Below are positions 1 through 64,000 of a stretch of DNA of 64,000 nucleotides, one piece after another. The translations under genes were made by a program, and so were the position numbers. The notes beneath the pieces were generated by a model. The model was given only the letters and a program-made list of their open reading frames with translations, was not told the DNA's origin and made no database searches. The DNA comes from a virus. Taxonomy: Duplodnaviria; Caudoviricetes. How positions within the stretch are numbered: the first letter of the stretch is position 1; the number at the start of each line of letters is the position of its first letter. The DNA lies in the IMG/VR virus record IMGVR_UViG_3300031418_000003. One strand, 5' to 3'.

Positions 1-29
1 AAGGAAGCAAAAATAAATAGAAGAATAAA

Positions 30-57
30 CCCCTACTACCCAATTGGGTAGTAGGGG
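30..57. terminator. Intrinsic terminator hairpin (CTAC/GTAG family)
   Basis: CCCCTACTACCC-aatt-GGGTAGTAGGGG just downstream of the minus-strand ORF 64..2241; A-tract on the + side. Confidence 0.8.
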
Positions 58-63
58 AATAGA

Positions 64-2241
64 TTAGTAACCAGTGTGTGGATTTTGTTTTGGGTTGTGT
101 GCTCCATTAGCGATTACAACACGACGCAGAGATTGAAACTCTTTGAAAGCTTCATCCTGAGTCAACCGCTTAGTGAGATCGCGAATATGATGAAACTGAC
201 GCCCACCGGGTGCATCGGGTAAATCATGACTGAACATAAAACGGGTGAGACCAGGACTCCACGTCATCTTATATTCACAGAAGAATTCACCTTTCACATC
301 GTGAATGATGAAACTCTGGTTAATAACAGCATGAGTGGTCGTTTCGATTTCTGAAACTGTTGGTTTTGGTTCAGGAGTACTATGCGGTGTGCCGTGAGTG
401 GCAATAAACTTAAACAGCTCGGTAAGTTTATTGGATTCTTGAGAACGGGCTTTACCTAACCCAGGATTAATAAATACATTACTTCCTTTCTCAGTTAACT
501 CAATACCCACGACGAGATCAAGCAGGCGTTTTTGATATTCACTGATTTTCTTTCCGTGTACCGGACACTCTGGATTTTTACATTCACCATTCAGTGTTGC
601 CGGATCAACGCCAGTTAGACCTTTGAATGTACCATCCAGTTGTCTGGCGAGTTCTTCAATTTTGTTAAAGTGATCCATACCTGTTTTACGCTGCCCGAGG
701 TTTTCGTTTAAACGAGATTTAAAGGTTGGCGGAATCTCCAACATTTTTACGAGCTGAGTAAAATTAGAGATAGATTGAGTATTACTCAATATCTCCTTAA
801 TAGAAGGTTCTTGTTCCGGTGATTCAACCGGCTTGACTTTGCCGAGATCGACCTTGAACATCGCCGCCAATTCCTGAACCATTGGATCTTCAGGATTACC
901 CTTGATGATCACCCCAGTTCTTTTGTCTTCAGGCAGTTCGTATCTGAAGGAAGGTTTCGGTAGATCTGTGAGACCCAACCCTTTAACATGATGAGAAAGA
1001 ATAGCATTGATGTTTTCTTCTGACTCGTCGCCCGAAACTTTAATTGTTTCATAGGCTTCTGGGTGCGCGGCTTTGATCAATTGCATGTAGAGTGAATCTT
1101 TCACCGGTTCTTCCTCTTCGGTTAAATTTGGGTATTGTGGGAACGAAGGCATTGGATCTTCTTCTTTCTTAACTTCAGTTTTTACAGGGTTAGCGATTTT
1201 ATCAAACATCTCGTCCAGAATCATACCACGCTTACGACGATCGAAGTCATTGAATACAGGGAAGTATTCTGCATCGATGATGATTTCTCGGCACAGGCGT
1301 CGTTGATGCGGGGAACGATGAATCACTGATTTCAGAGTACCAATCTTATCTACGTCACCGGCACGAATTTCGTTGATCAGTTTTAGAATCAACCGAGCTT
1401 CGTTGGCAAAGCGAGATAAAGAATCGTCCCATTTGAATAATGGACCAGTCAAGTGATTAGTTCCCATAAATTGGACATATGGTTCTGCGGGAGGATGCTT
1501 CGATTTCATTTTCTCTAACATTATTGTTGTGACTTCTTTTTGGGTATGTTCCATGAAGCGTTCTTTGATGGTTGCCTTAACCTGATTAAAACGAGCTTGA
1601 TCGATATCCTTAACATACACTAACTGTTTAAAATATTCTTCGCCAAACATTTGTTTTACAAATGCCACCTGAAGGTATGGATACTGATCGAGGATACGAC
1701 CGAGCTTATCGACGTACTTCTCGTAGTGGGTCAGATCTTTAGCAGTGCTTGCTTTTTCACAGTTTTCACAAGCTGCTTTAAACGCGTTCTCCACACTTTT
1801 GTATCCGACATGAAGACCTTTCGATTCAATCCGCAGAGTTAGGTCGATAAAGTAACCTGCTTTGGTCAGGAGACCATCGATAATAGCTGGCCAATCCATA
1901 AGCGAATATTCCTGTTTAGGATCTCGGTTAAAGAGTTCTTTATACAGATCAATGATATCTTCGAACTTCTTAGCTTCAATAAAAGAAGCAATCAGGTCAC
2001 GAACTTTTTCAAATTCATGAATTCCAGTTTTGCTGTCAGTGCACTGCTGAAGATGACCGGATTCTGGAATATTGAAGGTATTCATAATACGGTCAGACAA
2101 CCCGCCTGATTTACCACCATAGTTGGGAAACTCACAACCTTCTCTCAAACCAATTTTAACAATACGTGAAACAACATAGCGCTGAATTAAAGTTACATCT
2201 ACCATAATACATTTCTCCGACATAAAAAGTAAGGGAGTCAA
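64..2241 (-). CDS. Hypothetical protein, 725 aa
   Basis: Long ORF followed by a terminator; no motif recognised; start uncertain. Confidence 0.8.
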   Translation of the reverse strand: MTPLLFMSEKCIMVDVTLIQRYVVSRIVKIGLREGCEFPNYGGKSGGLSDRIMNTFNIPESGHLQQCTDSKTGIHEFEKVRDLIASFIEAKKFEDIIDLYKELFNRDPKQEYSLMDWPAIIDGLLTKAGYFIDLTLRIESKGLHVGYKSVENAFKAACENCEKASTAKDLTHYEKYVDKLGRILDQYPYLQVAFVKQMFGEEYFKQLVYVKDIDQARFNQVKATIKERFMEHTQKEVTTIMLEKMKSKHPPAEPYVQFMGTNHLTGPLFKWDDSLSRFANEARLILKLINEIRAGDVDKIGTLKSVIHRSPHQRRLCREIIIDAEYFPVFNDFDRRKRGMILDEMFDKIANPVKTEVKKEEDPMPSFPQYPNLTEEEEPVKDSLYMQLIKAAHPEAYETIKVSGDESEENINAILSHHVKGLGLTDLPKPSFRYELPEDKRTGVIIKGNPEDPMVQELAAMFKVDLGKVKPVESPEQEPSIKEILSNTQSISNFTQLVKMLEIPPTFKSRLNENLGQRKTGMDHFNKIEELARQLDGTFKGLTGVDPATLNGECKNPECPVHGKKISEYQKRLLDLVVGIELTEKGSNVFINPGLGKARSQESNKLTELFKFIATHGTPHSTPEPKPTVSEIETTTHAVINQSFIIHDVKGEFFCEYKMTWSPGLTRFMFSHDLPDAPGGRQFHHIRDLTKRLTQDEAFKEFQSLRRVVIANGAHNPKQNPHTGY

Positions 2242-2260
2242 TGACTCCCTATGAATTAGT

Positions 2261-2755
2261 TTATTGACCGACGTGCTTATTCATTAAGAACTGAAGCGGG
2301 GACTTGGTATTTTCCAACCCATGCTTGTCATTAATGTAACAACAGACCATATGGATGCGTTCTTCTGTTTCCATAAAAAGTCCATCAACTTTGCAAAAGT
2401 GCATGGTCAGGTTTTTGGTGTGCTGAAGGTCAACATCAACCAACTTGCAATTTTTCAAATACGGGTTATTCAGCTGAACATTTTTGAGATGGACCCCGCC
2501 TTCTAAAATAGGGGCATCGTTATCGGCAAATGTGATGACATTATCCGTACCGATAAGTGTAAGAGTGAGACGGCTGTTATCGATGCTAGCCTGGATATCA
2601 TTGGCGAGTTCGACCAGGGGATTTAGAGTGCTGTCATCGAGATTATCGATATATGCCTGAGATGGACGATGAATAATGCGAAGTGTTGCAAGTCCATCAT
2701 TGCGTTCAATGATCAGTTGATTGTTTTCAAGTTTGGTAGCATAGGTAGCTGTCAT
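2261..2755 (-). CDS. Hypothetical protein, paralogue of 3299..3745
   Basis: ORF in operon; alignable by eye with 3299..3745. Confidence 0.75.
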   Translation of the reverse strand: MTATYATKLENNQLIIERNDGLATLRIIHRPSQAYIDNLDDSTLNPLVELANDIQASIDNSRLTLTLIGTDNVITFADNDAPILEGGVHLKNVQLNNPYLKNCKLVDVDLQHTKNLTMHFCKVDGLFMETEERIHMVCCYINDKHGLENTKSPLQFLMNKHVGQ

Positions 2756-2786
2756 GGTGATATTCTCTAAAGTAAGTAGATAAAAG

Positions 2787-2810
2787 TAACCCTCCAGTGA
2801 CGGAGGGTTA
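2787..2810. terminator. Terminator hairpin
   Basis: TAACCCTCC-agtgac-GGAGGGTTA in intergenic gap. Confidence 0.65.
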
Positions 2811-2831
2811 CAGTTCAGGGTTTGTTACAAA

Positions 2832-3290
2832 TTAACCTGCGATAACAGGTGCGGCAAAGCGATGCAGTTCAGACAGCATGCGCTCTACACGTTTGTGGAT
2901 ACGTTGCTCTTGTACTGACTCGACGGTAAAGTCGACGACATGATGTTCAACCACATAACTTGATTGTGGATCAGTAAGCCACAATCCCATACGTAGGCTA
3001 TACATATCGTCACCGATCGGAATCAGCGTCAGGCGAACCACAATCGGTTTGTTGATCTGAAGCAGATCCAGTGTCTGACTGATCTTGAGTTCTTTATGCA
3101 GTGAACTCAGTTTGATCTTGCCGTCTTCCAGACCTTCCAGACCCAATGCCGAGCTTTCACCGATCAGGGTACGCAGTTGGTTACTCACTGCATTACGCAC
3201 GGTGCCAAAAGGGGCCGCTACAAGTTCAGCCACATCGGTGGTATTCAGTTCAGGTAACAGAAGGGTAAGACGTTGTTGCAAGTTAAGCAT
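2832..3290 (-). CDS. Hypothetical protein
   Basis: ORF with GAGG RBS, tightly packed. Confidence 0.75.
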   Translation of the reverse strand: MLNLQQRLTLLLPELNTTDVAELVAAPFGTVRNAVSNQLRTLIGESSALGLEGLEDGKIKLSSLHKELKISQTLDLLQINKPIVVRLTLIPIGDDMYSLRMGLWLTDPQSSYVVEHHVVDFTVESVQEQRIHKRVERMLSELHRFAAPVIAG

Positions 3291-3298
3291 GACTACCT

Positions 3299-3745
3299 CT
3301 ATACAGGTTGGTTACGATAATAGGACATGTGGTTATAAGAAACCCTTTTTGGTAAAGTATCGTAATTGCATTCATCGAACGATACCATACCAAACTGCGT
3401 GATACCCATAAATGCCAGGGTAGAATTACGGATGTTACATCTCGGCTTCAATGACAGGAGATGTAGATTTCCATTTTCAATCTGGGGGTCATACAAATGG
3501 CAAGAACTTAACGCCACCTTTCCCTTCAGTAAAAATCCCTTTTGTTCAAGTATAGTGTTATACCCAAACAAACGCAAATCGAGTTCACCGGAATTAACTG
3601 CGGTTTCCAGGTCATTCCAAGCTTCATAGGCCGGGCTGATCTCCGGCTTACCAAAAGGTTTGAATGAGATATGCAGAGACCCACCGTTCTCTGAATCGTG
3701 AACTACCAATACGCCTTTCTCAATAGCAAATTGCAGTCTCTGCAT
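3299..3745 (-). CDS. Hypothetical protein, paralogue of 2261..2755
   Basis: ORF with GAGG RBS. Confidence 0.75.
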   Translation of the reverse strand: MQRLQFAIEKGVLVVHDSENGGSLHISFKPFGKPEISPAYEAWNDLETAVNSGELDLRLFGYNTILEQKGFLLKGKVALSSCHLYDPQIENGNLHLLSLKPRCNIRNSTLAFMGITQFGMVSFDECNYDTLPKRVSYNHMSYYRNQPV

Positions 3746-3756
3746 AATAACCTCAT

Positions 3757-4005
3757 CTACTCTTGGTCAGCATAACGTTGTTTGTTACGCACATCAGAAA
3801 AGAGCTCACCGTGATTCTTACGGGGCTTATTACAACACCACCCATCACAACGCTTAGGGGTAGTAGCAACTTTGCCGATAACGCGTTTATCGGTTTGGGT
3901 TCCCACTTCTCTCCCAATCAGGGTATAACCTGCCGAATAATACCGGGTACAGTTCTTTTTCTTCAGTGCGAGTTTATAACGACGGTAAGCACGAGTACGA
4001 GCCAT
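3757..4005 (-). CDS. Small basic Cys-containing protein (MARTRAYRR...CDGWCCNKPRK)
   Basis: Second Met of ORF 3757..4038 chosen as start. Confidence 0.7.
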   Translation of the reverse strand: MARTRAYRRYKLALKKKNCTRYYSAGYTLIGREVGTQTDKRVIGKVATTPKRCDGWCCNKPRKNHGELFSDVRNKQRYADQE

Positions 4006-4089
4006 AATAAATATTCCGAAACACGGGAGCGACAACATGCCGCCCCCTTCTTAGTTTTTCGGAATGGCGGGCTGATCTCAGCTTTTTAA

Positions 4090-4410
4090 TCATGAATGAA
4101 CACCGACCTTACGTTTGTAGTCAGCAATGAATCGGGGATTGGTATTGATAGAATACGACGCCCCACGTTTATCAACAATCACCCGATTAACGGAGACATC
4201 ATTGATCTTGACTTCCAGGATGATCTTGGAACGATCGCGATTGAAACCCCAGATTTTGGTTCCCACCAGAACATCTGCTTTTGGTGTTTTGGTGGCAGTG
4301 CTTTCGCCTAAAACGATCAGGTCTTTGTTGGCTAATTCAGTAATGGCGTTCTCGATCAAATGAGTGATCGACTCATTGGTGACGCTTGAGTGCAGGTAAG
4401 CTTTTTGCAT
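4090..4410 (-). CDS. Hypothetical protein
   Basis: Start MQKAY overlaps the upstream stop (TAATG coupling). Confidence 0.7.
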   Translation of the reverse strand: MQKAYLHSSVTNESITHLIENAITELANKDLIVLGESTATKTPKADVLVGTKIWGFNRDRSKIILEVKINDVSVNRVIVDKRGASYSINTNPRFIADYKRKVGVHS

Positions 4411-5153
4411 TAGTTCAGAGTCCAACTAAAGTCTTTCTCGATATAGCCGAGAGCGATGAGTGAAATGATGCCCAGATCGATATAACGCTGACAGATATCA
4501 ACGTTCTTGTTGTTGGGATCTGGACGTTGTGGCATTGCATTGAAGCTCACATTGCGTTTTACAACGTGAAGCTCACCGTGATTGAAATCATCAGGAACCA
4601 ACACGTCTACCCCGTAACCGGTTTCATCCCATGTTGCATAGATCATGCCATTGAAATGATCTTTGATCGCTTCAAAGTTGCTTTCGTGATTCCACAACGA
4701 GATGCGGTCACGCAGACCATGATGATACCAACTTGACGCCATTCCGCCAACGATATGTTCCAGAAAATGAGCACCAACCATTTCAACGACAGGCATCTGC
4801 ATCGTCTCTTCGATATCGCGATCAAAGTCTTCTTCCTGGAAAGTAATCGCGTAAGGACGACCATGTAGGAATGTGGTTGCTGTGGCAAAAGGACGTTTGC
4901 GGTAAGCTTCCATGTCGCGAATACCGCGAAGTGCATTTGCGCCAGCAAGTTCGTCGAGTGGGTTCTTTTTGAATAAGAACTCGAAATCAACAGACTCACC
5001 GGTTTTATTATCGGTAACCAGTGTATACCTTTTGCTGTTACCCATGACACCGCTGCCTTTGTTCAGGCCATCACGAATAACATCTTTGATCATGTCAGAG
5101 ATTTCAACTTGAAGTATCATTGCCTGACGTCTCGTATAATGCGTTTGACTCAT
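4410..5153 (-). CDS. Hypothetical protein
   Basis: Translationally coupled ORF. Confidence 0.75.
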   Translation of the reverse strand: MSQTHYTRRQAMILQVEISDMIKDVIRDGLNKGSGVMGNSKRYTLVTDNKTGESVDFEFLFKKNPLDELAGANALRGIRDMEAYRKRPFATATTFLHGRPYAITFQEEDFDRDIEETMQMPVVEMVGAHFLEHIVGGMASSWYHHGLRDRISLWNHESNFEAIKDHFNGMIYATWDETGYGVDVLVPDDFNHGELHVVKRNVSFNAMPQRPDPNNKNVDICQRYIDLGIISLIALGYIEKDFSWTLN

Positions 5154-5470
5154 TTGATTTCCTTAATGCGAAGTTTCATGAAGGCTTCTGTTATTTCGTT
5201 GACCAAACCCTTATCTAACGTTTGGCTTGATAAAGAAGCACAGGAAAGAATAGAGATGGGGATTACCTTATCATTGATGGATCCCAGTACCTCTATTCGA
5301 CTGTCGTTATAGAGTGGCAGCAGTCCATTACTGTATAACGTGATTGTGTAGTTGTCATCGAGTTTGCCTCGCTTAAAGAAGCTTCGCTCTTCTTCACCCT
5401 TCACAACCTTGGTCAATACAATAGTAACGAACTGCTCCACCCTTGAGCGGAGCTTTTTCGGAACCGCCAT
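5150..5470 (-). CDS. Hypothetical protein
   Basis: Coupled ORF. Confidence 0.7.
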   Translation of the reverse strand: MAVPKKLRSRVEQFVTIVLTKVVKGEEERSFFKRGKLDDNYTITLYSNGLLPLYNDSRIEVLGSINDKVIPISILSCASLSSQTLDKGLVNEITEAFMKLRIKEIK

Positions 5471-6264
5471 TAATAGCCTTGAAGTCCAGTGTCATACGGA
5501 CCATTGATTTGAGGACGCATCCCGGTAGGGTCGAATACCCCAAATTGACCAAATCCAGGCGACTGTCTTTTCATATAAGAATGAGTTCGAGTATCATCAA
5601 AGTAGTAAGCAACTTTATCCCCATCTTTGACATAGAGAATGCCGTTAAGGATAGCCGATTCAATAGAGACATCCACTGTACGAGGAGGATATTCAATACT
5701 ACCAGCAATACCTAACGCTAAGTTAGCCGCTAAGCTGACTTGCTGGTTAAGAACGTTAGAATTGGTACTAAATAATGAATAGACCAGTTCTTCCCCTTTA
5801 GTGATACTGATGTTCGATTCAGATCGAGCAAAACGAACGTCACCAGGAAGAGTTACAGAGAACCCCAAAGATGAACGACGTTCTGACATGGCGAAAGGAT
5901 TCGTCAGTGAACGGTTTGCGATATCGTACTGGACCATCTTTGTCAGATCGTTCATATCGATTCTTTCCTGATTAGGACCCAGTGTACCAGCCAATGTGAC
6001 ATAAAGCATGTTGAATGAATCACTGTTGCTAATTGATCCGGCATCAAGACCAGTACCTAGAACCATTTTACCATAAGTAATGGTGGCAGTTTTGCGTGGT
6101 GTGGCATAATAGGAAGCCAAGTCAACTTTTGATTTGACGGATACCTTCAGCTCTACACCATCAACAATGATAGAGCCCTCTCCATCATCACCTAAAGTAG
6201 AAATGATGGTTTTGGTGGTTTCAACGATTTCTTTAATCAGTTCCAGGGTAAAAGTCTTTTTCAT
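5470..6264 (-). CDS. Hypothetical protein
   Basis: ORF with AAGGA RBS. Confidence 0.78.
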   Translation of the reverse strand: MKKTFTLELIKEIVETTKTIISTLGDDGEGSIIVDGVELKVSVKSKVDLASYYATPRKTATITYGKMVLGTGLDAGSISNSDSFNMLYVTLAGTLGPNQERIDMNDLTKMVQYDIANRSLTNPFAMSERRSSLGFSVTLPGDVRFARSESNISITKGEELVYSLFSTNSNVLNQQVSLAANLALGIAGSIEYPPRTVDVSIESAILNGILYVKDGDKVAYYFDDTRTHSYMKRQSPGFGQFGVFDPTGMRPQINGPYDTGLQGY

Positions 6265-6297
6265 GATGGATCCTTACTAAAGTTAAAAGAGGGTTAA

Positions 6298-6852
6298 TTA
6301 AATAGCAACGTCATGGGTGATCAAGTCGGCCATGAGATAGTCAGAAAACAATTCCAGCGTACGGTGCTGTAAATCAGAAGAAGAGGTCATCACCTGAGGA
6401 TTAATGGACATATCTTGATTCACAGCTTCTTCCAGTGCATAGAGACTGTTATTTGGATTAGCAGTTTGTGAGATCATTAAACGACGAGAATCCACATCGC
6501 AATGAAACTTCACAGTTAAGCCAATAACGGAGTCATAAGCGATGTTAGTGGTTATACCGTTGAACATGTCCTGAATGTTATCAACTTCATCCGCTTTCTC
6601 AATACTGAGTCTAATCAGTAGATTAGCGATATCTCGGCGAGTCTGAGATCGGGATTCAGAGATTGATCCAAGACTACCTTCGAAATAGAAATCGTTGAAA
6701 AGCCAATGTGAAACGAAAGTGTCTCGAACAAAGATGATGATGAGTTCATCACCCAAATCGTGTTCGAGTACGTGCCGACCATTATCGATATTACTCAAAG
6801 AAGCTTTCAAAAGAACTTCAATTTTTTCCACTAACTCACTATTCAGTAGCAT
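6298..6852 (-). CDS. Hypothetical protein
   Basis: ORF with AGGA RBS. Confidence 0.75.
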   Translation of the reverse strand: MLLNSELVEKIEVLLKASLSNIDNGRHVLEHDLGDELIIIFVRDTFVSHWLFNDFYFEGSLGSISESRSQTRRDIANLLIRLSIEKADEVDNIQDMFNGITTNIAYDSVIGLTVKFHCDVDSRRLMISQTANPNNSLYALEEAVNQDMSINPQVMTSSSDLQHRTLELFSDYLMADLITHDVAI

Positions 6853-6861
6853 AACAAATCC

Positions 6862-7422
6862 TTAAATAACAAACGGTTTAAAATCAGCATCAACCATATC
6901 TGTAGTAATGGTCTTAGGAATACACAGCGCTGGAGACACTGGGAAGTCATTGTTTCTGATATCAAGTAACTTCACTTGATTACCACGATGATCAAAGAGA
7001 GTGATGTCGTCAGCTTTCAAGTCAACAGTATATCCACCCGGTAACTGCAATTTGACTTCTTGTACATGCCGATTACTCACTGCACTGATTAGTTTCATCA
7101 GAGAGAAGTCGCCGATTAATGCGTTATCATATAAAGATTCCACAATGCGATGTACTAAGTCTTCGTGCAGAAATTCATTATCGTGCACAAAACTATAAAG
7201 ACTTGTTTTGGTGAGTTTATCACGGTAAACAATGCAATTAGCAACTCTTGCAATAATAACCAATTTATCTTCAAGTCCGGCTTTCAGTTCCACTTCTACA
7301 TCTACGCCGCCAGTCAGCAGAATAGGATGGTTGCCCTTTTTAGTTTCCGGTGTGACGGTAGTCAGGAAACTGGCAATAGAGCGAGCAGCTTGTTCAACAA
7401 TCAGTTTAGTGATAACGGTCAT
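6862..7422 (-). CDS. Hypothetical protein
   Basis: First ORF after a promoter motif; AAGGA RBS. Confidence 0.75.
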   Translation of the reverse strand: MTVITKLIVEQAARSIASFLTTVTPETKKGNHPILLTGGVDVEVELKAGLEDKLVIIARVANCIVYRDKLTKTSLYSFVHDNEFLHEDLVHRIVESLYDNALIGDFSLMKLISAVSNRHVQEVKLQLPGGYTVDLKADDITLFDHRGNQVKLLDIRNNDFPVSPALCIPKTITTDMVDADFKPFVI

Positions 7423-7467
7423 GGTGCGAGTTCCTTGGGTTGAAAAGGTTTGAGTTTATACATAGTA

Positions 7468-7482
7468 ATAATGTCGGACTAA
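7468..7482 (-). promoter_or_regulatory. Phage promoter motif TNAG-N3-KAYATTAT
   Basis: TTAGTCCGACATTAT on the minus strand; one of 8 copies upstream of leftward gene blocks. Confidence 0.7.
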
Positions 7483-7519
7483 AAAGATATGCAAATGAAA
7501 AAAATTAAAAGGCAATAAA

Positions 7520-7547
7520 CCTCTACTACCCAGTTGGGTAGTAGAGG
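7520..7547. terminator. Terminator hairpin (CTAC/GTAG family)
   Basis: CCTCTACTACCC-agtt-GGGTAGTAGAGG; near-identical to 30..57. Confidence 0.8.
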
Positions 7548-7556
7548 ACAGGAAGA

Positions 7557-7913
7557 TTAAATGCTGTTAAATTCCTGAAAAACAATACTGGCCATATCTT
7601 CTACTGCTTCATCGGTAAGGCATTCCCCGACATCTTCAGCAGTGATGTCAGATAGCTTCTTGCCGTTGAAAGGAAAGGGATATATGACGTTGAAGTTTTC
7701 CAGATAGGAAAAATGGATGACCACTTTGTCTTGATCATCATAAACCTGAATGATCATTTTAGGGCCGTCACGAAAGCGCATGGCCGGATGAAAATTATTA
7801 GGGTCATGGATGTTCTTGAGATTTCTAACCAGTGGCTCTAAATATTTCCGCAGTTCTTGTTCGGTAATTCGTTCATTACCTTCTTCAGGTAGGTTATCTT
7901 TGATGCGCTGCAT
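7557..7913 (-). CDS. Hypothetical protein
   Basis: ORF with GAGG RBS. Confidence 0.72.
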   Translation of the reverse strand: MQRIKDNLPEEGNERITEQELRKYLEPLVRNLKNIHDPNNFHPAMRFRDGPKMIIQVYDDQDKVVIHFSYLENFNVIYPFPFNGKKLSDITAEDVGECLTDEAVEDMASIVFQEFNSI

Positions 7914-7922
7914 TTTTGACCT

Positions 7923-8363
7923 CTACAATAATGATCGGAAAGGAACGTTCCAGATCGGAACACGTTGAAGTCCCAACTTCTTATATTGGATAGCATAACA
8001 CTCTATCTCTTTAAACTTCATGGGACCTTTTGGTTTACTGGCATCAAGAGGAACACCACCCAGGTAAGGTTTAATGGTAACACTACCGTAGTTGTATTTG
8101 ATTCTAAACATCGCACTTTTGAGTATCCCGTTTTCATCGAGATACCGCAGACGCGTAAAGTTGGTTTTCTTGAGATACCGAAGTTCTTGGATATCCCCGA
8201 TAAGAAACTTTCTCAAATACTTGGTGAACTTCTTTTGTTGCCGCTGACGGTGAGCAATCTTGACATCCCACCACTTTCTTTTAAACCAGTTAGGATTAAT
8301 GATGCGAGTTCCTCCAACTTCATAGAGGAACTCATCGATGTTACTGCTGTTGATCTCTTTCAT
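7923..8363 (-). CDS. Hypothetical basic protein
   Basis: Start at MKEINSS chosen within ORF 7923..8396. Confidence 0.68.
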   Translation of the reverse strand: MKEINSSNIDEFLYEVGGTRIINPNWFKRKWWDVKIAHRQRQQKKFTKYLRKFLIGDIQELRYLKKTNFTRLRYLDENGILKSAMFRIKYNYGSVTIKPYLGGVPLDASKPKGPMKFKEIECYAIQYKKLGLQRVPIWNVPFRSLL

Positions 8364-9168
8364 GATCTTTGGCGTCCAACACCTTAGCCGTTGCAATTAC
8401 CTGGGACAAGAAAACGTCAGGATTAATTTCTGCGCGTTTGGCAATAAACTTGATCTGACCTTCCTGTACATATCTTATCTCTTCAAAATAACGGGACAAG
8501 CTACGTTTACCATTACACCCAAACAAGAAGATAAGTTCATCTTCAGTAACAGCGTAAGTTTCTTTTAGTAACTCAACAACGATGTTTATATTATATCCGT
8601 GGTGAACAGTACCAGGCTTAATCTCCATTTGTTTTCTCATGAAAACAATGAGTTTATCCACGGTGTCAGTTTCCTCTCCACTACAAATAAGATCCATATC
8701 TTTGTTGAACTGAGCGGTTACTATCTTTTTCAGGTATCGTTCACCGATGACTTTTATCTTGGCATCTGGAAATTTCAGAAGCTTGGCAAAATCATCACCC
8801 ATTGTCTCAGAGACAGCAGATTCAATATTTCTCCAAATATACTCAATACTGGTTAGAGAGACAATTCTCTCTCGCCAGTCTGGATACTGTTGAAGATAAA
8901 GACGATAACTACCTTGTTTAAACCAGAAGAGAATCTTGGCCACATCTTCGAATAACCATCCTTCTTTTGGGATTAAGATCCGATGCACGCCGGCCAACAT
9001 TTCATTGACATTTTGAGCGATTCCAGTATCGAATGTTTGTCTTTCAGCAAGACTGAGTTGGTCTAAAATAGGATCTCCCTTGACTTTAGTAACAAAGTCA
9101 GAACGGTAATCGCCCGATGGAGTACGGGTGGTGTCGTAATCAACTTGAATATTTAAAGATCCTTTCAT
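8341..9168 (-). CDS. Hypothetical protein
   Basis: Coupled ORF, 275 aa. Confidence 0.75.
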   Translation of the reverse strand: MKGSLNIQVDYDTTRTPSGDYRSDFVTKVKGDPILDQLSLAERQTFDTGIAQNVNEMLAGVHRILIPKEGWLFEDVAKILFWFKQGSYRLYLQQYPDWRERIVSLTSIEYIWRNIESAVSETMGDDFAKLLKFPDAKIKVIGERYLKKIVTAQFNKDMDLICSGEETDTVDKLIVFMRKQMEIKPGTVHHGYNINIVVELLKETYAVTEDELIFLFGCNGKRSLSRYFEEIRYVQEGQIKFIAKRAEINPDVFLSQVIATAKVLDAKDHERDQQQ

Positions 9169-10067
9169 TATTCACCCGCTAATTCATCAAGTTGGTCGAT
9201 CATAAGTGTATGCCAATCGAGAAACATAGTGCGTTCCGTAGAGAAGTAAAACCCAACCATTCCCACCTTTATAACAACAAACTTACCACGTGCCCCGTCT
9301 TCCATGGTTGCTTTGACATTAGGGTATTCTGGGAAATCAAGAATAATTCCCATGCCGAATGTTCCATCAACAATACGATCTTTGACTTGACGAATGACGC
9401 GAGCGAACATTGCCTCATTATCCTGAATGTACTTCAAAACGTTTACCGTTATGAGCTTTTGATCGGTATTTTCAGGGAACTCAATCCACCAATCACTTGG
9501 CTTTCTCAGCATCAATGATTTATGAGAAAATAATACATCGGCTGAATTCTCTTGAGATTGAGAAGCAAGTGCATCAACTGTAGTTTTCATTTGGCTAGCA
9601 ATAACCAACTTGTCACCACTCACTGTGGTTTCAGTACCAAATACCTGGTCTACACCAACATCCCGGTTATCGGAAATAGTAACTCGATAACCACCTAATA
9701 CTTTATGTTCTTCAAAGTTGAAGAAGATATCGTGATGGTGGGCATTCAAAGAACCCAGGTCATCCCAGTACAGTGCGATGTAAACACGGTTATAGCGAAT
9801 ACCGTCTAACCGATCACGTTGTACTCGACCACCAATAGACTTAACATCTTTGTCGATATATGAACTAAAGACATCTACCAACGGCGGCGGGATGATAACG
9901 ACCTGGATATCGCTCTGGTAGAACAGTTCGCTAACGACTGAGTTAATGGAGGTCACAGAAGCCATCCCCGGCAACTGAATACCAATGATCCCCTGAGCAA
10001 TCGGACTCTGTTTGAGATGGTGCTCGATGATTGGATTAATCGTTAAAGATATAGTTTTGGTTTGCAT
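9168..10067 (-). CDS. Hypothetical protein
   Basis: ORF, 299 aa. Confidence 0.75.
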   Translation of the reverse strand: MQTKTISLTINPIIEHHLKQSPIAQGIIGIQLPGMASVTSINSVVSELFYQSDIQVVIIPPPLVDVFSSYIDKDVKSIGGRVQRDRLDGIRYNRVYIALYWDDLGSLNAHHHDIFFNFEEHKVLGGYRVTISDNRDVGVDQVFGTETTVSGDKLVIASQMKTTVDALASQSQENSADVLFSHKSLMLRKPSDWWIEFPENTDQKLITVNVLKYIQDNEAMFARVIRQVKDRIVDGTFGMGIILDFPEYPNVKATMEDGARGKFVVIKVGMVGFYFSTERTMFLDWHTLMIDQLDELAGE

Positions 10068-10069
10068 GA

Positions 10070-10219
10070 TTAATGTACCAGAGTAGAGAGATAGTCGATA
10101 AAGATTGGACCTTCCTGAGATACGGGAGGTCGACCGGTCATTGGTGGAGCTTTCGGAGTGATGATCGTAATGTTGAGATCTTTGGTCATTTCACGAACGC
10201 GCTGATACAAATTTTTCAT
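10070..10219 (-). CDS. 49-aa protein missed by the ORF track (MKNLYQRVREMTKDLNITIITPKAPPMTGRPPVSQEGPIFIDYLSTLVH)
   Basis: Fills the gap exactly; start overlaps the stop of the upstream ORF. Confidence 0.65.
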   Translation of the reverse strand: MKNLYQRVREMTKDLNITIITPKAPPMTGRPPVSQEGPIFIDYLSTLVH

Positions 10220-10536
10220 TTCTTTATCTGACATTCTAAATCCTTGATATTGATCGTTGCGATGATAGGATTATTTATCCAGGGTCTACCTAGTGGTGCG
10301 TGAGGGTGACCCATCCCATGGGCTGGCTTAGGTGTTTGAAGTTTAAGTAGTTCTTCAACACTAACCCCGGTAAACTCGGAGATGTCATCAATGTGACATT
10401 CCAAGAGTTCTGGGAATTCATCATTCAATAACGCAGAGATAAACCGACCACTGTAATTATATTTACACTTAAATGAGATAAGCACTTCGGGTTTATCGAA
10501 CCCGTGTTTCTCTTTAAGAAGTTTACCGATCTCCAT
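10216..10536 (-). CDS. Hypothetical protein
   Basis: Start MEIGK preceded by GAGGA. Confidence 0.7.
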   Translation of the reverse strand: MEIGKLLKEKHGFDKPEVLISFKCKYNYSGRFISALLNDEFPELLECHIDDISEFTGVSVEELLKLQTPKPAHGMGHPHAPLGRPWINNPIIATINIKDLECQIKK

Positions 10537-10540
10537 TGGG

Positions 10541-11029
10541 TTAATCCTCTTTGCTGATAGGTAGATCAATAGCCTTACTCAGGTCGGTATAGGTGATATT
10601 GATCAGCATAAATTGTTTACTGCTTTCACTCCAAGCTTGAATCATGCCAGGAACAATCATGTTGAGTGATAGAGCAAAGTACTCTCTGCTTAGAACACCT
10701 TTGTGTTCCAGATAAACTTGTTCGTTACCTTTGAAGCAATGCCAGGTAACATACCCATCTTGGTCGAACAGTGTCTTTGACAGATAAATCCGGCCAAGAC
10801 GTTTGTCCTTTTTAAAGATGTCGAAATAAAATCCATCATGCAACCATGAGCCATCGATTCCGTATTCACCGATACACCCATCAACATAAGTATGTGCGTT
10901 ATGTTGTTCTGGGAACATCTTTTCTATTTCAACAAAGATCTGTTCGAATTCAAGTTGAATTTGGGCTTGTTTACGAGCACGTAGTTCTTTGCGGTATTTC
11001 TTGGAGAGCATCCTCTTTAACCAATTCAT
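10541..11029 (-). CDS. Hypothetical protein
   Basis: Start MNWLKR preceded by GAGG; longer ORF-track start overlaps the next gene. Confidence 0.72.
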   Translation of the reverse strand: MNWLKRMLSKKYRKELRARKQAQIQLEFEQIFVEIEKMFPEQHNAHTYVDGCIGEYGIDGSWLHDGFYFDIFKKDKRLGRIYLSKTLFDQDGYVTWHCFKGNEQVYLEHKGVLSREYFALSLNMIVPGMIQAWSESSKQFMLINITYTDLSKAIDLPISKED

Positions 11030-11036
11030 AAAAACC

Positions 11037-11375
11037 TCAATGAATAGTGGTGAGTGTGTTATAGACACGACTGATGAGATGGGTATTACGTTCGGCGAAT
11101 TTATCAACAATCCATTTCTCACCCATAGCGGTTGTATCGGCCAGTTGTTGAGGTCCGATTTTAAATGCAACCGTTGACCCATACCAGTCGACCACATAAA
11201 CTACCAGATTACCATCCTCACTGACGAAGTGGGCAACCACTTTGGTATCTCGATGTTCAAACTCTACCTTATCCTCGGTTTTGCCTTCTCCTACCAACTT
11301 GTAGAGATGCTTGATCACTGGGGTCATTAATTCTTTTAACTCGTTACGTAGTTTCTTACGCGTTACTAGGGTCAT
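11037..11375 (-). CDS. Hypothetical protein
   Basis: ORF in operon. Confidence 0.7.
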   Translation of the reverse strand: MTLVTRKKLRNELKELMTPVIKHLYKLVGEGKTEDKVEFEHRDTKVVAHFVSEDGNLVVYVVDWYGSTVAFKIGPQQLADTTAMGEKWIVDKFAERNTHLISRVYNTLTTIH

Positions 11376-11377
11376 TA

Positions 11378-11626
11378 TTAATATTTCTCCACAACGTTAC
11401 GATAGACTTGTTCCATCTGACCTGGAGTCGATTTGAAAATCCGGTCTAACTGACGGAAGGTTACAAAACCCAGCCACTCATGTTGACCATAATAGAGTTT
11501 GGTGGCAACTTCGACGGGTTGGTCAATCTCACTGATAAAGTCGTTAGGTTTTATAAGGTTCCGCACGCAAATACGACGGATGATTTCTGCGAATGCTGCA
11601 TTGATACGCGCTTGCTTAGTTTGCAT
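11378..11626 (-). CDS. Hypothetical protein
   Basis: ORF in operon. Confidence 0.68.
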   Translation of the reverse strand: MQTKQARINAAFAEIIRRICVRNLIKPNDFISEIDQPVEVATKLYYGQHEWLGFVTFRQLDRIFKSTPGQMEQVYRNVVEKY

Positions 11627-11640
11627 GATACTCTCTATAG

Positions 11641-12354
11641 TTAGACAGCGGATAATTTATTATTGGTTAAATCAATAACTCCGTGCATACCCATGACGCG
11701 AGTCTGTTTCATGATCTTACCTGTCACAATTCCCACTTGACCACACGGACCTATACTAAATTTTTCTTGCAGATCGGGAGTAGGAGAATATGTCATAATG
11801 TTACCGAGATGACATTCAATTGTCTCTTTAATAAAACGAACTGTTCTCGATGACGAATTTTGCCAAGCAACGGTCTTACCCATCCATTCAATTTCCGGTA
11901 GCTCGATGGAACTATCTTCCAGATGGATGAGGGGATACAAGAACGTGATAGAATCTTGAACCATCAAGATTTCCAGCATTCGGTTCTTATAGATCAACGC
12001 GTTACCTTTTAACTTGGTCAGCTCGTCACCTAACTTCTTCAGAGTGGGAAACTGTTCTTCTAATGTTGATTCTGGAAGATTTTTGGTTATTGCCCAGAAA
12101 TAGTTAAAACGCCAATCTTCACAAGCAACTTCTGCATTGTGGAAGTTAGACAATCTTGCTAGGAACAATTCTCTCTCATCATCCCAACCGTACATATCAG
12201 TTCCTGTATCTAAAAGAAACTTACGTGTATCGGCCCACGCCGGATTAGCATTCTGACTTTGTTCATTTTGAGATACTAACACGGCATCATAACCCATCAT
12301 TTCATCATAGGTTACTGTTTCAAGAAATTTAAGTGCAACGTCTTTATTAAGCAT
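11641..12354 (-). CDS. Hypothetical protein
   Basis: Start MLNKDV preceded by GAGAGAG. Confidence 0.72.
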   Translation of the reverse strand: MLNKDVALKFLETVTYDEMMGYDAVLVSQNEQSQNANPAWADTRKFLLDTGTDMYGWDDERELFLARLSNFHNAEVACEDWRFNYFWAITKNLPESTLEEQFPTLKKLGDELTKLKGNALIYKNRMLEILMVQDSITFLYPLIHLEDSSIELPEIEWMGKTVAWQNSSSRTVRFIKETIECHLGNIMTYSPTPDLQEKFSIGPCGQVGIVTGKIMKQTRVMGMHGVIDLTNNKLSAV

Positions 12355-12429
12355 GAGTAATTCTCTCTCTAAGGTTAGGTTAGCAAGATGACCCAGCCGA
12401 AGCCAGATCATCTTAGTAGTGGTTTATAT

Positions 12430-12789
12430 TTAATCGGCCCAGCTAATGACCAATGTCTGACCTGCTTCAAAAGCAAACGTATCACGCTGCTCTTTCAATG
12501 CCTCAATCAGACGACCTGATTTAAACTGTATCCCTTCACCCCATTCTCCCTGACGTTCTTCCAAACCTGCAACAATCCGATCAATCAACTCTGGACTCAG
12601 TACGTGGAAGTTTTCTTCTTCGTCGTAATCAACATCCAGAATCTCCATCAGTGCATCACACATCTCACCAATGCGAGGATCCCGATAAATCTCATTGGCA
12701 GCGTACTCGTACTCACTAACGTCAAGGATGGGCTTCAGCTCAGTAATAAGCTCATCATCGATAACGGATAACTTAACGTACTTGGCCAT
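12430..12789 (-). CDS. Hypothetical acidic protein
   Basis: ORF with AAGGA RBS. Confidence 0.75.
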   Translation of the reverse strand: MAKYVKLSVIDDELITELKPILDVSEYEYAANEIYRDPRIGEMCDALMEILDVDYDEEENFHVLSPELIDRIVAGLEERQGEWGEGIQFKSGRLIEALKEQRDTFAFEAGQTLVISWAD

Positions 12790-12800
12790 AACAGAAATCC

Positions 12801-13322
12801 TTAAGTGGTGGTGTGACCCCGTGTGTTGAGTTTGGTAATGAAATTACCCAGCACACTCATCACGATATCGTCTTTAATAAAATCACTGCCGATATGGTAT
12901 TGAATCTCAGGCGCACTTGTTCTAACTGTGATCATATCAATCTGAATAACAATCTTGCCCAACGGGCTTTTGCTGTTGACATGATCCACATCAATGGATG
13001 ACGGGATCCCACCGTTCGGGGTAAAGACATACCCATTTACCGTAAGCGGCGTAAAATCTTTGAGCTTGTGTCCCTTCAACAGATTCAGGACCTCAGAGAA
13101 CTTAATAACAAAGTGTAACAAGGACTGTGTATCACACTGATCTATGTCCGTTGTAAACTTATCAACGAATGTCTCCAATAAACACTTTCGGAGTTCAGGC
13201 TCAGACATAGGGAACTGCTGTTGCAAACTCGAAGACATCGACTCAATATCTTTCTCAATCTTCTTTTTTAATTTAGCCGCATAGATATCGACTGACTTTT
13301 GAAGTTCCTCTTTAACGTTCAT
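12801..13322 (-). CDS. Hypothetical protein
   Basis: ORF with AGGA RBS. Confidence 0.75.
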   Translation of the reverse strand: MNVKEELQKSVDIYAAKLKKKIEKDIESMSSSLQQQFPMSEPELRKCLLETFVDKFTTDIDQCDTQSLLHFVIKFSEVLNLLKGHKLKDFTPLTVNGYVFTPNGGIPSSIDVDHVNSKSPLGKIVIQIDMITVRTSAPEIQYHIGSDFIKDDIVMSVLGNFITKLNTRGHTTT

Positions 13323-13635
13323 TTAAAATCCTAAAAATAATAACACTCCAGAATAGCCTCAGCTACCTGTTAGGGTAACCAAGGTTCATATATTTAATTT
13401 CAGGATTTTTTATTTTCCCTAATTCCCTTTTATCCTTTTGTATATTCTCTTTAATTACTATATCTGAATTACTTATATTACATAAGTAGTGGGATTCTCC
13501 CAACGTCAACGTCAAGGGAGATCCCCCCTATTATCCCCCCTTAATGTCATCTTTTTCAAGAGACACTGAGAAGAGATAATAGGAAAGAAAAGAGAATTAT
13601 AATGCATAGTATATAAAAGGGATTTAAGAATTTAC

Positions 13636-14019
13636 TTAAGCCGTTTCGTTTAACCTGGGAATCCCGTACTCAACAATGGTCCCTACGAAGCTAAGTTTAG
13701 ACTTTACTCCATCGGCTTCAACCAGGATATGAACACGGTTACTCTCAAATTCGCGATCCAGAACGATATCTACACCCGGAACCATATCGCCCACTTTCTT
13801 AACGATCTTAAGCAGTTCTGAATAATGCAAGGCGTTATGCACTTTCAGACATTTGTTGATCTCGATCTCAATGTTTCCGTACGCGCACTGAACATCCTTG
13901 ATTGATTTCTTCAGGTCGTACGACTCACCGATAATCACACAAGTCAACCAGATGGCACCTACGGCGACTGCGATCACAATGATCAGTAGGATCCATCCCA
14001 GCAATTGATAATTAGGCAT
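13636..14019 (-). CDS. Membrane-anchored hypothetical protein
   Basis: N-terminal hydrophobic helix LLGWILLIIVIAVAVGAIWLTCVII. Confidence 0.75.
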   Translation of the reverse strand: MPNYQLLGWILLIIVIAVAVGAIWLTCVIIGESYDLKKSIKDVQCAYGNIEIEINKCLKVHNALHYSELLKIVKKVGDMVPGVDIVLDREFESNRVHILVEADGVKSKLSFVGTIVEYGIPRLNETA

Positions 14020-14060
14020 TTTCTTATTCTCTTTTTAAACGAAACGGCAAAGGGGTAACA

Positions 14061-14082
14061 GGTAGAGGGAACGCCCTCTACC
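14061..14082. terminator. Terminator hairpin (family, arms swapped)
   Basis: GGTAGAGGG-aacg-CCCTCTACC. Confidence 0.7.
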
Positions 14083-14090
14083 CACCACGT

Positions 14091-14768
14091 TTACTTTAAG
14101 TTTACATCAACGTGCTCAAGCAGAGCTTCACGCAGCCACTTGTTGACTGGGTCGGTTGCTTGGTTTGCGTAGTAGCTACGCATGATCCCAGCATGAACCG
14201 GGATGTACTCCGTGAGACTACCTTTGATGTTGCCAGTGTGGATATCCACAAACACATGCAGCCTGTTAGTCAGTCCACGTTGTACGGTTACCCGCGTTTG
14301 TAAAAGCTGATCGAGGTAGAAAGTCCCATAAGAGATATCTTTCACATTCTGCTTAAAGGTCAAACGCTTCAGCCAGCCAATGTCGGTGATAAACGGTTTG
14401 ATGTTTACCCGCTTGATACTGGCAATGATGATATTGATCGAATCGTTGTAGGACGGACGGAATTCCTTATGGAACCAAACTTCCAACTGATTCAATATCG
14501 ATTTGCTGATTGTGGGTGTTTTACCCAGCTTGATCTCTTTATGATCGACCACACCTGCGATACAGATGACCAGGTAATACAGACCTTCTCGCAGCATAAT
14601 GGAGGCAGTGACACCATCAGCAGAGAAAAGGGACTTCATTGGATAGCTGACCCCAGTTGGTTCCAGTACCAGTTTTTCCAGACGCTTGTTGACCGCAGTA
14701 ATGTTGGCGGACAAGATGCTTAGGAACATCCGGAGATAAACGACGGCTACATTCTTATAGTCAAACAT
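14091..14768 (-). CDS. Hypothetical protein
   Basis: ORF with GAGG RBS. Confidence 0.75.
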   Translation of the reverse strand: MFDYKNVAVVYLRMFLSILSANITAVNKRLEKLVLEPTGVSYPMKSLFSADGVTASIMLREGLYYLVICIAGVVDHKEIKLGKTPTISKSILNQLEVWFHKEFRPSYNDSINIIIASIKRVNIKPFITDIGWLKRLTFKQNVKDISYGTFYLDQLLQTRVTVQRGLTNRLHVFVDIHTGNIKGSLTEYIPVHAGIMRSYYANQATDPVNKWLREALLEHVDVNLK

Positions 14769-14902
14769 TAACTATATCCTCAGAGTTTAAGTGTGTATCA
14801 AAGGTGTGTAATGTCCATATTTGTTGTATTCGTCCTCACACTACAAATGCAGTATGGGATCACAATATAGAAATTACTTGAGTAGACTAAAATTAAATTG
14901 AG

Positions 14903-15274
14903 TTATTTAGAAGCTGAGTTGATCAACTTATCCATGACTTCTTTGATGATGATCTCAATATCCGTTGGATCGGGGACTTCGCACAGTTTGTCCTTTGCAA
15001 GCTTACGCTGCAGGTTAGCCATGACCGCGTTAAAAATTGTATCCAGGTCAATGTCCAGCACATCTTCGTACTTCAGCACTTCATGATAAACCCGCAGGTA
15101 ATCTAAGTGAACGATTTCTTTACTGCGTGATTTAGAGCCTGCGAATTTAGCTTTACGAGTCATAAATAATTTCCTTCTGTATGGATGTGTGGCACGATGC
15201 CAAGAAAAACGACACAGGCCGGCAATCAGCCAGCCCGTTGTAAATAATGCGATGATGAAATAAACGATCTTCAC
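14903..15274 (-). CDS. Membrane-anchored hypothetical protein
   Basis: GTG start, N-terminal hydrophobic helix. Confidence 0.7.
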   Translation of the reverse strand: MKIVYFIIALFTTGWLIAGLCRFSWHRATHPYRRKLFMTRKAKFAGSKSRSKEIVHLDYLRVYHEVLKYEDVLDIDLDTIFNAVMANLQRKLAKDKLCEVPDPTDIEIIIKEVMDKLINSASK

Positions 15275-15877
15275 TTAAACCTCAAAAAGTTTCTCCGGAC
15301 TCACTACCTGAAGGTTCTCATCTCTGATCTCACTCAGAGCACCATTGATGACCATGCCTTCGAAAATGTGGTATGTTCCGCCCTTGTTGATATGAACCTC
15401 AAACTGCGCGTCAAAGGTTTTGGTAAAACGATGAGGGTACAATACTTTATAACCCAGACAATACTCCAGATTATTTTTACTTTCTGATCGCCAGAACGAA
15501 ACCGTCTTCTTAATATACTCGGATGCTTCATAAGTCAACCAGGTATCAATGATACGGGCAAACAAATTAAAGCGAGTATTAATTTTGTCGTTCATCCTGA
15601 AGACGAAGTCGTGATTGCGGACTTCCTGGAGAATGAACTTACGGATCCCTTCTTTAGGGCGAGTGAATTTAATTTCACCATCCCGCTCAACGCCGAAGAT
15701 ATGGAGATGCATGGAGTGATTGATAATGAACTCAATTCCCACCATTGGCACTGACGTTAATTCAATGGGTTTGAGAGCGGATGGATCAACTTGGTAGACT
15801 TTGATCTGTTGTACAGTAAAATGTTCGTTCAGCAGATCGGTAAATTGGGTACGTACGTTTTCAAAGTTCATAATCAT
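15275..15877 (-). CDS. Hypothetical protein
   Basis: First ORF after a promoter motif; AGGA RBS. Confidence 0.75.
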   Translation of the reverse strand: MIMNFENVRTQFTDLLNEHFTVQQIKVYQVDPSALKPIELTSVPMVGIEFIINHSMHLHIFGVERDGEIKFTRPKEGIRKFILQEVRNHDFVFRMNDKINTRFNLFARIIDTWLTYEASEYIKKTVSFWRSESKNNLEYCLGYKVLYPHRFTKTFDAQFEVHINKGGTYHIFEGMVINGALSEIRDENLQVVSPEKLFEV

Positions 15878-15915
15878 TCCTAAGGTTAATAACTAAGGTT
15901 AGTAATAGCCCTATA

Positions 15916-15930
15916 ATAATATCTGCTTAA
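15916..15930 (-). promoter_or_regulatory. Phage promoter motif (imperfect copy)
   Basis: TTAAGCAGATATTAT on the minus strand. Confidence 0.55.
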
Positions 15931-16006
15931 ATAATTATGACAAGTATTTATTTTATGTAAGAAACACCTGACATGTTCTCTACTTTTTTATGGGAGTCTT
16001 AATCTA

Positions 16007-16491
16007 TTGCCAGAGAGCCCATAACGAAGTATGACCGCCATCGTGCTTCGAGGTAACAGCCTTGTTCGTCCAATTACTATTTATGCCAAGGGAGAGTGCT
16101 ACCGTTCTCTCCCTTTCTTTGAATATATTCGCTGAGTGTATTGAAAGAAAGTGTGGGGGCATACTTTCATTCTGCTGTGTAGTAAGGTCATGATAAACAA
16201 AGCCCAGAGGCTCGGTCTTCCTTTTCCTCCTTCCTCTGGGCTTTTATCGTGTGTTTCTCTATATTAATTTTTTTTTTGCTGTAAGTTGATATAGAGAAAT
16301 GACGCGCTGTTATTTCTGCTCTTGTTGCTTAGCCTGAACGTTTGGCAAGGGGGATCGACATCCCCCTCTTTCTATATGCATTTGCGAGTGTCTATAGAAA
16401 GCGAACGCCTAGCTGGTATCGCTTGCTTGATGGAAGTGCCACTCTATCAAGTTCTTCAGCCCTATATGTTGCTGTGTGCTTATAGGGCTCT
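16007..16491 (+). ncRNA. Putative structured non-coding RNA or long leader (about 10 consecutive hairpins)
   Basis: No credible ORF; many 8-12 bp inverted repeats plus nested long-range pairs. Confidence 0.45.
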
Positions 16492-16511
16492 TTTTCTTTT
16501 TAAGGATTAAT

Positions 16512-16811
16512 ATGCCACAAGTAGAATCAGCTAGTCCAGTTCTGGTAACTTACGGTGTTGCTAACGAAGCAATGTTTTCTACATTAGAAAGCAAGAAGCT
16601 CAAAAAGTACGCACGCGTGGGTTGGAACGGAAAGAACCTGCATGTTCAGGTACATGGTAGTATTCCAACTAATCAGGTAGATCTGGGTAACGGCGATAAC
16701 GCATACCTTAACCCGTTCCTTGTTATCGTTAACAAAGATCGTGGCTCGGTAGACACCTGGGTTCCATCAATCTCTGACCTTCAAGGCAAAGATTGGTACG
16801 AAGTAATTTAA
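16512..16811 (+). CDS. tad2: DUF2829 / Tad2-like nucleotide-sponge anti-defence protein
   Basis: ARVGWNGK, NPFLVI and WVPSISDLQGKDW motifs typical of DUF2829; AAGGA RBS before MPQVES. Confidence 0.75.
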   Translation: MPQVESASPVLVTYGVANEAMFSTLESKKLKKYARVGWNGKNLHVQVHGSIPTNQVDLGNGDNAYLNPFLVIVNKDRGSVDTWVPSISDLQGKDWYEVI

Positions 16812-17043
16812 TAATGCAGAGTTTATACTCTGTAAAAGAATTCCAGCCGGAGAGTGTAGCACCTTAGCTGAGTGCATCCGGTATCTCTCCCGACTCTACA
16901 TGTTCCAGTCAACGGGAAAAGATCCAGATCGACAGGACCACAATTAGGTTGATCAATCAATAGATAAGTTTTATGTCGAAATGAGAACAGTCCTTTCACA
17001 GCTTCTGAAAGTACACCAACTGTATCTAATCGAGATTAAATAG

Positions 17044-17268
17044 ATGAAACTTTATCTTATTGAACGTACCGATAAATGTCGGCATTACGATAACTATTTT
17101 GCTACAGTGGTAGCAGCGCCAACAGAGGAAAGATCACGTGAGTTAGCGTTGGCTTTATTCGCTGAGGGAGATCAATCATCTTCGGATGAATTCCTCAACG
17201 TAAGCACGGTCGCTATAAGCGCTCTTGTCCCTGAGGGTATAATCTTATCCGAGTATAATGCTGGATAA
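17044..17268 (+). CDS. Small hypothetical protein (YDNYFATVVAAPTEERSR)
   Basis: ORF in the rightward operon. Confidence 0.7.
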   Translation: MKLYLIERTDKCRHYDNYFATVVAAPTEERSRELALALFAEGDQSSSDEFLNVSTVAISALVPEGIILSEYNAG

Positions 17269-17276
17269 GAGTAATG

Positions 17277-17331
17277 GCCGCCTGTAATACCCGAGCAATC
17301 GGGAATTACTGATTTGAATATCAAAGGCGGC
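17277..17331 (+). ncRNA. Small three-way-junction RNA structure
   Basis: GCCGCCT/AGGCGGC closing stem; GTAAT-CCCGA-gcaa-TCGGG-ATTAC; TGAT/ATCA. Confidence 0.5.
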
Positions 17332-17406
17332 AATATTATTAAGAGTTCATCTTATTTATCTTTTGACTGAACTGTCTCAGTCGATAAAAATATAAAGGTA
17401 AGTAAA

Positions 17407-17922
17407 ATGGATTCTATTGGGATGCTGTTAGTTGTGCTGGTTGTAGGTGTACTTATTGGTGTTGCACTTTACCATTTCTTCTCTAAGAAGAAAGAGGGTA
17501 ATATCGGCACCGATCCAAAACTGCAGGCTTATGTGGACTCCGTCCAAAGTCAGCTGCAAGCGCAGGTGAATGAACTTAAAACCAAACTTCTTCCTGCCGA
17601 TGTCCAAGAGAAACTCAAGGATGTTGGCGATGGGTTATGGGAAACGTTCAAAGCAAAAGTCCTGGCTGATTTAACAGAACTGAAAGAACACGGCTTGACC
17701 CATGTTGCAAATATCGATGCTGTTGTTCAACAGGTTGAGAACTTCACCAAAGAAGAACTGGTGAAACTTCATCTTGAAAAAGAAGAAGCACAGACCCCAG
17801 TTCCAAAACCTGTGGTAATAGGAAGTGATCCTATCTTGACCGTTTCACCTGCAGGTCCACAAACTGTGGTCTCTTCTGCACCGACGGTTCCTGTTGCTGA
17901 TGATCAGAACAAAACAGTTTAA
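17407..17922 (+). CDS. Type II membrane protein with coiled coil and Pro-rich tail
   Basis: N-terminal TM helix followed by KKK, then a heptad-rich segment. Confidence 0.75.
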   Translation: MDSIGMLLVVLVVGVLIGVALYHFFSKKKEGNIGTDPKLQAYVDSVQSQLQAQVNELKTKLLPADVQEKLKDVGDGLWETFKAKVLADLTELKEHGLTHVANIDAVVQQVENFTKEELVKLHLEKEEAQTPVPKPVVIGSDPILTVSPAGPQTVVSSAPTVPVADDQNKTV

Positions 17923-17931
17923 TAGTTAGTT

Positions 17932-17956
17932 ACCTGGGTCTCGTGCCCAGGTTTTT
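17932..17956 (+). terminator. Terminator
   Basis: ACCTGGG-tctcgtg-CCCAGGT then TTTT. Confidence 0.7.
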
Positions 17957-18000
17957 CTACCTTCTCTTCTTAAAGTTTTATTACGATAGAATTTTAAGAA

Positions 18001-18366
18001 GGGCGGTACCGATTCCGTCTCGGTGGTCGAGGGCTAGGCGTGCGAAGGGAGTAGGGATGCGACATCCCTATGATATGTCTTGGTTGTAATAGCTTCCAAG
18101 TAACTCTAGATGAGACAAATGACCCCGGCAGCCAGCCGGTTAAACATTGTGCGGAATCACAATGAGGGGCAAAGACTCTTGCATAAAGATTTATTAATAT
18201 AAGTCTTTGAGCGAGCGTTTCGGGTTGGGTGCGCCAAAGGAGCCATCGTAGGCCAGGTCTGAGGGATAGTGACATAGTCACGTGATGTCAGAAGCGGGTT
18301 GCCGTGAGGTAATCAAACCGAGTACAGTTGGACTTTGTCTGACCTGGGAGTTAGTGACTCCCACCA
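18001..18366 (+). ncRNA. Unclassified GC-rich structured RNA of about 365 nt ending in a hairpin plus ACCA
   Basis: Multiple helices; GC-rich relative to flanks; 3' GGGAG-ttagtga-CTCCC-ACCA. Confidence 0.55.
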
Positions 18367-18367
18367 A

Positions 18368-18404
18368 GCTTCCATAGTTCAGTCGGTAGAACGAGGTATC
18401 TGAT
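18368..18404 (+). pseudogene. 5' half of a tRNA (remnant) fused to the HNH start
   Basis: GCTTCCA-TA-GTTC-AGTCGGTA-GAAC-G = acceptor strand, U8A9, perfect D-arm; no T-arm or 3' acceptor strand found. Confidence 0.6.
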
Positions 18405-18876
18405 GGATTTAAATGATTTAATGGTTCTTAAGGATAAGATAACCCGTGATCCAGAAACTAACTGTTGGAACTGGAATAAAAGCACCAGGGAAGGCTATGG
18501 TCAGATAACGATAGATGGGGTGCATTGGACCACACATCGGTATGTTGCCACAATCATCTTTGGCGTTATTCCAGAAGGCCATGTAGTGAGACATTCTTGC
18601 GATAACAGATTGTGCTGTAATCCAGGTCATTTAAGACTGGGAACACATAAAGATAACTGGAAAGATTCTGAGTCAGTTCACAGGGAATCTCATGTTAAGA
18701 TGAGAAGGGCATTAGGTTGGACAGTTGGAGATACGATTTATCCGACATCCAGAACAGCTCAGAAAGAAACAGGACTTCCTATGAAAACTCTAATGAGACA
18801 TATGAAGAACGGGATCTTCGATTTGGAAGCGTATCGCTCCGGATGTAAAAAGCGGGGAGTAATCCCTAAAGTTTAG
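18403..18876 (+). CDS. HNH homing endonuclease
   Basis: CWNW...GYG...HR...VVRHSCDNRLCCNPGHL...THKDN motif; GAGGT RBS. Confidence 0.9.
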   Translation: MDLNDLMVLKDKITRDPETNCWNWNKSTREGYGQITIDGVHWTTHRYVATIIFGVIPEGHVVRHSCDNRLCCNPGHLRLGTHKDNWKDSESVHRESHVKMRRALGWTVGDTIYPTSRTAQKETGLPMKTLMRHMKNGIFDLEAYRSGCKKRGVIPKV

Positions 18877-18912
18877 CTTTTAGCAAGACTTGAACTTGCT
18901 AAAAGAGTCAAA

Positions 18913-19012
18913 TTACACGCCATGCGGTTGTGCCGGGGTGCAACAGGCCAGGGGCGCTTAGGCGACCATACCTGGGATCCACTTCCCATCTGTCGGTAGG
19001 TGTGGTGTGTAA
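18913..19012 (+). ncRNA. Unclassified ~100-nt multibranch RNA
   Basis: 11-bp closing stem TTACACGCCAT/GTGGTGTGTAA enclosing 3-4 short hairpins; followed by a terminator. Confidence 0.5.
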
Positions 19013-19030
19013 CCCTTTATTAACGAAGAG

Positions 19031-19060
19031 AGAAGGGGTCAGTTGATCCCTTTTCTTTTT
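19031..19060 (+). terminator. Terminator
   Basis: AAGGGGTC-agtt-GATCCCTT then TTCTTTTT. Confidence 0.65.
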
Positions 19061-19079
19061 GTTTGTCCGGAGATAATTT

Positions 19080-19190
19080 ATGTCTTTATTAAAGAAGCTT
19101 CATAACTGGTTTTATAAAGATATGGTTTACTCTGTTTCAGCCGATGCTTGGTTCTACCAAGAAGGCGCGGCAGGTGAATGGGTGGATTAA
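19080..19190 (+). CDS. 36-aa peptide (MSLLKKLHNWFYKDM...GEWVD)
   Basis: GGAG RBS; stop overlaps the next ATG (TAATG). Confidence 0.55.
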   Translation: MSLLKKLHNWFYKDMVYSVSADAWFYQEGAAGEWVD

Positions 19191-19363
19191 TGAAAATTCA
19201 CAAAGTAACTTCTGACCGTATTTTCTTTACCACGGATTCTGGTGCTTATGGATCTGTTCTTAAAGAAGATGTGAGCAAATTAGTAAAAGCAATTGATCTG
19301 CCCGAAGGTAAGATCGATGCTCGTACTGGAACTTGTATGACGGAATTAAAGGAACAAGAATGA
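19190..19363 (+). CDS. Small hypothetical protein (MKIHKVTSDR...)
   Basis: Coupled to both neighbours. Confidence 0.65.
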   Translation: MKIHKVTSDRIFFTTDSGAYGSVLKEDVSKLVKAIDLPEGKIDARTGTCMTELKEQE

Positions 19364-19620
19364 AAGTAGTGATTTACGGTAAAGAAGGCTGTGCTTTCTG
19401 TACCCGTGCTAAAGAGCTTTGCGAAGCCAAAGAGATCGATCACGAATATATCGATTTCGTTAAGACAGGCATGACCAAACAAGATCTCGAGCAGATCGTG
19501 GGTAAACCTGTTGGTACTGTTCCACAGATCTTAGTGGACGGTGTTGCTATTGGTGGTTACACTGACCTGGTTCCCCTGGTTCAGAAACATACCACCCCTG
19601 TTCAAATTGAGAAGGAATAA
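19360..19620 (+). CDS. grx: Glutaredoxin
   Basis: GKEGCAFC active site, TVPQI and IGGYTDL motifs. Confidence 0.92.
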   Translation: MKVVIYGKEGCAFCTRAKELCEAKEIDHEYIDFVKTGMTKQDLEQIVGKPVGTVPQILVDGVAIGGYTDLVPLVQKHTTPVQIEKE

Positions 19621-19623
19621 CCT

Positions 19624-19761
19624 GTGGATTTTGATTTAGACGATCTGAACCTTGACGGTCTGGATGAAGCTGAAGCTCGTAACCAAGAGCGCCAGGCTGA
19701 AGCTAACAAAGAAGCAGCTGCTATCGATGATGATGCAGATTGCGAAGGTTGTAAAATCTAA
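19624..19761 (+). CDS. 45-aa acidic peptide resembling the NrdA C-terminal redox tail (…DDDADCEGCKI)
   Basis: GTG start with AAGGA RBS; terminal CxxCKI; missed by the ORF track. Confidence 0.7.
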   Translation: MDFDLDDLNLDGLDEAEARNQERQAEANKEAAAIDDDADCEGCKI

Positions 19762-19787
19762 TTTTAATAAGGCGATAAATTTTGACT

Positions 19788-19925
19788 ATGAAAAAGAAAA
19801 AGACCTCTTTGAAAGAAAAGATTCGTCGCCAAAATCAGAATGCCGAGAAGCATCTGTACCTCGACGGCGATGGTAATACATTTAGTATGACCAAAGTTAA
19901 AGACGGGTACAAGTTAAACGTGTAG
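19788..19925 (+). CDS. 45-aa basic peptide (MKKKKTSLKEKIRR...)
   Basis: Fills the gap in the operon; missed by the ORF track. Confidence 0.55.
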   Translation: MKKKKTSLKEKIRRQNQNAEKHLYLDGDGNTFSMTKVKDGYKLNV

Positions 19926-19987
19926 GGTAGCGATATCCTATTTCTATTTTGATCTCCAACCACTACTACTAACTGCGAGATAAAAAT

Positions 19988-20608
19988 ATGCAACTTAAAT
20001 TAATTACATTCGACAAAAACAATTATTCAATCAGTACTCAGTACATTGAGCTAGATGGCCTAGCCATTGTCGAGTACCGTTCTCCGATCACCGGTGAATT
20101 TTCTCCCAGTAACACCCAAATCCCGTCGATAACTGATCCCTCTATAATTGCAGTTATTATCCAGAATAGCTTTGCTAAAGCTGAACCTATTCAAATAAGC
20201 AAGCACCAGGGTGCTTATTTAACGGATTCCGGTAAAACGATGGAGGTGATTAACAGACCTTCAGACTTTGACGATATCCAAATTTGGATCAAGTATGATA
20301 AAGAAGAGGGAAACTGGGAACGCGAAACTCTCAGTAGTTATATGGACGAGATTCACTATCGACGTCTGGAGTATAAATATTTAGTTTCTCCCCAAGGAAT
20401 GAATCCAGAAGAAGTGGAGAAACAGATTTCCCTTACCATGGAGGTTGGTAAAAGCGTACTTTGGAGCCGTTATATAAAAGGTACGTCTTTAACTTTCAAA
20501 CTTTCCAGCCAATTCGAATATGACCGGTTCTACAACGACCCAGATTACCAGTTCATCAAAGTTCCGGTTGGTGTCGACCCTAACACGCAAGGGTTTAAAC
20601 TTACATAA
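19988..20608 (+). CDS. Hypothetical protein
   Basis: ORF, 206 aa. Confidence 0.75.
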   Translation: MQLKLITFDKNNYSISTQYIELDGLAIVEYRSPITGEFSPSNTQIPSITDPSIIAVIIQNSFAKAEPIQISKHQGAYLTDSGKTMEVINRPSDFDDIQIWIKYDKEEGNWERETLSSYMDEIHYRRLEYKYLVSPQGMNPEEVEKQISLTMEVGKSVLWSRYIKGTSLTFKLSSQFEYDRFYNDPDYQFIKVPVGVDPNTQGFKLT

Positions 20609-20629
20609 GTATATTATGTAATTCAATCG

Positions 20630-21645
20630 AGTGTAACTGTTTGCTGTTCTGAGGAATAGCATGGTTTCATTACCCCGTTATATTCGACTGTAAGACCCTC
20701 GTTATCCAGGTGTGGGTACATAACGAGGGCAAACCAGCAGGTTGCACTGCTGGACTAAATCCAAGAGTGAAAGCTGGCTTAAGTCCAGTAAAAACTAAGT
20801 AGCTCTTGGTGGGCGATGCAATAGTTTGAAAACTACTGTGTCATAGCAACGCGTCTAAAGTAAACGGTCCCTTCGTATAAGCTCAATACACTTTGGCGTC
20901 CGCGCCGAAGAAATAAGAGATGAACCCGAAACACTCTCAGGGACCCCTCTTCGGAGATAATAGCTTTAGAAACGGGAACGTTGTGCCCATTCCTTAACGA
21001 TGGTTATCCGTCGTTATCCCTTTGTACCAGTGGCTGATATCCAAGTAGAGCTTTAATTATACCTGACGGATAGCGCTCACAGTGTTTCAACCATTGGTAC
21101 AACCTCTTGAGGATCTTGAACGAAAACCGTAGGGTAACCGCTGAGCACATTGCGTTGCATTCAAGGCGGCTGTAGCAGGAGACTGGGTAGTCTTCCTGGG
21201 TGATATCAAGATCCTCAACCTTATCTACTCTCCGTGATATGGAGTAGACAAACCCTGTGGTGGGGGCATCGTAACCATCTGATGAGTCCGCGATGTAAAA
21301 AACAATGAGACGAAACGGGTTCTGTCAAAGGGGACTCCAACTCCAGACAGATCCGTCATGAATCGCTCCGCCTTAACTGTGAAGAGCATCCTCAGTCTAC
21401 GATTCTAGAGGAACAGCAGCGCTACCTGCAAAGGACCATTGGCAAATGGGATCTTAGGGTTAGCAAACAGTCCGCTCCTTTTGCCAGAGGAGAAGTTGTC
21501 AAAACCAAGAGGTGTAGACAGCCTTTAGTTCACTGTAGTGAAGAATCGGGGTTGCTCCCGTAGTAGTCACGAACAGTGATCTTTAGAGTGTTTACCGGAT
21601 AACAATATCGTACGCCCCTACCTCCTCACGGGGGTAGGGGTTTAT
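20630..21645 (+). ncRNA. Large (~1 kb) structured non-coding RNA with an embedded hammerhead
   Basis: ORF-free; nested long-range helices join 5' and 3' parts; ends at a terminator. Confidence 0.7.
21259..21372 (+). ncRNA. Type I hammerhead ribozyme
   Basis: CUGAUGA 21279-85, stem II GUC/GAC, GAAA 21312-15, stem III 21316-26/21346-55, GUC cleavage triplet 21355-57, stem I with loop-loop pseudoknot. Confidence 0.88.
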
Positions 21646-21646
21646 G
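21615..21646 (+). terminator. Terminator hairpin (CTAC/GTAG family)
   Basis: CCCCTACCTC-ctcacg-GGGGTAGGGG then TTTATGTTT. Confidence 0.75.
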
Positions 21647-21756
21647 TTTGGCTTTTCATTTGATCATATGAGCTCGTTCCATATATGTCCTAGGATGGAT
21701 GATATATGAAACATCTTATTATAGTTAATAAGACTATTTCGAAATAGAGGTAACAT

Positions 21757-22611
21757 ATGAGTTTGAGTAGCCCTGTCGATTTTGCTATCGACTATGTAAT
21801 GAACGGTCCAACCGATATCTCGGAATATCTGTTGAAGTTGGCCTTTCACAATCCCAATAACGGGTACGGTGGCATCTGGGGAAATCCCAATGACTCCTTC
21901 TCTGTAGAGCAGGGTATCCGTGAAAAAGTCATCGCCAAGATGGTTGCGCCGTTACTTCAGGTAGCCGGTGGTCAAACTGAGATCATTGATTTGTCCGGTG
22001 CACAGATTGAGAATTTAGCAGGCGGTGTTATTTGGGTTTCAGTACCCGACTTCATGACCGGTGGTCGTCGTATCATCGAGGTAATCGAAGTCTACCCAGG
22101 CAATATCAATCGAGCGGTTGCTAACGGTTATAATTTTGGCAGTGCTGCAACTTGTGGTGGCGGGGCAATCAATAACTCGCTGAGCCGATTGATGACTGGA
22201 TTAACAGACAGTAACGTTACTCGTTCTTTCAACAGCTTTACTATTGTTGGACCCAACTCTTTCCTGATTCGTGATGCGGGTTCGGCAATGTTTAACATGA
22301 TCGCCAAAGTGGTTCTCTCCTATGACGAGAGCTTTAACGGCGTACCTGTTAAGATGTTTGATAAGTTTGCTGAGTTAGTTGAACTCGGTACCAAAGCTTA
22401 CATCTATAAAACTTGCCGTCGCGGGATGCAAGAAGCAGTCTCTCGTTTTGGTGTAACTGTAGATGATGTCCAAGATGACATTCAGGGATACTCCGATGCT
22501 GCTCAGCAGTTCAAAGAGTTCTACAACGACAAGATGAAGAAGTACATGGCTTATGCTGATGCCAAAGGTAAAACCGACCAACTTAAAATGATTGTTCCAA
22601 GGAAACGATAA
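21757..22611 (+). CDS. Conserved phiKZ-like virion structural protein (putative)
   Basis: Position in the late cluster upstream of terL; GAGG RBS. Confidence 0.6.
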   Translation: MSLSSPVDFAIDYVMNGPTDISEYLLKLAFHNPNNGYGGIWGNPNDSFSVEQGIREKVIAKMVAPLLQVAGGQTEIIDLSGAQIENLAGGVIWVSVPDFMTGGRRIIEVIEVYPGNINRAVANGYNFGSAATCGGGAINNSLSRLMTGLTDSNVTRSFNSFTIVGPNSFLIRDAGSAMFNMIAKVVLSYDESFNGVPVKMFDKFAELVELGTKAYIYKTCRRGMQEAVSRFGVTVDDVQDDIQGYSDAAQQFKEFYNDKMKKYMAYADAKGKTDQLKMIVPRKR

Positions 22612-24083
22612 TGTCAGCATTTCCAAAAGAACCAAGCTTACTGACCCGTAACATCTATACGGGGTTAAACCTGATTGACCAAGAAGAGCATCAACTTTCT
22701 GATACCGAGCTGCGCGAGCTTTTAGCAGGGATGGAAACCAGAAATGATCCCCACACACTTTTTGGTCCTGTCTTAGGGTTTAACCAATACGGCGGCATGG
22801 AGTCCTTTGAATCCAATCTTGAATACATCTCAGGAATGGAAGCATTAACTCCTAACTTTAATTACAGCCGTGACGATGCGGTTAAAGACATCTTCGATGG
22901 TCTGGTTGATGATCTCGTGATTAACCAGCGTTGGGTATCTACATTGCGCCGCTTTGTTTATGGTTTTGCAACCAAAGACAATGACCACACCGAGTTCTTT
23001 GGTTCACCTTACCTCGGTACCCATCGTGTTTTGTTCAAGACCTCTGACCGTGTAACTTTCTTCCGTGACATCATCGATGTTGACGAGGTACGTTTACGTG
23101 ACGAACTGATCAAAACCAAATGGATTAACAAAGACTTTAAAGTGTCATCTGAAGCCTTTAACTTGTCCATCATTTATTTGATGCATCGGGTTTATATTTC
23201 TGACCTGCCAAAGAACGTGAAAGAAGATGCCTTGATTAACCTGGTGATGTTATTCCATTACCGTATCATGACATCTATCATGAACCACTACTTTGGTTAC
23301 CTGGTTAAACCCAGTGTCGCTATAACTGCCTATAACAAGCTCTCCTTGAAGTTTGATATCAAGAAGTACGGTTCATGGACCGATCTGTTTAAAGCGCGTG
23401 GTGAGTTTGTCATTGATCCTCGTACCGGTATTCACTTTGATGCCTTTGCGAAGATGGACAATGACAAGAAGATTGTCTACATGGTCAACGATATGGAGTC
23501 TCGTCTGAAAGGTGTGGTCAACGACTATACCAAAGTGCTGTATGAGATCAAAGATTCGGCTGACCTGGTGGAAACAGATTCTGGTTTAGCAGTCATGGAA
23601 GGCGAGCTGAATATTAAAGACATTCAGAAGCGTGAAACCCGCTATAAGAACTATATCTCCAATACCTTAATGGCGACCAATAGTTTTTATAAACAGGAAC
23701 TAGTAACTTATGCTGCTAAAGCAATTCCCCGTACTGACGAAGATAAACTCGAGATGATTATCCGAGACTTCCCAAGTCAGTATGCCCACGCTAAAGGGGA
23801 GAAATATCGGGAGTTTGTTGACGACGTAACGACGCATCTGTTTGAATACCTTTCCACGAATTCGATCCGACACCAGGACTTGAAGAACGTGTTCTTTAAA
23901 CTGCGCGGTGCCTATACGTCAAACAAATCTTCCAATGCCCTTCTCCTGAAGCTTAGAACGAACGGTGACGAGCTCATTAAAGTCATGACCGGTATTAAGA
24001 CGGAGATTAAGATCACGTCTCTACGTACCAGCCTGATGCTTTATATCGTCCTCCGTACGCTTGTTATGGAGTCAATGACCTAA
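22611..24083 (+). CDS. phiKZ-like virion (head) protein with putative propeptide
   Basis: YLGTHRVLF...DR core; three GME motifs in the N-terminal 80 aa. Confidence 0.6.
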   Translation: MSAFPKEPSLLTRNIYTGLNLIDQEEHQLSDTELRELLAGMETRNDPHTLFGPVLGFNQYGGMESFESNLEYISGMEALTPNFNYSRDDAVKDIFDGLVDDLVINQRWVSTLRRFVYGFATKDNDHTEFFGSPYLGTHRVLFKTSDRVTFFRDIIDVDEVRLRDELIKTKWINKDFKVSSEAFNLSIIYLMHRVYISDLPKNVKEDALINLVMLFHYRIMTSIMNHYFGYLVKPSVAITAYNKLSLKFDIKKYGSWTDLFKARGEFVIDPRTGIHFDAFAKMDNDKKIVYMVNDMESRLKGVVNDYTKVLYEIKDSADLVETDSGLAVMEGELNIKDIQKRETRYKNYISNTLMATNSFYKQELVTYAAKAIPRTDEDKLEMIIRDFPSQYAHAKGEKYREFVDDVTTHLFEYLSTNSIRHQDLKNVFFKLRGAYTSNKSSNALLLKLRTNGDELIKVMTGIKTEIKITSLRTSLMLYIVLRTLVMESMT

Positions 24084-24084
24084 C

Positions 24085-24705
24085 ATGAAATACGCCGTAT
24101 TTGAAGGACCTGATCTTGGCGGTAAATCAACCTTAACTAAAAAGGTTGCAGAGCGTCTGGGTTATCGCTTGGTTGCTGAACCTTTCACTGAATCTGAAAA
24201 TGGAAAGGCAGTAAAGAAAGCAATCATCAACAACACGTTTAATAAAGAAACCGAAGTCTTCCTGTTAGCCGCAAACCGATTGGAAGCTTTCCGTGATGTG
24301 ATTACCCCTAATCGTCACACTGGTGTAATTGGTGATCGATCTGTGGTCAGTACAATGGTGTATCAGGTTGGAGAAGGTGTGTATAACTCACCAATGAATA
24401 TCCTCAACTTCATGTCCAAAGTGCTGGAAGATCAGATGCACGATATTTATCCTGATCATTTATTCTTCTTGGATATTGATCACGATACTTACCTCAGTCG
24501 TCTGGCCAGTTCAGGTCGCGTTGCTGACGAGAAAGAAAAAGCTTTGATGGATCCGGATAATTGGATGAAACTCAAAGAAGACTATCTCGCCGCAATTGAA
24601 TTGATCACGTTCACCAATCCAGATGTCCAGGTGCATTTCATTACGCCAGAAACAACGGTCGATGAGATCATTGCTATCATTGATCCGTCACTGCTTCCAG
24701 AATAA
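24085..24705 (+). CDS. tmk: Thymidylate (dTMP) kinase
   Basis: FEGPDLGGKST P-loop, EP, ANR, DRS...YQ motifs. Confidence 0.92.
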   Translation: MKYAVFEGPDLGGKSTLTKKVAERLGYRLVAEPFTESENGKAVKKAIINNTFNKETEVFLLAANRLEAFRDVITPNRHTGVIGDRSVVSTMVYQVGEGVYNSPMNILNFMSKVLEDQMHDIYPDHLFFLDIDHDTYLSRLASSGRVADEKEKALMDPDNWMKLKEDYLAAIELITFTNPDVQVHFITPETTVDEIIAIIDPSLLPE

Positions 24706-24726
24706 AAAAAAATAATTGATTAAGAT

Positions 24727-24754
24727 CCTCTACTCTCCGCTAGGAGAGTAGAGG
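24727..24754. terminator. Bidirectional terminator (CTAC/GTAG family)
   Basis: CCTCTACTCTCC-gcta-GGAGAGTAGAGG between convergent genes. Confidence 0.8.
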
Positions 24755-24764
24755 TAATCTTTAA

Positions 24765-25310
24765 TTAGTCTGTAATAACGTGATCTAATAAGGACTGGAA
24801 GTCGGTACCGTAAAAGACACAATTCCCAACCGGAGTGTCGGGATAGATTCGAAGAGAGGTATAAAAACCTTTCTCAACTATTTCCTTTATTGACTCTTCT
24901 ACCGTTTCTTTCTCAGGAACAAAATCGTCCGCTTCTGGATCGATTCCGAATTCATATTCTAATGGACACTCGGTAGGTAATGCCCGATAAGTTAGGTATG
25001 ATCCGGACACCATCTTGTTAGCGAGAAATACAAATTTATCCATACGAAATGATGGAACCAGTTCATAAACATCAGGATGGTGTTCTTTCAACCAGGTCAT
25101 TAGTGACTCAGCGTCATAGGACATAATTATGATGTTTAGTTTCTCACCGTTCTTTTCGTACTTGATGAAGATCGCAGCAACGAAATCTTTTTCGATGATT
25201 TCTGCACGAGGAACAATCGCTATGCAGGATGATTCTTTAACATGCTGTTCAGCAGATTCGTACACAGTGGTGTTGTCTTTAGTTTCTAAACGAAATTCAA
25301 TAAGTTTCAT
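24765..25310 (-). CDS. Hypothetical protein
   Basis: ORF. Confidence 0.75.
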   Translation of the reverse strand: MKLIEFRLETKDNTTVYESAEQHVKESSCIAIVPRAEIIEKDFVAAIFIKYEKNGEKLNIIIMSYDAESLMTWLKEHHPDVYELVPSFRMDKFVFLANKMVSGSYLTYRALPTECPLEYEFGIDPEADDFVPEKETVEESIKEIVEKGFYTSLRIYPDTPVGNCVFYGTDFQSLLDHVITD

Positions 25311-25339
25311 ATTTCTTTTCTCTAAAGTTAAAATTACGA

Positions 25340-25759
25340 TTAATGGAAGGTTGCGTATTCAGCTTCAGCAACGGCCTGATCAACTTCTTTAGGGAAGATC
25401 ATGTTCATTATGGTATCGTATTCTTCTGACATGGTAACCGCAGTGGCCAAGAAGCCCATTGGTTCAAGACGAGCACGAATCAACGAAGTAATTGAAACGT
25501 CGTCATTCATGTTGTGGTATCCGTATACAAAGGCTTCAGCAATTGCGGGAAGATCGATGTCGCGACGCGCACGCTGACAAATAAACTCGGCCTTATCATA
25601 AACAGCAACTGCAACAAAGGCAACAGCTTGTTCAAAGGTACCAGCTTCAAATACGATACCTTTAGTTTTCTGAAGGAAGATTTCAAAGTCACGATCGGAC
25701 AAAGTGAAATCTTGTTTACCGGTTAATTTACGAACTGAGTTTTCAAAATGAGCTTTCAT
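25340..25759 (-). CDS. Hypothetical protein
   Basis: ORF with AAGGT RBS. Confidence 0.75.
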   Translation of the reverse strand: MKAHFENSVRKLTGKQDFTLSDRDFEIFLQKTKGIVFEAGTFEQAVAFVAVAVYDKAEFICQRARRDIDLPAIAEAFVYGYHNMNDDVSITSLIRARLEPMGFLATAVTMSEEYDTIMNMIFPKEVDQAVAEAEYATFH

Positions 25760-25776
25760 TTAAATACCTTAAATTA

Positions 25777-26418
25777 TTAATTAGTTTTAAAATCGATAAT
25801 ACGACTACTTGTGTTTTTCAGAATACGGCAATGATGATCTGCTTTTTCTTCCAGCATCATCATAACTTCGATAGGATAAAGATTATCGCTGTAACCGGCT
25901 TGTATCGAAGAAATATACAACCCTTTAATGTTGTCCGCGTCACTGCGAAATTCAATTATCGTTTCAGTGAGATCAACGTGGATCGTTGCGACCACTTTCC
26001 GATACTGCTCAGGAAACTTATACATTTCTTCAAATTCTTTATACCAACAAAGATATAACGCCCCAGTCATTTCTTCTGGATCATATCCACCTGAAGTAAT
26101 AGTATTAAGAATACTGCTGAACTCACCTTTTCTGGTGGCGTATCGATTACCTGAAATAACACTCATGTTTTTCAACAAGGTATCTGACTTTGAATTTTCT
26201 TTGTTTAATTGATCGCAAAGTTCTTGTGCCTCTTTCATGGCCAGTTCAAACATAGCTTTAGAGTATGGTCGTTGGTTGGGAACATGCTGATCGGCTAAGA
26301 TGATAATTTTATTTACATTATCATGCCAACCATATGAGAGAGTTCCATGACTACCTTCCACCACTACCGCGATTTCTAAACGTTCTTGTCCAGTCGGGTG
26401 CTTTTGAACAATATACAT
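25777..26418 (-). CDS. Hypothetical protein
   Basis: First ORF after a promoter motif; GAGG RBS. Confidence 0.75.
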   Translation of the reverse strand: MYIVQKHPTGQERLEIAVVVEGSHGTLSYGWHDNVNKIIILADQHVPNQRPYSKAMFELAMKEAQELCDQLNKENSKSDTLLKNMSVISGNRYATRKGEFSSILNTITSGGYDPEEMTGALYLCWYKEFEEMYKFPEQYRKVVATIHVDLTETIIEFRSDADNIKGLYISSIQAGYSDNLYPIEVMMMLEEKADHHCRILKNTSSRIIDFKTN

Positions 26419-26458
26419 GTGAAGCCTCTTGAATTATTTAGTTGAGTTATACACTTAA

Positions 26459-26473
26459 ATAATATAAGACTCA
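26459..26473 (-). promoter_or_regulatory. Phage promoter motif
   Basis: TGAGTCTTATATTAT on the minus strand. Confidence 0.65.
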
Positions 26474-26556
26474 GTTAGAATGCAACTAAACTATCCTTTG
26501 TAACGCGCTGTACAGCGCTCTAAGCTTATGTTCGCACCAACGAAGGTGAATGTCTT

Positions 26557-28881
26557 ATGAGTCAATTGGAAAGAGCCAAAAAGGTTCTGGAGCATCTTGG
26601 GTTAAAATGGTCCCAGCTCCCCGACTACTTAATGGATGACAAAAACAAACGTACGCAGTTGGCAGACGAAGATACTCGTATCCTAGCCCACTTTGAGGAA
26701 GACACGCTCTGGACATTAAAGACCGTCCGGTTCCTGAAAGACTTCCAACGGTACAATGCTGGTATCCATTTCAACACGTCAAATAAATCATTTAAACGTA
26801 CTGCAGAATTGTTCCGCAGTATGGGGATTAAGAACTACTATTTCATGTTGCAGCTAAACAACCCTATGCTGCAAGATGTGGATCCCTGGGATCCTAACCT
26901 CGATGATGTCACCCGCGCAATGATCCATAACGAATGTAATGAAAACATTTGGTACATCATTCGTGAAGTGGTCATGATTGGTGGGCGGCGTTTCCGTGGT
27001 AACCGTGCTGTCCTGTCATTTATCTGGGCATGCCTTTGTCATATCCCAACGACCATTCTAATGCCACGTCAGTCTGGTAAAACGGTGGGAATGCAGGTAC
27101 TGGCCTTTATCATGCAGTACTTTGTGGGTCGTGGTTATCGAACCGGGTTAATTACCTTGGCCGCATCAAACCGAATGCAGTTCGTGGAAGCCATCAAGAA
27201 GATCAGGGCAGGTTTACCCGATTACCTTATCAATGTCACTTACAAAGACAAAGATGCTGGTAACATGCTGTCCTATGAAGCATTCGGGGTCGAGTTCAAG
27301 AACACCTTTGAAGTGCGTGTTCCCTCCGGTGGTGCCGACGGTGCTGAGAACGTATCGCGTGGTTCAACCTTTGAATCACTGCTGTATGACGAACCGGCCT
27401 GGACTAAGTACATTGAGAATATTATCAATGGCTCGGGTCCTGCGACCCTGACTGCTCAGAAGGAAGCCCGTGAGAAGGGCATCCCGTACTTCACTGCCAA
27501 AGCAACGACACCTAACTCAGTATTAAAAGAGGAAGGTCGTTTCATGCACCAGGACTTCATGGACTCAACTGAGTGGCGTGAAGCGTTCTTTGACAGCTTC
27601 TCTGAAACCCATCTGGTCAAACGTCTGATCAAAGCGTCTCCTATCAGTAACGTCACCTTCCCGAAACTGGGTATGATGTTTACACACCTTCAGCTTGGCT
27701 TGGGTCACGCTTGGGTAAAAGAGACAATGGATAAGCTGGGTCTGTCTTGGTCTAAAGCTAAGATTGACTTGTTGATGATGTGGACGGAAGAGGGCGAGAG
27801 TAAACTCTTCGATGACTTCACGCGTGAGAAGTTGAACGAAGCCAAACAAGATCCGGTCTGGAATGAAGAAGTCAATGACACAGGGTTGTTCATCGACTGG
27901 TTTATAACCAAAGATGAATTGGAAGTGTTTATCAACGACCCTGATGAATATTTCTTTATGGGAATGGATACCTCGGATGCGAACAACCGAGATGCAATGA
28001 CATTGGTTATAAGGCGAGCTAAGACAGGTGAGAATGTCGGGACAGGTCGATACCCATTGGCGTTTGCCGATGACGTGACAGAGGTATTAAAAGAACTTCT
28101 GATCCGTATCCCCAACAGTCTTCTGTTGATTGAACGTAACCGTGCCGCTCACATGATCGAGCGTCTCTTGTTAACTCTTCCGGCTTATAACATTGATCCA
28201 TTCAGACGCATCTTTAATGACATCATTCAAGACCCGGTGAAATACAAGAACGAATACAAAGATGTGAGTGAGATTCACTTTAAACATCGCAGTAAAGAGT
28301 TCTACTTGCGCTTCAAACGTTTCTTTGGTTTCTACACTGGACCACAGACTCGCCGTGAGATGTATGGGTTTATTCACGAGGCTGTCTCGTTAACTGGTGC
28401 CGGCATTCGCTTTAAACTGTTGGTTGATGAACTGATTGGTTTGGAGATCAACAAAGAAGGTCGTATCGATCACGGAAACAAAACCCACGATGACTTGGTG
28501 GTGGCGTGGTTGTTGTCTTACTGGTTTATTAAACTCGGTTATAACAAAACGTATTATGGTATTCCTCAGGGAATGGTCATGACACAGATTATAACCTTGA
28601 AGAACAACGGTGATGCACCGCAATACACTAAGAACCAACTGGAAATGTTTATCAAGATCAAATCACGGATTAATGACCTGACCAAGGAGTTGATGCAAAC
28701 CACCAATAACATCATTGCAGAGCGTATTGAGATGGAGGTTCGCAAGCTCTCTGAGTTTATTCCTAAAGAGATGAAAAAGACCATCACCATCGATAACATT
28801 CTGGAAGAGGCGAAAGCTGAACGTAATAAACGTGCAGTGGCTAAACGCACTCGCTTTAATGGATCAGTCCGTTACCGATAA
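26557..28881 (+). CDS. terL: Terminase large subunit (phiKZ gp25-like)
   Basis: PRQSGKT Walker A, LLYDEP Walker B, FMGMDTS and HDDLVVAW nuclease motifs. Confidence 0.93.
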   Translation: MSQLERAKKVLEHLGLKWSQLPDYLMDDKNKRTQLADEDTRILAHFEEDTLWTLKTVRFLKDFQRYNAGIHFNTSNKSFKRTAELFRSMGIKNYYFMLQLNNPMLQDVDPWDPNLDDVTRAMIHNECNENIWYIIREVVMIGGRRFRGNRAVLSFIWACLCHIPTTILMPRQSGKTVGMQVLAFIMQYFVGRGYRTGLITLAASNRMQFVEAIKKIRAGLPDYLINVTYKDKDAGNMLSYEAFGVEFKNTFEVRVPSGGADGAENVSRGSTFESLLYDEPAWTKYIENIINGSGPATLTAQKEAREKGIPYFTAKATTPNSVLKEEGRFMHQDFMDSTEWREAFFDSFSETHLVKRLIKASPISNVTFPKLGMMFTHLQLGLGHAWVKETMDKLGLSWSKAKIDLLMMWTEEGESKLFDDFTREKLNEAKQDPVWNEEVNDTGLFIDWFITKDELEVFINDPDEYFFMGMDTSDANNRDAMTLVIRRAKTGENVGTGRYPLAFADDVTEVLKELLIRIPNSLLLIERNRAAHMIERLLLTLPAYNIDPFRRIFNDIIQDPVKYKNEYKDVSEIHFKHRSKEFYLRFKRFFGFYTGPQTRREMYGFIHEAVSLTGAGIRFKLLVDELIGLEINKEGRIDHGNKTHDDLVVAWLLSYWFIKLGYNKTYYGIPQGMVMTQIITLKNNGDAPQYTKNQLEMFIKIKSRINDLTKELMQTTNNIIAERIEMEVRKLSEFIPKEMKKTITIDNILEEAKAERNKRAVAKRTRFNGSVRYR

Positions 28882-28901
28882 AAAAAATAAGATAGATGAG
28901 G

Positions 28902-28927
28902 AACCTCTACCCATGTGGGTAGAGGTT
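28902..28927. terminator. Bidirectional terminator (CTAC/GTAG family)
   Basis: AACCTCTACCC-atgt-GGGTAGAGGTT between convergent genes. Confidence 0.8.
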
Positions 28928-28934
28928 CAGTCTA

Positions 28935-29492
28935 TTATGAGATGCTGATTACCAGACCGTTTGTTTGATGGGTAAAGATAAGAGTATCTGTGAGTGCGGC
29001 GATTAACTGCTCCTCGTATCCAGATGAATGAAGGGATGAGTAAATTGGCTTGTCGTTTTGGTAAACATCAATAAACCGCATTTCACCTGATCCGGTTGGT
29101 ATTGTGTAGACATGCGCATTTAAGCTACCTGGGAGCAAAGAACTGACGAATTGAAAATCATTAACTGTTTGTACAATCGATCTCACTACCCGTTCTACTT
29201 CATCTTTGACATACTGTTGTGTGTGAACCGTTAACAGGTAAACAATATTGTCGATAGTTAGTGTAGACACACTGTGACCATCTTTCTCAATATTAACATT
29301 AATTGACGTTATCTCTTTTCCATTAATAACGATCCCGTAGCTTACATTTTCGCCAATGATAGTACGAATCGCATAAACACGATATTCTGGCCAAATAGAG
29401 ATGTAGCGAGGTAAAGCGTTGATATTGGCTTTGTCAATAATATCTGAAAACTTCTTAGCAATTAATGTGAAGTTTGATTCGCTGATGATCAT
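28935..29492 (-). CDS. Hypothetical protein in a single-gene cassette
   Basis: Own promoter motif and terminator; AGGA RBS. Confidence 0.75.
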   Translation of the reverse strand: MIISESNFTLIAKKFSDIIDKANINALPRYISIWPEYRVYAIRTIIGENVSYGIVINGKEITSINVNIEKDGHSVSTLTIDNIVYLLTVHTQQYVKDEVERVVRSIVQTVNDFQFVSSLLPGSLNAHVYTIPTGSGEMRFIDVYQNDKPIYSSLHSSGYEEQLIAALTDTLIFTHQTNGLVISIS

Positions 29493-29531
29493 AATAAATC
29501 CTATTTAAATTAAGCGTTGGTTAACAAGTAG

Positions 29532-29546
29532 ATAATATAGGTCTTA
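29532..29546 (-). promoter_or_regulatory. Phage promoter motif
   Basis: TAAGACCTATATTAT on the minus strand. Confidence 0.65.
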
Positions 29547-29567
29547 GTTTAAATAGAAACAAACATA

Positions 29568-29597
29568 TTCCTACTCTCCCTTGCGGAAGAGTAGGAA
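29568..29597. terminator. Terminator hairpin (family)
   Basis: TTCCTACTCT...AGAGTAGGAA downstream of 29606..31363. Confidence 0.7.
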
Positions 29598-29605
29598 CCA
29601 TGAGA

Positions 29606-31363
29606 TTACGTTGTTGGTGCCGTGATTTCATTACAGATAGCTGCAGAAACACCCAGTTGCAATTCATTACCATCGGACTCACGTAATACCCAACGGATAT
29701 AAAGTGTGGTGCCGGTACTCAGTGCAATACTGGAGATCGGTAGCTGATTGAATGCCGCTACTGGAATACCACTGGTAAAGGTACCGTCTTCACGAACCAG
29801 GTCAAAGTGCGTAGGTGTCGGTGCTTTAACTTCAGTACGAACATCGTACATCGGTGCAAACGCCCAATAACCTGCATCCAAGAACTCGTCGATTGTGGTG
29901 ACGGTTGCAAAGCGACCTGGGTTACCACCACCCACTTGCTGCCAGAACTCGACTACCATGTTCGGGAAGCCCGGTGCGTTGTAGTCATGGCGAATATTCC
30001 ACTTACGACCCGGTGCACTTGGTGGGTTGAATAACGTGATCGTGCTGTACTGAATGAATGCCCACGGTTCATAAATAGCAGAAACATCCCGCATATTTAA
30101 GTTGAACACCATTGGTTGTTCCTGACCGAACAGTTGACCCTGGAAGACCGGCGAGGTTTCATTCAAGGTAACTTTGTCAGTCACGTCACGACAGTACTTG
30201 CGATCCAGGTCAGTTAACCAATGTTTCAGTTTATAACCTGCCGCACTATCCCAATAAGGATAGGTATAGATACGCGGACTGTACGCACCCTGTGCCGGTG
30301 TTGCCACAATCTCATACAGATTAGACATGTGACGTGGTGCGCCCGGTTGAGCAATGGATGCTTGCTCGCTTTCACTGAAGAAGTACGTCAACACAACTGC
30401 ATCGGAGATTTGTCCCGGTGTCGTTGGTTTGTACTGATTGATACCATCCAGACGGAATCCGTTATCACCGTTGAAGGAGTTAACCGGTTGTTCAGAAGTG
30501 GTGCCGTCACTGTAGTGAACCAATGCACGGAACTCAACAGCACTCAGTGGTAAGTTCACCGGAATAAACAAGGTGTTCGGTTTGGTACTGTTTGTAAACC
30601 ACGGAGCCAACAGTTCAATAGAAGTGATGTACTTCTTATCCAACTGATGATCACGCAGATACGCACAGTGTTGAACTACGACCGGATAGGTTGGCGGAAT
30701 AGGGCGACCAGCCTGATCGTAATAAACCAGTGTACAGCGAGTACCGTTTGGAAGAGCAGCTTCGTTCTGAGTTACACTGAACGAGTTACACCCCATAACC
30801 ACATTGTTTTCTAGGTTATCGTAAACCACAGGAGAAACACCAATCTGATTATTCACCAGATCCATGTTGGCGTAGGTCGCAGAAATGATCTCGCCTTTCT
30901 CACTGATGATCGCCCCTTTATACAACATCGCATACGCAGCATTCGGCGCCACCGCATTAGCATCCACACGAGCCACCGCAGGACGAGTAGAGAAGTCAAT
31001 GGCTAATGCCAGCTCACCTTGCAGGAAACCGTATTCGTGCTGAGGGAAAAGATCGTAATCTGAAACATCTTTCTCAGGTAAGAGGAAGTAGTTCTCAAAT
31101 GTACTTTTCCAGGTGTTGTATTTATCAACATGTTTGACAATCAGAAAACGATTGTCATCGACATCTACAACCAACTCACCTTCCAATGGGATGATGTATT
31201 TCGCCATATCCGAAACCGGATGGATGTCCGGGTCATAGATCTGGCTGAGATACCAAATGCGTTTGATATCACCTTCATTACGAAGGGCAGGTTCATTTCC
31301 AGGAACCACCCCAGTTGTTTTCGCAGTAGATGTTGCGCTACCGCTAAATAAGTTACTGCTCAT
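29606..31363 (-). CDS. Virion structural (baseplate-type) protein, phiKZ gp26-like
   Basis: Size and synteny between terL and the sheath gene. Confidence 0.65.
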   Translation of the reverse strand: MSSNLFSGSATSTAKTTGVVPGNEPALRNEGDIKRIWYLSQIYDPDIHPVSDMAKYIIPLEGELVVDVDDNRFLIVKHVDKYNTWKSTFENYFLLPEKDVSDYDLFPQHEYGFLQGELALAIDFSTRPAVARVDANAVAPNAAYAMLYKGAIISEKGEIISATYANMDLVNNQIGVSPVVYDNLENNVVMGCNSFSVTQNEAALPNGTRCTLVYYDQAGRPIPPTYPVVVQHCAYLRDHQLDKKYITSIELLAPWFTNSTKPNTLFIPVNLPLSAVEFRALVHYSDGTTSEQPVNSFNGDNGFRLDGINQYKPTTPGQISDAVVLTYFFSESEQASIAQPGAPRHMSNLYEIVATPAQGAYSPRIYTYPYWDSAAGYKLKHWLTDLDRKYCRDVTDKVTLNETSPVFQGQLFGQEQPMVFNLNMRDVSAIYEPWAFIQYSTITLFNPPSAPGRKWNIRHDYNAPGFPNMVVEFWQQVGGGNPGRFATVTTIDEFLDAGYWAFAPMYDVRTEVKAPTPTHFDLVREDGTFTSGIPVAAFNQLPISSIALSTGTTLYIRWVLRESDGNELQLGVSAAICNEITAPTT

Positions 31364-34175
31364 TCTTCACCTCAAAGTGTCCTTCGATGGCTACCTTACC
31401 TTTAAGGTAGAGTTCGTTCACCATCTTAATAAAGGTAAGCTGATCCGGCGTAACTGTAGGGCGAGTGAGGTTACTGTACGGATGGACCGTAAAGTACTGA
31501 AGATCAAACCCAAGGATAATGGGGTCGTACTTCAACATCCACTCGTACTCTTTAATCACTTCATCCACAGTTTGCGGTGGATAAGGTACCGCTTTACCAG
31601 ATGGTTTCGGTGCGTCCATGAACCCTAAGATCAATTCATTCACCACCATGCTCAGGAACGGACTAAACAAAGTATATTTGTCACCGGCCATATAAATCAC
31701 ATTCAGTGGTTCTACTGACTTATATTTCACATTGGCTGTTAAGTAATCACCGACAGTTTGATCCAATTTCTGGGCGTCGTCATAACCCCAGTATGTGTCG
31801 TACTTGTCCACATACTTGTTGGCAGAGTAAATGTGCTTCACCTCGTAGGGCATGCCATTTAAACTCTTCATGTTGTCACCGTGGTGGATATCTTCCGCCT
31901 GGTCAACAGTCTGGGTTAAATACAGACGACCATTGATGATGGTCTTGGTTGGGCGGTCAATACGAAGATTGTAACGACCGTTGTACCCAATGACCCCATC
32001 TGCCACAATACCCAACTCACTGGTGTGTACCAGTCCGTTCTTCGACAACCCGGTACCACGATACTGAATAAACTGTGAACCTTCCTGTAGCCACATCTTG
32101 TTAATGATGTAAACATTCGGGAAGTCCATGATGTAATCCACGTTTTCAATCAGTGGATGTTTGTTCATCCAGATATCAATTTGACCCGGTTCGATAGGCA
32201 ACTGAATACCGCCGATACTCCACTTGAACGTAATACCAAAGCTCAGGGAGTTATCAATGTGAGTCAGGTTGAACTCGTTATAAAGATGTGCGGTGTCAAA
32301 CACTACCATCCCTACCCAGTTCACGGTATCAAACTTCCAGACCACATAACCGTTTACAATCTCATATTGAGTATCGTCTCCGGTGATATCAATCCAGTCG
32401 CCCACAGGCCAGCCACCCGGTGGTAAATCATTACCATCAGTGTTGGTGTTCTCATCAGCCCGATAGACTTTCAGTTCTCGTCCATTTTCACCGTAAGGGT
32501 TCGTGCCATCGGTAGACACTTTGATTTCGTTCTTTGTGATATCAGTTGGGTCGTAATCAGGATCAATCGCCCACTGTGCTTTATAGACACGGAAGCCATA
32601 ACCTGTACGTAACTTCACATCAGTTTTGCTGATGATGTAGTCGATCCAGGTGGACGCTTTACCCAATGCCCACTCCACATAGAACGCATCTTCTTGCGGC
32701 ATGTACCATTGTTGATTAGTTACATTTACTTTACGAATCAACAGCCCATCTTTGTTGTACTCGTAAGCAGTGGAACTCTCAATAAAGGTAGGTGGGATTT
32801 CATACCCCAATCCAGACGTAAATGGCGCAGTCGGGTAGAAGTCATCGAAGTCTGGATCGTCCGGCGTGACATAAGGCATGTACAGCGGTGTGTTGGACAT
32901 TGCCACACTGCAACCGTGATAACCCAACCCTTGTCGTACTGTATCGGTAGTCAGCGACTGAATGATACCGTTTAACACAAAGTTAGTCGGTGCATTCTCA
33001 AGGGTCGACGCCTTCCACTCATTCACGTTTGAGTTGGAGCCTGTCATGGCACCCAGAATCAGACCCGGTTCTTCTAACAGATAGAGGTCATTAATACGAC
33101 TTGCAGTTGGACCAACTTCGATTTTCCAACGTGTCTGATGATACGCCACAGTAATCTGCATATCGGACATTTTGGATTTACCCGTGGTGTCCTCTTTAAT
33201 CAGACGTGCGCCCAGGAACTCGATGTAGTCTGCTGCCATGCCGTAGTCTTGATGTGTTAACTGACGCACTGCATCAATGGAGTTACGGTTGAAGTAGTAA
33301 CTCTGTCCGTTACGTTTGTTGGTAATATAGAAACGACAATCCGCGTAATAATGATAGTAACGAGGAAGATCCATAAAACCAGGGAAAAGAATAACTTTTC
33401 TTTTATTATCCAAGATGGATAAGTAATCTGGCATGGTGGTGTAGTCGTAGCTCAGGATCATCCCGACAGAAGGATCATACGTCGCCTCGATTAAATCCCC
33501 TACTTTTACTACAGCCGTTTCAATAGGGACTACTTTACCGTTCTGGTAGAATTGTACCAGACCCATGTCATAAGCTTTCCACGCATTGTAGTTAACTTTA
33601 ACACGTGTGAGGTCATCCGTCTTGGAGTAGAGACTCCCGACATAACCAAAACTGTTTTTCAGGACGTTGTCCGCGGACAAGTTACGCACATTAATATCCG
33701 TCGAGTAACAATGGATATACAAGCTCTTGTCCAACGGCATTGGGAAATTCTTGTTAACAGGAATTGCCACCAACGTTACACCATCAAAGCACGGCATGAT
33801 CAATGTCCCTTCACGAGGGAACATCGTACCGTCTGCTTTATACACGTCAATAGAGACCGCACGGTTTTTAGCGAACGCTGAAGCAGTAACCCAGGTATCG
33901 ACAGGATACCAGCTCTTTCCACGATTTCCGAAATTCCAGAATCCGGTATCAAGTCCACCCATGGTAAAGACATGATAGAAGTTATAGGTCGTCGGCAGAT
34001 ACCGACGTTTACCCATATAAACGAAATCGTTAACGAAGCCTTGTAAGCCAGAGACACGTGCCAGTTTTATCTGGTATTGCGAGGGAAGTTCAGGGTTCCC
34101 CCACATATTGTGAACAGCATAGTCTACAAGTGGGTTATTTTCCTGGGTGTAAGTTTGTTGATAAGCAGTAGACAT
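31353..34175 (-). CDS. Virion structural (baseplate-type) protein, phiKZ gp27-like
   Basis: 940 aa; synteny. Confidence 0.65.
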   Translation of the reverse strand: MSTAYQQTYTQENNPLVDYAVHNMWGNPELPSQYQIKLARVSGLQGFVNDFVYMGKRRYLPTTYNFYHVFTMGGLDTGFWNFGNRGKSWYPVDTWVTASAFAKNRAVSIDVYKADGTMFPREGTLIMPCFDGVTLVAIPVNKNFPMPLDKSLYIHCYSTDINVRNLSADNVLKNSFGYVGSLYSKTDDLTRVKVNYNAWKAYDMGLVQFYQNGKVVPIETAVVKVGDLIEATYDPSVGMILSYDYTTMPDYLSILDNKRKVILFPGFMDLPRYYHYYADCRFYITNKRNGQSYYFNRNSIDAVRQLTHQDYGMAADYIEFLGARLIKEDTTGKSKMSDMQITVAYHQTRWKIEVGPTASRINDLYLLEEPGLILGAMTGSNSNVNEWKASTLENAPTNFVLNGIIQSLTTDTVRQGLGYHGCSVAMSNTPLYMPYVTPDDPDFDDFYPTAPFTSGLGYEIPPTFIESSTAYEYNKDGLLIRKVNVTNQQWYMPQEDAFYVEWALGKASTWIDYIISKTDVKLRTGYGFRVYKAQWAIDPDYDPTDITKNEIKVSTDGTNPYGENGRELKVYRADENTNTDGNDLPPGGWPVGDWIDITGDDTQYEIVNGYVVWKFDTVNWVGMVVFDTAHLYNEFNLTHIDNSLSFGITFKWSIGGIQLPIEPGQIDIWMNKHPLIENVDYIMDFPNVYIINKMWLQEGSQFIQYRGTGLSKNGLVHTSELGIVADGVIGYNGRYNLRIDRPTKTIINGRLYLTQTVDQAEDIHHGDNMKSLNGMPYEVKHIYSANKYVDKYDTYWGYDDAQKLDQTVGDYLTANVKYKSVEPLNVIYMAGDKYTLFSPFLSMVVNELILGFMDAPKPSGKAVPYPPQTVDEVIKEYEWMLKYDPIILGFDLQYFTVHPYSNLTRPTVTPDQLTFIKMVNELYLKGKVAIEGHFEVKNEQ

Positions 34176-34201
34176 TTCATTACCCCAAGATAAATACGAA
34201 C

Positions 34202-35077
34202 TTAACGGGCGTTATAATAGAAACCCACGGTCTGAATAAAGTTCGATACTGAACTGTCATTCTTGACATTGAGTTCTTGACCAACACCTGTATTTTGATA
34301 AATCTTTTCTGTTGCTGCACCGTAGCAAATTGCTGTGAACAGGGACGGCATTTCTAATGCTCCACCCATTAACATGCGGAAGCCAGAGGTGGTGAAGAAG
34401 ATAGATGAGCCTGCTGCAATTAAGCCACCCAGGTCTAAGCGAGACAGACTGAATAGTGCGGGGTTAGTTTTGATCGCATTCAGTAAGTCTTCCAGGTTGC
34501 CCAGATACCCCAATTCCTGAATCACGTCTAAGACTTGAGTCTGTGGAATACGCAGGGCGCGATTAATCGCATTCTGACTAATAAAGGTATAGTCAACATT
34601 TGGGTCTTCAAACTGGCAGACATAATAATGTCCCAGAATGATGCGCAGTGTCATCTTCTGAATGATGTCCAGTGTGACAGTACGGGCAAGCGCGTTCCCA
34701 AAGGCATTAGCAAATGCTTTTAAGGTATGTGGACGCACCGTTTTAATCAGGCTGGTATTTCCACGTTGCAAGTCCTGCTGTAATATAGAGGCGAGCAACA
34801 TAACGTTGTACTCAGGAACGTTGATGTTTTTACCTGCTGAATTAAAGTAGGTACGCTGATCAAGTACTGTTACTGGTTCTCGTTTGTAATTATAAACTGA
34901 AATTGGAAAGACGAATTTAGGCAATCCAAAATCATTTTTATGATCAACGCCAAAGACACCACGATTGTCGATTTGATCGAGCCGTTGGGTACTTTGGAGT
35001 AGCTTTATTGTTTCAGCCACTTTATCCTTGATTCTGAATTTACTACCCACGGTAGTATCATAACCATTTACAATCAT
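34202..35077 (-). CDS. Virion structural protein, phiKZ gp28-like
   Basis: Synteny, divergent from the sheath gene. Confidence 0.6.
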   Translation of the reverse strand: MIVNGYDTTVGSKFRIKDKVAETIKLLQSTQRLDQIDNRGVFGVDHKNDFGLPKFVFPISVYNYKREPVTVLDQRTYFNSAGKNINVPEYNVMLLASILQQDLQRGNTSLIKTVRPHTLKAFANAFGNALARTVTLDIIQKMTLRIILGHYYVCQFEDPNVDYTFISQNAINRALRIPQTQVLDVIQELGYLGNLEDLLNAIKTNPALFSLSRLDLGGLIAAGSSIFFTTSGFRMLMGGALEMPSLFTAICYGAATEKIYQNTGVGQELNVKNDSSVSNFIQTVGFYYNAR

Positions 35078-35184
35078 GTCTCTAGTCCTGAAATAATGTT
35101 ATGCGTGTTAACGTTAACTGTCATGCCCGATTTTTGGGTCATACGATTGATTTTTTTGATCAAAAAAATTAATGAGGTAGTACT

Positions 35185-37401
35185 ATGGATACTTTTTCCA
35201 AAGTGATACCAGGTAAAGTCGTCAATAACGGTATTGTAAGTCGAGAGACTTTTTCAAGTACGGTCCCCGTTGTTTCTTCACCTGCTCACTTTCCGGACTT
35301 TGCGGCCGTAACGCCTAAAGGCGCTACCAAGCACGGTACGGTGTCAATGGCATCTTTCTCCGAGAAGTTCGGGGATGTCACTGACGCATTCGGGCTGTAT
35401 TATAACCCGGTGACTTTTGCAATCTCCAAATTAGGCGACGCAGCACAAGCTTCGTTTGGCTTTAAACGTCTGGTAAATAACAGTGTGAAATCACGCATCA
35501 TTGCCGGTGTTGTAATCTTCAGCGGTGAAGTTGCTAACTACAATCGTGATCCGTTAACGGGCGATTATGTGTTTAACGATGCCGGTGATCCGATTGTCAA
35601 CACTGAAACTCCAACCATTACTGGTAAGTGGGTTTGTCCGGCAGTTCTGAAAAGTACCGGTGATGTGGGCGATAAGAAACCTTTCGAGGTAACGTCTGAT
35701 GCAACCACTCCGGGTATCCCTGAAGGGACAGTAGGTAAATTCTGGCCGCTGAAAGAACTGGTCTCCGGAATCGGTGACTACTATAATAGTAGCTATGCTG
35801 CTTTCGGTCACAAAACCCTGACTGACTGGAATGCGGTGACTGAGTTCATCGAAGCCAATGGTGCGTATCCATTCATCCTGAATATCGGTACTGTTACCGA
35901 TGCGGGTCTGCGTGTTCCTGCTGCAACCATCAACGGCACACCGGATACCACATTCACTATGTTTGATGTCGTCTCCAGTGAAAACGTTCGTTACAGCTTG
36001 AAAGCTGCGGTGGATTCTTACACCGGTAACAACGTTAACCGTCAGGTTGAAACGGTTGATTCCCCGTTCAGTGAAAGCTACGTTTATGCGAATAACGTAA
36101 ACGCAGTGGCCAAAGAACTGTATGATGCAGAGTACGGTGCCGGTGTTGAGGTAGCTCCAGTAGTTTCCTCTAAGCGTCTGCCGAAATATGCGATCATGAA
36201 CATGTGGGATTTGGTTAACCATAACGGTGTACCGTACAAACACATTGTGTTCGGTGGTAACATTGCTCTGACTACCCAGACTAACACCCTGACCGGTACG
36301 CGCATCAGTCTGAACCACTACCTGCAATCTAACGGCGGCATCAATCCGTTCGCAGATAATGACGGTAAGTACCCAGCAGCGCCAACAACCTGGAATGCCA
36401 ATAAGTACGGCGCTTGGGTTGTTGACAATACTGATCCTGATGCCATCATCTCTCAAGCCCAGTGCTGGGAAATGAACCAGATGCTGATCGAAGCGTGGTT
36501 GACCGAATATAAAGCATCTCTGGATATCAAAGATGTTATTCGCAACCGTGTCTCTTTCTTCTGGGACGTGGGTTACAAACAGTCTATCAAGAACCTGCTG
36601 ATCAACATGATGTCTGTCCGTAAAGACTTCATTGTTGTTCCGTGTGCGACCGAGTGGCTGGTTGATAAGACCCAGGACGAGATCTACTCTACTGCAGTTA
36701 TGCTGAATACTCGTATTAGCATGATTCCAGAGTCAGAGATCTATCAGTCTCACGCCTGTCGTGCAGCGATCAACCTGTGGAACGCTCGTTACATTGATGA
36801 GCCAACCTGGGGTCGCTTCAGCCTGAACATCGATCTGATGTATGCGTTCGCGCTGGCTGGCGGTGGTGAAGACGGTCGCATGTTCAAGGCTCAGATGCCT
36901 GATCATGAAGGTAACCGTATCCTGCGTATTGCGCATGATCCGTTTGTGCAGTTCGAGGCAGACAATCCTGCTGCCAACAACCTGATCAACGGTAACATCA
37001 CTGTTACTCCGATCAACGAATCTCAGTTCTGCCGTCCAGCTCTGCCAACTGTTTATGACAACATCAACAGCGTACTGAAAGATCTGACCAACGTGTGGAA
37101 ATGCGTCTGCGTTGAGAAGATTCTGGCAGATCAGTGGATCCAGGTTTCTGGTGATACCCAGCTGGGCAAAGAAGGTTATCTGTCTACGGTTAAAGACAAT
37201 GCTGAAACATTGATCCGCGATCGTTTCGGCTCTGTGATTTCCAACTGGGAAGTTGTGACTTCGTTCCTTGAAGATTCACCAACTTCTAAATCCAAAATGT
37301 ACGCAACGACCAAACTGTGGTTCGGTAAAGGTTACTACATGCTGGATTCCGTGCTGGAAGCTTACAACGAAGATAGCCTGGCAACCACTCAAGCAGCGTG
37401 A
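35185..37401 (+). CDS. Tail sheath protein (phiKZ gp29-like)
   Basis: 738 aa; FFWDVGY and C-terminal sheath-like region; followed by a tube-sized gene. Confidence 0.85.
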   Translation: MDTFSKVIPGKVVNNGIVSRETFSSTVPVVSSPAHFPDFAAVTPKGATKHGTVSMASFSEKFGDVTDAFGLYYNPVTFAISKLGDAAQASFGFKRLVNNSVKSRIIAGVVIFSGEVANYNRDPLTGDYVFNDAGDPIVNTETPTITGKWVCPAVLKSTGDVGDKKPFEVTSDATTPGIPEGTVGKFWPLKELVSGIGDYYNSSYAAFGHKTLTDWNAVTEFIEANGAYPFILNIGTVTDAGLRVPAATINGTPDTTFTMFDVVSSENVRYSLKAAVDSYTGNNVNRQVETVDSPFSESYVYANNVNAVAKELYDAEYGAGVEVAPVVSSKRLPKYAIMNMWDLVNHNGVPYKHIVFGGNIALTTQTNTLTGTRISLNHYLQSNGGINPFADNDGKYPAAPTTWNANKYGAWVVDNTDPDAIISQAQCWEMNQMLIEAWLTEYKASLDIKDVIRNRVSFFWDVGYKQSIKNLLINMMSVRKDFIVVPCATEWLVDKTQDEIYSTAVMLNTRISMIPESEIYQSHACRAAINLWNARYIDEPTWGRFSLNIDLMYAFALAGGGEDGRMFKAQMPDHEGNRILRIAHDPFVQFEADNPAANNLINGNITVTPINESQFCRPALPTVYDNINSVLKDLTNVWKCVCVEKILADQWIQVSGDTQLGKEGYLSTVKDNAETLIRDRFGSVISNWEVVTSFLEDSPTSKSKMYATTKLWFGKGYYMLDSVLEAYNEDSLATTQAA

Positions 37402-37414
37402 TAAGGAATAAGAA

Positions 37415-38317
37415 ATGAGCACTAACTTTCCGCATCGCGATAACCTGACCTTGATGCCGGGTAACTCTGAATTCAAACGTGCATTCGACATTGGTAACAC
37501 ACCAGTCATCAATGCGGCTGCCGGTGGTCAATATGGTTTCGCACCAAATAACTTCCGTTACGTTTCAGAGCAACCTTACGTATCACAGCGTCCTTATTGC
37601 GTAAACTTGTCAACACCGTCTGCGTTCAGCGCACTGCCAGCGGGTGCTGAGCTTCATGGTCTGCTTCGTGCATACATGGAAACTCGTAGCCGTAACTGGG
37701 GTGGACTGACTTCACGTACGACTGTTGATTACCATGACATTACTTGGGCCGGTGGTTCTACACTGAGCTTCCCGGTAGGGTCAAGCCGTCAGTACGGTTC
37801 GGTCACTCACATGGCACTGGATCCAGAAGGCGAGTCCTTCTCCAAGCTGTTTGATACCTGGATCGATTACCTGTTGAATGACCCGGTGATTCGTCATCCG
37901 AAAATCATCACTCTGAACTATACGGGTGAACTGCTTCTGGATGAGATCTCTATGAGCTCGGTGTACTTTGAACCGACTCGTAACTGGCAGGATGTGCGTC
38001 ACGCATTTATCTGTCTGGGTCAGATGCCTAAAGAAGGTCCGAACTATGAATTTGGCTTTGACGTCGACAACGGCTCAGGTGCAGTTCGTGAAATCAGTAC
38101 TGAATTTACTGGTCTGATTGAGTTCGATACCCTGGCTGCTAAACAGATCGCCCGTGCTGTAATGAAGCGTATGCCTCTTTACAACCCAGCCGGTCGTGCA
38201 GCACCATCAGGCTTCCTGCAACCTACTGCTATCCTGCAGGGTCTGCAGAACAACGGTCTGGCTTCACTGATGAACGCTGATGCTCGTCAGATTGCTGATC
38301 CGAAGTACATGGGTTAA
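37415..38317 (+). CDS. Tail tube protein (phiKZ gp30-like)
   Basis: 300 aa right after the sheath; EPTRNWQDVRHA...MPK segment. Confidence 0.82.
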   Translation: MSTNFPHRDNLTLMPGNSEFKRAFDIGNTPVINAAAGGQYGFAPNNFRYVSEQPYVSQRPYCVNLSTPSAFSALPAGAELHGLLRAYMETRSRNWGGLTSRTTVDYHDITWAGGSTLSFPVGSSRQYGSVTHMALDPEGESFSKLFDTWIDYLLNDPVIRHPKIITLNYTGELLLDEISMSSVYFEPTRNWQDVRHAFICLGQMPKEGPNYEFGFDVDNGSGAVREISTEFTGLIEFDTLAAKQIARAVMKRMPLYNPAGRAAPSGFLQPTAILQGLQNNGLASLMNADARQIADPKYMG

Positions 38318-38343
38318 GTCAAAAAAAAATACAAACAGTATTT

Positions 38344-38375
38344 ACTCCTACTCACCTGGAAGGGTGAGTAGGAGT
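38344..38375. terminator. Bidirectional terminator (CTAC/GTAG family)
   Basis: ACTCCTACTCACC-tggaag-GGTGAGTAGGAGT between convergent genes. Confidence 0.8.
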
Positions 38376-38383
38376 TTTGTTTG

Positions 38384-38797
38384 CTATGCGTTTCTAATGT
38401 AGCACTTTAACTTCAACTGAATCTCAGATAACGCTTTCCCATTAACCGGATCAAACGCCAATAACAAAGCGGGATCCTTCATGTTCTTGAAATCGAACAG
38501 GTACCTGGAAAGACGACTGGTTTTATACCGAGACATGAAATGTTCGACTTGTTCTATGTTCTTATCACCGAAGCACGAGGGGAATGTGATTCTCTCAACC
38601 TTTCCTCGCCACCGGTAAGTACACATGCGGGTATTTGGATTTCCAGTAACAATGATCTTTCGGTCATTGTAGTGAATAACAAAACCTTCACTGGTCTCCA
38701 GATGAGTTACCTTACTCTTCTTTACTCCGCACATGACATGCCCTATTCCCATCGCCATCAGAAACAGAGCAAAGATAAGTAAAGCTGTTAACATCAT
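38384..38797 (-). CDS. Membrane-anchored hypothetical protein
   Basis: N-terminal TM helix. Confidence 0.72.
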   Translation of the reverse strand: MMLTALLIFALFLMAMGIGHVMCGVKKSKVTHLETSEGFVIHYNDRKIIVTGNPNTRMCTYRWRGKVERITFPSCFGDKNIEQVEHFMSRYKTSRLSRYLFDFKNMKDPALLLAFDPVNGKALSEIQLKLKCYIRNA

Positions 38798-39276
38798 CGT
38801 TTTAACAATACCCTTAATAATAAGTTTCTTTTAAATTCACGATATAGAGAAAGATCCTCTTTGGTAAGCAATAACCCTTTGAGTTTCGTTTCTTCTATAA
38901 CGCCTTCTGTTAAAGAGATAAAGTTTTCATGCACCCCTTCCAGGTGTTTAATGAGTCGCACGTAATCACGAAACGACGCATCGGCTGGAAGTTGGATAAA
39001 CAGATGTCTTTCCCCTTTGACAAAATAGCTCGGTGAATCAACATTCTCATTGTACAGGATGTCGAGAACCCAATGTCGTGATCGTTCATCAATAAGAGAC
39101 AGATGGAAACGATTAACCAATACTTGATGCCAGCTAAACTTCTGAGAGGCAGCGGGAACATCTCGAACCCACCACCAACCTCCTCCGCCTATGATAGCAA
39201 ATATTGTCAACATTGTGACTCCCAACAATAGCCAGTCAGTTGGGTTGCGTAACACTACCTCCTCCCAGAGTAACAT
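38794..39276 (-). CDS. Membrane-anchored hypothetical protein (start uncertain)
   Basis: Hydrophobic helix WLLLGVTMLTIFAIIGGGGWWW. Confidence 0.65.
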   Translation of the reverse strand: MLLWEEVVLRNPTDWLLLGVTMLTIFAIIGGGGWWWVRDVPAASQKFSWHQVLVNRFHLSLIDERSRHWVLDILYNENVDSPSYFVKGERHLFIQLPADASFRDYVRLIKHLEGVHENFISLTEGVIEETKLKGLLLTKEDLSLYREFKRNLLLRVLLKR

Positions 39277-39961
39277 AGGTTTCTCTGATCAGTTCCAGCG
39301 TGCTCTTTTCATCGTACAATTTCTCAGAGAAATCATCCCATTCCTTCTTAAAGAAATCCATGCCAATCTCTGGATAACTCTTCCAGTGATAACCTTCAGC
39401 ACCAAATTTCTCCAACAGATGTTTATACACGTCCTCCACAACGTGTAATTCTTCCATATTTTTCTTGAGACGGAATTGAACTGCACGACGTACATACTTG
39501 GCAAAATCTGGTGCACCACTGTCTGCCACACTGACAATGGAACTGATCAGACTACTTGGTTTATAGTGATTAGAACTGCGGTGTTCCAAGACCGCGGTCG
39601 CGATAGTCATTACTTCATCATCATTAAATTCATCAGGCCAAAGACGACCGAGTAATTCGTATGTGAGTCCGTAACCTATCAAATGATGCTGGCTTCTCTC
39701 ATAACGACAACCAATGTCATGAAGAAGACAGGCAACATAGACGAGTAACGTATCCCGTTCCCCTAAATGAAGATCCCCACAGATTTCTTTACCGAGGCGA
39801 CAGACGTCTTTCACGTGGCCCAGGTTGTGTGCTGGATCATTCAGAGAAATGGAATAAATACAATGACGAAGGAATTCCTTTTGGATACGGTAATCAAAAA
39901 GCCTAGCCCACTCCTGATCTTCCCGAACCCGTTCCTCATCTAAAGTAAGTGTGTTTTCCAT
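39236..39961 (-). CDS. HD-domain phosphohydrolase
   Basis: AHNLGHV...LLHDIG...HH...EHR...VADS motifs. Confidence 0.88.
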   Translation of the reverse strand: MENTLTLDEERVREDQEWARLFDYRIQKEFLRHCIYSISLNDPAHNLGHVKDVCRLGKEICGDLHLGERDTLLVYVACLLHDIGCRYERSQHHLIGYGLTYELLGRLWPDEFNDDEVMTIATAVLEHRSSNHYKPSSLISSIVSVADSGAPDFAKYVRRAVQFRLKKNMEELHVVEDVYKHLLEKFGAEGYHWKSYPEIGMDFFKKEWDDFSEKLYDEKSTLELIRETYVTLGGGSVTQPN

Positions 39962-40000
39962 TTAAGGTTTCCTTAAATAACTGTATTAGGTATCACCATA

Positions 40001-40015
40001 ATAATATCGGTCTAA
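40001..40015 (-). promoter_or_regulatory. Phage promoter motif
   Basis: TTAGACCGATATTAT on the minus strand. Confidence 0.7.
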
Positions 40016-40054
40016 TTATTATTTTAATGAAAAAAAAAGAATGAAGATAGAGAA

Positions 40055-40080
40055 GGTAGAGAGCTTACTCGCTCTCTACC
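40055..40080. terminator. Terminator hairpin (family, arms swapped)
   Basis: GGTAGAGAGC-ttactc-GCTCTCTACC. Confidence 0.75.
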
Positions 40081-40092
40081 CACAAAGGATTG

Positions 40093-40764
40093 TTACTGTG
40101 GCTTCTCAGCGACAACCAAATGCTCACCATTGAGATTTAATTGCATGCCGGTACATTTACTTGGAGTATCCGGCAAAGCCTTTACAAGTTGTTCTACGGT
40201 GAATAGGGGAGACCATGCAATACCCCGGTAGACACCGTCCTGATCTGATTTATCAATGACAAAAGCAAGAACCGTATCTTTAGGTAGCGAGGCGGCTTTA
40301 TTTAATCCATCGATGAAATCAGTATCCCCATTTGCTGTAGAGAATACCGGATCTTGATCTTCATCGGCCTCACGAATATCCGTCACACCAGGACGATATT
40401 TCATGATAGAGATTTCAAGATTACCACGAGGGATATACCCGTCATCATTTTTGATGTCATAAGTGATACCTACTGCGTTAGCCCGGATATCGCAAACTAA
40501 TGCCACACCTTCTTTTCTTTTGTCGCTAATCGTGCCAATGCCGATGGCATAAATATTCTCAGCCATTTTCATATGACGGATTGAAACTTTCTTGGCTACA
40601 TCGCCTTTATGAATAATTTCTCCGTATGAGTCAGCTTCAGAATATTTGGACAGTTCCTTTTGAGACTGCTGATTGCCGGACATGTCGATCACTTTGTTCT
40701 TGTCGTCACAACCAACCACTAAGAACACCACAAACATCATGAATACCACCAAAACCTTTTTCAT
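40093..40764 (-). CDS. Lipoprotein, exported two-Cys paralogue family
   Basis: Lipobox LVVG-C-DD; VALVCD and SKC motifs. Confidence 0.8.
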   Translation of the reverse strand: MKKVLVVFMMFVVFLVVGCDDKNKVIDMSGNQQSQKELSKYSEADSYGEIIHKGDVAKKVSIRHMKMAENIYAIGIGTISDKRKEGVALVCDIRANAVGITYDIKNDDGYIPRGNLEISIMKYRPGVTDIREADEDQDPVFSTANGDTDFIDGLNKAASLPKDTVLAFVIDKSDQDGVYRGIAWSPLFTVEQLVKALPDTPSKCTGMQLNLNGEHLVVAEKPQ

Positions 40765-40787
40765 TACTTTTCCTTATAAAAGAAGAA

Positions 40788-40820
40788 TAACTCTACTCTC
40801 CTAATCGGAGAGTAGAGTTA
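40788..40820. terminator. Terminator hairpin (family)
   Basis: TAACTCTACTCTCC-taatc-GGAGAGTAGAGTTA. Confidence 0.8.
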
Positions 40821-40822
40821 GT

Positions 40823-41404
40823 TTATTGTACTTGAACGCTTGAGCAAGGGCTTGATTGTAACGTTGACTGTGAAATAAGAGAAACAACTTCCACAGGAAT
40901 GTATACAATCGATTTGGATGCGCGAGCACCTTCCAGTGTCTTTGCTACAGTAAAGACGTAGTGATTATAGTTCTGAGCACCGGCGTCCTTTAATTGGAGC
41001 GCGGTAATCATGAATGCATCACCCACTGGTACCTTATCAGAAGACGGCTTAATGTCGCGCCAGCCCGATGGAAGGATAGGGTCACGTTTAGTTTTTGCGA
41101 AGTTGAAGAAGATCCGTGTTGCTGCCGGCGGATTCTTTTTATCAAGACTCAATACACTCCAGGAGTATCCACTGTGTGCAGTTTTTGGGTCATTACAACG
41201 CATCTCGACTTTGGCATTAAGATCAGGGATGTCGAACGAAAGTGGAAGAACAATGTCTGTCGATGTCTGATCCGGAGACACTACCTTTGCTACTTCAGGA
41301 TTCTTATCTCTATCCAACACACCGGTTGGTCCAGAGAAAACTCCTATCACAATCACCGTGGTAATTGCGACCAGTCCCCAATGCCATTTAGACATACTCT
41401 TCAT
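40823..41404 (-). CDS. Exported/membrane-anchored protein, two-Cys family
   Basis: N-terminal TM helix; VEMRCN and SPC motifs. Confidence 0.75.
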   Translation of the reverse strand: MKSMSKWHWGLVAITTVIVIGVFSGPTGVLDRDKNPEVAKVVSPDQTSTDIVLPLSFDIPDLNAKVEMRCNDPKTAHSGYSWSVLSLDKKNPPAATRIFFNFAKTKRDPILPSGWRDIKPSSDKVPVGDAFMITALQLKDAGAQNYNHYVFTVAKTLEGARASKSIVYIPVEVVSLISQSTLQSSPCSSVQVQ

Positions 41405-41418
41405 GTATCACTTTCCAA

Positions 41419-42051
41419 TCAGATTGAATCAGTGAGATTCTTCAGTGGGTAAACAGAAACTGCACCCCCATTAATACCGCATCCCTGCACATCTGGATAT
41501 TTATCCATCGCTGTTAAAATCTTATCCAGATATCCACTTGAAAGCAACATGGTGTGCGCAATTGGCGACTGCCCAATGCCGTTGTTGGTTTCAAAGAACT
41601 CAAAGGAGATAAACCCTACCCCATTGAGCTTTTTCAGTCGATTAAAGGAGGTACGCAAATTATCCTTATCTTTGGTGCTGTCAAAGACTTTAACGTCACC
41701 GCCGTGTTTATAACCCGCATCTGGACCATCATAAACATTCACCAGAAATCCAGTCGCACCTTTGGCTTTTCCGCCTGTGGTGTCGTCCAGGTAATAGAAT
41801 GCCGTGATAGTCTGCTGGGTGGTATCACATTGTAAGATTACCCGCTGCGTGGTATTCGTTGCTTTGTTCTTCAGTGTCAAAGTAACGTCGGCAATGCCAT
41901 CCATTACTTTATCGCCAGAGACGGACGCCAGGTCAGCAACCAGTGCCGGTTGTTTGACATCTTCTTTCACGTCATAAGACGCAGCTTGAACTACCGTGGC
42001 GTAACCACACAGACTGACGCACAGTGCAATCAGAAACTTATTGATTTTCAT
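41419..42051 (-). CDS. Exported protein, two-Cys family
   Basis: Signal peptide ending VQA; ILQCD and QGC motifs. Confidence 0.78.
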   Translation of the reverse strand: MKINKFLIALCVSLCGYATVVQAASYDVKEDVKQPALVADLASVSGDKVMDGIADVTLTLKNKATNTTQRVILQCDTTQQTITAFYYLDDTTGGKAKGATGFLVNVYDGPDAGYKHGGDVKVFDSTKDKDNLRTSFNRLKKLNGVGFISFEFFETNNGIGQSPIAHTMLLSSGYLDKILTAMDKYPDVQGCGINGGAVSVYPLKNLTDSI

Positions 42052-42631
42052 TTGAGAAACTCACTAATGGTAAAATGGAATTGAATTTCGTGGCCTCGCA
42101 AATAGTTAGGTCGGCATCAGTGAGATCCCGCTTAACTACCGTCGATGGAATAATATCTGTCCACGCCTGAGTAATAATGTCATGATTGTTCACAAACGTT
42201 TCAAGCGTGATTACCACACCCCACTCGTCTTCATCAAGTAATCCTTTTAAAGCTGCGACCAGATACTTCCCGTCACCTGACATCCCTGCGTCATAAACAA
42301 CCGCAGAAGGTGCGTGGTAGGGAGGTGTCATGCGCAACCAACCTCGAGGATAACGTTGAATCGTAAAGTAGTTTGCATTGGTGATTTGAAAGCCCTGTTG
42401 AGTGACGTAGTATAACACGTTCATCTCTTGTTTCTCTTCATCGCAGGTGATGATGAGATATTCAGGATTAGTCTTATCACCGTTGCTGTAGGTAATCTGC
42501 GCTCGGCCTAACGAATTAAATATATCGAATCGAGGATAGGGGGCGATCTGATTGATATATTGCGGCGGTTCAACAGCAACTGCCTTAAAAGATAAAAAGA
42601 AAATAACAAGTAACCACATCAAACGTTTCAT
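42038..42631 (-). CDS. Exported protein, two-Cys family
   Basis: Signal peptide ending AVA; IITCD and TIC motifs. Confidence 0.78.
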   Translation of the reverse strand: MKRLMWLLVIFFLSFKAVAVEPPQYINQIAPYPRFDIFNSLGRAQITYSNGDKTNPEYLIITCDEEKQEMNVLYYVTQQGFQITNANYFTIQRYPRGWLRMTPPYHAPSAVVYDAGMSGDGKYLVAALKGLLDEDEWGVVITLETFVNNHDIITQAWTDIIPSTVVKRDLTDADLTICEATKFNSILPLVSFSNENQ

Positions 42632-42715
42632 GCCCACCCTTTACCAAGCCCTACAACCCAAAGGCCGCAAGGCTTAAAGTCAATTTGATTATGTATACCT
42701 GTTATTTCATCCAAC

Positions 42716-43264
42716 TTAAATTACAGGCGTGTTAGCGTCCTTGTTAACTGGACACTGAGCACTGAGCTTACCCAGCAGCTTTTTCCAGTCATTACCCACC
42801 AGGAAATATTCACTACCTTCCTGATCGATTTTTGGTTGCTGTGGGTTAAGTGAAGCAATGGCTTTCTCATAAATGGCCTTAGAACCAATTGGGAAACGCG
42901 CCACCTGAAACACTTTATCTGCACTCAGAACATTATAATAAACGTCGCCCTGGGTGGTCGTCTTTAACCCCACCACGAACTTGCCGGCACGGTCAGAGGT
43001 GTTCAGGTCGTTCATGCCGAACTTGCGAAACGCAAACAGATCGTACTGCTTGCCGTCTGCGCTGTAAGTGACATTGAGTTTGTGCGTTTCAGTATTACAG
43101 ATCACCGCGATCTCTCCACCTTCCTCACCACGGTTAGTCATACCAATCAATTTGGTACCAGGGACCTGCAATTCCTTCCAACCAAAGTCAGACTCAGGAG
43201 TAGCCATTACAGAAGTTGAAACCAGAACAACCAGGGAAACCAGAACAGCGATAAACTTTTTCAT
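42716..43264 (-). CDS. Exported protein, two-Cys family
   Basis: Start MKKFIAV after a promoter motif and AAGGT RBS; signal peptide ending VMA; AVICN and AQC motifs. Confidence 0.78.
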   Translation of the reverse strand: MKKFIAVLVSLVVLVSTSVMATPESDFGWKELQVPGTKLIGMTNRGEEGGEIAVICNTETHKLNVTYSADGKQYDLFAFRKFGMNDLNTSDRAGKFVVGLKTTTQGDVYYNVLSADKVFQVARFPIGSKAIYEKAIASLNPQQPKIDQEGSEYFLVGNDWKKLLGKLSAQCPVNKDANTPVI

Positions 43265-43301
43265 TACAATACCTTTTAAATTAAGTGAGTTATACACCAT
43301 G

Positions 43302-43316
43302 ATAATGTAGAGCTGA
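43302..43316 (-). promoter_or_regulatory. Phage promoter motif
   Basis: TCAGCTCTACATTAT on the minus strand. Confidence 0.65.
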
Positions 43317-43333
43317 TTCAAGATGGAACTTAA

Positions 43334-43933
43334 TCAGAGACGACCCTTATATGTTTCTACTGCCGTCTTTGCATCGGTTATAGCAGAGGTAATGAATTTA
43401 CTGAGTTTAACCAGCAGCTCTATGAACTCTTTTTCCTTATGTTCGTAGAGCCTTGCTTTATCTTCACAAGACGCAATGTCTAAAAAGAAGTCATGTGTTA
43501 CAGATGTTCCCACGGCTACCATGGATGTATAAACCGCTGAAGGTCCTGTGTCTGAGTTCAAGAACTCCTTCATTACAAACACGCGGTCCCGATCGTAATG
43601 GTCCTTGTACACAGCGAGAAAGCGTCCCAAAAGATCGCGGAACTGTTCGAGCTTACGAACATAATCTTTGAGCGCATCTCCCCCACCTATATTTGGATTA
43701 GCATGCAGTTTGACAATTTGTGAGCCAATCTGAAAGACCAATTCAAAAACAGTGAACATCTGCTCACGAGGATAATAATCCTCACGGGTTAACATGGAAG
43801 GTTCGGTGTTCTCTTTCTCCGGCTTGATTTCCCAAACAGTACGGTTCGAGAGCTCATGTCGATAAGAGACCGAATTAAGAGAAGGTGACTTTTGCAACCA
43901 ATCTCTTTTGAAGGTACGTTTAACCCAGGCCAT
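43334..43933 (-). CDS. Hypothetical protein, family A
   Basis: LHANP...KEFLN...DIASC shared with 45201..45779. Confidence 0.75.
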   Translation of the reverse strand: MAWVKRTFKRDWLQKSPSLNSVSYRHELSNRTVWEIKPEKENTEPSMLTREDYYPREQMFTVFELVFQIGSQIVKLHANPNIGGGDALKDYVRKLEQFRDLLGRFLAVYKDHYDRDRVFVMKEFLNSDTGPSAVYTSMVAVGTSVTHDFFLDIASCEDKARLYEHKEKEFIELLVKLSKFITSAITDAKTAVETYKGRL

Positions 43934-44433
43934 TATTTCTTTTCCAGAACAGTATCAGCTACACCATTTAAGATGTCGTAGTGATGATTGCTTTTATGTC
44001 TCCGTCTCATTTCCTGAGAGATGCTTCCCTTCATGGATTCATGTTCATCATAGACTTCGTACCTACGATACCCCAATTCCTTATTTCCCAGCAGCATGTA
44101 CCTTTTCCAACTAACTGACTTCAAGGCCGCCGGTGTCTCAACCCATTGATCAAAGACCTCTGCGTGCTCTGGGGTAAGGTTAATGGTGAAGCCCGTTTTA
44201 CTACTGAGGATAATGATCCCCGACCTGACTCGTTTAAAGTTAACCTTGATTGTTTCAAACGTATAGTCTGGTTTCTTTTTAGCCTTCAAAGCACAATTAG
44301 CTATTTTGAGCTCTTTGTCTATAAGTTCCAGAATAGGCGTGTAACTAACATGAGGTCTAACTAAAAAGAGGAAAGATCGTTGCATGAGATGACTAAGATT
44401 ACTGATCAACTCTTCTTTCTGATAATCTTTCAT
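43933..44433 (-). CDS. Hypothetical protein, family B
   Basis: Coupled ORF. Confidence 0.72.
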   Translation of the reverse strand: MKDYQKEELISNLSHLMQRSFLFLVRPHVSYTPILELIDKELKIANCALKAKKKPDYTFETIKVNFKRVRSGIIILSSKTGFTINLTPEHAEVFDQWVETPAALKSVSWKRYMLLGNKELGYRRYEVYDEHESMKGSISQEMRRRHKSNHHYDILNGVADTVLEKK

Positions 44434-44892
44434 TTACCACCACCGTCGGTAGAAACTTTCATCCTCGCATTCTTCAAGTGTATCCGGTTTGCGAATACGC
44501 CATGATTTACACCAGGCAATCAGTTTGTTAATGTTTTCATCGGTAACCGTGACAGAACAACTGCCCCGTGTGATCACCACATGAATAGCAGGCGGATGAG
44601 TATCTTTATAGATGTTCTTCCACTGACGTTCTTGTTTAACCACGCTGAGTTCTGGATGGTTAATCGACGTCATGGATACATTTAGATATTTATACGGGCG
44701 GTACAACTCACCCATAGCCGACATACGCTGTGCACCCAACGTATAGCCGTTCTGAATAGAATTGGCAATACGAGTCAACTCTTTATCTAAGTCGGCTGAG
44801 ATTTGCTTAGAGGAGCGTTTAGAACGTTCTAGCACAGAGTTAATGGTGTAGATGCGCAGTCTAGCCAGTTCTTTATAGAAATCACTTTCCAT
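44434..44892 (-). CDS. Hypothetical protein, family B
   Basis: Coupled ORF. Confidence 0.72.
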   Translation of the reverse strand: MESDFYKELARLRIYTINSVLERSKRSSKQISADLDKELTRIANSIQNGYTLGAQRMSAMGELYRPYKYLNVSMTSINHPELSVVKQERQWKNIYKDTHPPAIHVVITRGSCSVTVTDENINKLIAWCKSWRIRKPDTLEECEDESFYRRWW

Positions 44893-45211
44893 AACTTACC
44901 TTCCATTCTTCAACAGTAAGAGGTTTAGGGGCTTGCTTGAGCCAGTAATCGATATACGGTTTACTGGTCTTGTTTATTTCCAATCCTCTTCCACCATGTA
45001 GGGGGGTGAGAGTGAATGATTCCTGCCCAGGTTCAATTTTGAAATATTTACTACGGAACAAATGTCCGATACTAATAAAAGATAAAGAATGAAAGGTTAT
45101 CATTTCTGATTTAATCTCTTTCATCATTTTCTTCTTAGTATATTTCAATTCACTCGAAGAGATGGCGTTGATGACTAACAAACTTAATTGCTTACAGAAG
45201 TCATTTATCAT
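44882..45211 (-). CDS. Hypothetical protein, family B
   Basis: C-terminal PLTVEEWKVSYGK. Confidence 0.72.
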   Translation of the reverse strand: MINDFCKQLSLLVINAISSSELKYTKKKMMKEIKSEMITFHSLSFISIGHLFRSKYFKIEPGQESFTLTPLHGGRGLEINKTSKPYIDYWLKQAPKPLTVEEWKVSYGK

Positions 45212-45779
45212 CTTCTTTCTTCTCCGCTAGGGATTGATCGAGTTTCTCTTTTACCACTACCAAGTCTCGCTCAGACTCGATAATAAAAGCAACCAGATCT
45301 TTAAGGTATTTCTTTATGGAACTCGGTGTTCCACTGTGACGGTATTTCTTAAAACAACTTGATATCTCGAAGATACAATAATTGCTAGGTTGGTCTGGGT
45401 CTGCTGTCATAAACAACGTCCCACCAAACCCGTCGTTGATCGTTGCGTCATTCAGAAACTCACGACGAACAAACGGACCTTTACCTGTGGTAAGATGCTC
45501 TATCATATCCTGACACATTACCCTGATCAGAACGACCTTATCTACATATGCTTTAAATGAAGCTGCTAGATCGTCATCCGGGTTATTATGAAGAACAACG
45601 TAAGCACCTGGCCAGAAGAAACATAGCTTTATATTGAGCAAGTGTTTGTCGGTTGGAACTAACTTACCGTTCACCAGTGACTGAATAGGTGTAAAACGAT
45701 GACTGTAGATAAACCCTATTAACTCAGGTGGAGGTAAAACCATTTTGCGCTTGTGTTTGGCATGTTCAAGCTTTGCCAT
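45201..45779 (-). CDS. Hypothetical protein, family A
   Basis: LHNNP...REFLN...EISSC. Confidence 0.75.
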   Translation of the reverse strand: MAKLEHAKHKRKMVLPPPELIGFIYSHRFTPIQSLVNGKLVPTDKHLLNIKLCFFWPGAYVVLHNNPDDDLAASFKAYVDKVVLIRVMCQDMIEHLTTGKGPFVRREFLNDATINDGFGGTLFMTADPDQPSNYCIFEISSCFKKYRHSGTPSSIKKYLKDLVAFIIESERDLVVVKEKLDQSLAEKKEDDK

Positions 45780-46122
45780 ATTGCTTCTTCCATTGCTCCA
45801 TGGTGTTTGGTCTGATTACGTAGTTCCAGCCTGATCCTTGGGCCCAGTTTTTAAATTCCTGCCAGTTGGCCTGATTCAGAATAACTTTAGATCCGTGAGT
45901 ATTAAGTGCTTGGATGTGGAGTTCCCATCCATGTTCTCCCTCATGTTTCTCTGTTACTTTGAGATACATATATTTCTTAGCGATGGGTTTACCTAAACGA
46001 ACAGCTTTAATAATGCGATCAAACTCGTTATCGACTTCACGCATTTTAATGTCACGCAGCCGCCGACGATTTTTATTATCGCATGCCATAATACGGATGA
46101 TGCTTAATGTTTCATGTAACAT
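45766..46122 (-). CDS. Hypothetical protein, family B
   Basis: C-terminal PNTMEQWKKQYGK. Confidence 0.7.
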   Translation of the reverse strand: MLHETLSIIRIMACDNKNRRRLRDIKMREVDNEFDRIIKAVRLGKPIAKKYMYLKVTEKHEGEHGWELHIQALNTHGSKVILNQANWQEFKNWAQGSGWNYVIRPNTMEQWKKQYGKA

Positions 46123-46145
46123 AAAAATAAAACCTCTTGTGAGAA

Positions 46146-46171
46146 CCTCCTCTGGGAAAACCCAGAGGAGG
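46146..46171. terminator. Terminator hairpin
   Basis: CCTCCTCTGGG-aaaa-CCCAGAGGAGG. Confidence 0.75.
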
Positions 46172-46192
46172 AACCGCCTGCTGGCCGATCAG

Positions 46193-46627
46193 TTAGTCAA
46201 ACAGTTTCTTGGCACGTTCAACGTTCTTTTCAGTGAAGGTGGAATACCAATCGACCATTTCCTGAGTATGAGGATGATCGATGAACAGGGAAGAACCACC
46301 GAACACTGTATCTTCGCCGACGGTTTCTTTCAGACGAATGTCTGCGTTCATGGTCAGACCGTCGAACAGAGACAGGCGGGCATCCCAGGTTTCATGTTTG
46401 GTTTCCGGGAAATGGGTGTGAGCGATCTCCGTTGCAGCCGCCTCCACCGCCAAACCCAGGCCATTGATCAGTTCAACACTTTCTTTTACCTGGTCCAGTT
46501 TCTCTTCGGTCAAAGAGGCCGGAATTTTGAAACTGATGTGATGAGTATCTTTGTGGATCTCAGCATTATCGATCAGTTCTTTGATGCGGGCGTCTTGTAC
46601 TTTACCGAAAGGTTTGTTCTGTGACAT
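46193..46627 (-). CDS. Hypothetical protein
   Basis: ORF with AGGA RBS. Confidence 0.75.
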   Translation of the reverse strand: MSQNKPFGKVQDARIKELIDNAEIHKDTHHISFKIPASLTEEKLDQVKESVELINGLGLAVEAAATEIAHTHFPETKHETWDARLSLFDGLTMNADIRLKETVGEDTVFGGSSLFIDHPHTQEMVDWYSTFTEKNVERAKKLFD

Positions 46628-46680
46628 GATATATCCTATTGCATTAATGAGTGGTGGGTGTTACTAAATTGGTGTTGCGG

Positions 46681-48000
46681 TTACTTCTTACGACTGTTGG
46701 CAGCGTCCACGATCGCTTGGACATGTTTATCCTGTTCTTCTTTACTAACAGTCAGTCCAGTTTCAGGATCTGCCAGAATATACCCAAAGCGTTTGATGCT
46801 CATCTCGGTCAATTCCAATTGTACACGAGCTTCTTCGGCTTGCGCAGAAAGAGCATAAGCTTGACCAGGATTTTCATGAGGTAACAATGGTTCATTACCG
46901 AATCCAGAACGATAGAACTGACCTGGATCATTATCCGAACTCAAAGGTTTAACTTCATGTGAGAATTCAGCACGACAATGAGATGTCAGAGAAGGATAGC
47001 CCTGAAAGTCATCATAACCGAACAGTTCTTTCTTAGGGATCAGTTTCTGGGTGTGGGGGGTTTGTCGTGCCGTTTTAGCAAAGAAACCGATCGGCGTTGC
47101 CATCAGAACGATATCCTTATCACGAAGCCATTCTGGTGAAGGGTGACCAGACATTAGATGAAGATTAATGTCGGTACGACCCAGCTCTACCATATGGTTG
47201 GCAAACGCATGGTACATGTTTTCGCAAATGTTGGTATCTACCTGGCGATGATCAATGTAGACCCAGACATCTTTGGGATTATTGATAAAGAGCTCATTTA
47301 GAGTTACTTCAGGTAATTTCAAAATCCAGCGTATATCATCATCCAGTTCGACATGTGGTGTCTTTTGAACTATCCAATAACCAAACACGCTCAATTCTAA
47401 AACAATATCCGCCTTTTCAATCTCTTTCTGGATCAACCCGTCTTTTGAGAAACGTTCTTGGGGAATAGGATCCATAAGAACAAAGGAAGGGTCTTTGATA
47501 TCAGCAGAATCTGGATCTTCCTGGAAGAAAGCGTTAGTCAGGATATCCTGAAGGTGCCAAAATTGGAGAGAGTGTGCGTTCGACTGTTCAGGTGTCCCAT
47601 GAGGAATCAGCACCAGAACCCGCTCATCACCCTGAATCAACTTACCTGCTTCGATATATTTTCGATCGTACCCCGTTGGACCATGATGTTGATTAAGGTT
47701 GCTGCTGAGTTGCAGCTCATCCAGAGTCTTCTCCAACTGGTTAGCGGTATGAACAAAACCACCACTACGGGCATTGAGAAAAAGATAGATCTTATCCAGC
47801 AGCGGTTTGTTGTTTTCCTTTTTAGCCTGAGAGCGCAGTGCATAAACTTCTTGAATAGTCAGGGTAGAGAGATCGATTTCTTTGTTAACGTTTTCCATAT
47901 ATTCCTCGTTAGTAATCCTGCCTTCAGCAAGAGCTAATTTATGTTTCATTGACTCACTGCGTAATTCAGCGAGCCAACGTTCGTGAAGTTCCATAGTCAT
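46681..48000 (-). CDS. Hypothetical protein with two alpha/beta family domains
   Basis: 439 aa; two D(I/V)VL-ending beta-alpha-beta units. Confidence 0.75.
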   Translation of the reverse strand: MTMELHERWLAELRSESMKHKLALAEGRITNEEYMENVNKEIDLSTLTIQEVYALRSQAKKENNKPLLDKIYLFLNARSGGFVHTANQLEKTLDELQLSSNLNQHHGPTGYDRKYIEAGKLIQGDERVLVLIPHGTPEQSNAHSLQFWHLQDILTNAFFQEDPDSADIKDPSFVLMDPIPQERFSKDGLIQKEIEKADIVLELSVFGYWIVQKTPHVELDDDIRWILKLPEVTLNELFINNPKDVWVYIDHRQVDTNICENMYHAFANHMVELGRTDINLHLMSGHPSPEWLRDKDIVLMATPIGFFAKTARQTPHTQKLIPKKELFGYDDFQGYPSLTSHCRAEFSHEVKPLSSDNDPGQFYRSGFGNEPLLPHENPGQAYALSAQAEEARVQLELTEMSIKRFGYILADPETGLTVSKEEQDKHVQAIVDAANSRKK

Positions 48001-48002
48001 TC

Positions 48003-48338
48003 CTAATAGAGAACAACATCCTCACCTAGACGAGCCATGTGTTTATGCCATTTGCCAATCTTGATCGTTCGATCTGTAACGAACAACGCAACTGTTGAAA
48101 TGGAACTGATATGGTGAGTTCTATCTTCAATCACACACATGGGTGACTTTGGATCCATCGGAGTAATGGTAATCACAGCAGCAGGGTTAACTTCCTGAAT
48201 CATTTTCACCAACTCACGAACACGTCTCTTAGTGGCCCGTTGTTCGATACCGACATACGACGCACCAAAACCGTGCACTATGGCAACGGTGGGAAAGGGA
48301 TGACCTTTCAGGAGTTCTGCTACTGTGCAATTATTCAT
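48003..48338 (-). CDS. Small alpha/beta family protein
   Basis: ORF in operon. Confidence 0.7.
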   Translation of the reverse strand: MNNCTVAELLKGHPFPTVAIVHGFGASYVGIEQRATKRRVRELVKMIQEVNPAAVITITPMDPKSPMCVIEDRTHHISSISTVALFVTDRTIKIGKWHKHMARLGEDVVLY

Positions 48339-48350
48339 TTTTATGTCCGA

Positions 48351-48683
48351 TTAAGGTAATTTAATTTGACCACTATTAAGCTGAGTTGCCGGAAGAAAAT
48401 CAAAGATTCTGATTTCATTTTCAGCAAGAACCGTCAATGTCAGTTTAAAGTTCTTAGAGAAATTTTGAACTTTTTTATTGACCGCAGTATAGTCAGTATC
48501 TTTAGCAAGGTAGGGGAGAACGGAAATTTCTACCATGGGATGTTCTTTACGGATTAGTGAAATGATTTTTACCAATCCCTTTTCACAGGAATCCTGGTCA
48601 TCCGTACCATCAGATGAAACCAATATCCCAATGGCTGGTACGGTACCCTCTTCTATCAGATTTGAGAGTAAAACTTCTTTCAT
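48351..48683 (-). CDS. Small alpha/beta family protein
   Basis: First ORF after a promoter motif; AAGGA RBS. Confidence 0.72.
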   Translation of the reverse strand: MKEVLLSNLIEEGTVPAIGILVSSDGTDDQDSCEKGLVKIISLIRKEHPMVEISVLPYLAKDTDYTAVNKKVQNFSKNFKLTLTVLAENEIRIFDFLPATQLNSGQIKLP

Positions 48684-48756
48684 GATGATTCCTTACTAAG
48701 GTTAAGAAGATAAAGGAAGTACGTATTCGTCTCCCCAGCTTTTCAGCTTCATGTTA

Positions 48757-48771
48757 ATAATATCTATCTGA
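48757..48771 (-). promoter_or_regulatory. Phage promoter motif
   Basis: TCAGATAGATATTAT on the minus strand. Confidence 0.7.
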
Positions 48772-48784
48772 AGATATATAGCGC

Positions 48785-49039
48785 TTACTTTTTGAATTCT
48801 TCAGAAATAAACTCCTGGAAACAACCCAAGTCTATTTTTGTATCCGTACCTGTGGAGATGATATACCACTGACAGCCAGTTTTCTGATCAGTATAAATAT
48901 CCCCTTCTCCCGTTTGTTGGATAATGAGACGACCTGATTTATACGGACCTTCTGACCCATTGATATTTTTAATGGTGTTAACAGTCGCACTTGCAAATCC
49001 CGACACTAACAATAATGCTAAAAGAATCTTTTTCATCAT
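48785..49039 (-). CDS. Small exported protein with two Cys
   Basis: Signal peptide ending ASA; YTDQKTGCQW...GC. Confidence 0.72.
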   Translation of the reverse strand: MMKKILLALLLVSGFASATVNTIKNINGSEGPYKSGRLIIQQTGEGDIYTDQKTGCQWYIISTGTDTKIDLGCFQEFISEEFKK

Positions 49040-49437
49040 GAACGTCCGAAGTAACGTTTAGAGACGGCAACAGTAGAAGGGAGATCGGTGTAGCGCATGG
49101 CAAACATTCTCCCTTGTTCGTCTTCCATCACCATGAGTTCGACATCCAGTAGGATATCTTTAGTTAACCCTACCTTTTCGAATAAGATAGGATAGCCGGT
49201 ATTAAAGGGGCTAGCATCAAACTCTGGCTTACCTGAGGGTACACAATGCACCACGATAGATGAAACTCGTGAATTACGAGATTCGCTCATCTCTTTCTTC
49301 AATGCTTCTGCAGCAGACCCACCTTTGGGACTCTGCACGATTAACAGAGTTTTGACATTTCCCATAAAGAGAATATCGTCCAAAGTAAAGTTGGTCTTTC
49401 CTGCCATGTGAAAATAAACTGAATCTTCAAGTTTCAT
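49036..49437 (-). CDS. Small alpha/beta family protein
   Basis: Coupled ORF. Confidence 0.72.
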   Translation of the reverse strand: MKLEDSVYFHMAGKTNFTLDDILFMGNVKTLLIVQSPKGGSAAEALKKEMSESRNSRVSSIVVHCVPSGKPEFDASPFNTGYPILFEKVGLTKDILLDVELMVMEDEQGRMFAMRYTDLPSTVAVSKRYFGRS

Positions 49438-49446
49438 TTACTTACC

Positions 49447-50295
49447 TTAATTTAAGAGTAGCCAACCGTTGGGTTCTTTTGAAACATGACCGTTATCAAA
49501 CGGCAGATGGACGTCAACACGATCACCACGGATAACCAACGCGTAATCATATTGAATGTCAAACAAAGCAACGGACTCTTTCTCTGTTTCCCATCCCTTG
49601 AAGTCCTCAAGGAAATAGGCAGTGTGAAGGCGAGCCTTGATAGAAGAGTTTAAAATGGCATTGGTGATCTGAGTGACCTTACTGACGGTTTTACGCTTGG
49701 GTTGATCACCGAAATAACAGATAGTGATTTCGGCCTCACGGTTACGGGTCAGTTCATTTACCAACCACATATCCTCAGTTGGAAGAAGAACATCCAGATC
49801 GGCATCACGCAGTTCTTCCAGACCTTCATCATCCGTTTCATCGATATGGAATTTAACATTGCTGGGAAGGTCCTCTGCTTTATATACGTAGAGGTTACCT
49901 TTGACATCGATATAAAAACCAACATCGACAGTCATTAGCTTCTCCTTATCGACAGGTGTCCCATCGGCTAAGACAATTCGGTCTTCCGCATGACCTTGAA
50001 CAATATGCCCATTAACGACATCAACTTTAACTTCTGGAAACAATACACTTACAATCTTAGTAAGTTGACCGATCTTCTCACCAATGTTGTCGTTGATATC
50101 GAATTCTTGTTGAACCGAAAGGATGGTAATGGTTTCCGGTTTCATGATCCGCAGGAACAAACCAACAGGATGAGAATTTAAACTATGGGCGTTAACATCT
50201 TTAAAGAAGTAAGCCATTTTCTTACGATCAATTTTAGATTCTTTCTGAACAATACCTGAAACAATACTGGCTAATGACATAATGACTCCTAACAA
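49447..50295 (-). CDS. Protein with two alpha/beta family domains
   Basis: Internal duplication visible. Confidence 0.75.
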   Translation of the reverse strand: MLGVIMSLASIVSGIVQKESKIDRKKMAYFFKDVNAHSLNSHPVGLFLRIMKPETITILSVQQEFDINDNIGEKIGQLTKIVSVLFPEVKVDVVNGHIVQGHAEDRIVLADGTPVDKEKLMTVDVGFYIDVKGNLYVYKAEDLPSNVKFHIDETDDEGLEELRDADLDVLLPTEDMWLVNELTRNREAEITICYFGDQPKRKTVSKVTQITNAILNSSIKARLHTAYFLEDFKGWETEKESVALFDIQYDYALVIRGDRVDVHLPFDNGHVSKEPNGWLLLN

Positions 50296-50319
50296 CTTAC
50301 CCAGGACATCCTGGGTAAG
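50296..50319. terminator. Hairpin, possible terminator
   Basis: CTTACCCAGG-acat-CCTGGGTAAG. Confidence 0.6.
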
Positions 50320-50341
50320 TTGAGTTAAAGGTTATGGGGTA

Positions 50342-51319
50342 TTACATTTCACCAAACTGTTTCGCAAAGGAAACCAATTTAGTTTTGAATTCCTGATGAA
50401 GCTCTCGGGTATAGTGATAACCCATCTTGGTGTTGGCTGGATAACGATCACTGTTCACAATAACGAAAGCAACATTATCTTTCCCGATATGATCGATCAA
50501 CCTTACACTGACGTACTCCATGTTCACATCCACTTCATTAATGAATGCAAACCGACCAGTCTTATTATGAGTAGCAATTACGTCCTCAGCTAACTCTTCA
50601 ACTTTATCCAGGTATTTAGTAATCTCAACTTCTGCTGACGATTCTTCAGACTCTAGGAAAGTAAGACGTTGAATAGTGTTGGTGTGGCGTGTACTCATAA
50701 CTATGAAGTGATCCTTTCTGCCGGGATGTTTACGCCCAGAGATAACAATAGGAGCTCGAATCCCAGCATCTGTACGATGAATCGTTGTCATCATCTCGTT
50801 ACCGAGATTAAGAATACTTTCTTTTGGCAATTCATCATTCTGAATGCGACGGAAAGCATCAACGAGATTACCAACTATTGTAGCGCGGCGTTCAGGTGTA
50901 AAGAACGTATCGTCTTTAACAACAGGAGGTGGACAGCTTACAAGATGCTCGAATCTTCCAGTGTTATCTTTAAAGCTAATAGCTCCGGTACTGTCACAGG
51001 AAATATCCCGAGAAAGACGCTCAGAAGAATACGTAATATCCAATCCACGAACATGATCTTTCATCAGCTCAAAGATGGATTTGAATTCAGCAGCATCTTT
51101 CAATTCGTAGAACCGACTACACGCATGGCGACTCATGAAAAGGAATTGTGGTCGAGAGAACCATTTTTCTGATTCAGGCTGATCTTTCGATGGGATAACT
51201 ACCCGAATAAAAGAACCCATTAATGGATCAATCAGGAAATCTCTGACCTCTGAATGATGCAGGAAGAAAGCGCGAGCATATGCAGCTTCGTTGGCGTAGC
51301 ATGATTTATCTTTTAACAT
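50342..51319 (-). CDS. Hypothetical protein
   Basis: ORF with AAGGA RBS. Confidence 0.75.
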   Translation of the reverse strand: MLKDKSCYANEAAYARAFFLHHSEVRDFLIDPLMGSFIRVVIPSKDQPESEKWFSRPQFLFMSRHACSRFYELKDAAEFKSIFELMKDHVRGLDITYSSERLSRDISCDSTGAISFKDNTGRFEHLVSCPPPVVKDDTFFTPERRATIVGNLVDAFRRIQNDELPKESILNLGNEMMTTIHRTDAGIRAPIVISGRKHPGRKDHFIVMSTRHTNTIQRLTFLESEESSAEVEITKYLDKVEELAEDVIATHNKTGRFAFINEVDVNMEYVSVRLIDHIGKDNVAFVIVNSDRYPANTKMGYHYTRELHQEFKTKLVSFAKQFGEM

Positions 51320-51425
51320 GTGTAAGTTCCTTTATATTTGAACTAAGGGTTTTGGTCGTTTAGACCGTCAGTGAATCGGGAGACATTGGTTGTGGTCTCC
51401 CATATATTACTACTTCAGTAATACA

Positions 51426-51833
51426 TTAATAAAACAACAGAGGTTCGCCGTTCAGCCAGTTCTGGATAGTGCCTTCAATAATCTTGGCTGTAGGTTTCTC
51501 AGTACCTTCAGGTACAAGTCCCATGTCAATATCGTACTTATTGAGAATGTAGTTACGATACCCGTTCCAGGTTCCGTCTTTCTTAACTTTGAGAACATCC
51601 CCTAATGAAAGATGGAGTAACACGTTCCGATCAATGCCTTCGCTATCACCAATACTCTCAATGCATTGGGCGACATGAAGGATATCGAGAGCCATCGCAA
51701 CATGTTTCAGGTTATAATTAATTCGCGCACCACTTGCATTATAGCGCAGCGCTTGTGCGTAATGCTTACACACTTTTTCACGCACGTCCATTGAATCGAA
51801 TTGACATTCAGGCAAGACAGGATTGTTTTGCAT
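51426..51833 (-). CDS. Hypothetical protein
   Basis: ORF. Confidence 0.72.
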   Translation of the reverse strand: MQNNPVLPECQFDSMDVREKVCKHYAQALRYNASGARINYNLKHVAMALDILHVAQCIESIGDSEGIDRNVLLHLSLGDVLKVKKDGTWNGYRNYILNKYDIDMGLVPEGTEKPTAKIIEGTIQNWLNGEPLLFY

Positions 51834-51843
51834 TGTTTATCCG

Positions 51844-52233
51844 TTAATCAAGTTTAGCATAAGGAAGGAGATCGATACCTTCCGGGACTTTGACCACCAA
51901 GTGCTTGTTGTCCAGGCACTTAACGATCACGACATCATAAGCCAAAACGTGGCGCAGTTTGATCTTTGGATCGAAAAACGCGTATTGGGGAAGGATCTGT
52001 GCATCGCCTTCTTTAACAGGACGTTTGATAACCAGATGTGTGGTCATTGGAATACGTGGATCGATTGCACCTTCTTCAACGTCACCCAGGATTTTATCCA
52101 GCCTGTCTACATTATGAGCATCGGTATCGGGATTCCCAAAAGTATGACCTACCGGAACTTCCAGCAATACACAGACGTTCTTCGGTTTCGCTAATTTGAT
52201 CAGCTCAACCACTTTACTGATTTTATCAGTCAT
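51844..52233 (-). CDS. Small alpha/beta family protein
   Basis: Coupled ORF. Confidence 0.72.
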   Translation of the reverse strand: MTDKISKVVELIKLAKPKNVCVLLEVPVGHTFGNPDTDAHNVDRLDKILGDVEEGAIDPRIPMTTHLVIKRPVKEGDAQILPQYAFFDPKIKLRHVLAYDVVIVKCLDNKHLVVKVPEGIDLLPYAKLD

Positions 52234-52894
52234 TTTCCTTTCCTTGAATTTCAGGAAGCTTGCGTTCTTTAGCGAAGCTTGCTTCCCAGCGTTGTTCTAA
52301 ATAAGAATTTTCGTCGGTTACGTAACCACGCTGATACAGTTCGCGTACATTGTGAATATGGTTCATCCAACTAGCAGCCGACATATACCCGGTGTAGTGA
52401 GAAAAGAAAGGATTAGCTTGATCAATGAAATCTTCGAAAACGATTTCTTCATCCAAAGGTTTCGATAACCCCTTGATGAAATGGTTCAGTGTTGATTCAA
52501 ACGCCTCTATCCCTTCTTCTTTCAGTGAAGCAAAATGAGCATCCGTCTTTTTCCATTCACACCCCCAGCTGTAGAAAGAGGTGAACATCGCCAGCGCTTC
52601 AGGTACCGCACAACCAAACCCAAACACCAGTTGTCCTCGGACAGCAACAATGGCAAAGTCGGTCATATCAAGAATACCGGTGAAGTTCTTGATGCTCTCA
52701 TTATACCCGGCGATGTCTATGGGTGGGTATCCGTATGAGGTATTAGAATACTCGGCAATTTTGATTTTGCCATCGACGTCGAGTTCGATATACCCATTGC
52801 CAAACTCATCACGGGCTTGAGTGTGGCTTTCCTTAAATACTACATCGTCTACTTTCATTCCCTCAGGAATTTTAACATTTGCGATATCAGTCAT
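52226..52894 (-). CDS. Hypothetical protein
   Basis: Coupled ORF. Confidence 0.75.
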   Translation of the reverse strand: MTDIANVKIPEGMKVDDVVFKESHTQARDEFGNGYIELDVDGKIKIAEYSNTSYGYPPIDIAGYNESIKNFTGILDMTDFAIVAVRGQLVFGFGCAVPEALAMFTSFYSWGCEWKKTDAHFASLKEEGIEAFESTLNHFIKGLSKPLDEEIVFEDFIDQANPFFSHYTGYMSAASWMNHIHNVRELYQRGYVTDENSYLEQRWEASFAKERKLPEIQGKEND

Positions 52895-53834
52895 TCTTTT
52901 TCTCCAAATAAATGACTACTGCATTAAGGAAGTTGTTCAGTTCTTCTAAGTTGTCACCTTCAACCACAAAGTTGACTTTAGAGTTGGTACAGGAAAGATC
53001 TGAGCTGATCACCACAAACGTTCCACGATACTCTTTAATCATGGAAACATAGAGGTTGTATTTACCCAGCATCGGATGACCATCAAACAAGCGCTCTGTA
53101 TGAGCCTTAGCGCCGTTCTTTATTGCTAACTTAACTTGGTCTACGCCATGACACAGCGTGGCTAAGAAGTGTTTCCAGTTCACCCCACGGGTATGACCTT
53201 CGTTCAGGTGTAGACGAAGCTGGCCATATTGCAGAGTCAGTTCCCCGCCACGCCCATTAGTCGAGTGAATGTAACGAAGATAAGAAGGTTGCGCATCATA
53301 GCTGAAATCCCCGTGATGGGTAAGCAGCAGCATGGTGTTATTGTCAACTCCATTCTCATACTTCTCCTGAACGATGAACGGATACTGTTCGCCCTTCTCT
53401 TCGATAAAGTTCGTCAACCCGGAAATTAATCCGTCGATGAAGTCCGTTGCATTCCCCCGGTTCTTATATCGACCGCCACCATTGGCAAACCACAACTCAG
53501 TACCCGTTACCTGCACATCCCCGCACTGCAAGCGATCACCCATCTGTGTGCGGATGCCGTCACGCAGCACTCGAGGCAATAGTCCACGCAAAGAACTTGC
53601 TAACCGAGTTGCATCAGCTTTGTTAAGAAAAGGAGATGTCCGTCCGTTTCCGTAATTAAATTGCGCCAGCGGTTCATTCAGACGCGGGGCGTCAAATGTG
53701 CGAGTCGGGTAATAGCAGGTCAACAACAAAACCTGACCCGTGGTGATCACCTGAACTTTCTTTACCGAGGTCCCGTGAAAAAGATCCAGTTCATCCTCTT
53801 CAGGTTTAGTAGCGCGACGCGTTAAGGTTTCCAT
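52887..53834 (-). CDS. Hypothetical protein
   Basis: First ORF after a promoter motif; GGAG RBS. Confidence 0.75.
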   Translation of the reverse strand: METLTRRATKPEEDELDLFHGTSVKKVQVITTGQVLLLTCYYPTRTFDAPRLNEPLAQFNYGNGRTSPFLNKADATRLASSLRGLLPRVLRDGIRTQMGDRLQCGDVQVTGTELWFANGGGRYKNRGNATDFIDGLISGLTNFIEEKGEQYPFIVQEKYENGVDNNTMLLLTHHGDFSYDAQPSYLRYIHSTNGRGGELTLQYGQLRLHLNEGHTRGVNWKHFLATLCHGVDQVKLAIKNGAKAHTERLFDGHPMLGKYNLYVSMIKEYRGTFVVISSDLSCTNSKVNFVVEGDNLEELNNFLNAVVIYLEKKND

Positions 53835-53872
53835 GATAACTCCAGAGATATATTCGTTTAATGTACACGATG

Positions 53873-53887
53873 ATAATATCAGCCTGA
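53873..53887 (-). promoter_or_regulatory. Phage promoter motif
   Basis: TCAGGCTGATATTAT on the minus strand. Confidence 0.7.
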
Positions 53888-53931
53888 AAATAAATAGACC
53901 AAGAAGGCGTTACCCTTCTCAGTCAATTTAA

Positions 53932-54507
53932 TTAGTAAATGCGATATGGTTTGGTTGGGTCGGCCAGGTAATTGCGCAGGGCACCTTCAGCTTCTTCGAT
54001 CGACACGTATTCGTTCAGACCTTCGGTATCACCCAGATCGATGTCATACGTTTTCTTAACGTAAGAACGAATGTTCTCAGGCGTTGGATCAAACGCAATG
54101 GCGACGATGTCTTCAGAAAGACCGAACAGGTTGACCAGGAATGAGCGATACAGATGTTCGTGATCTTTGACTTTGTTACCGCCGATGTTCAGAATGATGG
54201 CGTCATTCTTCCAGGTGCGGGTCTTTGGATCTTGCTGTGCCAGCGGAACTAAGTCCAGACCGACAATGCTGTTGATATATTTGATTAACGCGACGGCGTA
54301 TTGAGTAACCAGTTGGAATTTGACTTTGGTTGCCGATTGCTCAATAATAGGGCAGCGTTTGTCCGGAGTATAGAGACTCAGCCAGACCTGTTCCATTTCG
54401 CGGAAAGTATTTTTCAGAGTAACACCCTGAAGCAGTAATTCGTGGACTTGAGTTGCAATGCGTAATGTACCTAAATTAAACGGAAGAGAGACTTGTTCTT
54501 GAGACAT
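53932..54507 (-). CDS. Hypothetical protein adjacent to the protease
   Basis: ORF with AAGGT RBS. Confidence 0.72.
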   Translation of the reverse strand: MSQEQVSLPFNLGTLRIATQVHELLLQGVTLKNTFREMEQVWLSLYTPDKRCPIIEQSATKVKFQLVTQYAVALIKYINSIVGLDLVPLAQQDPKTRTWKNDAIILNIGGNKVKDHEHLYRSFLVNLFGLSEDIVAIAFDPTPENIRSYVKKTYDIDLGDTEGLNEYVSIEEAEGALRNYLADPTKPYRIY

Positions 54508-54571
54508 CGTTCTTATACCTTAGCGTGAGTTAAAATTGGTTGTCTTAGTATTGAAAAGAACATAAAAAATA

Positions 54572-54597
54572 AGTAGAGACCCCGAAGGATCTCTACT
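54572..54597. terminator. Terminator hairpin (family, arms swapped)
   Basis: AGTAGAGA-ccccgaagga-TCTCTACT with an A-tract on the + side. Confidence 0.7.
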
Positions 54598-54603
54598 CAC
54601 ATT

Positions 54604-55455
54604 TTAGAAGATATCGTTGAAAGCTACTTTGACCACACCCGCATCACCGGATTTGTAATTAGACTTCATTACATTCAGGACATCACGAAAATGATCCAGC
54701 GCTTCCATACCACCCACACGGATTAATGCATCCTGGTCGGTAACTTCAGTATGTAACGCCTCTTCCAGTTGTTCCAGCATGTCTTTGACAGCAAACTTAC
54801 GAATATTGTCACGCAGACCGAAATCATCCAGGAAGCTTTCACAACCTGCAGTCATATGCTTGTTAGCATGGATCATGCCAGGTTCAGAGACCCAATCATA
54901 ACCAGTCCAGTATTCCACATTCTTACGTGTCTCGCCCGGTTTAAATGGTGAGATCTGTGTACGAATAGAAACCGCGGTGTTATGACGAGGGTTTGCCAGT
55001 GATTCTTTAAATTCAGGACCACGCGGACCAAACGGTTCACAACGGATGTAGTTCCAGATCGGTGCCATGGGGTTACGTTCGTTCTCAAACTTGAACAGCA
55101 CTTCGCTGATCAACCCACAGATGTTGAGTGGGTCATAAGAACGCAGACGGTTAATCCATTGCAGTAAATCCGTCATGGGTTTGGCATACTTAATGCCATT
55201 CTCAATAACGTAGAAATACGGTTCAGGATGCTCCACTTCCATTTTGCAGTAACCCATTTTAACGCGGCGTTGCAAATCGGAGTTAGCATCAATCTGTGCA
55301 CGTACATAGTCGTTTGCCGGATAGGTAATGCCCGCATGGTTAGGCATGTTGAATCCACCTGCGTTTAACAGGTAACGACCGTCTTGGTCTGGGGGAAGAA
55401 TCCCCTTCTTACCCGTATTAGCAAGAATGATATTACCTAAGCTGATATCAGCCAT
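54604..55455 (-). CDS. Prohead protease (phiKZ gp175-like)
   Basis: MEVEHP, AVSIR and YDWVSEPG motifs; synteny with the vRNAP genes. Confidence 0.82.
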   Translation of the reverse strand: MADISLGNIILANTGKKGILPPDQDGRYLLNAGGFNMPNHAGITYPANDYVRAQIDANSDLQRRVKMGYCKMEVEHPEPYFYVIENGIKYAKPMTDLLQWINRLRSYDPLNICGLISEVLFKFENERNPMAPIWNYIRCEPFGPRGPEFKESLANPRHNTAVSIRTQISPFKPGETRKNVEYWTGYDWVSEPGMIHANKHMTAGCESFLDDFGLRDNIRKFAVKDMLEQLEEALHTEVTDQDALIRVGGMEALDHFRDVLNVMKSNYKSGDAGVVKVAFNDIF

Positions 55456-56197
55456 TGTTGTCTCCAGCAGCGGCCGGTAAGCCGCGAATAACTTCTTCCA
55501 GGTTTGTGACTTTCGTATCCGGGTTCAAGATACCTGAGATAATGTTATCACTCATATAACCAGACGCTAAACGGCTAAAGGTTGAGTTCAACAATTGTCC
55601 TGGGTTGTTGATACCGATGATACGCGGTTTAATATTCAGATCCTTGAGGGAAGGCGAGTAACGGAACGGAATGTCCAGGTTATTCGGATCACGCTGAGTC
55701 AGTGCATACAACACACGGACTGCTTGGTTACAGGTTCCCATTGATTTACCTGTGTAGAACTTGGCTTCGTCATAAACACTGAGCAAGTCATCTGCATCGA
55801 AGTACCAAGGAATACGCGCATACTTGGTGAACTCCAGGTAATAATAGTAACCGATGTTACTGTCCATAGGAACAGTCAGTGCATCAATCACCGTATCGCC
55901 CGGTTCAAAGTCCAGCATGTAATAACGATCGTTCTTGATCGTCTCTTCGTAAATATCCCCCGGCTTCAACACTACCTTGACCATCCCGCCAAAGAACGCA
56001 TAGCTGTTCTCAAAGATCACACCCAACATCAGAATCGACGTTACCGTATCAGAGATCTCAGCCAGATTACTTTGTTCGAAACGCTTAGGGAAGCACACAG
56101 TGACTTTCTTTAACGCAACCACGCTACCATTAGGCAAGACTTTGAGAGCGGTATTAACCCGCTCTCTGTCTCTTTTTAAATTGTCGTAATCCATCAA
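55448..56197 (-). CDS. Conserved phiKZ gp176-like virion protein
   Basis: Synteny between the protease and vRNAP beta. Confidence 0.55.
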   Translation of the reverse strand: MMDYDNLKRDRERVNTALKVLPNGSVVALKKVTVCFPKRFEQSNLAEISDTVTSILMLGVIFENSYAFFGGMVKVVLKPGDIYEETIKNDRYYMLDFEPGDTVIDALTVPMDSNIGYYYYLEFTKYARIPWYFDADDLLSVYDEAKFYTGKSMGTCNQAVRVLYALTQRDPNNLDIPFRYSPSLKDLNIKPRIIGINNPGQLLNSTFSRLASGYMSDNIISGILNPDTKVTNLEEVIRGLPAAAGDNNG

Positions 56198-57714
56198 GAC
56201 ACTTTAAGCAGACGTTTAACAATAACCTGGTCAATGGCATGAGACAGTGCTTTACGCTGCTGCTCTTTGGTTGCCGCAGGTGTCTTCGCACTGATTGTCA
56301 GAATTTCGTGAGCAATCGGACTGTCAAAGACATTTGCCAGCACCACGGCCAGATAGGTATTCATCAGCGCATTGTTACCACGCACAACCGCATCCAACAG
56401 AGGGATGTTGTTGAAGAATGCCGTCAGGTCGATGTGTTGGTTAACACGCGCCAGTGCACGCTGTGACAGTGGCAGGTTATCTTCCATGATCTCCAGTGTT
56501 GGAACGTACTCTTCTTTGGCAGCCAGAGATTCCATAACCTGAGAGAAGATACGACGTGCATTGGTGCCTTTGTTGACAACCAGAGCTGCATTAACATCAC
56601 CCTGGTATTCACGCCAGGCATTAACCACAACGTCTTTATCGGTGATGATGTCTTTCACCTGATAGTTACGGAACTTCGCGTACACAAAGCCCATGACATA
56701 TTCCGACAGTGACAACTGATCAGAATCAGCAAACATTGTCAGAATCGCATTGTTGTAACCAATGGTCAGCGGGCCCTGGATAATTGGCAGCGAACCGGTC
56801 ACACCATCACGGGTTGGTTGATACTGAAGACCGTTATCAATAATAACGATACCGGCGGAAGCACGTTGTTCCCAGATGTTCTTGAAATGCCAGAGCATCG
56901 TGGTGAACAGGTCACGTGTTACACGCAGTGAAGTACGGTATTCGTCCAGACCGATACCGGTAACACCATCAATCGGATCGTCCATTGAGGTCAGTTTGTT
57001 CAGGATCAGTGTCCCGATAACCAGGGTGCGGAAAGAACTGAAACGGTAGTTCAGCGGTGAAGAGATCTGAGCCACACCGTTACTAATCACATCCGGGTTA
57101 AAGATGCTGTAGAAGTACTTATCCACAAACAGGCCGTTATAGACCGCTTCAACTTCTGCTGAGTTAGAGAAGAAAGGTTGAAGATCAGGAACGTCCAGAC
57201 TGATCAAATCAACCAGCTCTTTACCAGACAGACGTGGGTAGCTACCCTGTAGCAGATCAGAGAGGCGAATTGATTCAATGCCCTGGAAAGAAGCCGCTGC
57301 TTCTTTAGGATAGAAGAATGAATTCAGGAAAGCTGGCTCGACGTTGATCATTTCCAGCTGAATGTTGCCCAGGATGGTTTCCACAGCAGAATCAGCAGAG
57401 ATGGCGTCACGCAGACGTTTTTCTGTTTCAACCAGAATTGGCTTGATCAGAGTAGAGATTGTGTTCAGTGAACCACGGATGGTATCGGCTACAATAGTAG
57501 AAGCCGCTTCCATGACTTCAGTGTGGTCTGGAACCACAGCAGTGTAGTCAGGCAGTTCAGTGGCGATGTTATCTTCAGTGAAGCTAACGATAGCGGCAGT
57601 GGTTTCGTTCAGACCTTTGATAATGTCAGAAGACATCTCATGCAGATTCAAACCTTTCTCGGTTGCCATCAGGGCAAGCGGAGTCGCCATCAATACAGTT
57701 TGTTGCTTAATCAT
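56194..57714 (-). CDS. Conserved phiKZ gp177-like virion protein
   Basis: 506 aa; synteny. Confidence 0.55.
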   Translation of the reverse strand: MIKQQTVLMATPLALMATEKGLNLHEMSSDIIKGLNETTAAIVSFTEDNIATELPDYTAVVPDHTEVMEAASTIVADTIRGSLNTISTLIKPILVETEKRLRDAISADSAVETILGNIQLEMINVEPAFLNSFFYPKEAAASFQGIESIRLSDLLQGSYPRLSGKELVDLISLDVPDLQPFFSNSAEVEAVYNGLFVDKYFYSIFNPDVISNGVAQISSPLNYRFSSFRTLVIGTLILNKLTSMDDPIDGVTGIGLDEYRTSLRVTRDLFTTMLWHFKNIWEQRASAGIVIIDNGLQYQPTRDGVTGSLPIIQGPLTIGYNNAILTMFADSDQLSLSEYVMGFVYAKFRNYQVKDIITDKDVVVNAWREYQGDVNAALVVNKGTNARRIFSQVMESLAAKEEYVPTLEIMEDNLPLSQRALARVNQHIDLTAFFNNIPLLDAVVRGNNALMNTYLAVVLANVFDSPIAHEILTISAKTPAATKEQQRKALSHAIDQVIVKRLLKVS

Positions 57715-57883
57715 TCTGTACGGCTCCTTCGATTACTTCTTTAACAGCACGTGAGGTGATTTCATTCTGGGTATCCGCGTCAAGCGGTGCCTGGAACTCG
57801 TAACCAATCTTTTCTTTTACTTTGGCAGTAAACGCCATTACGTTAGAAACCGTAATGATATTATCCACAGAGAGCTTGGACAT
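57707..57883 (-). CDS. 58-aa protein missed by the ORF track (MSKLSVDNIITV...GAVQND)
   Basis: AAGGA RBS; stop overlaps the next start. Confidence 0.65.
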   Translation of the reverse strand: MSKLSVDNIITVSNVMAFTAKVKEKIGYEFQAPLDADTQNEITSRAVKEVIEGAVQND

Positions 57884-57902
57884 GAAGGTGTTCCTTTATA
57901 GG

Positions 57903-58889
57903 TTAAACAAGAGCAAATGCTTTCTTGGCAAGCGCCAGCTTCGCTACTCGGTCTGCCATCCCGTTTGGTTCAAGGTCTTTGCTTGGGTAATAAGGTTTAG
58001 CTTGTTTAGCCCAACCGTTTACATAAACAGAAACCCAATAAATGTCATCTTTATCTGCGGTAGGATTCAGCTTCGGTTTAATGTATCCCCAGAAGTACCC
58101 TGATGCCAAAGCGGAATAAAGCGGGTTGTTTGCCACTTGAGAAGCAGCCACGGCAGACGACGTAATATCGATAGACGGATCATTCAAATGCTGGCGAAGA
58201 AACGCTTCGCATTTCAAATAATTCAGACGGCCAGTAAGTTGTAACCAACCACGCCCTTTAAAAAGCTTGCCATCACCCGGTTGAGTGTTACCCAAATCCG
58301 CCCGACCTTCATAGATCGCACCGCTGGCAATCTCTTCACTGTACTGGAAAGACGCAGTTTCGTGTAAGATCTGAGCCATGAAATGGGCTTTGCGTAATCC
58401 CGAAGTGATATCAAACATTCCCATGCACATATTCAGGGGATCAATCAACGAATCGAGTTTACCCCAGTTCGCCTGAGGTAACATGGCTTTGAGTTGGTCA
58501 CGGGAAATGTGTTCAGGAACTACCGTGGCGGGTTGTAGCGGAAGCATGGTCTCTCCATTGGTCTTTTTAATCGCTTGGGAATAGAGGTGGGATAATTCGT
58601 CAAAAGCGTCTTGAGAATTTGTCCCCCACTTACCATCAATACTAATGGTATACAAACCAGCACGAGCAAGGCCAGTCTGCAGAAATGTGTAAACCGATGA
58701 GGCTTCATAAGTATTTCCAGGAAGAGATTTGGTTCCCATAGAAGGAAACGCTTTGTTCAACATTGCAATCACAGCTGTGCGACAAAGATCTCCAAAGAGG
58801 CCGTCAATACGGCCTCCATAGAGTTTGTACTTTGCCAGCGTAGTTTGAATCGATTTGATAATCTTTTCGTCTCTAGCGCTGAGTTTCAT
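57903..58889 (-). CDS. Modular endolysin: PG-binding repeats plus GH19 lysozyme
   Basis: Two IDG(L/K)(F/W)G repeats; HFMAQILHET...EE...FKGRGWLQLTGRLNY. Confidence 0.9.
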   Translation of the reverse strand: MKLSARDEKIIKSIQTTLAKYKLYGGRIDGLFGDLCRTAVIAMLNKAFPSMGTKSLPGNTYEASSVYTFLQTGLARAGLYTISIDGKWGTNSQDAFDELSHLYSQAIKKTNGETMLPLQPATVVPEHISRDQLKAMLPQANWGKLDSLIDPLNMCMGMFDITSGLRKAHFMAQILHETASFQYSEEIASGAIYEGRADLGNTQPGDGKLFKGRGWLQLTGRLNYLKCEAFLRQHLNDPSIDITSSAVAASQVANNPLYSALASGYFWGYIKPKLNPTADKDDIYWVSVYVNGWAKQAKPYYPSKDLEPNGMADRVAKLALAKKAFALV

Positions 58890-58890
58890 A

Positions 58891-61800
58891 TTAATACCTG
58901 CCGTATTTGGAAATCATCCGAGTGGTATAGACGTTGTTGATTTCGTTAGCAACCAACTTGTCTCGTAGACTCAGAACCATTCGGTTCAGCAGCGACTTCA
59001 GTGAGAAGATAATATCAACCGGACGACCATCCGTCGTGTAGATCGGATTCTCGTAAATAAAACCAACAGTACCTTTCATCTGATTTCCTACTACAAACTT
59101 ATCCGCAGTAGTGGTTTTGATCTTGTTGTCAATATAAATAAGGACAACCGCAGTGTCAGGGTACAGTTTGCTTTTACCAACCGAGGTGTTACCACCCACG
59201 TTACCGGTAGGAGCCGTCATCTGTTTATAGGAAGCGATCTTCCCACGTACAGCATCTTGCTTCTTGATAAAGGCCCGCAGACTTTCGTCCCAGTCTTCTG
59301 GATCACCGTTATAGACCACATCGATCTTGGTAATTCTGCCAGACTGTTTTGCCTTGATCTGTTTAATACCTAAACGGTCTAACCCAGCGAAGTCATCAAC
59401 ATCATCATAATCAAACGCTGCCGATTCAGGGTTCTGAATGTCACACAGGATTTGGTCATACTCTACCTCATCCCCGAGCTTGACGTGCAGTTTAATAGAT
59501 TGATGTTTGTCTACTGTAAACTCGTTCGGTTTAAGGAACGGTGACGTAGACGCATCAGCAAAACTCTTGACGATTCCGATGGAGTCCTCAAAGGTAAACT
59601 GATCTTCAAACAACGCAATACGGGCATTACCACCACTGAGCCACACAACACGGGTATTGTCGATTGGGTCTCGTGCAAAGAACATCTGATCAAACGCCAG
59701 AATCTCGCCTGCTTTAAATGCATACCCCACTGCACGGTCAGTGACCTTTAAGTGTTTATGGTATTCACCCGCACCTTTGCCGATTTCATATCCCAGTGGG
59801 AACTTATCGGTTGAACCGTCTTCATATTCTACTGTCATGCCGTATTCAGACACCTCGGTGACTTTACCGGCTTTCTTGGAGATAGAGGAATAGAGTTCAG
59901 AGGTACGGTACGCAAGTACAGAGTCATACGACGTACGCAGGGGGTTCATTGCGTAGTTGTCCGCTGCCATTACCTGAGACTGCTGAACACCAGAGAACAG
60001 AGTACGCTTGGTATCGTCCTTGGTTGTTCCGTACAGCAGGTTCATGACCACAGAACCGCGACCCGCATTGGTCCCTTTCTCTTTAACGTTCACGTTACCA
60101 TAAAGGTCGGTGATTTTCGCATCCGAAGTTAAGTAACCAATGAAGCCGACTTTACCGGAGTCTTTGCCCGCTTCAGAAACCACACCCGCGTAGTTAGGAA
60201 GCTGACCACGTGTACGGCGAACCATCGCACGGTCAGAACGTCCCAACGTACCACCAAAGGTATATTCCTCTTGGGACTTCACCTGGTGAACCGGGTTGAC
60301 TTCTTCTGCTGCCTGACACGAGGAGTCTGTAATAATGTTCATCATCACAGCTTCAGGGTTCAGGTCGAAGGTCTTCTTACCGTTATTCGGTTTGTTGCGG
60401 TACATACGGGTTGCTTTAACCATCTCACGATAGACGTGACCGGCAAACCGTTCATAACCCACAAAGCGCTGTTCGGTAAGTTCGATTTCGTGTTTGGCTT
60501 CATTACTGAGCATAAGCTTCACAGCTTCAATCAGCAACTTGTCCATGACAACAGGGAACTTGAACTTCTTCAGAAGACGCATCGTGATCGGATCAATGAA
60601 CATGTCAAAGATCATACTCATCTCTTTAAAGTGAGACGGTTTCACACGTGGGTCTTGCATCAAACTGAACCAGACGTTTGGATTGTCTAAATCAGAGCGA
60701 GCGAAGTTGTTCAAGCCAGTGAGTTTGCGCAGACCGGACATCACCAATGTAGCAAGCTCATCACGACGGTTTAAGATCATGCGCTCATCGGCAAAGGCGA
60801 CCATGTATTCATCGGCACTCAGTTGAGCACGTTGATCAGGATCTACCGTCCGGTATTGAACTTTCAACATCTTCATGACTTCAGACAAGCCAATCCAATA
60901 CGACAGTACAACCACCACTGGGAATTTGAAACCATTAATGTTAACAGTTGCAGTAGGAACCGGTGCTTTGGCAACGTTGAGTCCTAAGATCTCTTCGATG
61001 TATCCTTTCTCTTCTCCACCCACCGTAACCAAACCTGAGGCGTCGATTAAGATCGGGGTTTCACCCTGGAACCCAAGTATCCAACTGTCTGCAGTACACA
61101 GCTTCGCTAATTCACGTTTACCGTCAACCAATTTCACCGTATCAAAATCAAACACGAACTCTGCCGTGCTGATCTCTTTAAAGCGAGAAGCCAAGATACT
61201 GTAATAATAACAGACCTCGTCTTTAGGTGGTTTGTTACCGCCCAGGCTTACACGGATAGATTTATCCACATAAGACTTCTCAATGATTGACTTGCGCAGC
61301 CAGGAAGCGTAATCATCCACCTTCATGGTTGAACGCTCTACCATGACCTTCTTGTCGTAATAAGAGGTTAGCGACACTTTGGTTGGACTGATCTTGCGGA
61401 CCGGTAATTCCATACGCATTAACTGAGCATAGGACTTCACCCCGTTAATAGTAAAGGTGCCGTCCGGTTCTACTTTCGGAATACGCATGCGACGGGTAGA
61501 CGCGCTACCTTTAATTGGCTGGAACTTCATGGTATAGACATCATACTTAGAATCAGCCGTGATGATCGTTTCGCGATCCAGAGCAGTTAATGCAGTTTTG
61601 CCGTTCTGAACGTGTAACACCATTTCCATGATGTTGCGATCCAGTAAGCCTGAGGTGATGTATTCGGTACGCAGTTCTTCAGTACGTGAACGCAACACAG
61701 ACTTGTCCTGAATAACGATACTGTCTGGTGACAGGTCTTCGTTTTTCAGTTGCATGTTCTCAGGTTTAATGTCAGCGATCTCTTCCAGACTACGACCACC

Positions 61801-63255
61801 AATATCGATTTCACGATAGGTGTTAGCCGCATTCATGAAGTATTCAGCTTCACGGGTGGTGATCTGTCCCGTTTTAGACAGTTCCCGTAATTCACGTTCA
61901 ATAGCAGATGTCGGGGAGGCTGCGACCGCCGGCGTGATAGCCGCAGATTCTACAGTAACTCTCTCGAACACATCATCGGAGATATCCTTACCCCAGGAAT
62001 CTTCGTTAGAAAGATCTCCCTCTTCTTCCTCGAGTCCGGCTCCATCAGTGATATATGTCTCAGGATCAGACGCTTCTCCCTGGTTTCCGACGGGGTGAAC
62101 CGGTACAGGATCAGTTCTCTTAGCGCTGGCGTAAAGATCAGCGATAGAACCACTCCCACGATTATCATCCACAGGGGAACTGACGCCAGGAATCCTTTCG
62201 GACGCTTGCTCATTTGGTTTGACTCCGGATACTTGCGATCCGCTAAGACTTTCATCCTCTTCTTCTGCAGTCTCTTCTTCTTCCTGTACAGGGCTAACTG
62301 CCTCATTAACAGGAGAAACAAGGTTAATAAGATTAAGATAAAAACGTTTAAAATAATTAATTTTGAGAGAACTTGGTTTGTCATCTGAAGGTTTATCTGA
62401 ATAAGCCATTAAGTTGATCAAGTTCTGGAGATTAACAATCCAACATGTTCCGTTGTATGTAAAGATGATTTCAAGCTGACGCTTGGAGTCGTCATTAAGA
62501 CGGTTGAACAGCGAGTACTGTTTATCCTCAAAACCCATTAAGATCGCGAAGAGGTCAAGCAGCCAGAAACTCTGCTCGGCCTGGAAATGCCTTAACGCTC
62601 GCTTATCGTATTTAACTATTTGTCCATCCGCATTAAAGAACCCTTTGTACAGGTTAAACGCATACTCAAGTTCTTTGTATGTTGGGAAGGTGCGAGGTAA
62701 TGGAATTTCAACGAACTGGTGTTTGTTAAACTTACTGAACTCGTTAACGGAGTCCATCAACGTATAACGAGTGTTATATGAAGATTGGAACGGAGTGAAG
62801 ACTGTACGGCGGTTATAGACAATCGGAACCTGTCCAATCGCCAGATCGTTCACCAGCAGCTCACCTTCTTTACCAATCACACTCGGATAGTTTCGAGTAC
62901 GTTGGTACATGAAGTGTGAACCTTCATACGCTTTAATAAGGGCACTCAACTGAACCTGGACATTACGAATCGATCCTAAGACCACCTCGTAGTTCGGGTT
63001 AAAGAAGATGTTGATCCGCTTATCGTAATTACTGATAAAAGGAGCCGTGTTACTTGGACCCACTTCACCGGGATGCTGTTGCTGATAATGAATGAGCGAG
63101 TTACGTGGCAGCATGATGTCCCCGATAGGTGTATACCGGGGATTGGTGATATCATTAATCTTTTCACGTGTACCAAAAAGACGAACGAACATGCTGTACT
63201 GTAAAGCTTCATTCCCAGCGTGCGCAAACAAGTTTAAGGGAATGTGTTTCGACAT
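58891..63255 (-). CDS. rpoB: Virion RNA polymerase beta subunit (phiKZ gp178-like)
   Basis: 1454 aa; GRSDRAM, DKFVVGNQMKGTVG and DGRPVDIIF beta motifs. Confidence 0.9.
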   Translation of the reverse strand: MSKHIPLNLFAHAGNEALQYSMFVRLFGTREKINDITNPRYTPIGDIMLPRNSLIHYQQQHPGEVGPSNTAPFISNYDKRINIFFNPNYEVVLGSIRNVQVQLSALIKAYEGSHFMYQRTRNYPSVIGKEGELLVNDLAIGQVPIVYNRRTVFTPFQSSYNTRYTLMDSVNEFSKFNKHQFVEIPLPRTFPTYKELEYAFNLYKGFFNADGQIVKYDKRALRHFQAEQSFWLLDLFAILMGFEDKQYSLFNRLNDDSKRQLEIIFTYNGTCWIVNLQNLINLMAYSDKPSDDKPSSLKINYFKRFYLNLINLVSPVNEAVSPVQEEEETAEEEDESLSGSQVSGVKPNEQASERIPGVSSPVDDNRGSGSIADLYASAKRTDPVPVHPVGNQGEASDPETYITDGAGLEEEEGDLSNEDSWGKDISDDVFERVTVESAAITPAVAASPTSAIERELRELSKTGQITTREAEYFMNAANTYREIDIGGRSLEEIADIKPENMQLKNEDLSPDSIVIQDKSVLRSRTEELRTEYITSGLLDRNIMEMVLHVQNGKTALTALDRETIITADSKYDVYTMKFQPIKGSASTRRMRIPKVEPDGTFTINGVKSYAQLMRMELPVRKISPTKVSLTSYYDKKVMVERSTMKVDDYASWLRKSIIEKSYVDKSIRVSLGGNKPPKDEVCYYYSILASRFKEISTAEFVFDFDTVKLVDGKRELAKLCTADSWILGFQGETPILIDASGLVTVGGEEKGYIEEILGLNVAKAPVPTATVNINGFKFPVVVVLSYWIGLSEVMKMLKVQYRTVDPDQRAQLSADEYMVAFADERMILNRRDELATLVMSGLRKLTGLNNFARSDLDNPNVWFSLMQDPRVKPSHFKEMSMIFDMFIDPITMRLLKKFKFPVVMDKLLIEAVKLMLSNEAKHEIELTEQRFVGYERFAGHVYREMVKATRMYRNKPNNGKKTFDLNPEAVMMNIITDSSCQAAEEVNPVHQVKSQEEYTFGGTLGRSDRAMVRRTRGQLPNYAGVVSEAGKDSGKVGFIGYLTSDAKITDLYGNVNVKEKGTNAGRGSVVMNLLYGTTKDDTKRTLFSGVQQSQVMAADNYAMNPLRTSYDSVLAYRTSELYSSISKKAGKVTEVSEYGMTVEYEDGSTDKFPLGYEIGKGAGEYHKHLKVTDRAVGYAFKAGEILAFDQMFFARDPIDNTRVVWLSGGNARIALFEDQFTFEDSIGIVKSFADASTSPFLKPNEFTVDKHQSIKLHVKLGDEVEYDQILCDIQNPESAAFDYDDVDDFAGLDRLGIKQIKAKQSGRITKIDVVYNGDPEDWDESLRAFIKKQDAVRGKIASYKQMTAPTGNVGGNTSVGKSKLYPDTAVVLIYIDNKIKTTTADKFVVGNQMKGTVGFIYENPIYTTDGRPVDIIFSLKSLLNRMVLSLRDKLVANEINNVYTTRMISKYGRY

Positions 63256-64000
63256 TATGATAATCCATTGGTTAATGAACGTAAAAGGAATTCATGCGGT
63301 TCTTGCACCGGGTCATATAAGAAATCCCCAGAACCTGAAATATAGAAGTCGCGTTTACCAAATAACTCTTCAACTTCACGAATGGAGTCTTCTGCCATGA
63401 TGGAGTTTGCGGACAAGGCGTCACCATCGAAGTCAGCACCGGCTAAGCCAATACGAATGTTCGCAATTGACATCCCATCAAAGTAGCTGGGGTTCTTTGT
63501 ATAAGCCGGGAAGTAATTGTACTTGGTGATAACCGTCTGTCCATCCAGATCCAGCAGGACACGTTCACCTGAAGTGGAGTTGGTTGGCATGACGAAGACG
63601 CGACTTGGATAGATAGACCCTATCCCAGTAATTGGGTATCGGGTAACTTGCAACATCTTCTTCTCAATTTCAGGCACACACTGCATATAGAAGAATTGTG
63701 TATACGTTACCGGACGCACCAGTTTCTTGTTCATCCCTTCAGGCAGGTCATCGATGTCGTGCAGGAGCATGACATTCGTGCCGTCGTCATAGACCAGACC
63801 CAGGTAATGACCGGCTACTTTAATATCCCGATTACGCAGGTTCGGTGAACCGTAGCCGTTGAACATGGAGGTTAGGCCGTCACTCGATGTGAACTTGTCA
63901 ACAATCGTTGGGCCGACTTCTACATAAACCGCATTGAGGGTCTTTGGGTCGACCAGACGAGCTGTTCCTAATCCTGAGGTGAACACTTCATTTAAGAAGC
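63255..64000 (-). CDS. rpoC: Virion RNA polymerase beta' catalytic piece (phiKZ gp180-like), 5'-truncated by the window
   Basis: TRYP and GADFDGD motifs; frame stays open (FLNEVFTS) to the window end. Confidence 0.9.
   Translation of the reverse strand, partial: FLNEVFTSGLGTARLVDPKTLNAVYVEVGPTIVDKFTSSDGLTSMFNGYGSPNLRNRDIKVAGHYLGLVYDDGTNVMLLHDIDDLPEGMNKKLVRPVTYTQFFYMQCVPEIEKKMLQVTRYPITGIGSIYPSRVFVMPTNSTSGERVLLDLDGQTVITKYNYFPAYTKNPSYFDGMSIANIRIGLAGADFDGDALSANSIMAEDSIREVEELFGKRDFYISGSGDFLYDPVQEPHEFLLRSLTNGLS

Follow-up and report, generated by a model that had tools for sequence, protein, structure and literature searches.

Conserved structured RNAs at the tRNA position of an OBP-like jumbo phage

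Introduction

What does a jumbo phage carry at the position where its relatives keep their tRNA genes, if no intact tRNA gene can be found there? The question arises from IMGVR_UViG_3300031418_000003, of which we analysed one stretch of 64,000 nucleotides (the window). Its source is a giant phage of the OBP/phiKZ type (OBP-like). An earlier note, made from the sequence alone, had drawn attention to a rightward segment at 16007-21645, in which structured non-coding elements alternate with small genes, and had read it as an RNA island at a place where related phages usually have tRNAs. Here we use comparison with related phages, covariation and structure statistics to evaluate this segment and the explanations that have to be weighed for it.

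Results

Synteny comparison, which the earlier note had proposed as a check, placed the tRNA locus of related phages at the RNA island, with one to four tRNAs here in every syntenic relative examined. In the window this position holds a 5.8-kb block with at least seven conserved folded non-coding RNAs on the + strand. ARAGORN found no tRNA gene in the 64-kb window, in agreement with the reported lack of an intact tRNA, but the claim that only a 5′ half is left has to be amended, as a decayed 3′ remnant (18883-18910) is also present. No Rfam family reaches its gathering score in the window, and none is at threshold anywhere in the island. The non-coding share, put at about 40% by the earlier note, is ~48% of 16007-21645 when only curated + strand genes are counted and 38-41% if all ORFs of at least 50 aa are taken as coding; only 4.4% is non-coding outside the island, which confirms the contrast with tight gene packing. 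Domain and PHROG searches likewise agree with the Tad2-like protein, HNH nuclease, glutaredoxin and small peptides that had been described.

The five structured elements originally listed are all real and lie on the + strand, but 18001-18366 proved to be two elements (A and B) and one at 16822-16960 (1b) had been overlooked. All five are conserved among relatives at an identity equal to or above that of flanking genes. Against column-shuffled alignments, alifold z-scores of the elements range from -4.2 to -16.3, compared with +0.9 to -4.3 for two coding controls in the same test; elements C, B and 1b (-4.3 to -5.0) score no better than the most extreme coding-control block (-4.3). The + strand folds more stably than its complement for every element, and compensatory changes are present in the alignments of elements 1, 1b, A, C and the 1-kb RNA. 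Together, these results support the view that the gaps are genuine conserved structured RNAs of the + strand and not junk.

The first of these, element 1 (15965-16505, +), was delimited by alignment and alifold as a ~540-nt leader 5′ of the Tad2-like gene (16512-16811, +; 99 aa; PF11195, E 3e-13, 50.5 bits). At its head stands an AT-rich 12-mer, TATTTTATGTAA (15949-15960, +), a putative promoter that is kept in AH04, L008 and L009. Element 1 has an alifold z of -12.4 and 23 compensatory pairs, against 7.2 in shuffles, and its profile matches AH04, L008-L010, OBP, N1M2, Sureiya, L012 and SXP01. Four hairpins are each followed by a U-rich tract: those at 16090-16111 and 16348-16367 are terminator-like by scan, and those at 16199-16244 and 16458-16490 were read off the sequence and alignment. 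An ATG at 16031 was considered as a coding start and rejected because it is frameshifted in AH04.

Element 1b (16822-16960, +), with the invariant stretches ACAUGUUCCAG and CAGGACCACAAU, is 86-93% identical to AH04 and L009, above coding identity. One of its stems changes from CCGG/CCGG to CUAG/CUAG, CCUG/CAGG and CCGA/UCGG; its z is -4.3, with 9 compensatory pairs against 2.1 in shuffles, and profile matches occur in eight phages, OBP and N1M2 among them. Downstream of a 74-aa ORF (17044-17268, +; phrog_5444, E 5e-12) follows element 2 (17277-17331, +), which alignment and alifold present as a 55-nt three-way-junction hairpin. The intergenic stretch that holds it shares 90-94% identity with AH04, L008 and L009, the closest relatives, in which alone element 2 has so far been found; L009 carries a 77-nt insertion precisely at the tip of the first hairpin, and the region 17262-17410 has a z of -7.3. 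A 171-aa ORF of no known family (17407-17922, +) and a terminator-like hairpin (17932-17952) complete this part of the locus.

The centre of the island is built around a broken tRNA gene. Alignment with relatives establishes, at the level of sequence, that the last tRNA gene, tRNA-Asn, is split at 26/39 by a free-standing HNH homing-endonuclease gene. Positions 1-26, the acceptor 5′ strand and D-arm, lie at 18368-18393 (+) and match the intact tRNA-Asn of L009 in 25 of 26 nt, with an identical truncation point in L008, L010 and N1M2. The HNH gene (18403-18876, +; HNH_3, E 7e-13; phrog_6254, E 3e-28) stands in place of positions 27-38; it is present in the window and at the same tRNA position in these three other phages, and absent from AH04, L009, Sureiya and OBP. 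Beyond it, comparison with L010 reveals a decayed T-arm/acceptor/CCA remnant (18883-18910, +), reading GCAAG-ACTTGAA-CTTGC-TAAAAGA-GTCA in the window versus GCAAG-TTCGAGC-CTTGC-CGGGAGA-GCCA in L010. In two relatives the HNH cassette carries a replacement tRNA-Asn, whereas the window has no such replacement, and what is left of the 3′ half is decayed.

Three structured RNAs adjoin this gene, and neither ARAGORN nor Rfam recognises a tRNA in any of them. Element A (17966-18172, +) consists of a 36-nt AU-rich perfect hairpin (17966-18001) and a ~175-nt multi-hairpin core; 14 of its 40 pairs show compensatory change across five sequences (alifold z -8.2), and it has no Rfam match. It was found in SXP01, OBP (7 nt upstream of tRNA-Asn), SA002, Holyagarpour/Ebordelon and L015, 75-kb Pseudomonas phages included. 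Element B (18173-18367, +) abuts the 5′ end of tRNA-Asn and is 87% identical to copies in N1M2, Sureiya and Yubaba, where it again lies directly 5′ of tRNA-Asn. It has an MFE z of -3.4 and an alifold z of -4.35, and its 3 compensatory pairs, from three near-identical sequences, are equalled in 9 of 100 shuffles. A and B are independent and unrelated, with differing phylogenetic distributions. The 18-mer TAAAGnTTTATTAnnATA is common to their starts and has two exact matches and one with two mismatches in the window, where 0.2 would be expected with two mismatches allowed. Element C (18911-19012, +), a ~100-nt RNA with 22 invariant nt, CAUACCUGGGAUCCACUUCCCA, begins directly after the tRNA CCA end. 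Its closing and inner helices covary (z -5.0), and its covariance model (R1) retrieved five copies only: in the window, in N1M2 after tRNA-Asn′, in L012 after tRNA-Tyr, in L010 after a tRNA 3′ half, and in AH04 after a tRNA look-alike. In other phages A and B occur directly 5′ of tRNAs and C directly 3′. In these relatives, RNase P together with 3′ processing would cut A, B and C out of tRNA precursors, and the AU-rich perfect hairpins at the start of A and of B may be endonuclease sites of the RNase III type.

A small-protein block (19080-20608, +), assigned from Pfam and PHROG matches, follows. It comprises ORFs of 36 aa (19080-19190; with 67% identity to the last 36 aa of a protein of Kuravirus ES17) and 61 aa (19178-19363), glutaredoxin (19360-19620; E 1.5e-10), and ORFs of 45 aa (19624-19761), 45 aa (19788-19925) and 206 aa (19988-20608), all on the + strand. 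Four of the five small ORFs of the island (36, 45, 45, 61 and 74 aa) have PHROG or protein matches.

The largest element is a 1-kb structured RNA (20625-21645, +) that lacks any + strand ORF longer than 30 aa and has no Rfam match. It is 82% identical to AH04, compared with ~77% for genes, and its profile matches N1M2, Sureiya, OBP, L012 and L024. In the alignment of its ten members, 53 of 94 predicted pairs show compensatory change, and its blocks have z-scores of -5.6 to -16.3. In N1M2, Sureiya, OBP and L024 it lies directly 3′ of tRNA-Met, in place of the promoter-like head.

Within this RNA we detected a complete, pseudoknotted candidate type I hammerhead ribozyme (21262-21369, +). Its parts are CUGAUGA (21279-21285), stem II (21286-21311), GAAA (21312-21315), stem III (21315-21356) and GUC, with the predicted cut after C21357; a pseudoknot pairs 21267-21272 with 21290-21295. 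Core nucleotides, GUC, stems and pseudoknot recur in ten homologues from at least three named genera, the core being invariant and H17 a C in 10/10. Stems II and III and proximal stem I covary, as do the pseudoknot pairs (alignment columns 739-744/763-768). The corresponding DNA pattern also retrieves canonical hammerheads from metagenomes. Rfam returns a sub-threshold type III match (17 bits, 48.5 needed), and RNAalifold proposes an alternative pairing for the 5′ flank. These data support at least one self-processing device, the predicted hammerhead, being built into the island. Cleavage after C21357 would yield a ~730-nt 5′ RNA with a 2′,3′-cyclic phosphate and a ~290-nt 3′ RNA with a 5′-OH.

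The motif TATWTTATGTAA has two exact matches in the 64 kb, at 15949 and 20610, each heading a non-coding element. The second, the promoter-like TATATTATGTAA (20610-20621, +), precedes the 1-kb RNA, where GTATATTATGTAATTCA is invariant in five relatives. Both sites are putative promoters, assigned from the motif; the 8-mer TATWTTAY is not enriched in the window. Terminator-like hairpins are more frequent than in shuffled sequence (15, against 4.4 ± 2.0). One hairpin with a U-tract, intrinsic-terminator-like in sequence and recovered in alignment folding, lies at 19022-19063 (+) and is 94% conserved in L008 and AH04; a strong intrinsic terminator with a 12-bp stem followed by UUUAUGUUU (21614-21641, +) ends the 1-kb RNA and is kept in relatives with compensatory changes. 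The island contains two or more promoter-like motifs and six or more terminator-like hairpins, so that several transcription units are likelier than one; the RNAs would come from several units, each running from an AT-rich phage promoter to a terminator.

Discussion

The distribution of the elements among relatives bears on whether the island is one unit in evolution. It is not coherent in this respect: elements 1, 1b and the 1-kb RNA belong to the core of the OBP-like clade, and elements A, B and C with the HNH gene are patchy, exchangeable modules. The earlier interpretation of a co-transcribed, processed RNA cluster is partly supported: conserved + strand structured RNAs, the tRNA locus and a built-in predicted hammerhead all stand, a single transcript is less likely than several, and discrete processed products are a prediction.

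We consider it probable (roughly 0.7) that this segment represents the locus for stable RNAs and tRNAs in an OBP-like phage from which all tRNA genes have disappeared, while structured RNA genes were kept and, in part, gained. The closest known counterpart is the tRNA cluster of phage T4, which encodes the stable RNAs C and D (species 1 and 2; rnaC, rnaD). Both combine a tRNA locus with small stable structured RNAs, small ORFs and a free-standing homing endonuclease, a likeness of composition. Unlike T4, the island lacks tRNAs, its endonuclease is of the HNH type inside a tRNA gene and not GIY-YIG, and its RNAs exceed those of T4 in size and number, one of them being a 1-kb RNA with a predicted ribozyme. 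The T4 tRNA region is mobilised by the homing endonuclease SegB (PMC2330249; PMC13096335).

Other known RNAs resemble single elements. About 40% of natural hammerheads have a pseudoknot such as the one described here, and many lie in phage transcripts (PMC3088659). Like the pseudoknotted phage and prophage examples of Perreault et al. 2011 (PMC3088659; Rfam clan CL00010), the island's candidate has a full core, GUC, a short stem II and a 6-bp Watson-Crick pseudoknot between a stem I strand and loop II, and would lie in a long phage transcript; unlike them, it is of type I, with a ~40-nt stem III bearing its own conserved apical hairpin, falls below all Rfam thresholds, and sits inside a conserved 1-kb structured RNA instead of between genes. 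GOLLD and ROOL (RF01998, RF03087) are, like the 1-kb RNA, intricate non-coding RNAs of 0.5-1 kb from phages and prophages, often beside tRNA genes; the 1-kb RNA differs in its lack of an Rfam match, its predicted self-cleaving ribozyme and its clade, OBP-like jumbo phages of Enterobacterales and Pseudomonas. Theta ribozymes, which are HDV-like, trim tRNA trailers from a position directly 3′ of the tRNA (PMC10879173), and element C starts exactly at the CCA end in N1M2 and L012. C has no Rfam HDV or hatchet match, and its 5′ end pairs with its 3′ end, which is incompatible with the nested double-pseudoknot HDV fold.

A possible but clearly less probable explanation is that most elements are cis-regulatory parts of mRNAs: element 1 an attenuating or stabilising 5′ leader of the Tad2-like gene, 1b and 2 UTR or terminator structures, and A, B and C leader or trailer spacers of a former tRNA operon. 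Element 1 indeed lies between a promoter-like motif and the Tad2-like ribosome-binding site, with hairpins followed by U-tracts, element 2 begins 9 nt past a stop codon, and in relatives tRNA ends border directly on B and C. Elements 1 and 2 could act purely in cis as UTR structures instead of being genes for RNAs. In 201phi2-1, small RNAs formed by premature termination in 5′ UTRs are common, and one small RNA lies directly upstream of a tRNA (PMC11512511), a precedent that our preferred reading shares. These 201phi2-1/phiKZ RNAs, also from phiKZ-type jumbo phages and partly leader-derived, are placed like A and B in the relatives and like element 1 ahead of the Tad2-like gene, but are defined by transcript ends, whereas the island elements are known from conserved structure. 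Against a cis role for most elements, copies of A lie more than 5 kb from any tRNA in 75-kb Pseudomonas phages and ~1 kb from the closest one in SA002; A, B and C persist in the window without a functional tRNA; C keeps its invariant nucleotides across phages whose flanks no longer align; and the 1-kb RNA comes with a promoter-like motif and a terminator of its own, ahead of which there is no gene that it could regulate in cis.

Elements A, B and C, together with the tRNA fragments, might also have moved between phages as passenger DNA in homing-endonuclease co-conversion, in which case their high identity would reflect recent transfer and not function; we consider this unlikely. In its favour, they lie on either side of the HNH insertion site. 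AH04, L008 and L009, the closest relatives, lack A and B, yet copies 86-87% identical occur in phages of Shewanella, Klebsiella and Serratia, and homing co-converts flanks, as SegB does in the T4 tRNA region (PMC2330249). However, the 14 compensatory pairs of A arose across copies only 73-86% identical, which points to a long divergence constrained by structure; B in Sureiya and A in OBP occur without any HNH gene; and transfer and function can coexist.

Equally doubtful is the proposal of the earlier note that the RNAs are decoy, anti-defence or translation-rescue RNAs, for example mimics that soak up tRNA-targeting nucleases in an anti-defence island with the Tad2-like sponge. The tRNA locus does adjoin the Tad2-like gene, phage tRNA loci and their homing endonucleases serve to escape tRNA-cleaving defences such as Septu (PMC13096335), and a T-arm-like hairpin occurs in three homologues of element A. 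Yet its T-loop is not conserved in the window or SXP01, ARAGORN and Rfam call no island RNA a tRNA or tRNA-like, the conserved tRNA look-alike of relatives is missing in the window, and no defence system or target was identified. That the 1.1-kb gap acts as DNA (a replication origin, packaging site or similar), as might be suggested by its size, its lack of ORFs, its higher GC content and its fixed place in the genome ahead of the structural genes, is very improbable in view of the many conserved G-U pairs of the 1-kb RNA (A-C on the other strand), the stabler + strand in 4/4 blocks, the invariant hammerhead core with covarying stems, the promoter-like start and the intrinsic terminator.

Under the reading that we prefer, a tRNA locus that lost its tRNA genes, our best guess, drawn from the analogy with RNAs C and D of T4, is that the island encodes stable accessory RNAs belonging to the translation and tRNA sphere. 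They may have been retained because their action does not depend on the tRNAs that formerly lay beside them.

Gene content and conservation of the island

The nearest database relative of the jumbo phage represented by the window is Erwinia phage AH04 (Meadowvirus), with 77-82% nucleotide identity, and more distant relatives include Pseudomonas phage OBP, Klebsiella phage N1M2, Serratia phages Sureiya and Yubaba, Shewanella phage SXP01, and four IMG/VR contigs of 260-277 kb; L008, L009, L010, and L012 denote related contigs. The island is bordered by a leftward gene starting at 15877 and a structural gene starting at 21757, and each of the ten plus-strand ORFs between them was accepted as a gene because it had Pfam, PHROG, or protein support or was syntenic with an annotated AH04 gene. 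They encode, among others, an HNH endonuclease (18403-18876, plus strand; PF13392, E 6.7e-13; phrog_6254, E 3e-28), a glutaredoxin (19360-19620, plus strand), and a product (16512-16811, plus strand) that, by its match to PF11195 (50.5 bits, cutoff 25), is assigned a Tad2-like domain and has a putative role as an anti-Thoeris sponge. The earlier note had described this segment as lacking an intact tRNA, encoding these proteins, and being about 40% non-coding, and this description proved correct; by the accepted gene set ~48% of 16007-21645 is non-coding, or 38-41% when every ORF of at least 50 aa is counted, and the non-coding share outside the island is 4.4%. Terminator-like hairpins are enriched more than threefold over shuffled sequences.

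Two small ORFs lie near the glutaredoxin gene. A 36-aa ORF (19080-19190) is 67% identical to the last 36 residues, which start at an internal Met, of a 68-aa Kuravirus ES17 protein, and the DNA of this region matches many phiEco32-like E. coli podophages, so that the jumbo phage and unrelated small phages have a tiny protein in common. The other, an acidic 45-aa ORF directly 3′ of the glutaredoxin gene (19624-19761), matches phrog_10239.

The non-coding gaps are all kept in relatives at an identity at or above that of genes. Identity is 90-94% to AH04, L008, and L009 over 17260-17409, 86-93% to AH04 and L009 over 16800-17050, 94% to AH04 over 18909-19082, and 82% to AH04 over 20576-21800, compared with 72-83% for coding DNA. 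We then evaluated consensus folds of the structured elements (1, 1b, 2, A, B, C, and a 1-kb RNA) against alignments with columns shuffled inside conservation classes. The z-scores were -12.4 for element 1, -8.2 for A, -7.3 for the element 2 region, -5.0 for C, -4.35 for B, -4.3 for 1b, and -5.6 to -16.3 for four blocks of the 1-kb RNA; six control blocks from two coding genes gave +0.9 to -4.3. For every element the plus strand folded better than its complement. The control value of -4.3 comes from alignment columns 180-350 of the gene at 17407-17922, an ORF that may hold conserved RNA structure inside its coding sequence.

No Rfam family reached its gathering score in the window, and searches of narrow windows and of one element A homolog returned only a sub-threshold hammerhead. 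A literature search found no paper on these RNA families, a scan of the IMG/VR collection recovered only the same few jumbo-phage contigs, and a metagenome scan added one related contig, L024. Opposite the plus-strand RNAs, public annotations place minus-strand “hypothetical protein” CDSs, namely OBP_015 (L005:1412-1543), AH04 gene 23 (L001:1643-1813), and N1M2 gp252 (L002:4127-4639); these overlap element 1 or the 1-kb RNA, are unconserved as ORFs, and are likely misannotations.

Elements 1, 1b, and 2 and the 1-kb RNA

Element 1 (15965-16505) opens after a conserved AT-rich motif, TATTTTATGTAA, a putative promoter assigned by motif; the 8-mer TATWTTAY, considered as a general promoter, showed no enrichment in the window. 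The element is a series of hairpins, four with U-rich tracts on their 3′ side, with compensatory changes in the stems (for example CCCAGAGG/CCUCUGGG to CCUAGAGG/CCUCUAGG), and a profile search located it throughout the clade, always 5′ of the Tad2-like gene. Element 1b (16822-16960), which was missing from the earlier list of elements, occurs in eight phages, OBP and N1M2 among them, and combines two invariant single-stranded motifs with a stem in which CCGG/CCGG is replaced by CUAG/CUAG, CCUG/CAGG, and CCGA/UCGG. Element 2 (17277-17331) is a small three-way junction, which in L009 carries a 77-nt insertion exactly at the tip of one hairpin.

The 1-kb RNA (20625-21645) opens after TATATTATGTAA and is closed by a 12-bp terminator; TATWTTATGTAA has only two exact copies in the window, one ahead of this RNA and one ahead of element 1. 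It contains no plus-strand ORF above 30 aa. A profile built from five close relatives recovered it in N1M2, Sureiya, OBP, L012, and L024, and in all of these except L012 it lies 3′ of tRNA-Met. RNAalifold predicted 94 pairs from a ten-sequence alignment, with compensatory changes in 53 of the 94, and G-U pairs are numerous. GOLLD, ROOL, and other Rfam models gave no match at E ≤1 over 20600-21660. Two candidate long-range helices (20636-45/21462-71 and 20643-49/21411-17) were rejected because of uncompensated substitutions in AH04, L008, and L009, and 20642-61 instead forms a local covarying hairpin. L008, L009, and L010 carry an extra ~500 nt (~7430-7900; columns 1240-1650 of alignment A2) on the 3′ side of the 1-kb RNA terminator, ahead of the structural gene; the window and AH04 lack this stretch.

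A predicted hammerhead ribozyme in the 1-kb RNA

Within the 1-kb RNA, a hammerhead core comprising CUGAUGA (21279-85) and GAAA (21312-15) is invariant in ten homologs, all of which also have the cleavage triplet GUC, with a predicted cut after C21357. All three stems covary: stem II (GUCY...RGAC) from GUCC/GGAC to GUCU/AGAC; stem III, which is long and closed by a conserved apical hairpin, from UCUGUC/GACAGA to CUUCAC/GUGAAG, UCCA/UGGA, and UCAAAC/GUUUGG; and stem I from CAU/AUG to UAU/AUA. Moreover, the stem I strand 21267-72 forms a covarying 6-bp pseudoknot with loop II at 21290-95 (alignment columns 739-744 and 763-768), where CAUCGU/GCGAUG changes to UGUCGU/GCGACA and CCCG/CGGG, with individual pairs going from CG to UA and from AU to GC. 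A contact of this kind between stem I and loop II is used by ~40% of natural hammerheads (PMC3088659).

The best Rfam match, Hammerhead_3, scored 17.0 bits (E 0.31), below the gathering threshold of 48.5, and was obtained only by searching a 176-nt segment by itself. Reading the motif as a type III hammerhead was rejected, since it would set a G at position 17, the cleavage position, where the NUH triplet 3′ of stem III calls for H17 to be other than G. Because stems II and III are closed by loops and stem I is open, the motif is a type I hammerhead. We consider it real on comparative grounds, and self-cleavage is predicted. In L012 (7905-7960), ~55 nt holding the terminator hairpin alone follow the hammerhead, in place of the conserved ~290-nt 3′ domain found elsewhere; there the ribozyme would merely trim the terminator off the 5′ RNA.

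A split tRNA-Asn gene and its endonuclease

Over the 64 kb of the window, ARAGORN called zero tRNA genes; others may lie elsewhere in the phage genome. No complete cloverleaf with an anticodon is present in the window, where only tRNA-Asn positions 1-26 and a decayed T-arm and acceptor are left. The proposal that related phages keep tRNAs at this place was borne out in all nine phages and contigs compared: OBP and Sureiya (Asn, Ser, Arg, and Met in each), N1M2 (Asn, Arg, Met), SXP01 (Asn, Ser, Cys), AH04 (Cys), L008 (Asn, Ser), L009 (Asn), L010 (Ser, Cys), and L012 (Tyr).

The 5′ part of tRNA-Asn (18368-18393, positions 1-26) is the same as the intact L009 gene at 25 of 26 nt, and a Shine-Dalgarno sequence and then the HNH ORF come directly after it. 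L010 keeps this arrangement in unaltered form, with tRNA positions 1-26, the HNH ORF, and positions 39-76 (UCCGU-AUGUC-T-arm-acceptor-GCCA) in that order, indicating that the HNH cassette took the place of the anticodon stem-loop. The T-arm and acceptor of the 3′ half are decayed but recognizable in the window at 18883-18910. A splicable split tRNA is ruled out, as positions 27-38 are deleted rather than interrupted, and so is a group I intron: there is no P3-P9 core or Intron_gpI match, and the ORF and its ribosome-binding site fill the whole insert (18394-18876).

The junction after position 26 is identical in the window, L008, L010, and N1M2. Intact, HNH-free tRNA-Asn genes are found in L009, Sureiya, OBP, and SXP01, and the HNH gene is missing from AH04, L009, Sureiya, and OBP. 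Such sporadic occurrence at a fixed site is the pattern of a free-standing homing endonuclease targeting a tRNA gene. Domain and distribution thus point to the HNH ORF being one, with cleavage of the uninterrupted allele predicted. L008 and N1M2, but not the window, have a complete and different tRNA-Asn after the same cassette, which we read as a putative nuclease-resistant replacement carried by the mobile element.

A tRNA-shaped RNA of ~107 nt lies between the tRNAs and element C in AH04 (L001:3650-3757), N1M2 (L002:3375-3490), SXP01 (L004), L009, and L010. Its parts are an acceptor-like stem, a T-arm-like hairpin, and a long arm with GGAUGAUUAGUUUC; the RNA is not called by ARAGORN and is absent from the window.

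Elements A, B, and C

The earlier note had taken 18001-18366 for a single structured RNA. The structure was recovered, but the region comprises two elements, A (17966-18172) and B (18173-18367), whose differing distributions rule out a single tmRNA-like RNA of 365 nt. Element A is found in SXP01 (86%), in OBP (75%, ending 7 nt 5′ of tRNA-Asn), in the Salmonella jumbo phage SA002, on contig L015, and in two Pseudomonas putida phages of 75 kb that lack a nearby tRNA; a scan of bacterial genomes returned no copy. Among five sequences, 14 of its 40 predicted pairs are changed on both sides. Likeness of GGGUGGUACCG, in the SXP01 and OBP copies, to a T-box was dismissed, as the motif is unconserved in other copies and only the helix is kept. 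In the 75-kb Pseudomonas phage Holyagarpour (L007:2034-2724), a dCTP deaminase gene and a “tellurite resistance” gene are separated by 690 nt of unannotated DNA that holds element A, and in SA002 (L006:2464-2690) the element overlaps a 39-aa ORF annotated as a “hypothetical protein” that is unlikely to be a real gene.

Outside the window, element B is confined to N1M2, Sureiya, and Yubaba (87%), in which it reaches the first base of tRNA-Asn; its support is weaker, consisting of three compensatory pairs in few sequences. Both A and B are absent from the closest relatives AH04, L008, and L009, suggesting that they are exchangeable modules rather than core genes of the clade. The same 18-mer, TAAAGnTTTATTAnnATA, opens both elements (the window has two exact copies; 0.2 would be expected at ≤2 mismatches) and lies within a long perfect AU-rich hairpin whose stem, as we read the alignment, covaries between phages. 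This hairpin is likely part of the RNA as well as an endonuclease site.

Element C (18911-19012) begins directly after a CCA end in every copy, while the 5′ neighbor varies: the second, different tRNA-Asn in N1M2, tRNA-Tyr in L012, a tRNA 3′ half in L010, the tRNA look-alike in AH04, and the decayed remnant in the window. It has a 22-nt invariant stretch and a 9-bp covarying closing helix that joins its 5′ and 3′ ends. A covariance model found no further copies, and bacterial genomes contained one 20-mer match, approximately the chance number, without the rest of the element. An HDV-like (theta) ribozyme requires a nested double pseudoknot, formed by internal pairing of the 5′ end (P1) and by pairing of the 3′ end with the stretch that follows P1 (P2); the 5′-3′ pairing of C is at odds with this, and Rfam gave no match. 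The topology does not fit a hatchet ribozyme either. Short blocks are common to C and the 3′ part of B, but the covariance model of C, run with filters off, found no match in B at E ≤10, which speaks against two copies of one motif placed around the HNH gene.

Nature and possible roles of the locus

The tRNA cluster of phage T4 includes stable RNAs without an assigned role as well as a homing endonuclease, and RNAs of this type would be expected to share a transcript with the tRNAs and to be freed from it as stable species by RNase P or another processing route. Hammerheads are likewise known from phages, as are the large ornate phage RNAs GOLLD and ROOL. Like the T4-type stable RNAs, A, B, C, and the 1-kb RNA abut tRNAs on the same strand in OBP, Sureiya, N1M2, L012, and L024. 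A locus of this kind is thus not new in itself; for the particular RNA families Rfam has no model. Small RNAs upstream of jumbo-phage tRNAs have been reported (PMC11512511), and the HNH pattern at tRNA-Asn resembles that of SegB in the T4 tRNA cluster (PMC2330249; PMC13096335). Homing endonucleases at tRNA loci have been linked to escape from defense (PMC13096335), and the locus appears to document a homing endonuclease aimed at a tRNA gene, with a putative resistant replacement tRNA in some relatives, which would fit that account.

The locus is best read as a stable-RNA/tRNA locus of the OBP-like clade. Its core would consist of element 1, the Tad2-like gene, element 1b, and the ribozyme-containing 1-kb RNA before the structural genes, into which tRNAs, tRNA look-alikes, elements A, B, and C, small ORFs, and the HNH gene would have been shuffled. 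The tRNAs of the window have been lost yet the RNAs are kept, a pattern that speaks for selection of the RNAs on some ground besides tRNA maturation. A single co-transcribed cluster, as the earlier note had proposed, is unlikely as stated, since promoter-like motifs and terminators split the island into several units. Processing of the transcripts by the predicted hammerhead is well grounded in the comparative evidence, and we infer that RNase P and RNase III-type enzymes contribute.

A decoy or anti-defense function, also suggested in the earlier note, is possible given the neighborhood but gained no support from the analyses: neither ARAGORN nor Rfam finds any element to be tRNA-shaped, and the look-alike common to AH04, N1M2, SXP01, L009, and L010 is absent from the window. 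In a bolder reading, the locus could be a self-processing RNA operon typical of OBP-like nucleus-forming jumbo phages, in which the hammerhead and host RNase P- and RNase III-type cuts release stable ornate RNAs, among them new species of 0.3 and 0.7 kb derived from the 1-kb precursor. These would act in trans on host translation or tRNA surveillance, for example as decoys for tRNA-cleaving defenses or as ribosome modulators, and would be independent enough of tRNA supply to outlast the complete loss of the tRNA genes. We give this full scenario a probability of slightly below one in five, and it is accordingly offered as a tentative proposal.

One phage clade brings together at least six RNA families that Rfam does not list (1, 1b, A, B, C, and the ribozyme-bearing 1-kb RNA), and large conserved structured RNAs of unknown function are, to our knowledge, rare. 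This phage is also a natural experiment in which tRNAs were lost and RNAs kept, suggesting that the function of the RNAs is genetically separable from tRNA supply. Phages of the phiKZ type shield their DNA in a protein nucleus and have their own RNA polymerases, and in such phages early stable RNAs could help to handle host translation or RNA-level defenses.

Follow-up and report, generated by a model that had tools for sequence, protein, structure and literature searches.

The question raised by this locus is whether the stretch from 18001 to 18366 holds one unusual RNA or more than one. The window analyzed in this study, that is, the whole 64,000-nucleotide stretch of viral DNA, comes from a phiKZ-related jumbo phage, and the proteins encoded beside 18001-18366 match phage families. 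The interval sits in a tRNA island, 3' of a predicted intrinsic terminator-like hairpin with a T-run (17932-17958, found by pattern match) at the end of an upstream gene of 171 aa; this hairpin and the window features described below, as far as the HNH gene, lie on the + strand. The closest named relatives of the region are Erwinia phage AH04, OBP, N1M2 and SXP01, and the sequencing runs that contain it are for the most part plant and phyllosphere metagenomes. The initial annotation had described a single, unclassified RNA of ~365 nt, GC-rich and structured, that might be a diverged tmRNA or a new class. Its description of the letters was borne out: the interval has 51% GC compared with 43% in the window, its folding beats that of shuffled sequences (z -3.43, 0/100), and it has neither a long sense frame nor a tag-like frame. 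The single unit did not survive comparison with relatives.

Two accessory RNA genes in one interval

BLAST searches matched one set of phages up to ~18172 and a different set from ~18175. The 5' part alone was found in OBP, SXP01, SA002 and two N4-like Pseudomonas phages, the 3' part alone in N1M2, Sureiya and Yubaba, and neither part in Kc263; whole-genome searches with a model of the 5' RNA upheld this split. Because relatives carry either half without the other, the interval is best read, on the comparison of sequences, as two separate accessory non-coding RNA genes, here called RNA A and RNA B. The RNA A model did not match RNA B even with filters off, which rules out RNA B as a distant RNA A. 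Two unrelated RNAs, together with the hairpin between them, add up to the tmRNA-like length.

ARAGORN and Rfam gave no match anywhere in the window, and Rfam gave none at 18001-18366 even at an E-value of 10, so the proposed checks for tmRNA, RNase P and introns came back negative. Compact homologues searched with both tools, at gathering and E-value thresholds, returned nothing relevant. The conserved motifs of RNA A and RNA B turned up in no paper in a text search of the literature, though an unnamed entry is possible in a catalogue of 10,006 candidate viral RNAs (PMC10690425). The suggestion of a new class thus stands twice over, as two apparently uncatalogued and undescribed families, with RNA A of a tRNA-mimic kind and RNA B unclassified. 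Confidence is very high in the two units, the fold of RNA A, its first elbow pair and its distribution taken together; expression, processing, the second elbow and a decoy role, taken together, are proposed tentatively and stand somewhat short of an even chance.

RNA A: fold and distribution

RNA A (18001-18170) is predicted from an alignment of 29 sequences (MAFFT; identity 51-100%, mean 70%) to contain two pseudoknots and two tRNA-elbow modules in permuted order. In this alignment 96.3% of cells were paired, and 35 of the 48 pairs showed compensatory change, a level reached by none of 500 shuffles and far from that of slid controls. An unbiased mutual information analysis found the hairpins and both pseudoknots. 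The covariation check that the initial annotation had proposed therefore supports the helices and pseudoknots of RNA A. All nine helices listed in that annotation are present as complementary text, but three are unsupported by relatives: one (18008/18020) clashes with a covarying T-arm hairpin, one (18017/18112) is not retained, and one (18253/18341) is broken in N1M2 and absent from lambdoid copies of RNA B.

Module 1 (18002-18043), supported by covariation and a tree test, consists of a T-arm hairpin (18002-18019) whose family loop consensus is TTCGATT, a short closed stem (18020-18030) whose loop forms pseudoknot 1, and a mini D-arm (18033-18043). A tertiary pair, C18010-G18040, joins base 3 of the loop in the first hairpin to a G of the next small loop. 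It occurs as CG in 19 sequences, AU in 3, GC in 2 and UA in 2, and its ~6 joint changes on the tree exceed the 99th percentile for background pairs of columns. Since the consensus of the first loop is that of a tRNA T-loop, this pair is taken as the equivalent of C56-G19 in tRNA. Module 2 (18051-18116), in which the helices covary, has a T-arm hairpin (18051-18071), a closed 8-bp helix (18079-18100) and a D-arm-like hairpin (18104-18114). C18060-G18109 is probably a second elbow pair, being Watson-Crick in 23 of 27 sequences against a shuffle mean of 18.3; it is weaker than the first because there are just two A-U compensations and the register was set by hand. The covarying 3' domain (18121-18170) begins with the second strand of pseudoknot 1 (18025-18028 with 18121-18124, compensatory change in 4 of 4 pairs) and continues with two hairpins (18125-18139 and 18146-18163) separated by an A-rich linker. 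Pseudoknot 2 pairs a loop (18131-18133) with 18168-18170 and shows compensatory change in 3 of 4 pairs. At 18130, all four sequencing runs have G where the window has A, and G is the family consensus of that loop.

The order in both modules is T-arm, closed helix, D-arm, which would make each a circular permutation of tRNA with no anticodon arm and no free acceptor end. Positions 6-22 of the RNA A model align to true tRNA T-arms. The T-loops of the window copy are degenerate and were therefore missed by both the initial annotation and ARAGORN: the statement that there is no T-loop is correct for the letters of this copy but not for the family, in which two hairpins are T-arms. Likewise, the tRNA likeness sensed at first is real, but it belongs to another part, the permuted T-arm/D-loop modules of the 5' RNA. 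RNA A has no acceptor end, no anticodon and no tag frame; a cloverleaf with an anticodon arm and a free acceptor end was not found, and no Levitt pair was identified.

Counting that of the window, 30 distinct copies of RNA A emerged when viral and metagenome contigs were scanned for its pattern, and the 29 other sequences all occur without RNA B. A hold-out profile, from which the window and the four relatives closest to it were excluded, had its sole match at 17999-18171 (E 8.5e-34). The carriers are several clades of jumbo phages, N4-like phages, small phages with Erf and exonuclease genes, and AT-rich contigs of uncertain nature. RNA A is present in OBP and missing from the whole genomes of N1M2, AH04, Kc263 and Moabite, a patchy spread that seems to resemble that of counter-defence genes. 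In GTDB genomes the exact pattern gave chance matches only, and RNA A was absent from 151 sampled bacterial genomes in a search that had no positive control.

Copies in jumbo phages adjoin tRNA genes, and many copies are located far from them. What follows RNA A varies among tRNAs, other RNAs, assorted genes and a gene on the opposite strand, and neighboring genes differ among phages, with no partner protein or target singled out. Sigma-70-like promoters were seen by eye directly 5' of RNA A in several other phages. RNA A was also found on two very long metagenome contigs (L076, 1.54 Mb and 29% GC; L062, 678 kb) that may come from a giant phage or a chromosome, where it lies behind sigma-70-like promoters and among small unknown genes. 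On three contigs (L011 ~4250-4410, - strand; L006 ~3178-3360, + strand; L020 ~8130-8290, - strand) it is directly followed by a fused double-tRNA-like RNA, in which a single acceptor stem encloses two sets of D, anticodon and T arms with a closed helix between them; these were missed by ARAGORN. N4-like phages have a long closing stem 5' of RNA A (L007 ~2855-2995, and the same place in L008 and L068), the interior of which is swapped among close relatives.

RNA B and the flanking elements

RNA B (about 18210-18362) is known from 12 copies in three lineages. It comprises a 48-nt 5' core, a variable hairpin, a GNRA hairpin (18297-18314), a 7-mer (18315-18321) and a 3' hairpin (18345-18363). Its carriers without RNA A are jumbo phages (three), lambdoid prophages (seven) and one other temperate-type phage. 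In the lambdoid prophages (seven contigs found with a 16-mer scan) it lies between an antiterminator gene with an isrJ-type transcript and the lysis genes, with its own terminator directly 3'; in the third lineage, a 52-kb temperate-type phage, it lies upstream of lysis genes. The core is identical at 46-47 of 48 positions between jumbo and lambdoid copies and at 40 of 48 in the third lineage, and in the variable, GNRA and 3' hairpins the sequence shifts while pairing is retained. The conserved 7-mer may pair with a core loop (18218-18226) as a pseudoknot; we infer this from complementarity, since both strands are invariant and covariation cannot probe them. An 18-nt insertion specific to jumbo phages sits at the bulge of this proposed helix. 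RNA B alone folds no better than shuffled sequences (z -0.5), and the argument that it is real comes from conservation across three lineages, not from folding energy. It was not found in 401 sampled bacterial genomes, searched with no positive control, and was absent from E. coli genomes and plasmids. RNA B appears to be a pseudoknot-type RNA unrelated to RNA A. Its invariant core probably engages a single conserved partner, and a pseudoknot that binds protein or RNA is the favored guess.

A long hairpin precedes each RNA and overlaps its first bases. P0a (17964-18003, arms 17966-81/17986-18001) is AU-rich, lies directly 5' of RNA A and overlaps its first G's at the base; a hairpin in this place with z of about -3 or lower was found in 10 of 27 RNA A homologues. 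P0b (18178-18215) overlaps the first bases of RNA B, and a hairpin of differing sequence occupies the same place in all RNA B lineages. P0a and P0b have a word in common that occurs at no other place in the window. These hairpins were considered as phiKZ-type early promoters. That reading was set aside: the P0a of strain X12 carries two compensatory changes and has lost the TATTAC word in its loop (one contig, depth 3.6), and a literature search turned up no paper on such a consensus. Because X12 keeps the pairing and loses the promoter-like word, a leader or processing stem is favored for P0a over a pure promoter, though a promoter may possibly lie there too.

At the other end of the interval, a single A separates ACCA (18363-18366) from the first base of a tRNA-Asn (18368). 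The terminal ACCA singled out by the initial annotation is therefore present, but it is a spacer before this tRNA; it closes no acceptor stem and is missing from the temperate-phage copies of RNA B. By analogy with the T4 rnaD gene, which also runs into ACCA, the CCA in jumbo copies may be a trimming mark. Only a 5' fragment of the tRNA-Asn (18368-18393, acceptor strand and D-arm) is left in the window. In the near-identical strains X9, X11 and X12, RNA A and RNA B are followed by an intact tRNA-Asn that continues from 18393; in the window strain its 3' part was replaced by a segment (18394-18908) with an HNH endonuclease gene (18403-18876, PHROG HNH, E 3e-28). This gene is missing in X9/X11, Sureiya and Yubaba, all of which still have RNA B, so it is not tied to RNA A or RNA B, and RNA B as a guide RNA of the HNH protein is ruled out. 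N1M2 (L001 3050-3626) likewise has an HNH gene after a tRNA-Asn cut 3' of the D-arm, with a different full tRNA-Asn 3' of the HNH gene, whereas the window has none.

Further along, 18913-19012 is a separate conserved RNA of ~100 nt. It is shared with AH04, N1M2, pEt-SU, Survivor and Moabite, shows compensatory changes and has no Rfam match. RNA B is not a copy of it: the blocks that the two share are lost in temperate-phage RNA B, and the RNA B profile misses the element. More ORF-free conserved cassettes occur in the islands of OBP-like phages (window ~16830-16945; L001 ~2400-2570 and ~2725-2850), the second of which was seen in N1M2, Sureiya, Yubaba, OBP, Kc263 and Survivor and not in the window.

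Possible roles and relation to known systems

Since RNA A cannot be charged or decode, the simplest role for it is that of a decoy or ligand, and since it has no fixed downstream gene, a cis-leader role is disfavored. The reading preferred in this study, with a probability of roughly 0.45, is that RNA A is a stable, trans-acting mimic of the tRNA elbow that serves as a decoy or ligand of host tRNA-recognizing proteins. RNA A would be cut from the transcript of the island, which belongs to an OBP/AH04-like jumbo phage, or be transcribed from a promoter of its own, giving a compact RNA of ~170 nt with two permuted T-loop/D-loop elbows locked by two pseudoknots. It would then act in trans by offering tRNA elbows to host proteins that grip the tRNA corner, the likeliest targets being tRNA-cutting defense nucleases or enzymes of tRNA processing or decay. 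Two studies (PMC11555353, PMC10264068) describe phage tRNA islands as a counter to tRNA-cutting defenses.

Several observations speak against a decoy, namely the varying neighbors, the many copies distant from tRNA genes and the degenerate T-loops of the window copy. Additionally, most known defense tRNases cut anticodon or variable loops, and RNA A has neither. A simple decoy also fails to explain why RNA A has invariant bases at its junctions and a pseudoknot domain at its 3' end. A bolder version is considered doubtful: RNA A would be the first phage RNA counter-defense to work as a two-headed tRNA-elbow mimic, titrating tRNA-targeting immune or quality-control enzymes and spread among jumbo, N4-like and small phages, and RNA B would be a second new class, a ribozyme or protein-sequestering RNA common to lytic jumbo phages and lambdoid prophages.

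The findings matter in that two uncatalogued RNA families were missed by annotation tools, and they bear on the old question of what non-tRNA RNAs do in phage tRNA clusters as well as on how phages protect translation against tRNA-cutting defenses. Carriers include cultured phages of Pseudomonas, Klebsiella, Salmonella, Serratia and Shewanella, which makes the proposals testable at once, and the covariation-backed model of RNA A with its tertiary contacts predicts specific base swaps.

Other readings have to be weighed against the elbow mimic. One is that RNA A, RNA B or both are catalytic, as self-cleaving or tRNA-processing ribozymes that mature the island transcript. The double pseudoknot and invariant unpaired bases of RNA A, the near-invariant core of RNA B and the adjoining tRNAs would suit such a role, but no Rfam ribozyme model matched at an E-value of 10, compact homologues included, and close relatives have the same tRNAs without either RNA, which makes it distinctly unlikely. 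Models of known self-cleaving ribozymes, RNase P and group I and II introns gave no match, and resemblances judged by eye to group II intron domain V, hammerhead, twister, pistol and the c-di-AMP and c-di-GMP riboswitches were dropped, as no model supported them. It is improbable that the two RNAs act in cis as leaders, whether riboswitch-like or as processing signals, for the features downstream of them. RNA A ends 17-23 nt 5' of a start codon at four loci, and the long P0 stem can pair with its first bases as a possible switch, but the downstream features are unrelated among loci, three of the four genes come with a Shine-Dalgarno-like site of their own, lambdoid RNA B has its own terminator, and sequestration of the 5' strand of RNA A by P0 could not be separated from shuffles.

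A single diverged tmRNA is extremely improbable. Combined length, which is a coincidence, a terminal 5-bp/7-nt hairpin followed by ACCA, tRNA mimicry and pseudoknots all recall tmRNA, but the two RNAs are separable and ARAGORN was negative. As the initial annotation had noted, there is no acceptor stem: the candidate stem with CCA starts with three G-C pairs, then has mismatches, and position 3 is G-C instead of the G3-U70 of tmRNA. No frame has an alanine-rich tag end. Searches of five whole phage genomes with RF00023 gave no match at these RNAs, whereas the model passed its cut-off in 9 of the 14 genomes used as controls. GOLLD and ROOL, phage RNAs of unknown function that often lie near tRNA islands and contain several pseudoknots (10.1101/2024.12.08.627333), are the model for a reading of RNA A as a small, self-assembling RNA-only structure or a ribosome-binding RNA. 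Two further conserved loops of RNA A are free for contacts. This reading is rather unlikely, given that RNA A is less than a quarter of the 800+ nt of GOLLD (10.1101/2024.12.08.627333), ROOL too is far larger, Rfam gave no match to either, and covariation cannot tell intramolecular from intermolecular pseudoknots. The rnaC and rnaD genes of T4 (species 1 and 2 RNA) are also small non-tRNA RNAs within a phage tRNA cluster, and rnaC has a T-arm; they differ in that neither the RNA A model nor the RNA B profile matches them.

The closest comparison is with YrlA (RF02553), whose arms run V, T, AS (a closed acceptor-like stem) and D (Chen et al. 2014, PMC4201824). RNA A has the same order, with P0 in the V position and T stem-loops 5' of a closed acceptor-like stem and D stem-loop, and both RNAs occur in phages and have a T-loop/D-loop tertiary contact; in RNA A the G19-C56 equivalent covaries in module 1 and more weakly in module 2. 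This likeness suggests that RNA A could be the RNA half of a Y-RNA-like particle, its protein, of phage or host, being either a ring like Ro60 that has diverged too far for Pfam or a different one. That is unlikely, as the Ro60-binding motif GNCGAAN0-1G, expected near the 5' end, occurs in 1 of 30 copies and at the 3' end, TROVE (PF05731) is absent from five carrier genomes with positive controls, no stem links the two ends of RNA A, and no neighboring gene is conserved. The RF02553 model did not match at RNA A and gave three sub-threshold matches elsewhere. RNA A has two modules compared with one in YrlA, an extra 3' pseudoknot domain, reduced D-arms and a first closed stem of just 2-3 bp that serves a pseudoknot. 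Judged by sequence and predicted fold, RNA A falls outside YrlA itself and resembles its tRNA module.

Follow-up and report, generated by a model that had tools for sequence, protein, structure and literature searches.

A hammerhead ribozyme in a large non-coding RNA unit of OBP/AH04-like jumbo phages and its predicted role in separating two structured RNA modules

Introduction

Nucleus-forming jumbo phages have RNA polymerases of their own as well as a macromolecule-sorting compartment, and to our knowledge almost nothing is known of their non-coding RNAs. The locus studied here lies in a 64,000-nucleotide stretch of phage DNA (the window), where about 1 kb appears to hold no gene, and it raises the question of what such a stretch would make. 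A first-pass annotation, made from the sequence alone, described a closed, highly structured non-coding RNA (ncRNA) that carries its own ribozyme and that would stay base-paired, as a self-nicked two-piece molecule, after cleavage. The part of this description that stands is the large, highly structured and unclassified ncRNA unit with its hammerhead; the tying together of its ends and the persistence of pairing after cleavage do not.

Results

The ncRNA region of the window is 82% identical in nucleotide sequence to that of Erwinia phage AH04 (83.5% across the surrounding genes), and DNA identical to the window is found in phyllosphere and plant metagenomes. Protein searches group the downstream gene, g12 (21757-22611), with OBP, N1M2, EL and RisingSun-type phages, which we take to be phiKZ-like and nucleus-forming. 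The comparison with relatives proposed by the first-pass annotation identified the ncRNA region as conserved in 12 OBP/AH04/N1M2-type chimalliviruses (AH04; IMG/VR contigs L004-L006; Sureiya, Yubaba, N1M2, Kc263, OBP, SXP01, Survivor and pEt-SU), with covarying pairs in the hammerhead and in both modules that it joins, a 5′ module A and a 3′ module B (Table 1). These homologues are gene-free gaps of 0.7-1.2 kb upstream of a homologue of g12, a conserved virion gene, and most lie directly 3′ of a tRNA and glutaredoxin cluster; no tRNA was found in the window itself. The covariation evidence given below comes from about eight independent lineages. Scans of IMG/VR recovered only five family members. 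A loose hammerhead pattern, run against metagenomes, matched about 120 hammerheads that are unrelated and added no member to the family. In Aeromonas phages, EL and distant IMG/VR contigs neither module A nor the hammerhead was picked up by nhmmer profiles or by the hammerhead covariance model. Our literature search found no paper that connects a hammerhead or a large ncRNA with OBP/AH04/N1M2-type phages. OBP reads in peach metatranscriptomes, assigned by BLASTX, were set aside as uninformative.

The region does not behave as coding sequence. As the first-pass annotation had claimed, there is no credible open reading frame (ORF): the longest within 20609-21756 is at most 57 aa, and none is conserved among the 12 homologues, whose longest ORFs vary in position and strand. 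Over the same interval substitutions relative to AH04 fall evenly on the three codon phases (55/57/54), with no codon periodicity, whereas the neighbouring g12 at equal divergence has 26/16/130 and no indels. The region has 14 indels relative to AH04 and 12-20 relative to three relatives, mostly not multiples of three, and in pairwise alignments with all three relatives the mismatches are again even over the phases. Since the phases are even, the indels break the frame and no ORF is shared, two annotated CDSs that fall inside the region, one of 63 aa in Kc263 and one of 170 aa on the minus strand of N1M2, are, judged by this comparison, probably spurious.

Both ends of the unit carry recognisable signals. 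The short TATATTAT at 20610-17, previously taken as part of a phage promoter motif, indeed belongs to a repeated composite, AAACT-N7-8-TATATTAT, with two further sites at 26459(-) and 29532(-), both intergenic and preceding genes. By itself TATATTAT is not enriched (4 found, 2.1 expected) and only the longer motif is suggestive. The five closest relatives share the promoter-like block letter for letter, even though the upstream gene differs (AH04 has an unrelated gene in its place), and the motif points to a putative promoter at 20597-20617. Distant relatives do not have it; their RNA comes after tRNA genes, with which it may be co-transcribed. At the other end the claimed terminator (21614-41) outscores every other intrinsic terminator in the 9 kb scanned. 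All relatives retain it as the close of the unit, with compensatory changes.

Table 1 Features of the non-coding unit, in window coordinates.
Feature	Position	Strand	Description
Promoter-like motif AAACT-N8-TATATTAT	20597-20617	+	directly 3′ of the stop codon of the upstream gene
Module A	20626-21357	+	structured RNA, ~732 nt, from the 5′ P1 helix to the predicted hammerhead cleavage site
5′ three-way element	20627-20687	+	P1 20627-37/20677-87; hairpins 20642-49/20654-61 (covarying) and 20663-65/20672-74
Invariant GUAAGACC	20690-20697	+	start of the 20690-20809 domain
Two hairpins 3′ of GUAAGACC	20694-705/20720-30; 20732-40/20747-55	+	
Helix around a hairpin	20761-68/20802-09	+	hairpin 20773-78/20783-89
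Nested sub-domain	20810-20990	+	long-range helices 20811-14/20985-88, 20845-50/20977-82, 20854-60/20964-70, 20866-72/20939-45
Core domain	21107-21218	+	13-bp helix 21107-19/21206-18; heavy covariation (6 compensatory pairs)
Core-domain junction strands	21120-25; 21202-05		ACGAAA and GAUA, conserved
Helix inside core domain	21126-28/21199-201		3 bp, together with two hairpins
Type I hammerhead ribozyme	21267-21361	+	core conservation, covariance model, compensatory pairs
Hammerhead pseudoknot	21267-71/21291-95	+	5 bp, 5′ flank of stem I with loop II
Hammerhead stem I	21276-78/21358-60		
Hammerhead stem II	21286-88/21309-11		
Hammerhead core	21279-85; 21312-15		CUGAUGA; GAAA
Hammerhead stem III	21315-26/21346-56		distal hairpin 21330-33/21341-44, conserved loop CUCCA
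Module B	21358-21612	+	structured RNA, ~255 nt
Module B hairpin	21365-68/21384-87	+	conserved 15-nt loop
Module B hairpin	21475-79/21488-92	+	
Conserved GAAGUUGU and GUAGACAGCC (21514-23)		+	module B
Module B long helix	21528-33/21576-81	+	
Intrinsic terminator	21614-21650	+	12-bp stem with 8 G-C pairs, then UUUAUGUUUG

The ribozyme named in the first-pass annotation is genuine. It is a type I hammerhead (stems II and III closed, stem I open) with a full core, and compensatory changes are seen at 17 of its 28 pairs. The CUGAnGA, GAAA and GUC elements are invariant in 12 of 12 phages, N7 alone varying (U, C or A) as expected for the class, and every core position is accounted for: C3 U4 G5 A6 N7 G8 A9, G12 A13 A14, A15.1-U16.1 and, at the cleavage site, C17. 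On a model-guided alignment 89.6% of cells are paired, against 29-44% when the partners are slid, and none of 500 shuffles attains the observed values. Helices I, II and III are all kept by compensatory changes, with double changes at 4/4 pairs of stem I, 1/4 of stem II (the rest being invariant), 5/11 of stem III and 4/4 of the distal hairpin. The tertiary contact between the stem I and stem II sides, which hammerheads need in order to cleave fast, is here a pseudoknot and is 98% paired; three of its five pairs are compensatory, and its states are CAUCG/CGAUG, CGUCG/CGACG, UGUCG/CGACA, GUUCG/CGAAC and CCCG/CGGG. Pseudoknots of this kind are a documented means of stabilising active hammerheads, and processing of transcripts has been proposed for hammerheads in phage DNA (PMC3088659). 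With our covariance model of the hammerhead every one of the 12 phages scores 75-106 bits; searches of the window, the Aeromonas phages and EL gave no further credible site. Rfam Hammerhead_3 gives 16.6 bits, below its gathering score of 48.5. As this best-scoring model describes type III and the RNA here is type I, the low score is probably due to topology and to long stems and inserts, not to a defective core. Cleavage is predicted after C21357.

The ~730 nt 5′ of this site (module A) have a single-sequence folding z of -5.7, compared with -0.5 for coding sequence of matched length used as a control. RNAalifold was run on module A separately for five close relatives and seven distant ones, and both runs gave the identical series of helices at homologous places despite the different sequences. 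Against column shuffles the alignment folds have z of -10.0 (close) and -15.4 (distant), with 26 compensatory pairs where the shuffle maximum is 15 and 81 where it is 36, respectively. The 5′-terminal helices equivalent to the three-way element have 3-5 compensatory pairs in distant relatives. Within the nested sub-domain, which contains a hairpin loop with the conserved GAACCCGAA, helix 20845-50/20977-82 covaries between GCAACG/CGUUGU and GCAGCG/CGCUGU; the close relatives L004 and L006 have a shorter insert in place of the sub-domain. Many double changes fall in the core domain, at alignment columns 638-648/742-752 and 655-657/735-737.

Several internal helices had been drawn from the single sequence, and covariation backs five of them (20696-705/20720-29, 20734-40/20747-53, 20761-67/20803-09, 20866-72/20939-45 and 21107-19/21206-18). 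Two others held in part. A helix at 20854-60/20964-70 has its sole support in an S-group helix near the same place, a few nucleotides out of register. The helix 21024-33/21091-100 stands, with one compensatory change (in Kc263, by eye), and is nested, so that the pseudoknot it was said to form falls away. Long-range RNAalifold pairs at 59-62/1273-76 and between GUCAC and GUGAC were rejected as artefacts because they do not covary and clash with the terminator or stem II.

Module B, the 3′ ~255 nt, folds unremarkably as a single sequence (z = -1.65). The alignment of 12 sequences gives z = -13.4 and 28 compensatory pairs (shuffle maximum 15). Hairpin 21365-68/21384-87 covaries through GCUC/GAGC, GCUG/CAGC, GUCG/CGAC and GGAAC/GUUCC, and ACUGU in its loop (21376-80) pairs with ACAGU (21467-71) as a pseudoknot. 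In 13 of 13 sequences the variable bases of the loop ACNGU and of ACN′GU at 21467-71 are matched, N/N′ being U/A, C/G or A/U. N′ is also tracked by GAAGU-N′′-G, so two mutually exclusive pairings of module B are possible.

This arrangement is switch-like: CAAAC-N-GU has two exclusive partners, the loop UAAC-N-GUG and GAAGU-N-G, and both track the variable base. Module B with its terminator could on that account be a cis-acting leader (riboswitch or attenuator) that governs read-through to the virion genes, the hammerhead serving to uncouple module A. In keeping with such a role, module B always ends in a terminator, it is usually 50-110 nt upstream of g12, and one RNA contig passes the terminator and reaches 21721. 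We nevertheless regard a cis leader for g12 as unlikely because genes intervene, namely an opposite-strand 141-aa gene between the terminator and g12 in the close relatives L004-L006 and an HNH gene at the same place in pAEv1810; module B is not directly upstream of g12 in all members. In addition g12 is preceded by a conserved region of its own, g12 homologues are expressed in three phages that have no module B, and no Rfam riboswitch matches.

The distribution of the two modules identifies them as evolutionarily separable. In pEt-SU, SXP01 and Survivor module A and the hammerhead are followed by a terminator ~20 nt past the predicted cleavage site, and no module B was found across these whole genomes. 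The converse is seen in five Aeromonas phages, which have a module B-like sequence, or just its signature motifs, upstream of g12 and in which no module A or hammerhead was found. PS1, pAEv1810 and AhC3_1 score 77-88 bits by construction, as they are among the source sequences of the module B model; ZPAH34 is an independent match (33 bits, E 6e-6), and D6 has the signature motifs only (15 bits, E 0.2). A covariation scan for base pairing between modules A and B gave only candidates of 4-6 bp at chance level, and none is claimed.

These observations bear directly on the architecture originally proposed, a single closed RNA in which long-range helices bind the 5′ end to the 3′ end and which persists as a nicked two-piece molecule after cleavage. 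The helices invoked (20636-45/21462-71, 20643-49/21411-17, 20649-55/21389-95 and, enclosing the ribozyme, 21077-83/21376-82) are perfect in the window, and in the whole-length minimum free energy (MFE) structure, too, the 5′ region and the 3′ end are paired. In close relatives, however, the three end-closing helices are broken without compensation (AH04 retains 7/10, 5/7 and 4/7 of their pairs, and IMG5 3/7) and in distant ones they are absent. Competing local pairings covary instead: the hairpin 20642-49/20654-61 does so in place of the end-closing helices, and the 3′ strand of the ribozyme-enclosing helix, which is invariant in the window's own subgroup only and missing elsewhere, covaries with 21467-71 in module B. 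Only 3-4 bp of stem I would be left after the predicted cleavage to hold the 3′ piece, a piece that is missing in three phages and alone in the Aeromonas phages. The predicted pieces, ~732 nt and ~290 nt, do match the earlier estimate of ~730 and ~290 nt. By the comparison with relatives, a closed, self-nicked RNA is very unlikely. Because the closing helices fail, the modules are separable and stem I is so short, the simplest interpretation makes the hammerhead the separator, a processing site for two independent RNAs.

Searches of Rfam agree with the earlier statement that the RNA belongs to no recognisable class. No hit was obtained in the window at gathering scores, and at E up to 10 the sub-threshold Hammerhead_3 match was alone; the GOLLD, ROOL, OLE, raiA and HEARO covariance models likewise gave no match in the window at E up to 10, and the loci of 11 relatives yielded tRNAs only. 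Modules A and B constitute two new and well-supported structured RNA classes without an Rfam family match. A self-splicing intron, a mobile RNA element (group I/II or IStron-like) or a decayed protein gene is most improbable: the ~1 kb size, HNH endonuclease genes close by in some relatives and some short motifs that may loosely resemble group I R/S elements would suit the first two, but searches at E up to 10 gave no match to any intron family, a promoter-like motif and a terminator belong to the unit itself, the genes on either side are complete, every relative has an intact g12, and the even codon phases, lack of a conserved ORF, many frame-breaking indels and extensive RNA covariation oppose a former gene.

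RNA-level data came from runs that had been picked for words shared with the ncRNA stretch, and therefore only position within the 4.5 kb is informative. Four metatranscriptome runs gave one contig each, all inside 21383-21721, two of the four with the insertion typical of L006. Two cDNA-type runs, marked 'RNA? (probably DNA)', gave pieces that match almost exactly (0-4 mismatches), at 20705-20975, 20739-20870 and 21374-21550, and no credible piece from the genes on either side. The two DNA runs covered 26 of 30 bins, those genes included. This distribution fits an RNA far more abundant than the neighbouring mRNAs, although there are only a few, short RNA contigs, and they indicate presence, not ends or abundance. 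That no RNA contig runs across 21357/58 is not significant.

Discussion

We propose that this locus, in a nucleus-forming jumbo phage of the OBP/AH04 type, is given over to a non-coding transcription unit. A primary transcript of ~1.02 kb would run from the promoter at ~20597-20617 to the intrinsic terminator at 21614-41, and the pseudoknot-stabilised type I hammerhead would fold inside it and cut after C21357. Cleavage would free module A as ~730 nt with a 2′,3′-cyclic phosphate end and module B as ~255-290 nt with a 5′-OH start and a terminator end. The two are independent in evolution, are predicted to fold separately and would not remain base-paired with each other. Where a relative has no module B, the ribozyme would just trim the terminator from module A, and the hammerhead would therefore be a built-in maturation site that sets the 3′ end of module A and, where present, the 5′ end of module B. 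For self-processing into two stable trans-acting RNAs we put the structural and processing claims at a probability of about 0.75-0.8. The transcript ends, actual self-cleavage and trans-acting structural or RNP-type products during infection we infer from these features, and our confidence in any specific downstream role of either module is much lower. Phage-encoded end-joining or circularisation was considered and set aside: no RtcB was found in five family genomes, which gave only a sub-threshold RNA_ligase-domain match in a large ORF.

A further step would make modules A and B new large functional RNA classes (multimers like GOLLD and ROOL, RNP scaffolds or catalytic RNAs) matured by the hammerhead with functional ends; we hold this to be unlikely. 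If it were true, the 2',3'-cyclic-phosphate and 5'-OH ends could resist host exonucleases, control sorting between nucleus and cytoplasm or feed host RtcB-type ligation. The strictly conserved palindromic strand GAUAUC (21202-07) and the conserved loops CUCCA, UGGUG and GAACCCGAA would then be sites of intermolecular or tertiary contact.

Large structured RNAs without a known function are rare and every new class has so far been informative, as RNase P, OLE and the GOLLD and ROOL nanocages illustrate. The hammerhead here suggests a testable role for bacterial and phage hammerheads, a long-standing question, in setting the ends of large ncRNAs. Natural variants with A only, B only or both are ready-made genetic controls, and cultured members (Erwinia AH04, Pseudomonas OBP, Klebsiella N1M2, Serratia Sureiya and Yubaba, Kosakonia Kc263 and Edwardsiella pEt-SU) allow direct tests.

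Small ribozymes beside other phage RNAs offer one precedent. HDV-like theta ribozymes sit beside phage tRNAs. Hammerheads flank prophage genes (PMC3088659). What these systems have in common with the present one is a small self-cleaving ribozyme in a phage RNA locus, used as an internal processing site to define the ends of the RNA beside it, a function that is predicted here; the predicted products in our case are two large structured ncRNAs and not tRNAs or mRNAs.

The hammerhead itself adds a member to a class already known. With the pseudoknot-stabilised hammerheads described from bacteria, prophages and phages (Rfam clan CL00010; Perreault et al. 2011, PMC3088659) it shares the catalytic core, three stems, the GUC cleavage triplet, a base-paired contact between the stem I side and stem II, and an intergenic setting in phage DNA. 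It differs in lying inside a ~1 kb structured ncRNA, as part of that RNA, instead of flanking mRNAs. It is also distinguished by its type I topology with a stem I of 3-4 bp, by a pseudoknot between the 5′ flank of stem I and loop II, by a long stem III with the conserved CUCCA loop, and by a score below the Rfam threshold.

The modules invite comparison with GOLLD, ROOL, OLE and raiA, large 'ornate' ncRNAs of bacteria and phages (Rfam; cryo-EM preprint 10.1101/2024.12.08.627333). They are of the same size class (0.3-0.8 kb per module), have many covarying helices and pseudoknots, and share a position beside tRNA clusters in phage genomes. Unlike those RNAs, to which they show no match in sequence or structure, modules A and B belong to Gram-negative nucleus-forming jumbo phages and form two separable parts joined by a hammerhead that is predicted to cut between them.

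Genes and tRNAs around the RNA locus

The gene immediately 5' of the ncRNA is not conserved (window 19988-20608 versus 3400-4005 in the Erwinia phage AH04 segment, L001). The 206-aa protein that it encodes in the window has homologues in the close-relative contigs L006 (77%) and L004 (36%); AH04 has no homologue of it and carries an unrelated 201-aa gene at that place. In metagenome contig X11, approximately 620 nt are swapped at exactly window 19985-20610. On the 3' side, three close relatives (L004, L005 and L006) carry an inserted opposite-strand ORF of 141 aa that separates the ncRNA terminator from the conserved virion gene g12; neither the window nor AH04 has this ORF. One metatranscriptome contig, X18, covers window 21529-21721 and crosses the terminator, which suggests some read-through or DNA carry-over.

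ARAGORN identified no tRNA genes in window 1-64000. All relatives examined (genome segments L002, L003, L138, L140, L141, L143 and L145) possess two to four tRNAs each in the syntenic segment immediately 5' of the ncRNA. Aeromonas phages AhC3_1, ZPAH34 and D6 have in common an unannotated tRNA-like element within the gap that corresponds to the ncRNA locus; Rfam, at E values up to 0.1, did not report these elements as tRNAs.

Elements within the RNA

Two GenBank CDSs lie within the ncRNA, QYN80068.1 and PQB72_gp252. Neither is conserved in close relatives, and both are therefore probably mis-annotations.

Features in and around the ncRNA locus of related phages
Feature	Phage or contig	Position	Strand	Length	Remark
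QYN80068.1	Kc263	L138 2013-2204		63 aa	overlaps hammerhead
PQB72_gp252	N1M2	L002 3627-4139	-	170 aa	
tRNA-like element	AhC3_1; ZPAH34; D6	L144 ~1840-1915; L146 ~1885-1960; L145 ~880-960			AGACGA..GGAAAGUCGCC...GGUUCGAUUCC and acceptor-like closing helix
GUAAGACC box and small hairpin	PS1; pAEv1810	L142 ~995-1045; L143 ~2045-2095			just 5' of module B
141-aa ORF	close-relative contigs	L004 4572-4997; same place in L005, L006	-	141 aa	

The 8-nt GUAAGACC box is invariant in module A, the ~732-nt structured RNA. The same box, adjoining a small hairpin, is also found in Aeromonas phages PS1 and pAEv1810, both of which are without module A; here it may be either a remnant or coincidental. The junction strand of the 13-bp helix carries a 6-nt palindrome, GAUAUC (window 21202-21207), kept in 11 of 12 phages, and the OBP variant of this strand reads GACAUC. 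By analogy with ornate RNAs that form multimers, the palindrome could be a site of contact between RNA molecules.

Follow-up and report, generated by a model that had tools for sequence, protein, structure and literature searches.

The locus and its structured RNA

The window analysed here, a stretch of 64,000 nucleotides of viral DNA, contains a long gap between genes that aligns across 12 phages as one family, made up of a leader, a body, a hammerhead motif, the hairpin P4 with a 3' domain, and a terminator. Leader and body together amount to about 650 nt and the 3' domain to about 270 nt, the whole RNA measuring about 1 kb. The parts of the locus outside the ribozyme are the following, in window coordinates.

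20609–21756, plus strand: ORF-free gap of 1,148 nt between a 206-aa ORF and a 284-aa ORF
20609–21252, plus strand: leader and body of the RNA, ORF-free, with conserved blocks and many covarying helices in 9–12 phages
21361–21613, plus strand: 3' domain of the RNA, with conserved blocks in 9 phages
21614–21641, plus strand: strong intrinsic terminator, its arms CCCCUACC... and ...GGGGUAGGGG conserved family-wide, followed by a U-rich tail

The leader carries the invariant motif UGUAAGACC (20689–97 in the window), which lies 450–600 nt before the hammerhead core across the family, while the helices of the body include a covarying one of 11 bp that pairs GAGGAUCUUGA with UCAAGAUCCUC. The conserved blocks of the 3' domain are ACAGCG, CAAACRGUC, GAAGUUGU and GUAGACAGCC. 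The GTATATTAT-type motif before the RNA, a putative promoter, has no repeat elsewhere in the window.

The whole gap is 82% identical to that of Erwinia phage AH04 (262 kb, phyllosphere), which has the same gap and no CDS annotated there, and a search of sequencing runs locates the DNA of the window in metagenomes of plants and of the phyllosphere. The protein encoded downstream has homologues in 180 phage records, including those of OBP, EL, RisingSun, N1M2 and pEt-SU, some of these homologues carrying the annotation of virion structural protein; both OBP and EL encode chimallin and form a phage nucleus (PMC10299810). Upstream of the RNA, tRNA genes on the same strand are found in Kc263, Yubaba, N1M2, Survivor, OBP and the contig L087. 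In Yubaba and N1M2 the RNA directly follows a tRNA-Met, and in L087 a tRNA precedes it by about 600 nt. ARAGORN detects no tRNA in the window itself.

A type I hammerhead motif

The initial annotation had described a complete type I hammerhead ribozyme in this gap, and direct reading of 21247–21392 finds all of its core boxes, its three stems and its GUC triplet in place. The elements of the ribozyme and of the two hairpins that flank it are listed in 5' to 3' order.

21253–56 / 21263–66, plus strand: P0, hairpin 5' of the ribozyme, loop GUGGUG, 4/4 pairs changed on both sides
21267–21272, plus strand: 5' pseudoknot strand CAUCGU, located in the linker that joins P0 to stem I; its partner is GCGAUG at 21290–95
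21276–78 / 21358–60, plus strand: stem I, CAU/AUG, 3/3 pairs covarying, 100% of alignment cells paired
21279–85, plus strand: core box C3-U4-G5-A6-N7-G8-A9, CUGAUGA, invariant in 13 homologues except at N7
21286–88 / 21309–11, plus strand: stem II, GUC/GAC, three invariant pairs including G10.1–C11.1
21312–21315, plus strand: core G12-A13-A14-A15.1, GAAA, invariant in 13 homologues
21315–26 / 21346–56, plus strand: stem III, 11 pairs with U21321 bulged, from A21315–U21356 out to C21326–G21346
21330–33 / 21341–44, plus strand: distal helix of stem III, four pairs, 4/4 covarying
21334–40, plus strand: loop of stem III, ACUCCAA, 7 nt, with a conserved YUCCA motif
21357–21358, plus strand: predicted cleavage site, after C17 (C21357) and before A21358, positioned from hammerhead geometry
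21365–69 / 21383–87, plus strand: P4, first hairpin of the 3' domain, 4/5 pairs covarying

Read from the order of these elements, the topology is that of type I, the strand entering and leaving via stem I with stems II and III capped. The loop of stem II measures 20 nt in the window and holds the 3' strand of the pseudoknot, and the GUC triplet occupies 21355–57. A minimal hammerhead descriptor, which combines both core boxes with three short helices and a U-H site, matches exactly this one place when the two strands of the 64-kb window are scanned, and 200 dinucleotide-preserving shuffles give no match.

The comparison with Rfam proposed in the initial annotation returned no family at all at gathering score anywhere in the window, and no hammerhead model at that score in the loci of OBP, Yubaba and pEt-SU. 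By E-value, the best Rfam match in the gap is Hammerhead_3, aligned to the shared core with 16.6 bits (E = 2.8) at a threshold of 48.5; E-value scans of the gap and of the loci of nine relatives yield only this weak Hammerhead_3 core match together with tRNAs. Metagenome sites that have the same hammerhead core pattern likewise go unreported by Rfam at gathering score. Since the gathering score is an operational cut-off set by curators rather than a biochemical criterion, such a miss says little.

Homologues and covariation

Homologues were taken from IMG/VR contigs and GenBank phages, in which the sequence preceding the structural-gene homologue was used, and from pattern scans of viral and metagenome contigs. 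The 13 homologues, which belong to OBP/AH04/pEt-SU-like jumbo phages, comprise the window, AH04, three IMG/VR contigs, OBP, pEt-SU, Kc263, Yubaba, N1M2, SXP01, Survivor and one metagenome contig. A covariance model spanning the hammerhead and its two flanking hairpins, R1, scores them at 75–146 bits, as against at most 31 bits for pattern-matched unrelated metagenome hammerheads. In the R1 alignment, standard pairs fill 91.9% of cells, compared with 37–48% when the partners are slid by 1–3 columns, and pairs changed on both sides number 21 of 31, compared with 4–9 in the slid controls; no shuffle attains the observed pairing or covariation values. All six helices of the model covary.

Against this variation the catalytic nucleotides C3, G5, A6, G8, A9, G12, A13, A14 and C17 are invariant in the 13 homologues, and the core is kept in every hammerhead-bearing relative found, the loss of core nucleotides in close relatives being what the initial annotation had named as evidence against the ribozyme. 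At N7 the homologues have U, C or A, and variation at this position of the hammerhead is expected. The pair A21315–U21356 (A15.1–U16.1), which closes stem III, is A-U in 13/13 homologues, as the CCGUC of the cleavage site is invariant in 13/13. Stem I, in contrast to such fixed positions, occurs in the variants UAU/AUA, CAG/CUG and ACC/GGU; a fourth pair of stem II, a mismatch in the window, covaries as C-G or U-A in relatives; and stem III combines four invariant proximal pairs with five covarying distal ones. A search for a kissing partner of the YUCCA motif found no consistently placed Watson–Crick complement. The UGG of the P0 loop is a candidate for this role, but the contig L087 has a GAAA loop there.

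The complementarity between 21268–72 and 21290–94 that had been pointed out earlier is present, and covariation lengthens the pairing to 6 bp (21267–72 / 21290–95). In a MAFFT alignment that was started at the 5' element, and hence was not fitted to the structure, 97.4% of the cells of the pseudoknot are paired and four of its six pairs are changed on both sides, pair 1 being C-G, U-A or G-C, pair 2 A-U, G-C, U-A or C-G, pair 3 U-A or C-G, and pair 6 U-G, U-A, A-U or C-G. Pseudoknots are an established way in which natural hammerheads hold stems I and II together, and about 40% of hammerhead representatives are predicted to use one (PMC3088659).

The surroundings of the pseudoknot differ from those first assigned to it. 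Its 5' strand had been placed in an internal loop of stem I and is instead a single-stranded linker that leads from P0 to the 3-bp stem I, because the bases of the putative outer stem I form the local hairpins P0 and P4. That outer stem (GGGGC 21263–67 / GCUCC 21365–69) is paired in 67% of cells among the 13 homologues, which equals the shuffled and slid controls, and displays no excess covariation, the G run assigned to it being taken up by P0. P4 has a conserved loop, GCCUUAACUGUGA (GCCUUAACYGUGA). This hairpin is absent in pEt-SU and Survivor and reduced to a loop-like remnant without a stem in SXP01, all three of which keep the hammerhead, and it is present in the Aeromonas phage pAEv1810, where the hammerhead core is absent; judged by this distribution, P4 is outside the ribozyme proper. 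Two further candidates involving P4 were discarded: CACAGU (21078–83) as a partner of its loop, which fits the AH04 group but finds no covarying CACGGU in the OBP group, and a weak R1 match in pAEv1810 as a degenerate hammerhead, which consists of the leader motif and P4.

The initial annotation had further seen the ribozyme as one arm of a larger multibranch RNA. Its embedding in a conserved RNA of about 1 kb holds, but a closing helix is not demonstrated: the long-range helix 20636–45 / 21462–71 of a companion note is broken in OBP, Kc263, Yubaba and N1M2, and 20686–91 / 21467–72 (6 bp, from alifold), which alone among the candidate enclosing helices is conserved, displays wobble changes only. 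If formed, this candidate helix could hold the cleavage products together after the cut. The reading as a complete type I hammerhead with a pseudoknot is thus supported by the invariant core, the covarying stems and the covarying pseudoknot, and the earlier observation as a whole is partly confirmed, the hammerhead being, on comparative grounds, genuine.

Distribution and loss of modules

The ribozyme always terminates the same large RNA module and is absent where this module is absent. AH04 has a single copy per genome; the hammerhead is missing from the whole records of D6, ZPAH34, EL and RisingSun, as well as from the locus of the homologous gene in AhC3_1. Among the genomes of 185,579 species of bacteria and archaea, one per species, an exact-pattern scan matched 12 times, and by the model none of these matches is related.

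The distance from the cleavage site to the 3' arm of the terminator is 261–343 nt in nine phages and 39–42 nt in pEt-SU, Survivor and SXP01, so that the predicted cleavage in the latter three would remove little beyond the terminator hairpin. When the adjacent structural protein is used for a maximum-likelihood tree, one starred clade consists of pEt-SU and Survivor, and another holds SXP01 together with Yubaba and N1M2; the two clades being separate, the 3' domain has been lost at least twice. The core, stem I and the pseudoknot are intact in the lineages that lost the 3' domain, and this retention of the hammerhead links the ribozyme to the body that precedes it. The opposite case is seen in the Aeromonas phages pAEv1810 and AhC3_1, which have the core of the 3' domain but not the hammerhead, and which indicate that the 3' domain can exist as a separate RNA. 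Such relatives without a hammerhead show that the 3' domain does not depend on cleavage.

Relation to known ribozymes and structured RNAs

The phage hammerhead resembles other type I hammerheads (Rfam Hammerhead_1 RF00163, clan CL00010) in its core of CUGANGA, GAAA and GUC with C17, in the pairs A15.1–U16.1 and G10.1–C11.1, and in having three helices round the core, with stem I open and the other two capped. Unlike in Hammerhead_1, however, stem I of the phage ribozyme has only three pairs, with a separate hairpin alongside, loop II extends over 17–22 nt, and stem III is an extended hairpin of 40–45 nt with the YUCCA loop. With pseudoknot-stabilised hammerheads (Perreault et al. 2011, PMC3088659) it shares a Watson–Crick link of 4–6 bp from the stem I side to the stem II side in place of loop-loop contacts, as well as a constrained spacing of the pseudoknot, the linker of the phage hammerhead being 2–3 nt long. 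The best-studied pseudoknot hammerheads are nonetheless of type II, with loop I paired to a tail 3' of stem II (PMC3088659), whereas the phage hammerhead has its 5' strand in the linker upstream of an open stem I and its 3' strand within loop II. Like the hammerheads of PaP3 and Bcep176, it is phage-encoded and intergenic (PMC3088659). Those two have been described as free-standing or clustered, in contrast to the jumbo-phage hammerhead, which is a positionally conserved module of a structured RNA of about 1 kb.

HDV-like ribozymes cut at their own 5' edge and are then discarded. The theta ribozymes, which are HDV-like, offer a parallel in that, according to their description (PMC10879173), they too are a self-cleaving class of phages linked to a non-coding RNA, in their case a tRNA, rather than to an mRNA; they differ in ribozyme class, and the phage hammerhead is predicted to stay on the mature product. 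The RNA that carries the hammerhead is comparable to GOLLD and ROOL (bioRxiv 10.1101/2024.12.08.627333) in being large, highly structured, phage-encoded and, in relatives of the window, situated beside tRNA islands, GOLLD env-38 itself lying downstream of a Met-tRNA (same source). The covariance models of GOLLD and ROOL have no match at E up to 10 over 20600–21900, and the GOLLD/ROOL paper makes no mention of a hammerhead. Literature searches turned up no paper connecting hammerheads to jumbo phages or to the RNA of about 1 kb. As judged by its sequence, the ribozyme itself is a complete type I hammerhead of the ordinary, pseudoknot-stabilised sort and represents a new lineage; the novelty is its context, a fixed position within a large structured RNA of chimallin-type jumbo phages.

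Proposed mechanism and alternative explanations

The locus probably encodes a functional type I hammerhead that cuts a phage RNA of about 1 kb after C21357 and whose selected role is to give the body RNA its 3' end. That the motif is catalytic, when it would cut and which end groups it would leave are predicted here from the established properties of hammerheads, and the biological role is likewise one that we infer. Built from a 3-bp stem I, a stem II of 3–5 bp and a long stem III, the ribozyme should have its stems I and II clamped by the 6-bp pseudoknot, as in other fast natural hammerheads, and would fold and cut after C21357 as soon as transcription has passed through the AUG strand of stem I. 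The body RNA would retain the whole ribozyme as its 3' end, and cleavage after C21357 with a 2',3'-cyclic phosphate at that nucleotide is the most likely outcome, while the downstream piece from A21358, which comprises the 3' domain and the terminator, would be released with a 5'-OH; in phages without a 3' domain only the terminator would be released. As only three pairs of stem I join them, the products should dissociate, except if the helix 20686–91 / 21467–72 is real. Defining the 3' end of the body in this manner would split one transcript into two RNAs.

Self-cleaving formation of a 3' end is the best supported role because the ribozyme co-occurs with the body, always ends it and persists before a bare terminator. 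Hammerheads in phage intergenic regions and hammerheads stabilised by pseudoknots are both established (PMC3088659), and the theta ribozymes beside phage tRNAs provide a precedent for the maturation of a non-coding RNA by a phage ribozyme (PMC10879173). Counting against the proposal are the shortness of stem I, at 3 bp, the scores of the Rfam models below threshold, the relatives whose 3' domain does without a hammerhead, and the candidate helix 20686–91 / 21467–72, through which the two products could stay associated.

The same arrangement could alternatively serve the downstream product, the ribozyme mainly making the 5' end (5'-OH) of a stable small 3'-domain RNA and its effect on the body being incidental. 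P4, the hairpin with which the 3' domain opens, follows the cleavage site at a distance of 7 nt, this domain stands alone in the Aeromonas relatives, and in six public runs of RNA or possibly RNA all contig pieces lie 3' of the cleavage site, at 21372–21721, except for one at 20739–20870. These positions are compatible with a stable 3'-domain RNA but prove nothing, since the runs provide short assembled contigs only, at depths of 2.6–5.5, which show neither the ends of an RNA nor its abundance. Two lineages without the 3' domain, moreover, keep an intact and covarying hammerhead directly before the terminator, and phages that have the 3' domain but not the body are also without the hammerhead, and we consider it unlikely that the downstream RNA is the main product. 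A different kind of doubt concerns catalysis itself, as the very short stem I and the conservation of the stem III loop and of the flanking hairpins, as if these contacted a larger fold, would also suit a hammerhead-shaped structural scaffold within the large RNA that has lost cleavage. A scaffold, however, would need neither the exact catalytic core nor the GUC site, and in the 13 homologues every catalytic nucleotide as well as A15.1–U16.1 and G10.1–C11.1 is invariant while the helices vary freely, a pattern that makes the loss of cleavage highly improbable.

Accepting cleavage, the cut might prepare a ligation, in which the cyclic-phosphate end and the 5'-OH would be joined by the reverse reaction or by an RtcB-type ligase, the body being circularised or joined to another RNA. 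The type I topology leaves the ribozyme on the cyclic-phosphate end, an arrangement suited to ligation (PMC3088659), and RNA ligases have been reported in jumbo phages (PMC13282480). Against such joining, which seems very unlikely, there is one hammerhead per genome, no second self-cleaving motif appears in the Rfam E-value scan of the gap or in the scan of the window with R1, and the public runs, which are contigs only, contain no back-splice joints. Because the RNA lies directly upstream, and on the same strand, of a conserved block of structural genes, the ribozyme could also insulate the downstream virion-protein operon by cutting transcripts that read through the terminator; yet a strong conserved terminator already stands between ribozyme and gene, about 480 extra bases come between the two in three metagenomic relatives, and in most phages the cut falls 260–340 nt ahead of the terminator, away from where read-through would occur, leaving insulation scarcely credible. 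The probability that the motif arose by chance or belongs to a protein-coding gene is practically negligible: there is a 54-aa ORF on the minus strand at 21225–21389, and in Kc263 an annotated CDS covers the homologous site, but the descriptor finds no match in the 200 shuffles, the substitutions are compensatory for RNA pairing, and the window and AH04, which is without an annotated CDS there, differ within the hammerhead region by indels of 1 and 2 nt that break the frame.

Implications for jumbo phages

Definition of the body 3' end by self-cleavage may be part of a larger picture, which we put forward tentatively and with less than even confidence, in which the hammerhead is the built-in 3'-maturation device of a new class of large ornate RNAs in chimallin-type jumbo phages, a counterpart of GOLLD and ROOL beside tRNA islands, and in which cleavage is required for the function of the RNA. 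If this were true, cleavage might free the RNA from polymerase and terminator for assembly, or might serve export from the phage nucleus or the protection or ligation of the cyclic-phosphate end, and a phage or bacterial hammerhead would have been assigned a biological role, which is rare. The role of bacterial and phage hammerheads, of which many are known, has been unclear since the catalogue of 2011 (PMC3088659), and for one phage hammerhead the genomic architecture now points to a role. Cultivable phages permit a direct test, namely AH04 on Erwinia billingiae, OBP on Pseudomonas fluorescens and N1M2 on Klebsiella aerogenes.

The analysis also flags a family of structured RNAs of about 1 kb in nucleus-forming jumbo phages that is without an Rfam match. 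In some deposited genomes, parts of this family are mis-annotated as protein genes.

Extent and module combinations of the large RNA

The entire gap at window 20609-21645 is occupied by a conserved RNA, about 1 kb long, highly structured and without open reading frames. Its parts are the leader (UGUAAGACC), the body, the 3' domain and a terminator common to the family, and no match to this RNA was found in Rfam. Related jumbo phages carry three combinations of its modules: the full RNA, a form without the 3' domain, and a form without the hammerhead. Aeromonas jumbo phages of the last kind retain the 3'-domain core, consisting of CAAACNGU, a covarying hairpin, GAAGUKGU and GUAG..., which suggests that the 3' domain, upstream of the structural-gene block, is a small RNA that is either older or independent.

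In contigs of related phages assembled from sequencing runs X30 and X31, four segments of the RNA give way to unrelated sequence that is about as long or longer (two of the replacements have 79 and 547 letters), the hammerhead region remaining colinear despite these replacements elsewhere. Within the large RNA, the replaced segments represent variable arms or sites of insertion. Beyond the terminator, approximately 480 additional bases precede the structural gene in three IMG/VR relatives (L003, L004 and L005), and are absent from the window and from Erwinia phage AH04.

Features of the large RNA and its surroundings
Window 20717-20836, 20893-21020, 21499-21518 and 21595-21658: segments replaced in X30 and X31 contigs
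L013:1560-1880: 3'-domain core, pAEv1810
L018:2780-2990: 3'-domain core, AhC3_1
L009:1821-1897: tRNA-Met, Yubaba
L010:1816-1891: tRNA-Met, N1M2
L087:846-917, minus strand: tRNA, metagenome contig
L008:2533-2724: 'hypothetical protein' CDS QYN80068.1, Kc263
L010:1871-2383, minus strand: 'hypothetical protein' CDS N1M2_252, N1M2
L059:335-389 and 566-619, minus strand: twister-P5 ribozyme and generic hammerhead match, metagenome contig

The terminal loop of stem III

In its terminal loop (window 21334-21340 and the equivalent loops of homologues), stem III keeps a YUCCA motif, as ACUCCAA, UCUCCAG or AUUCCAG, with GCCA in SXP01, and the stem itself covaries. A Watson-Crick partner for YUCCA was sought and none was consistent; the motif may make a tertiary or protein contact.

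Neighbouring and overlapping annotations

In Yubaba and N1M2, a tRNA-Met gene lies immediately 5' of the large RNA start, and the L087 tRNA shares the strand of the hammerhead and precedes it by about 600 nt; ARAGORN detected no tRNA in the window. The deposited CDSs overlapping the hammerhead in Kc263 and the body in N1M2 are probably annotation artefacts.

The unrelated contig L059 shows the clustering that is common for self-cleaving ribozymes, its twister-P5 ribozyme (59 bits, above threshold) lying approximately 180 nt from the generic hammerhead match.
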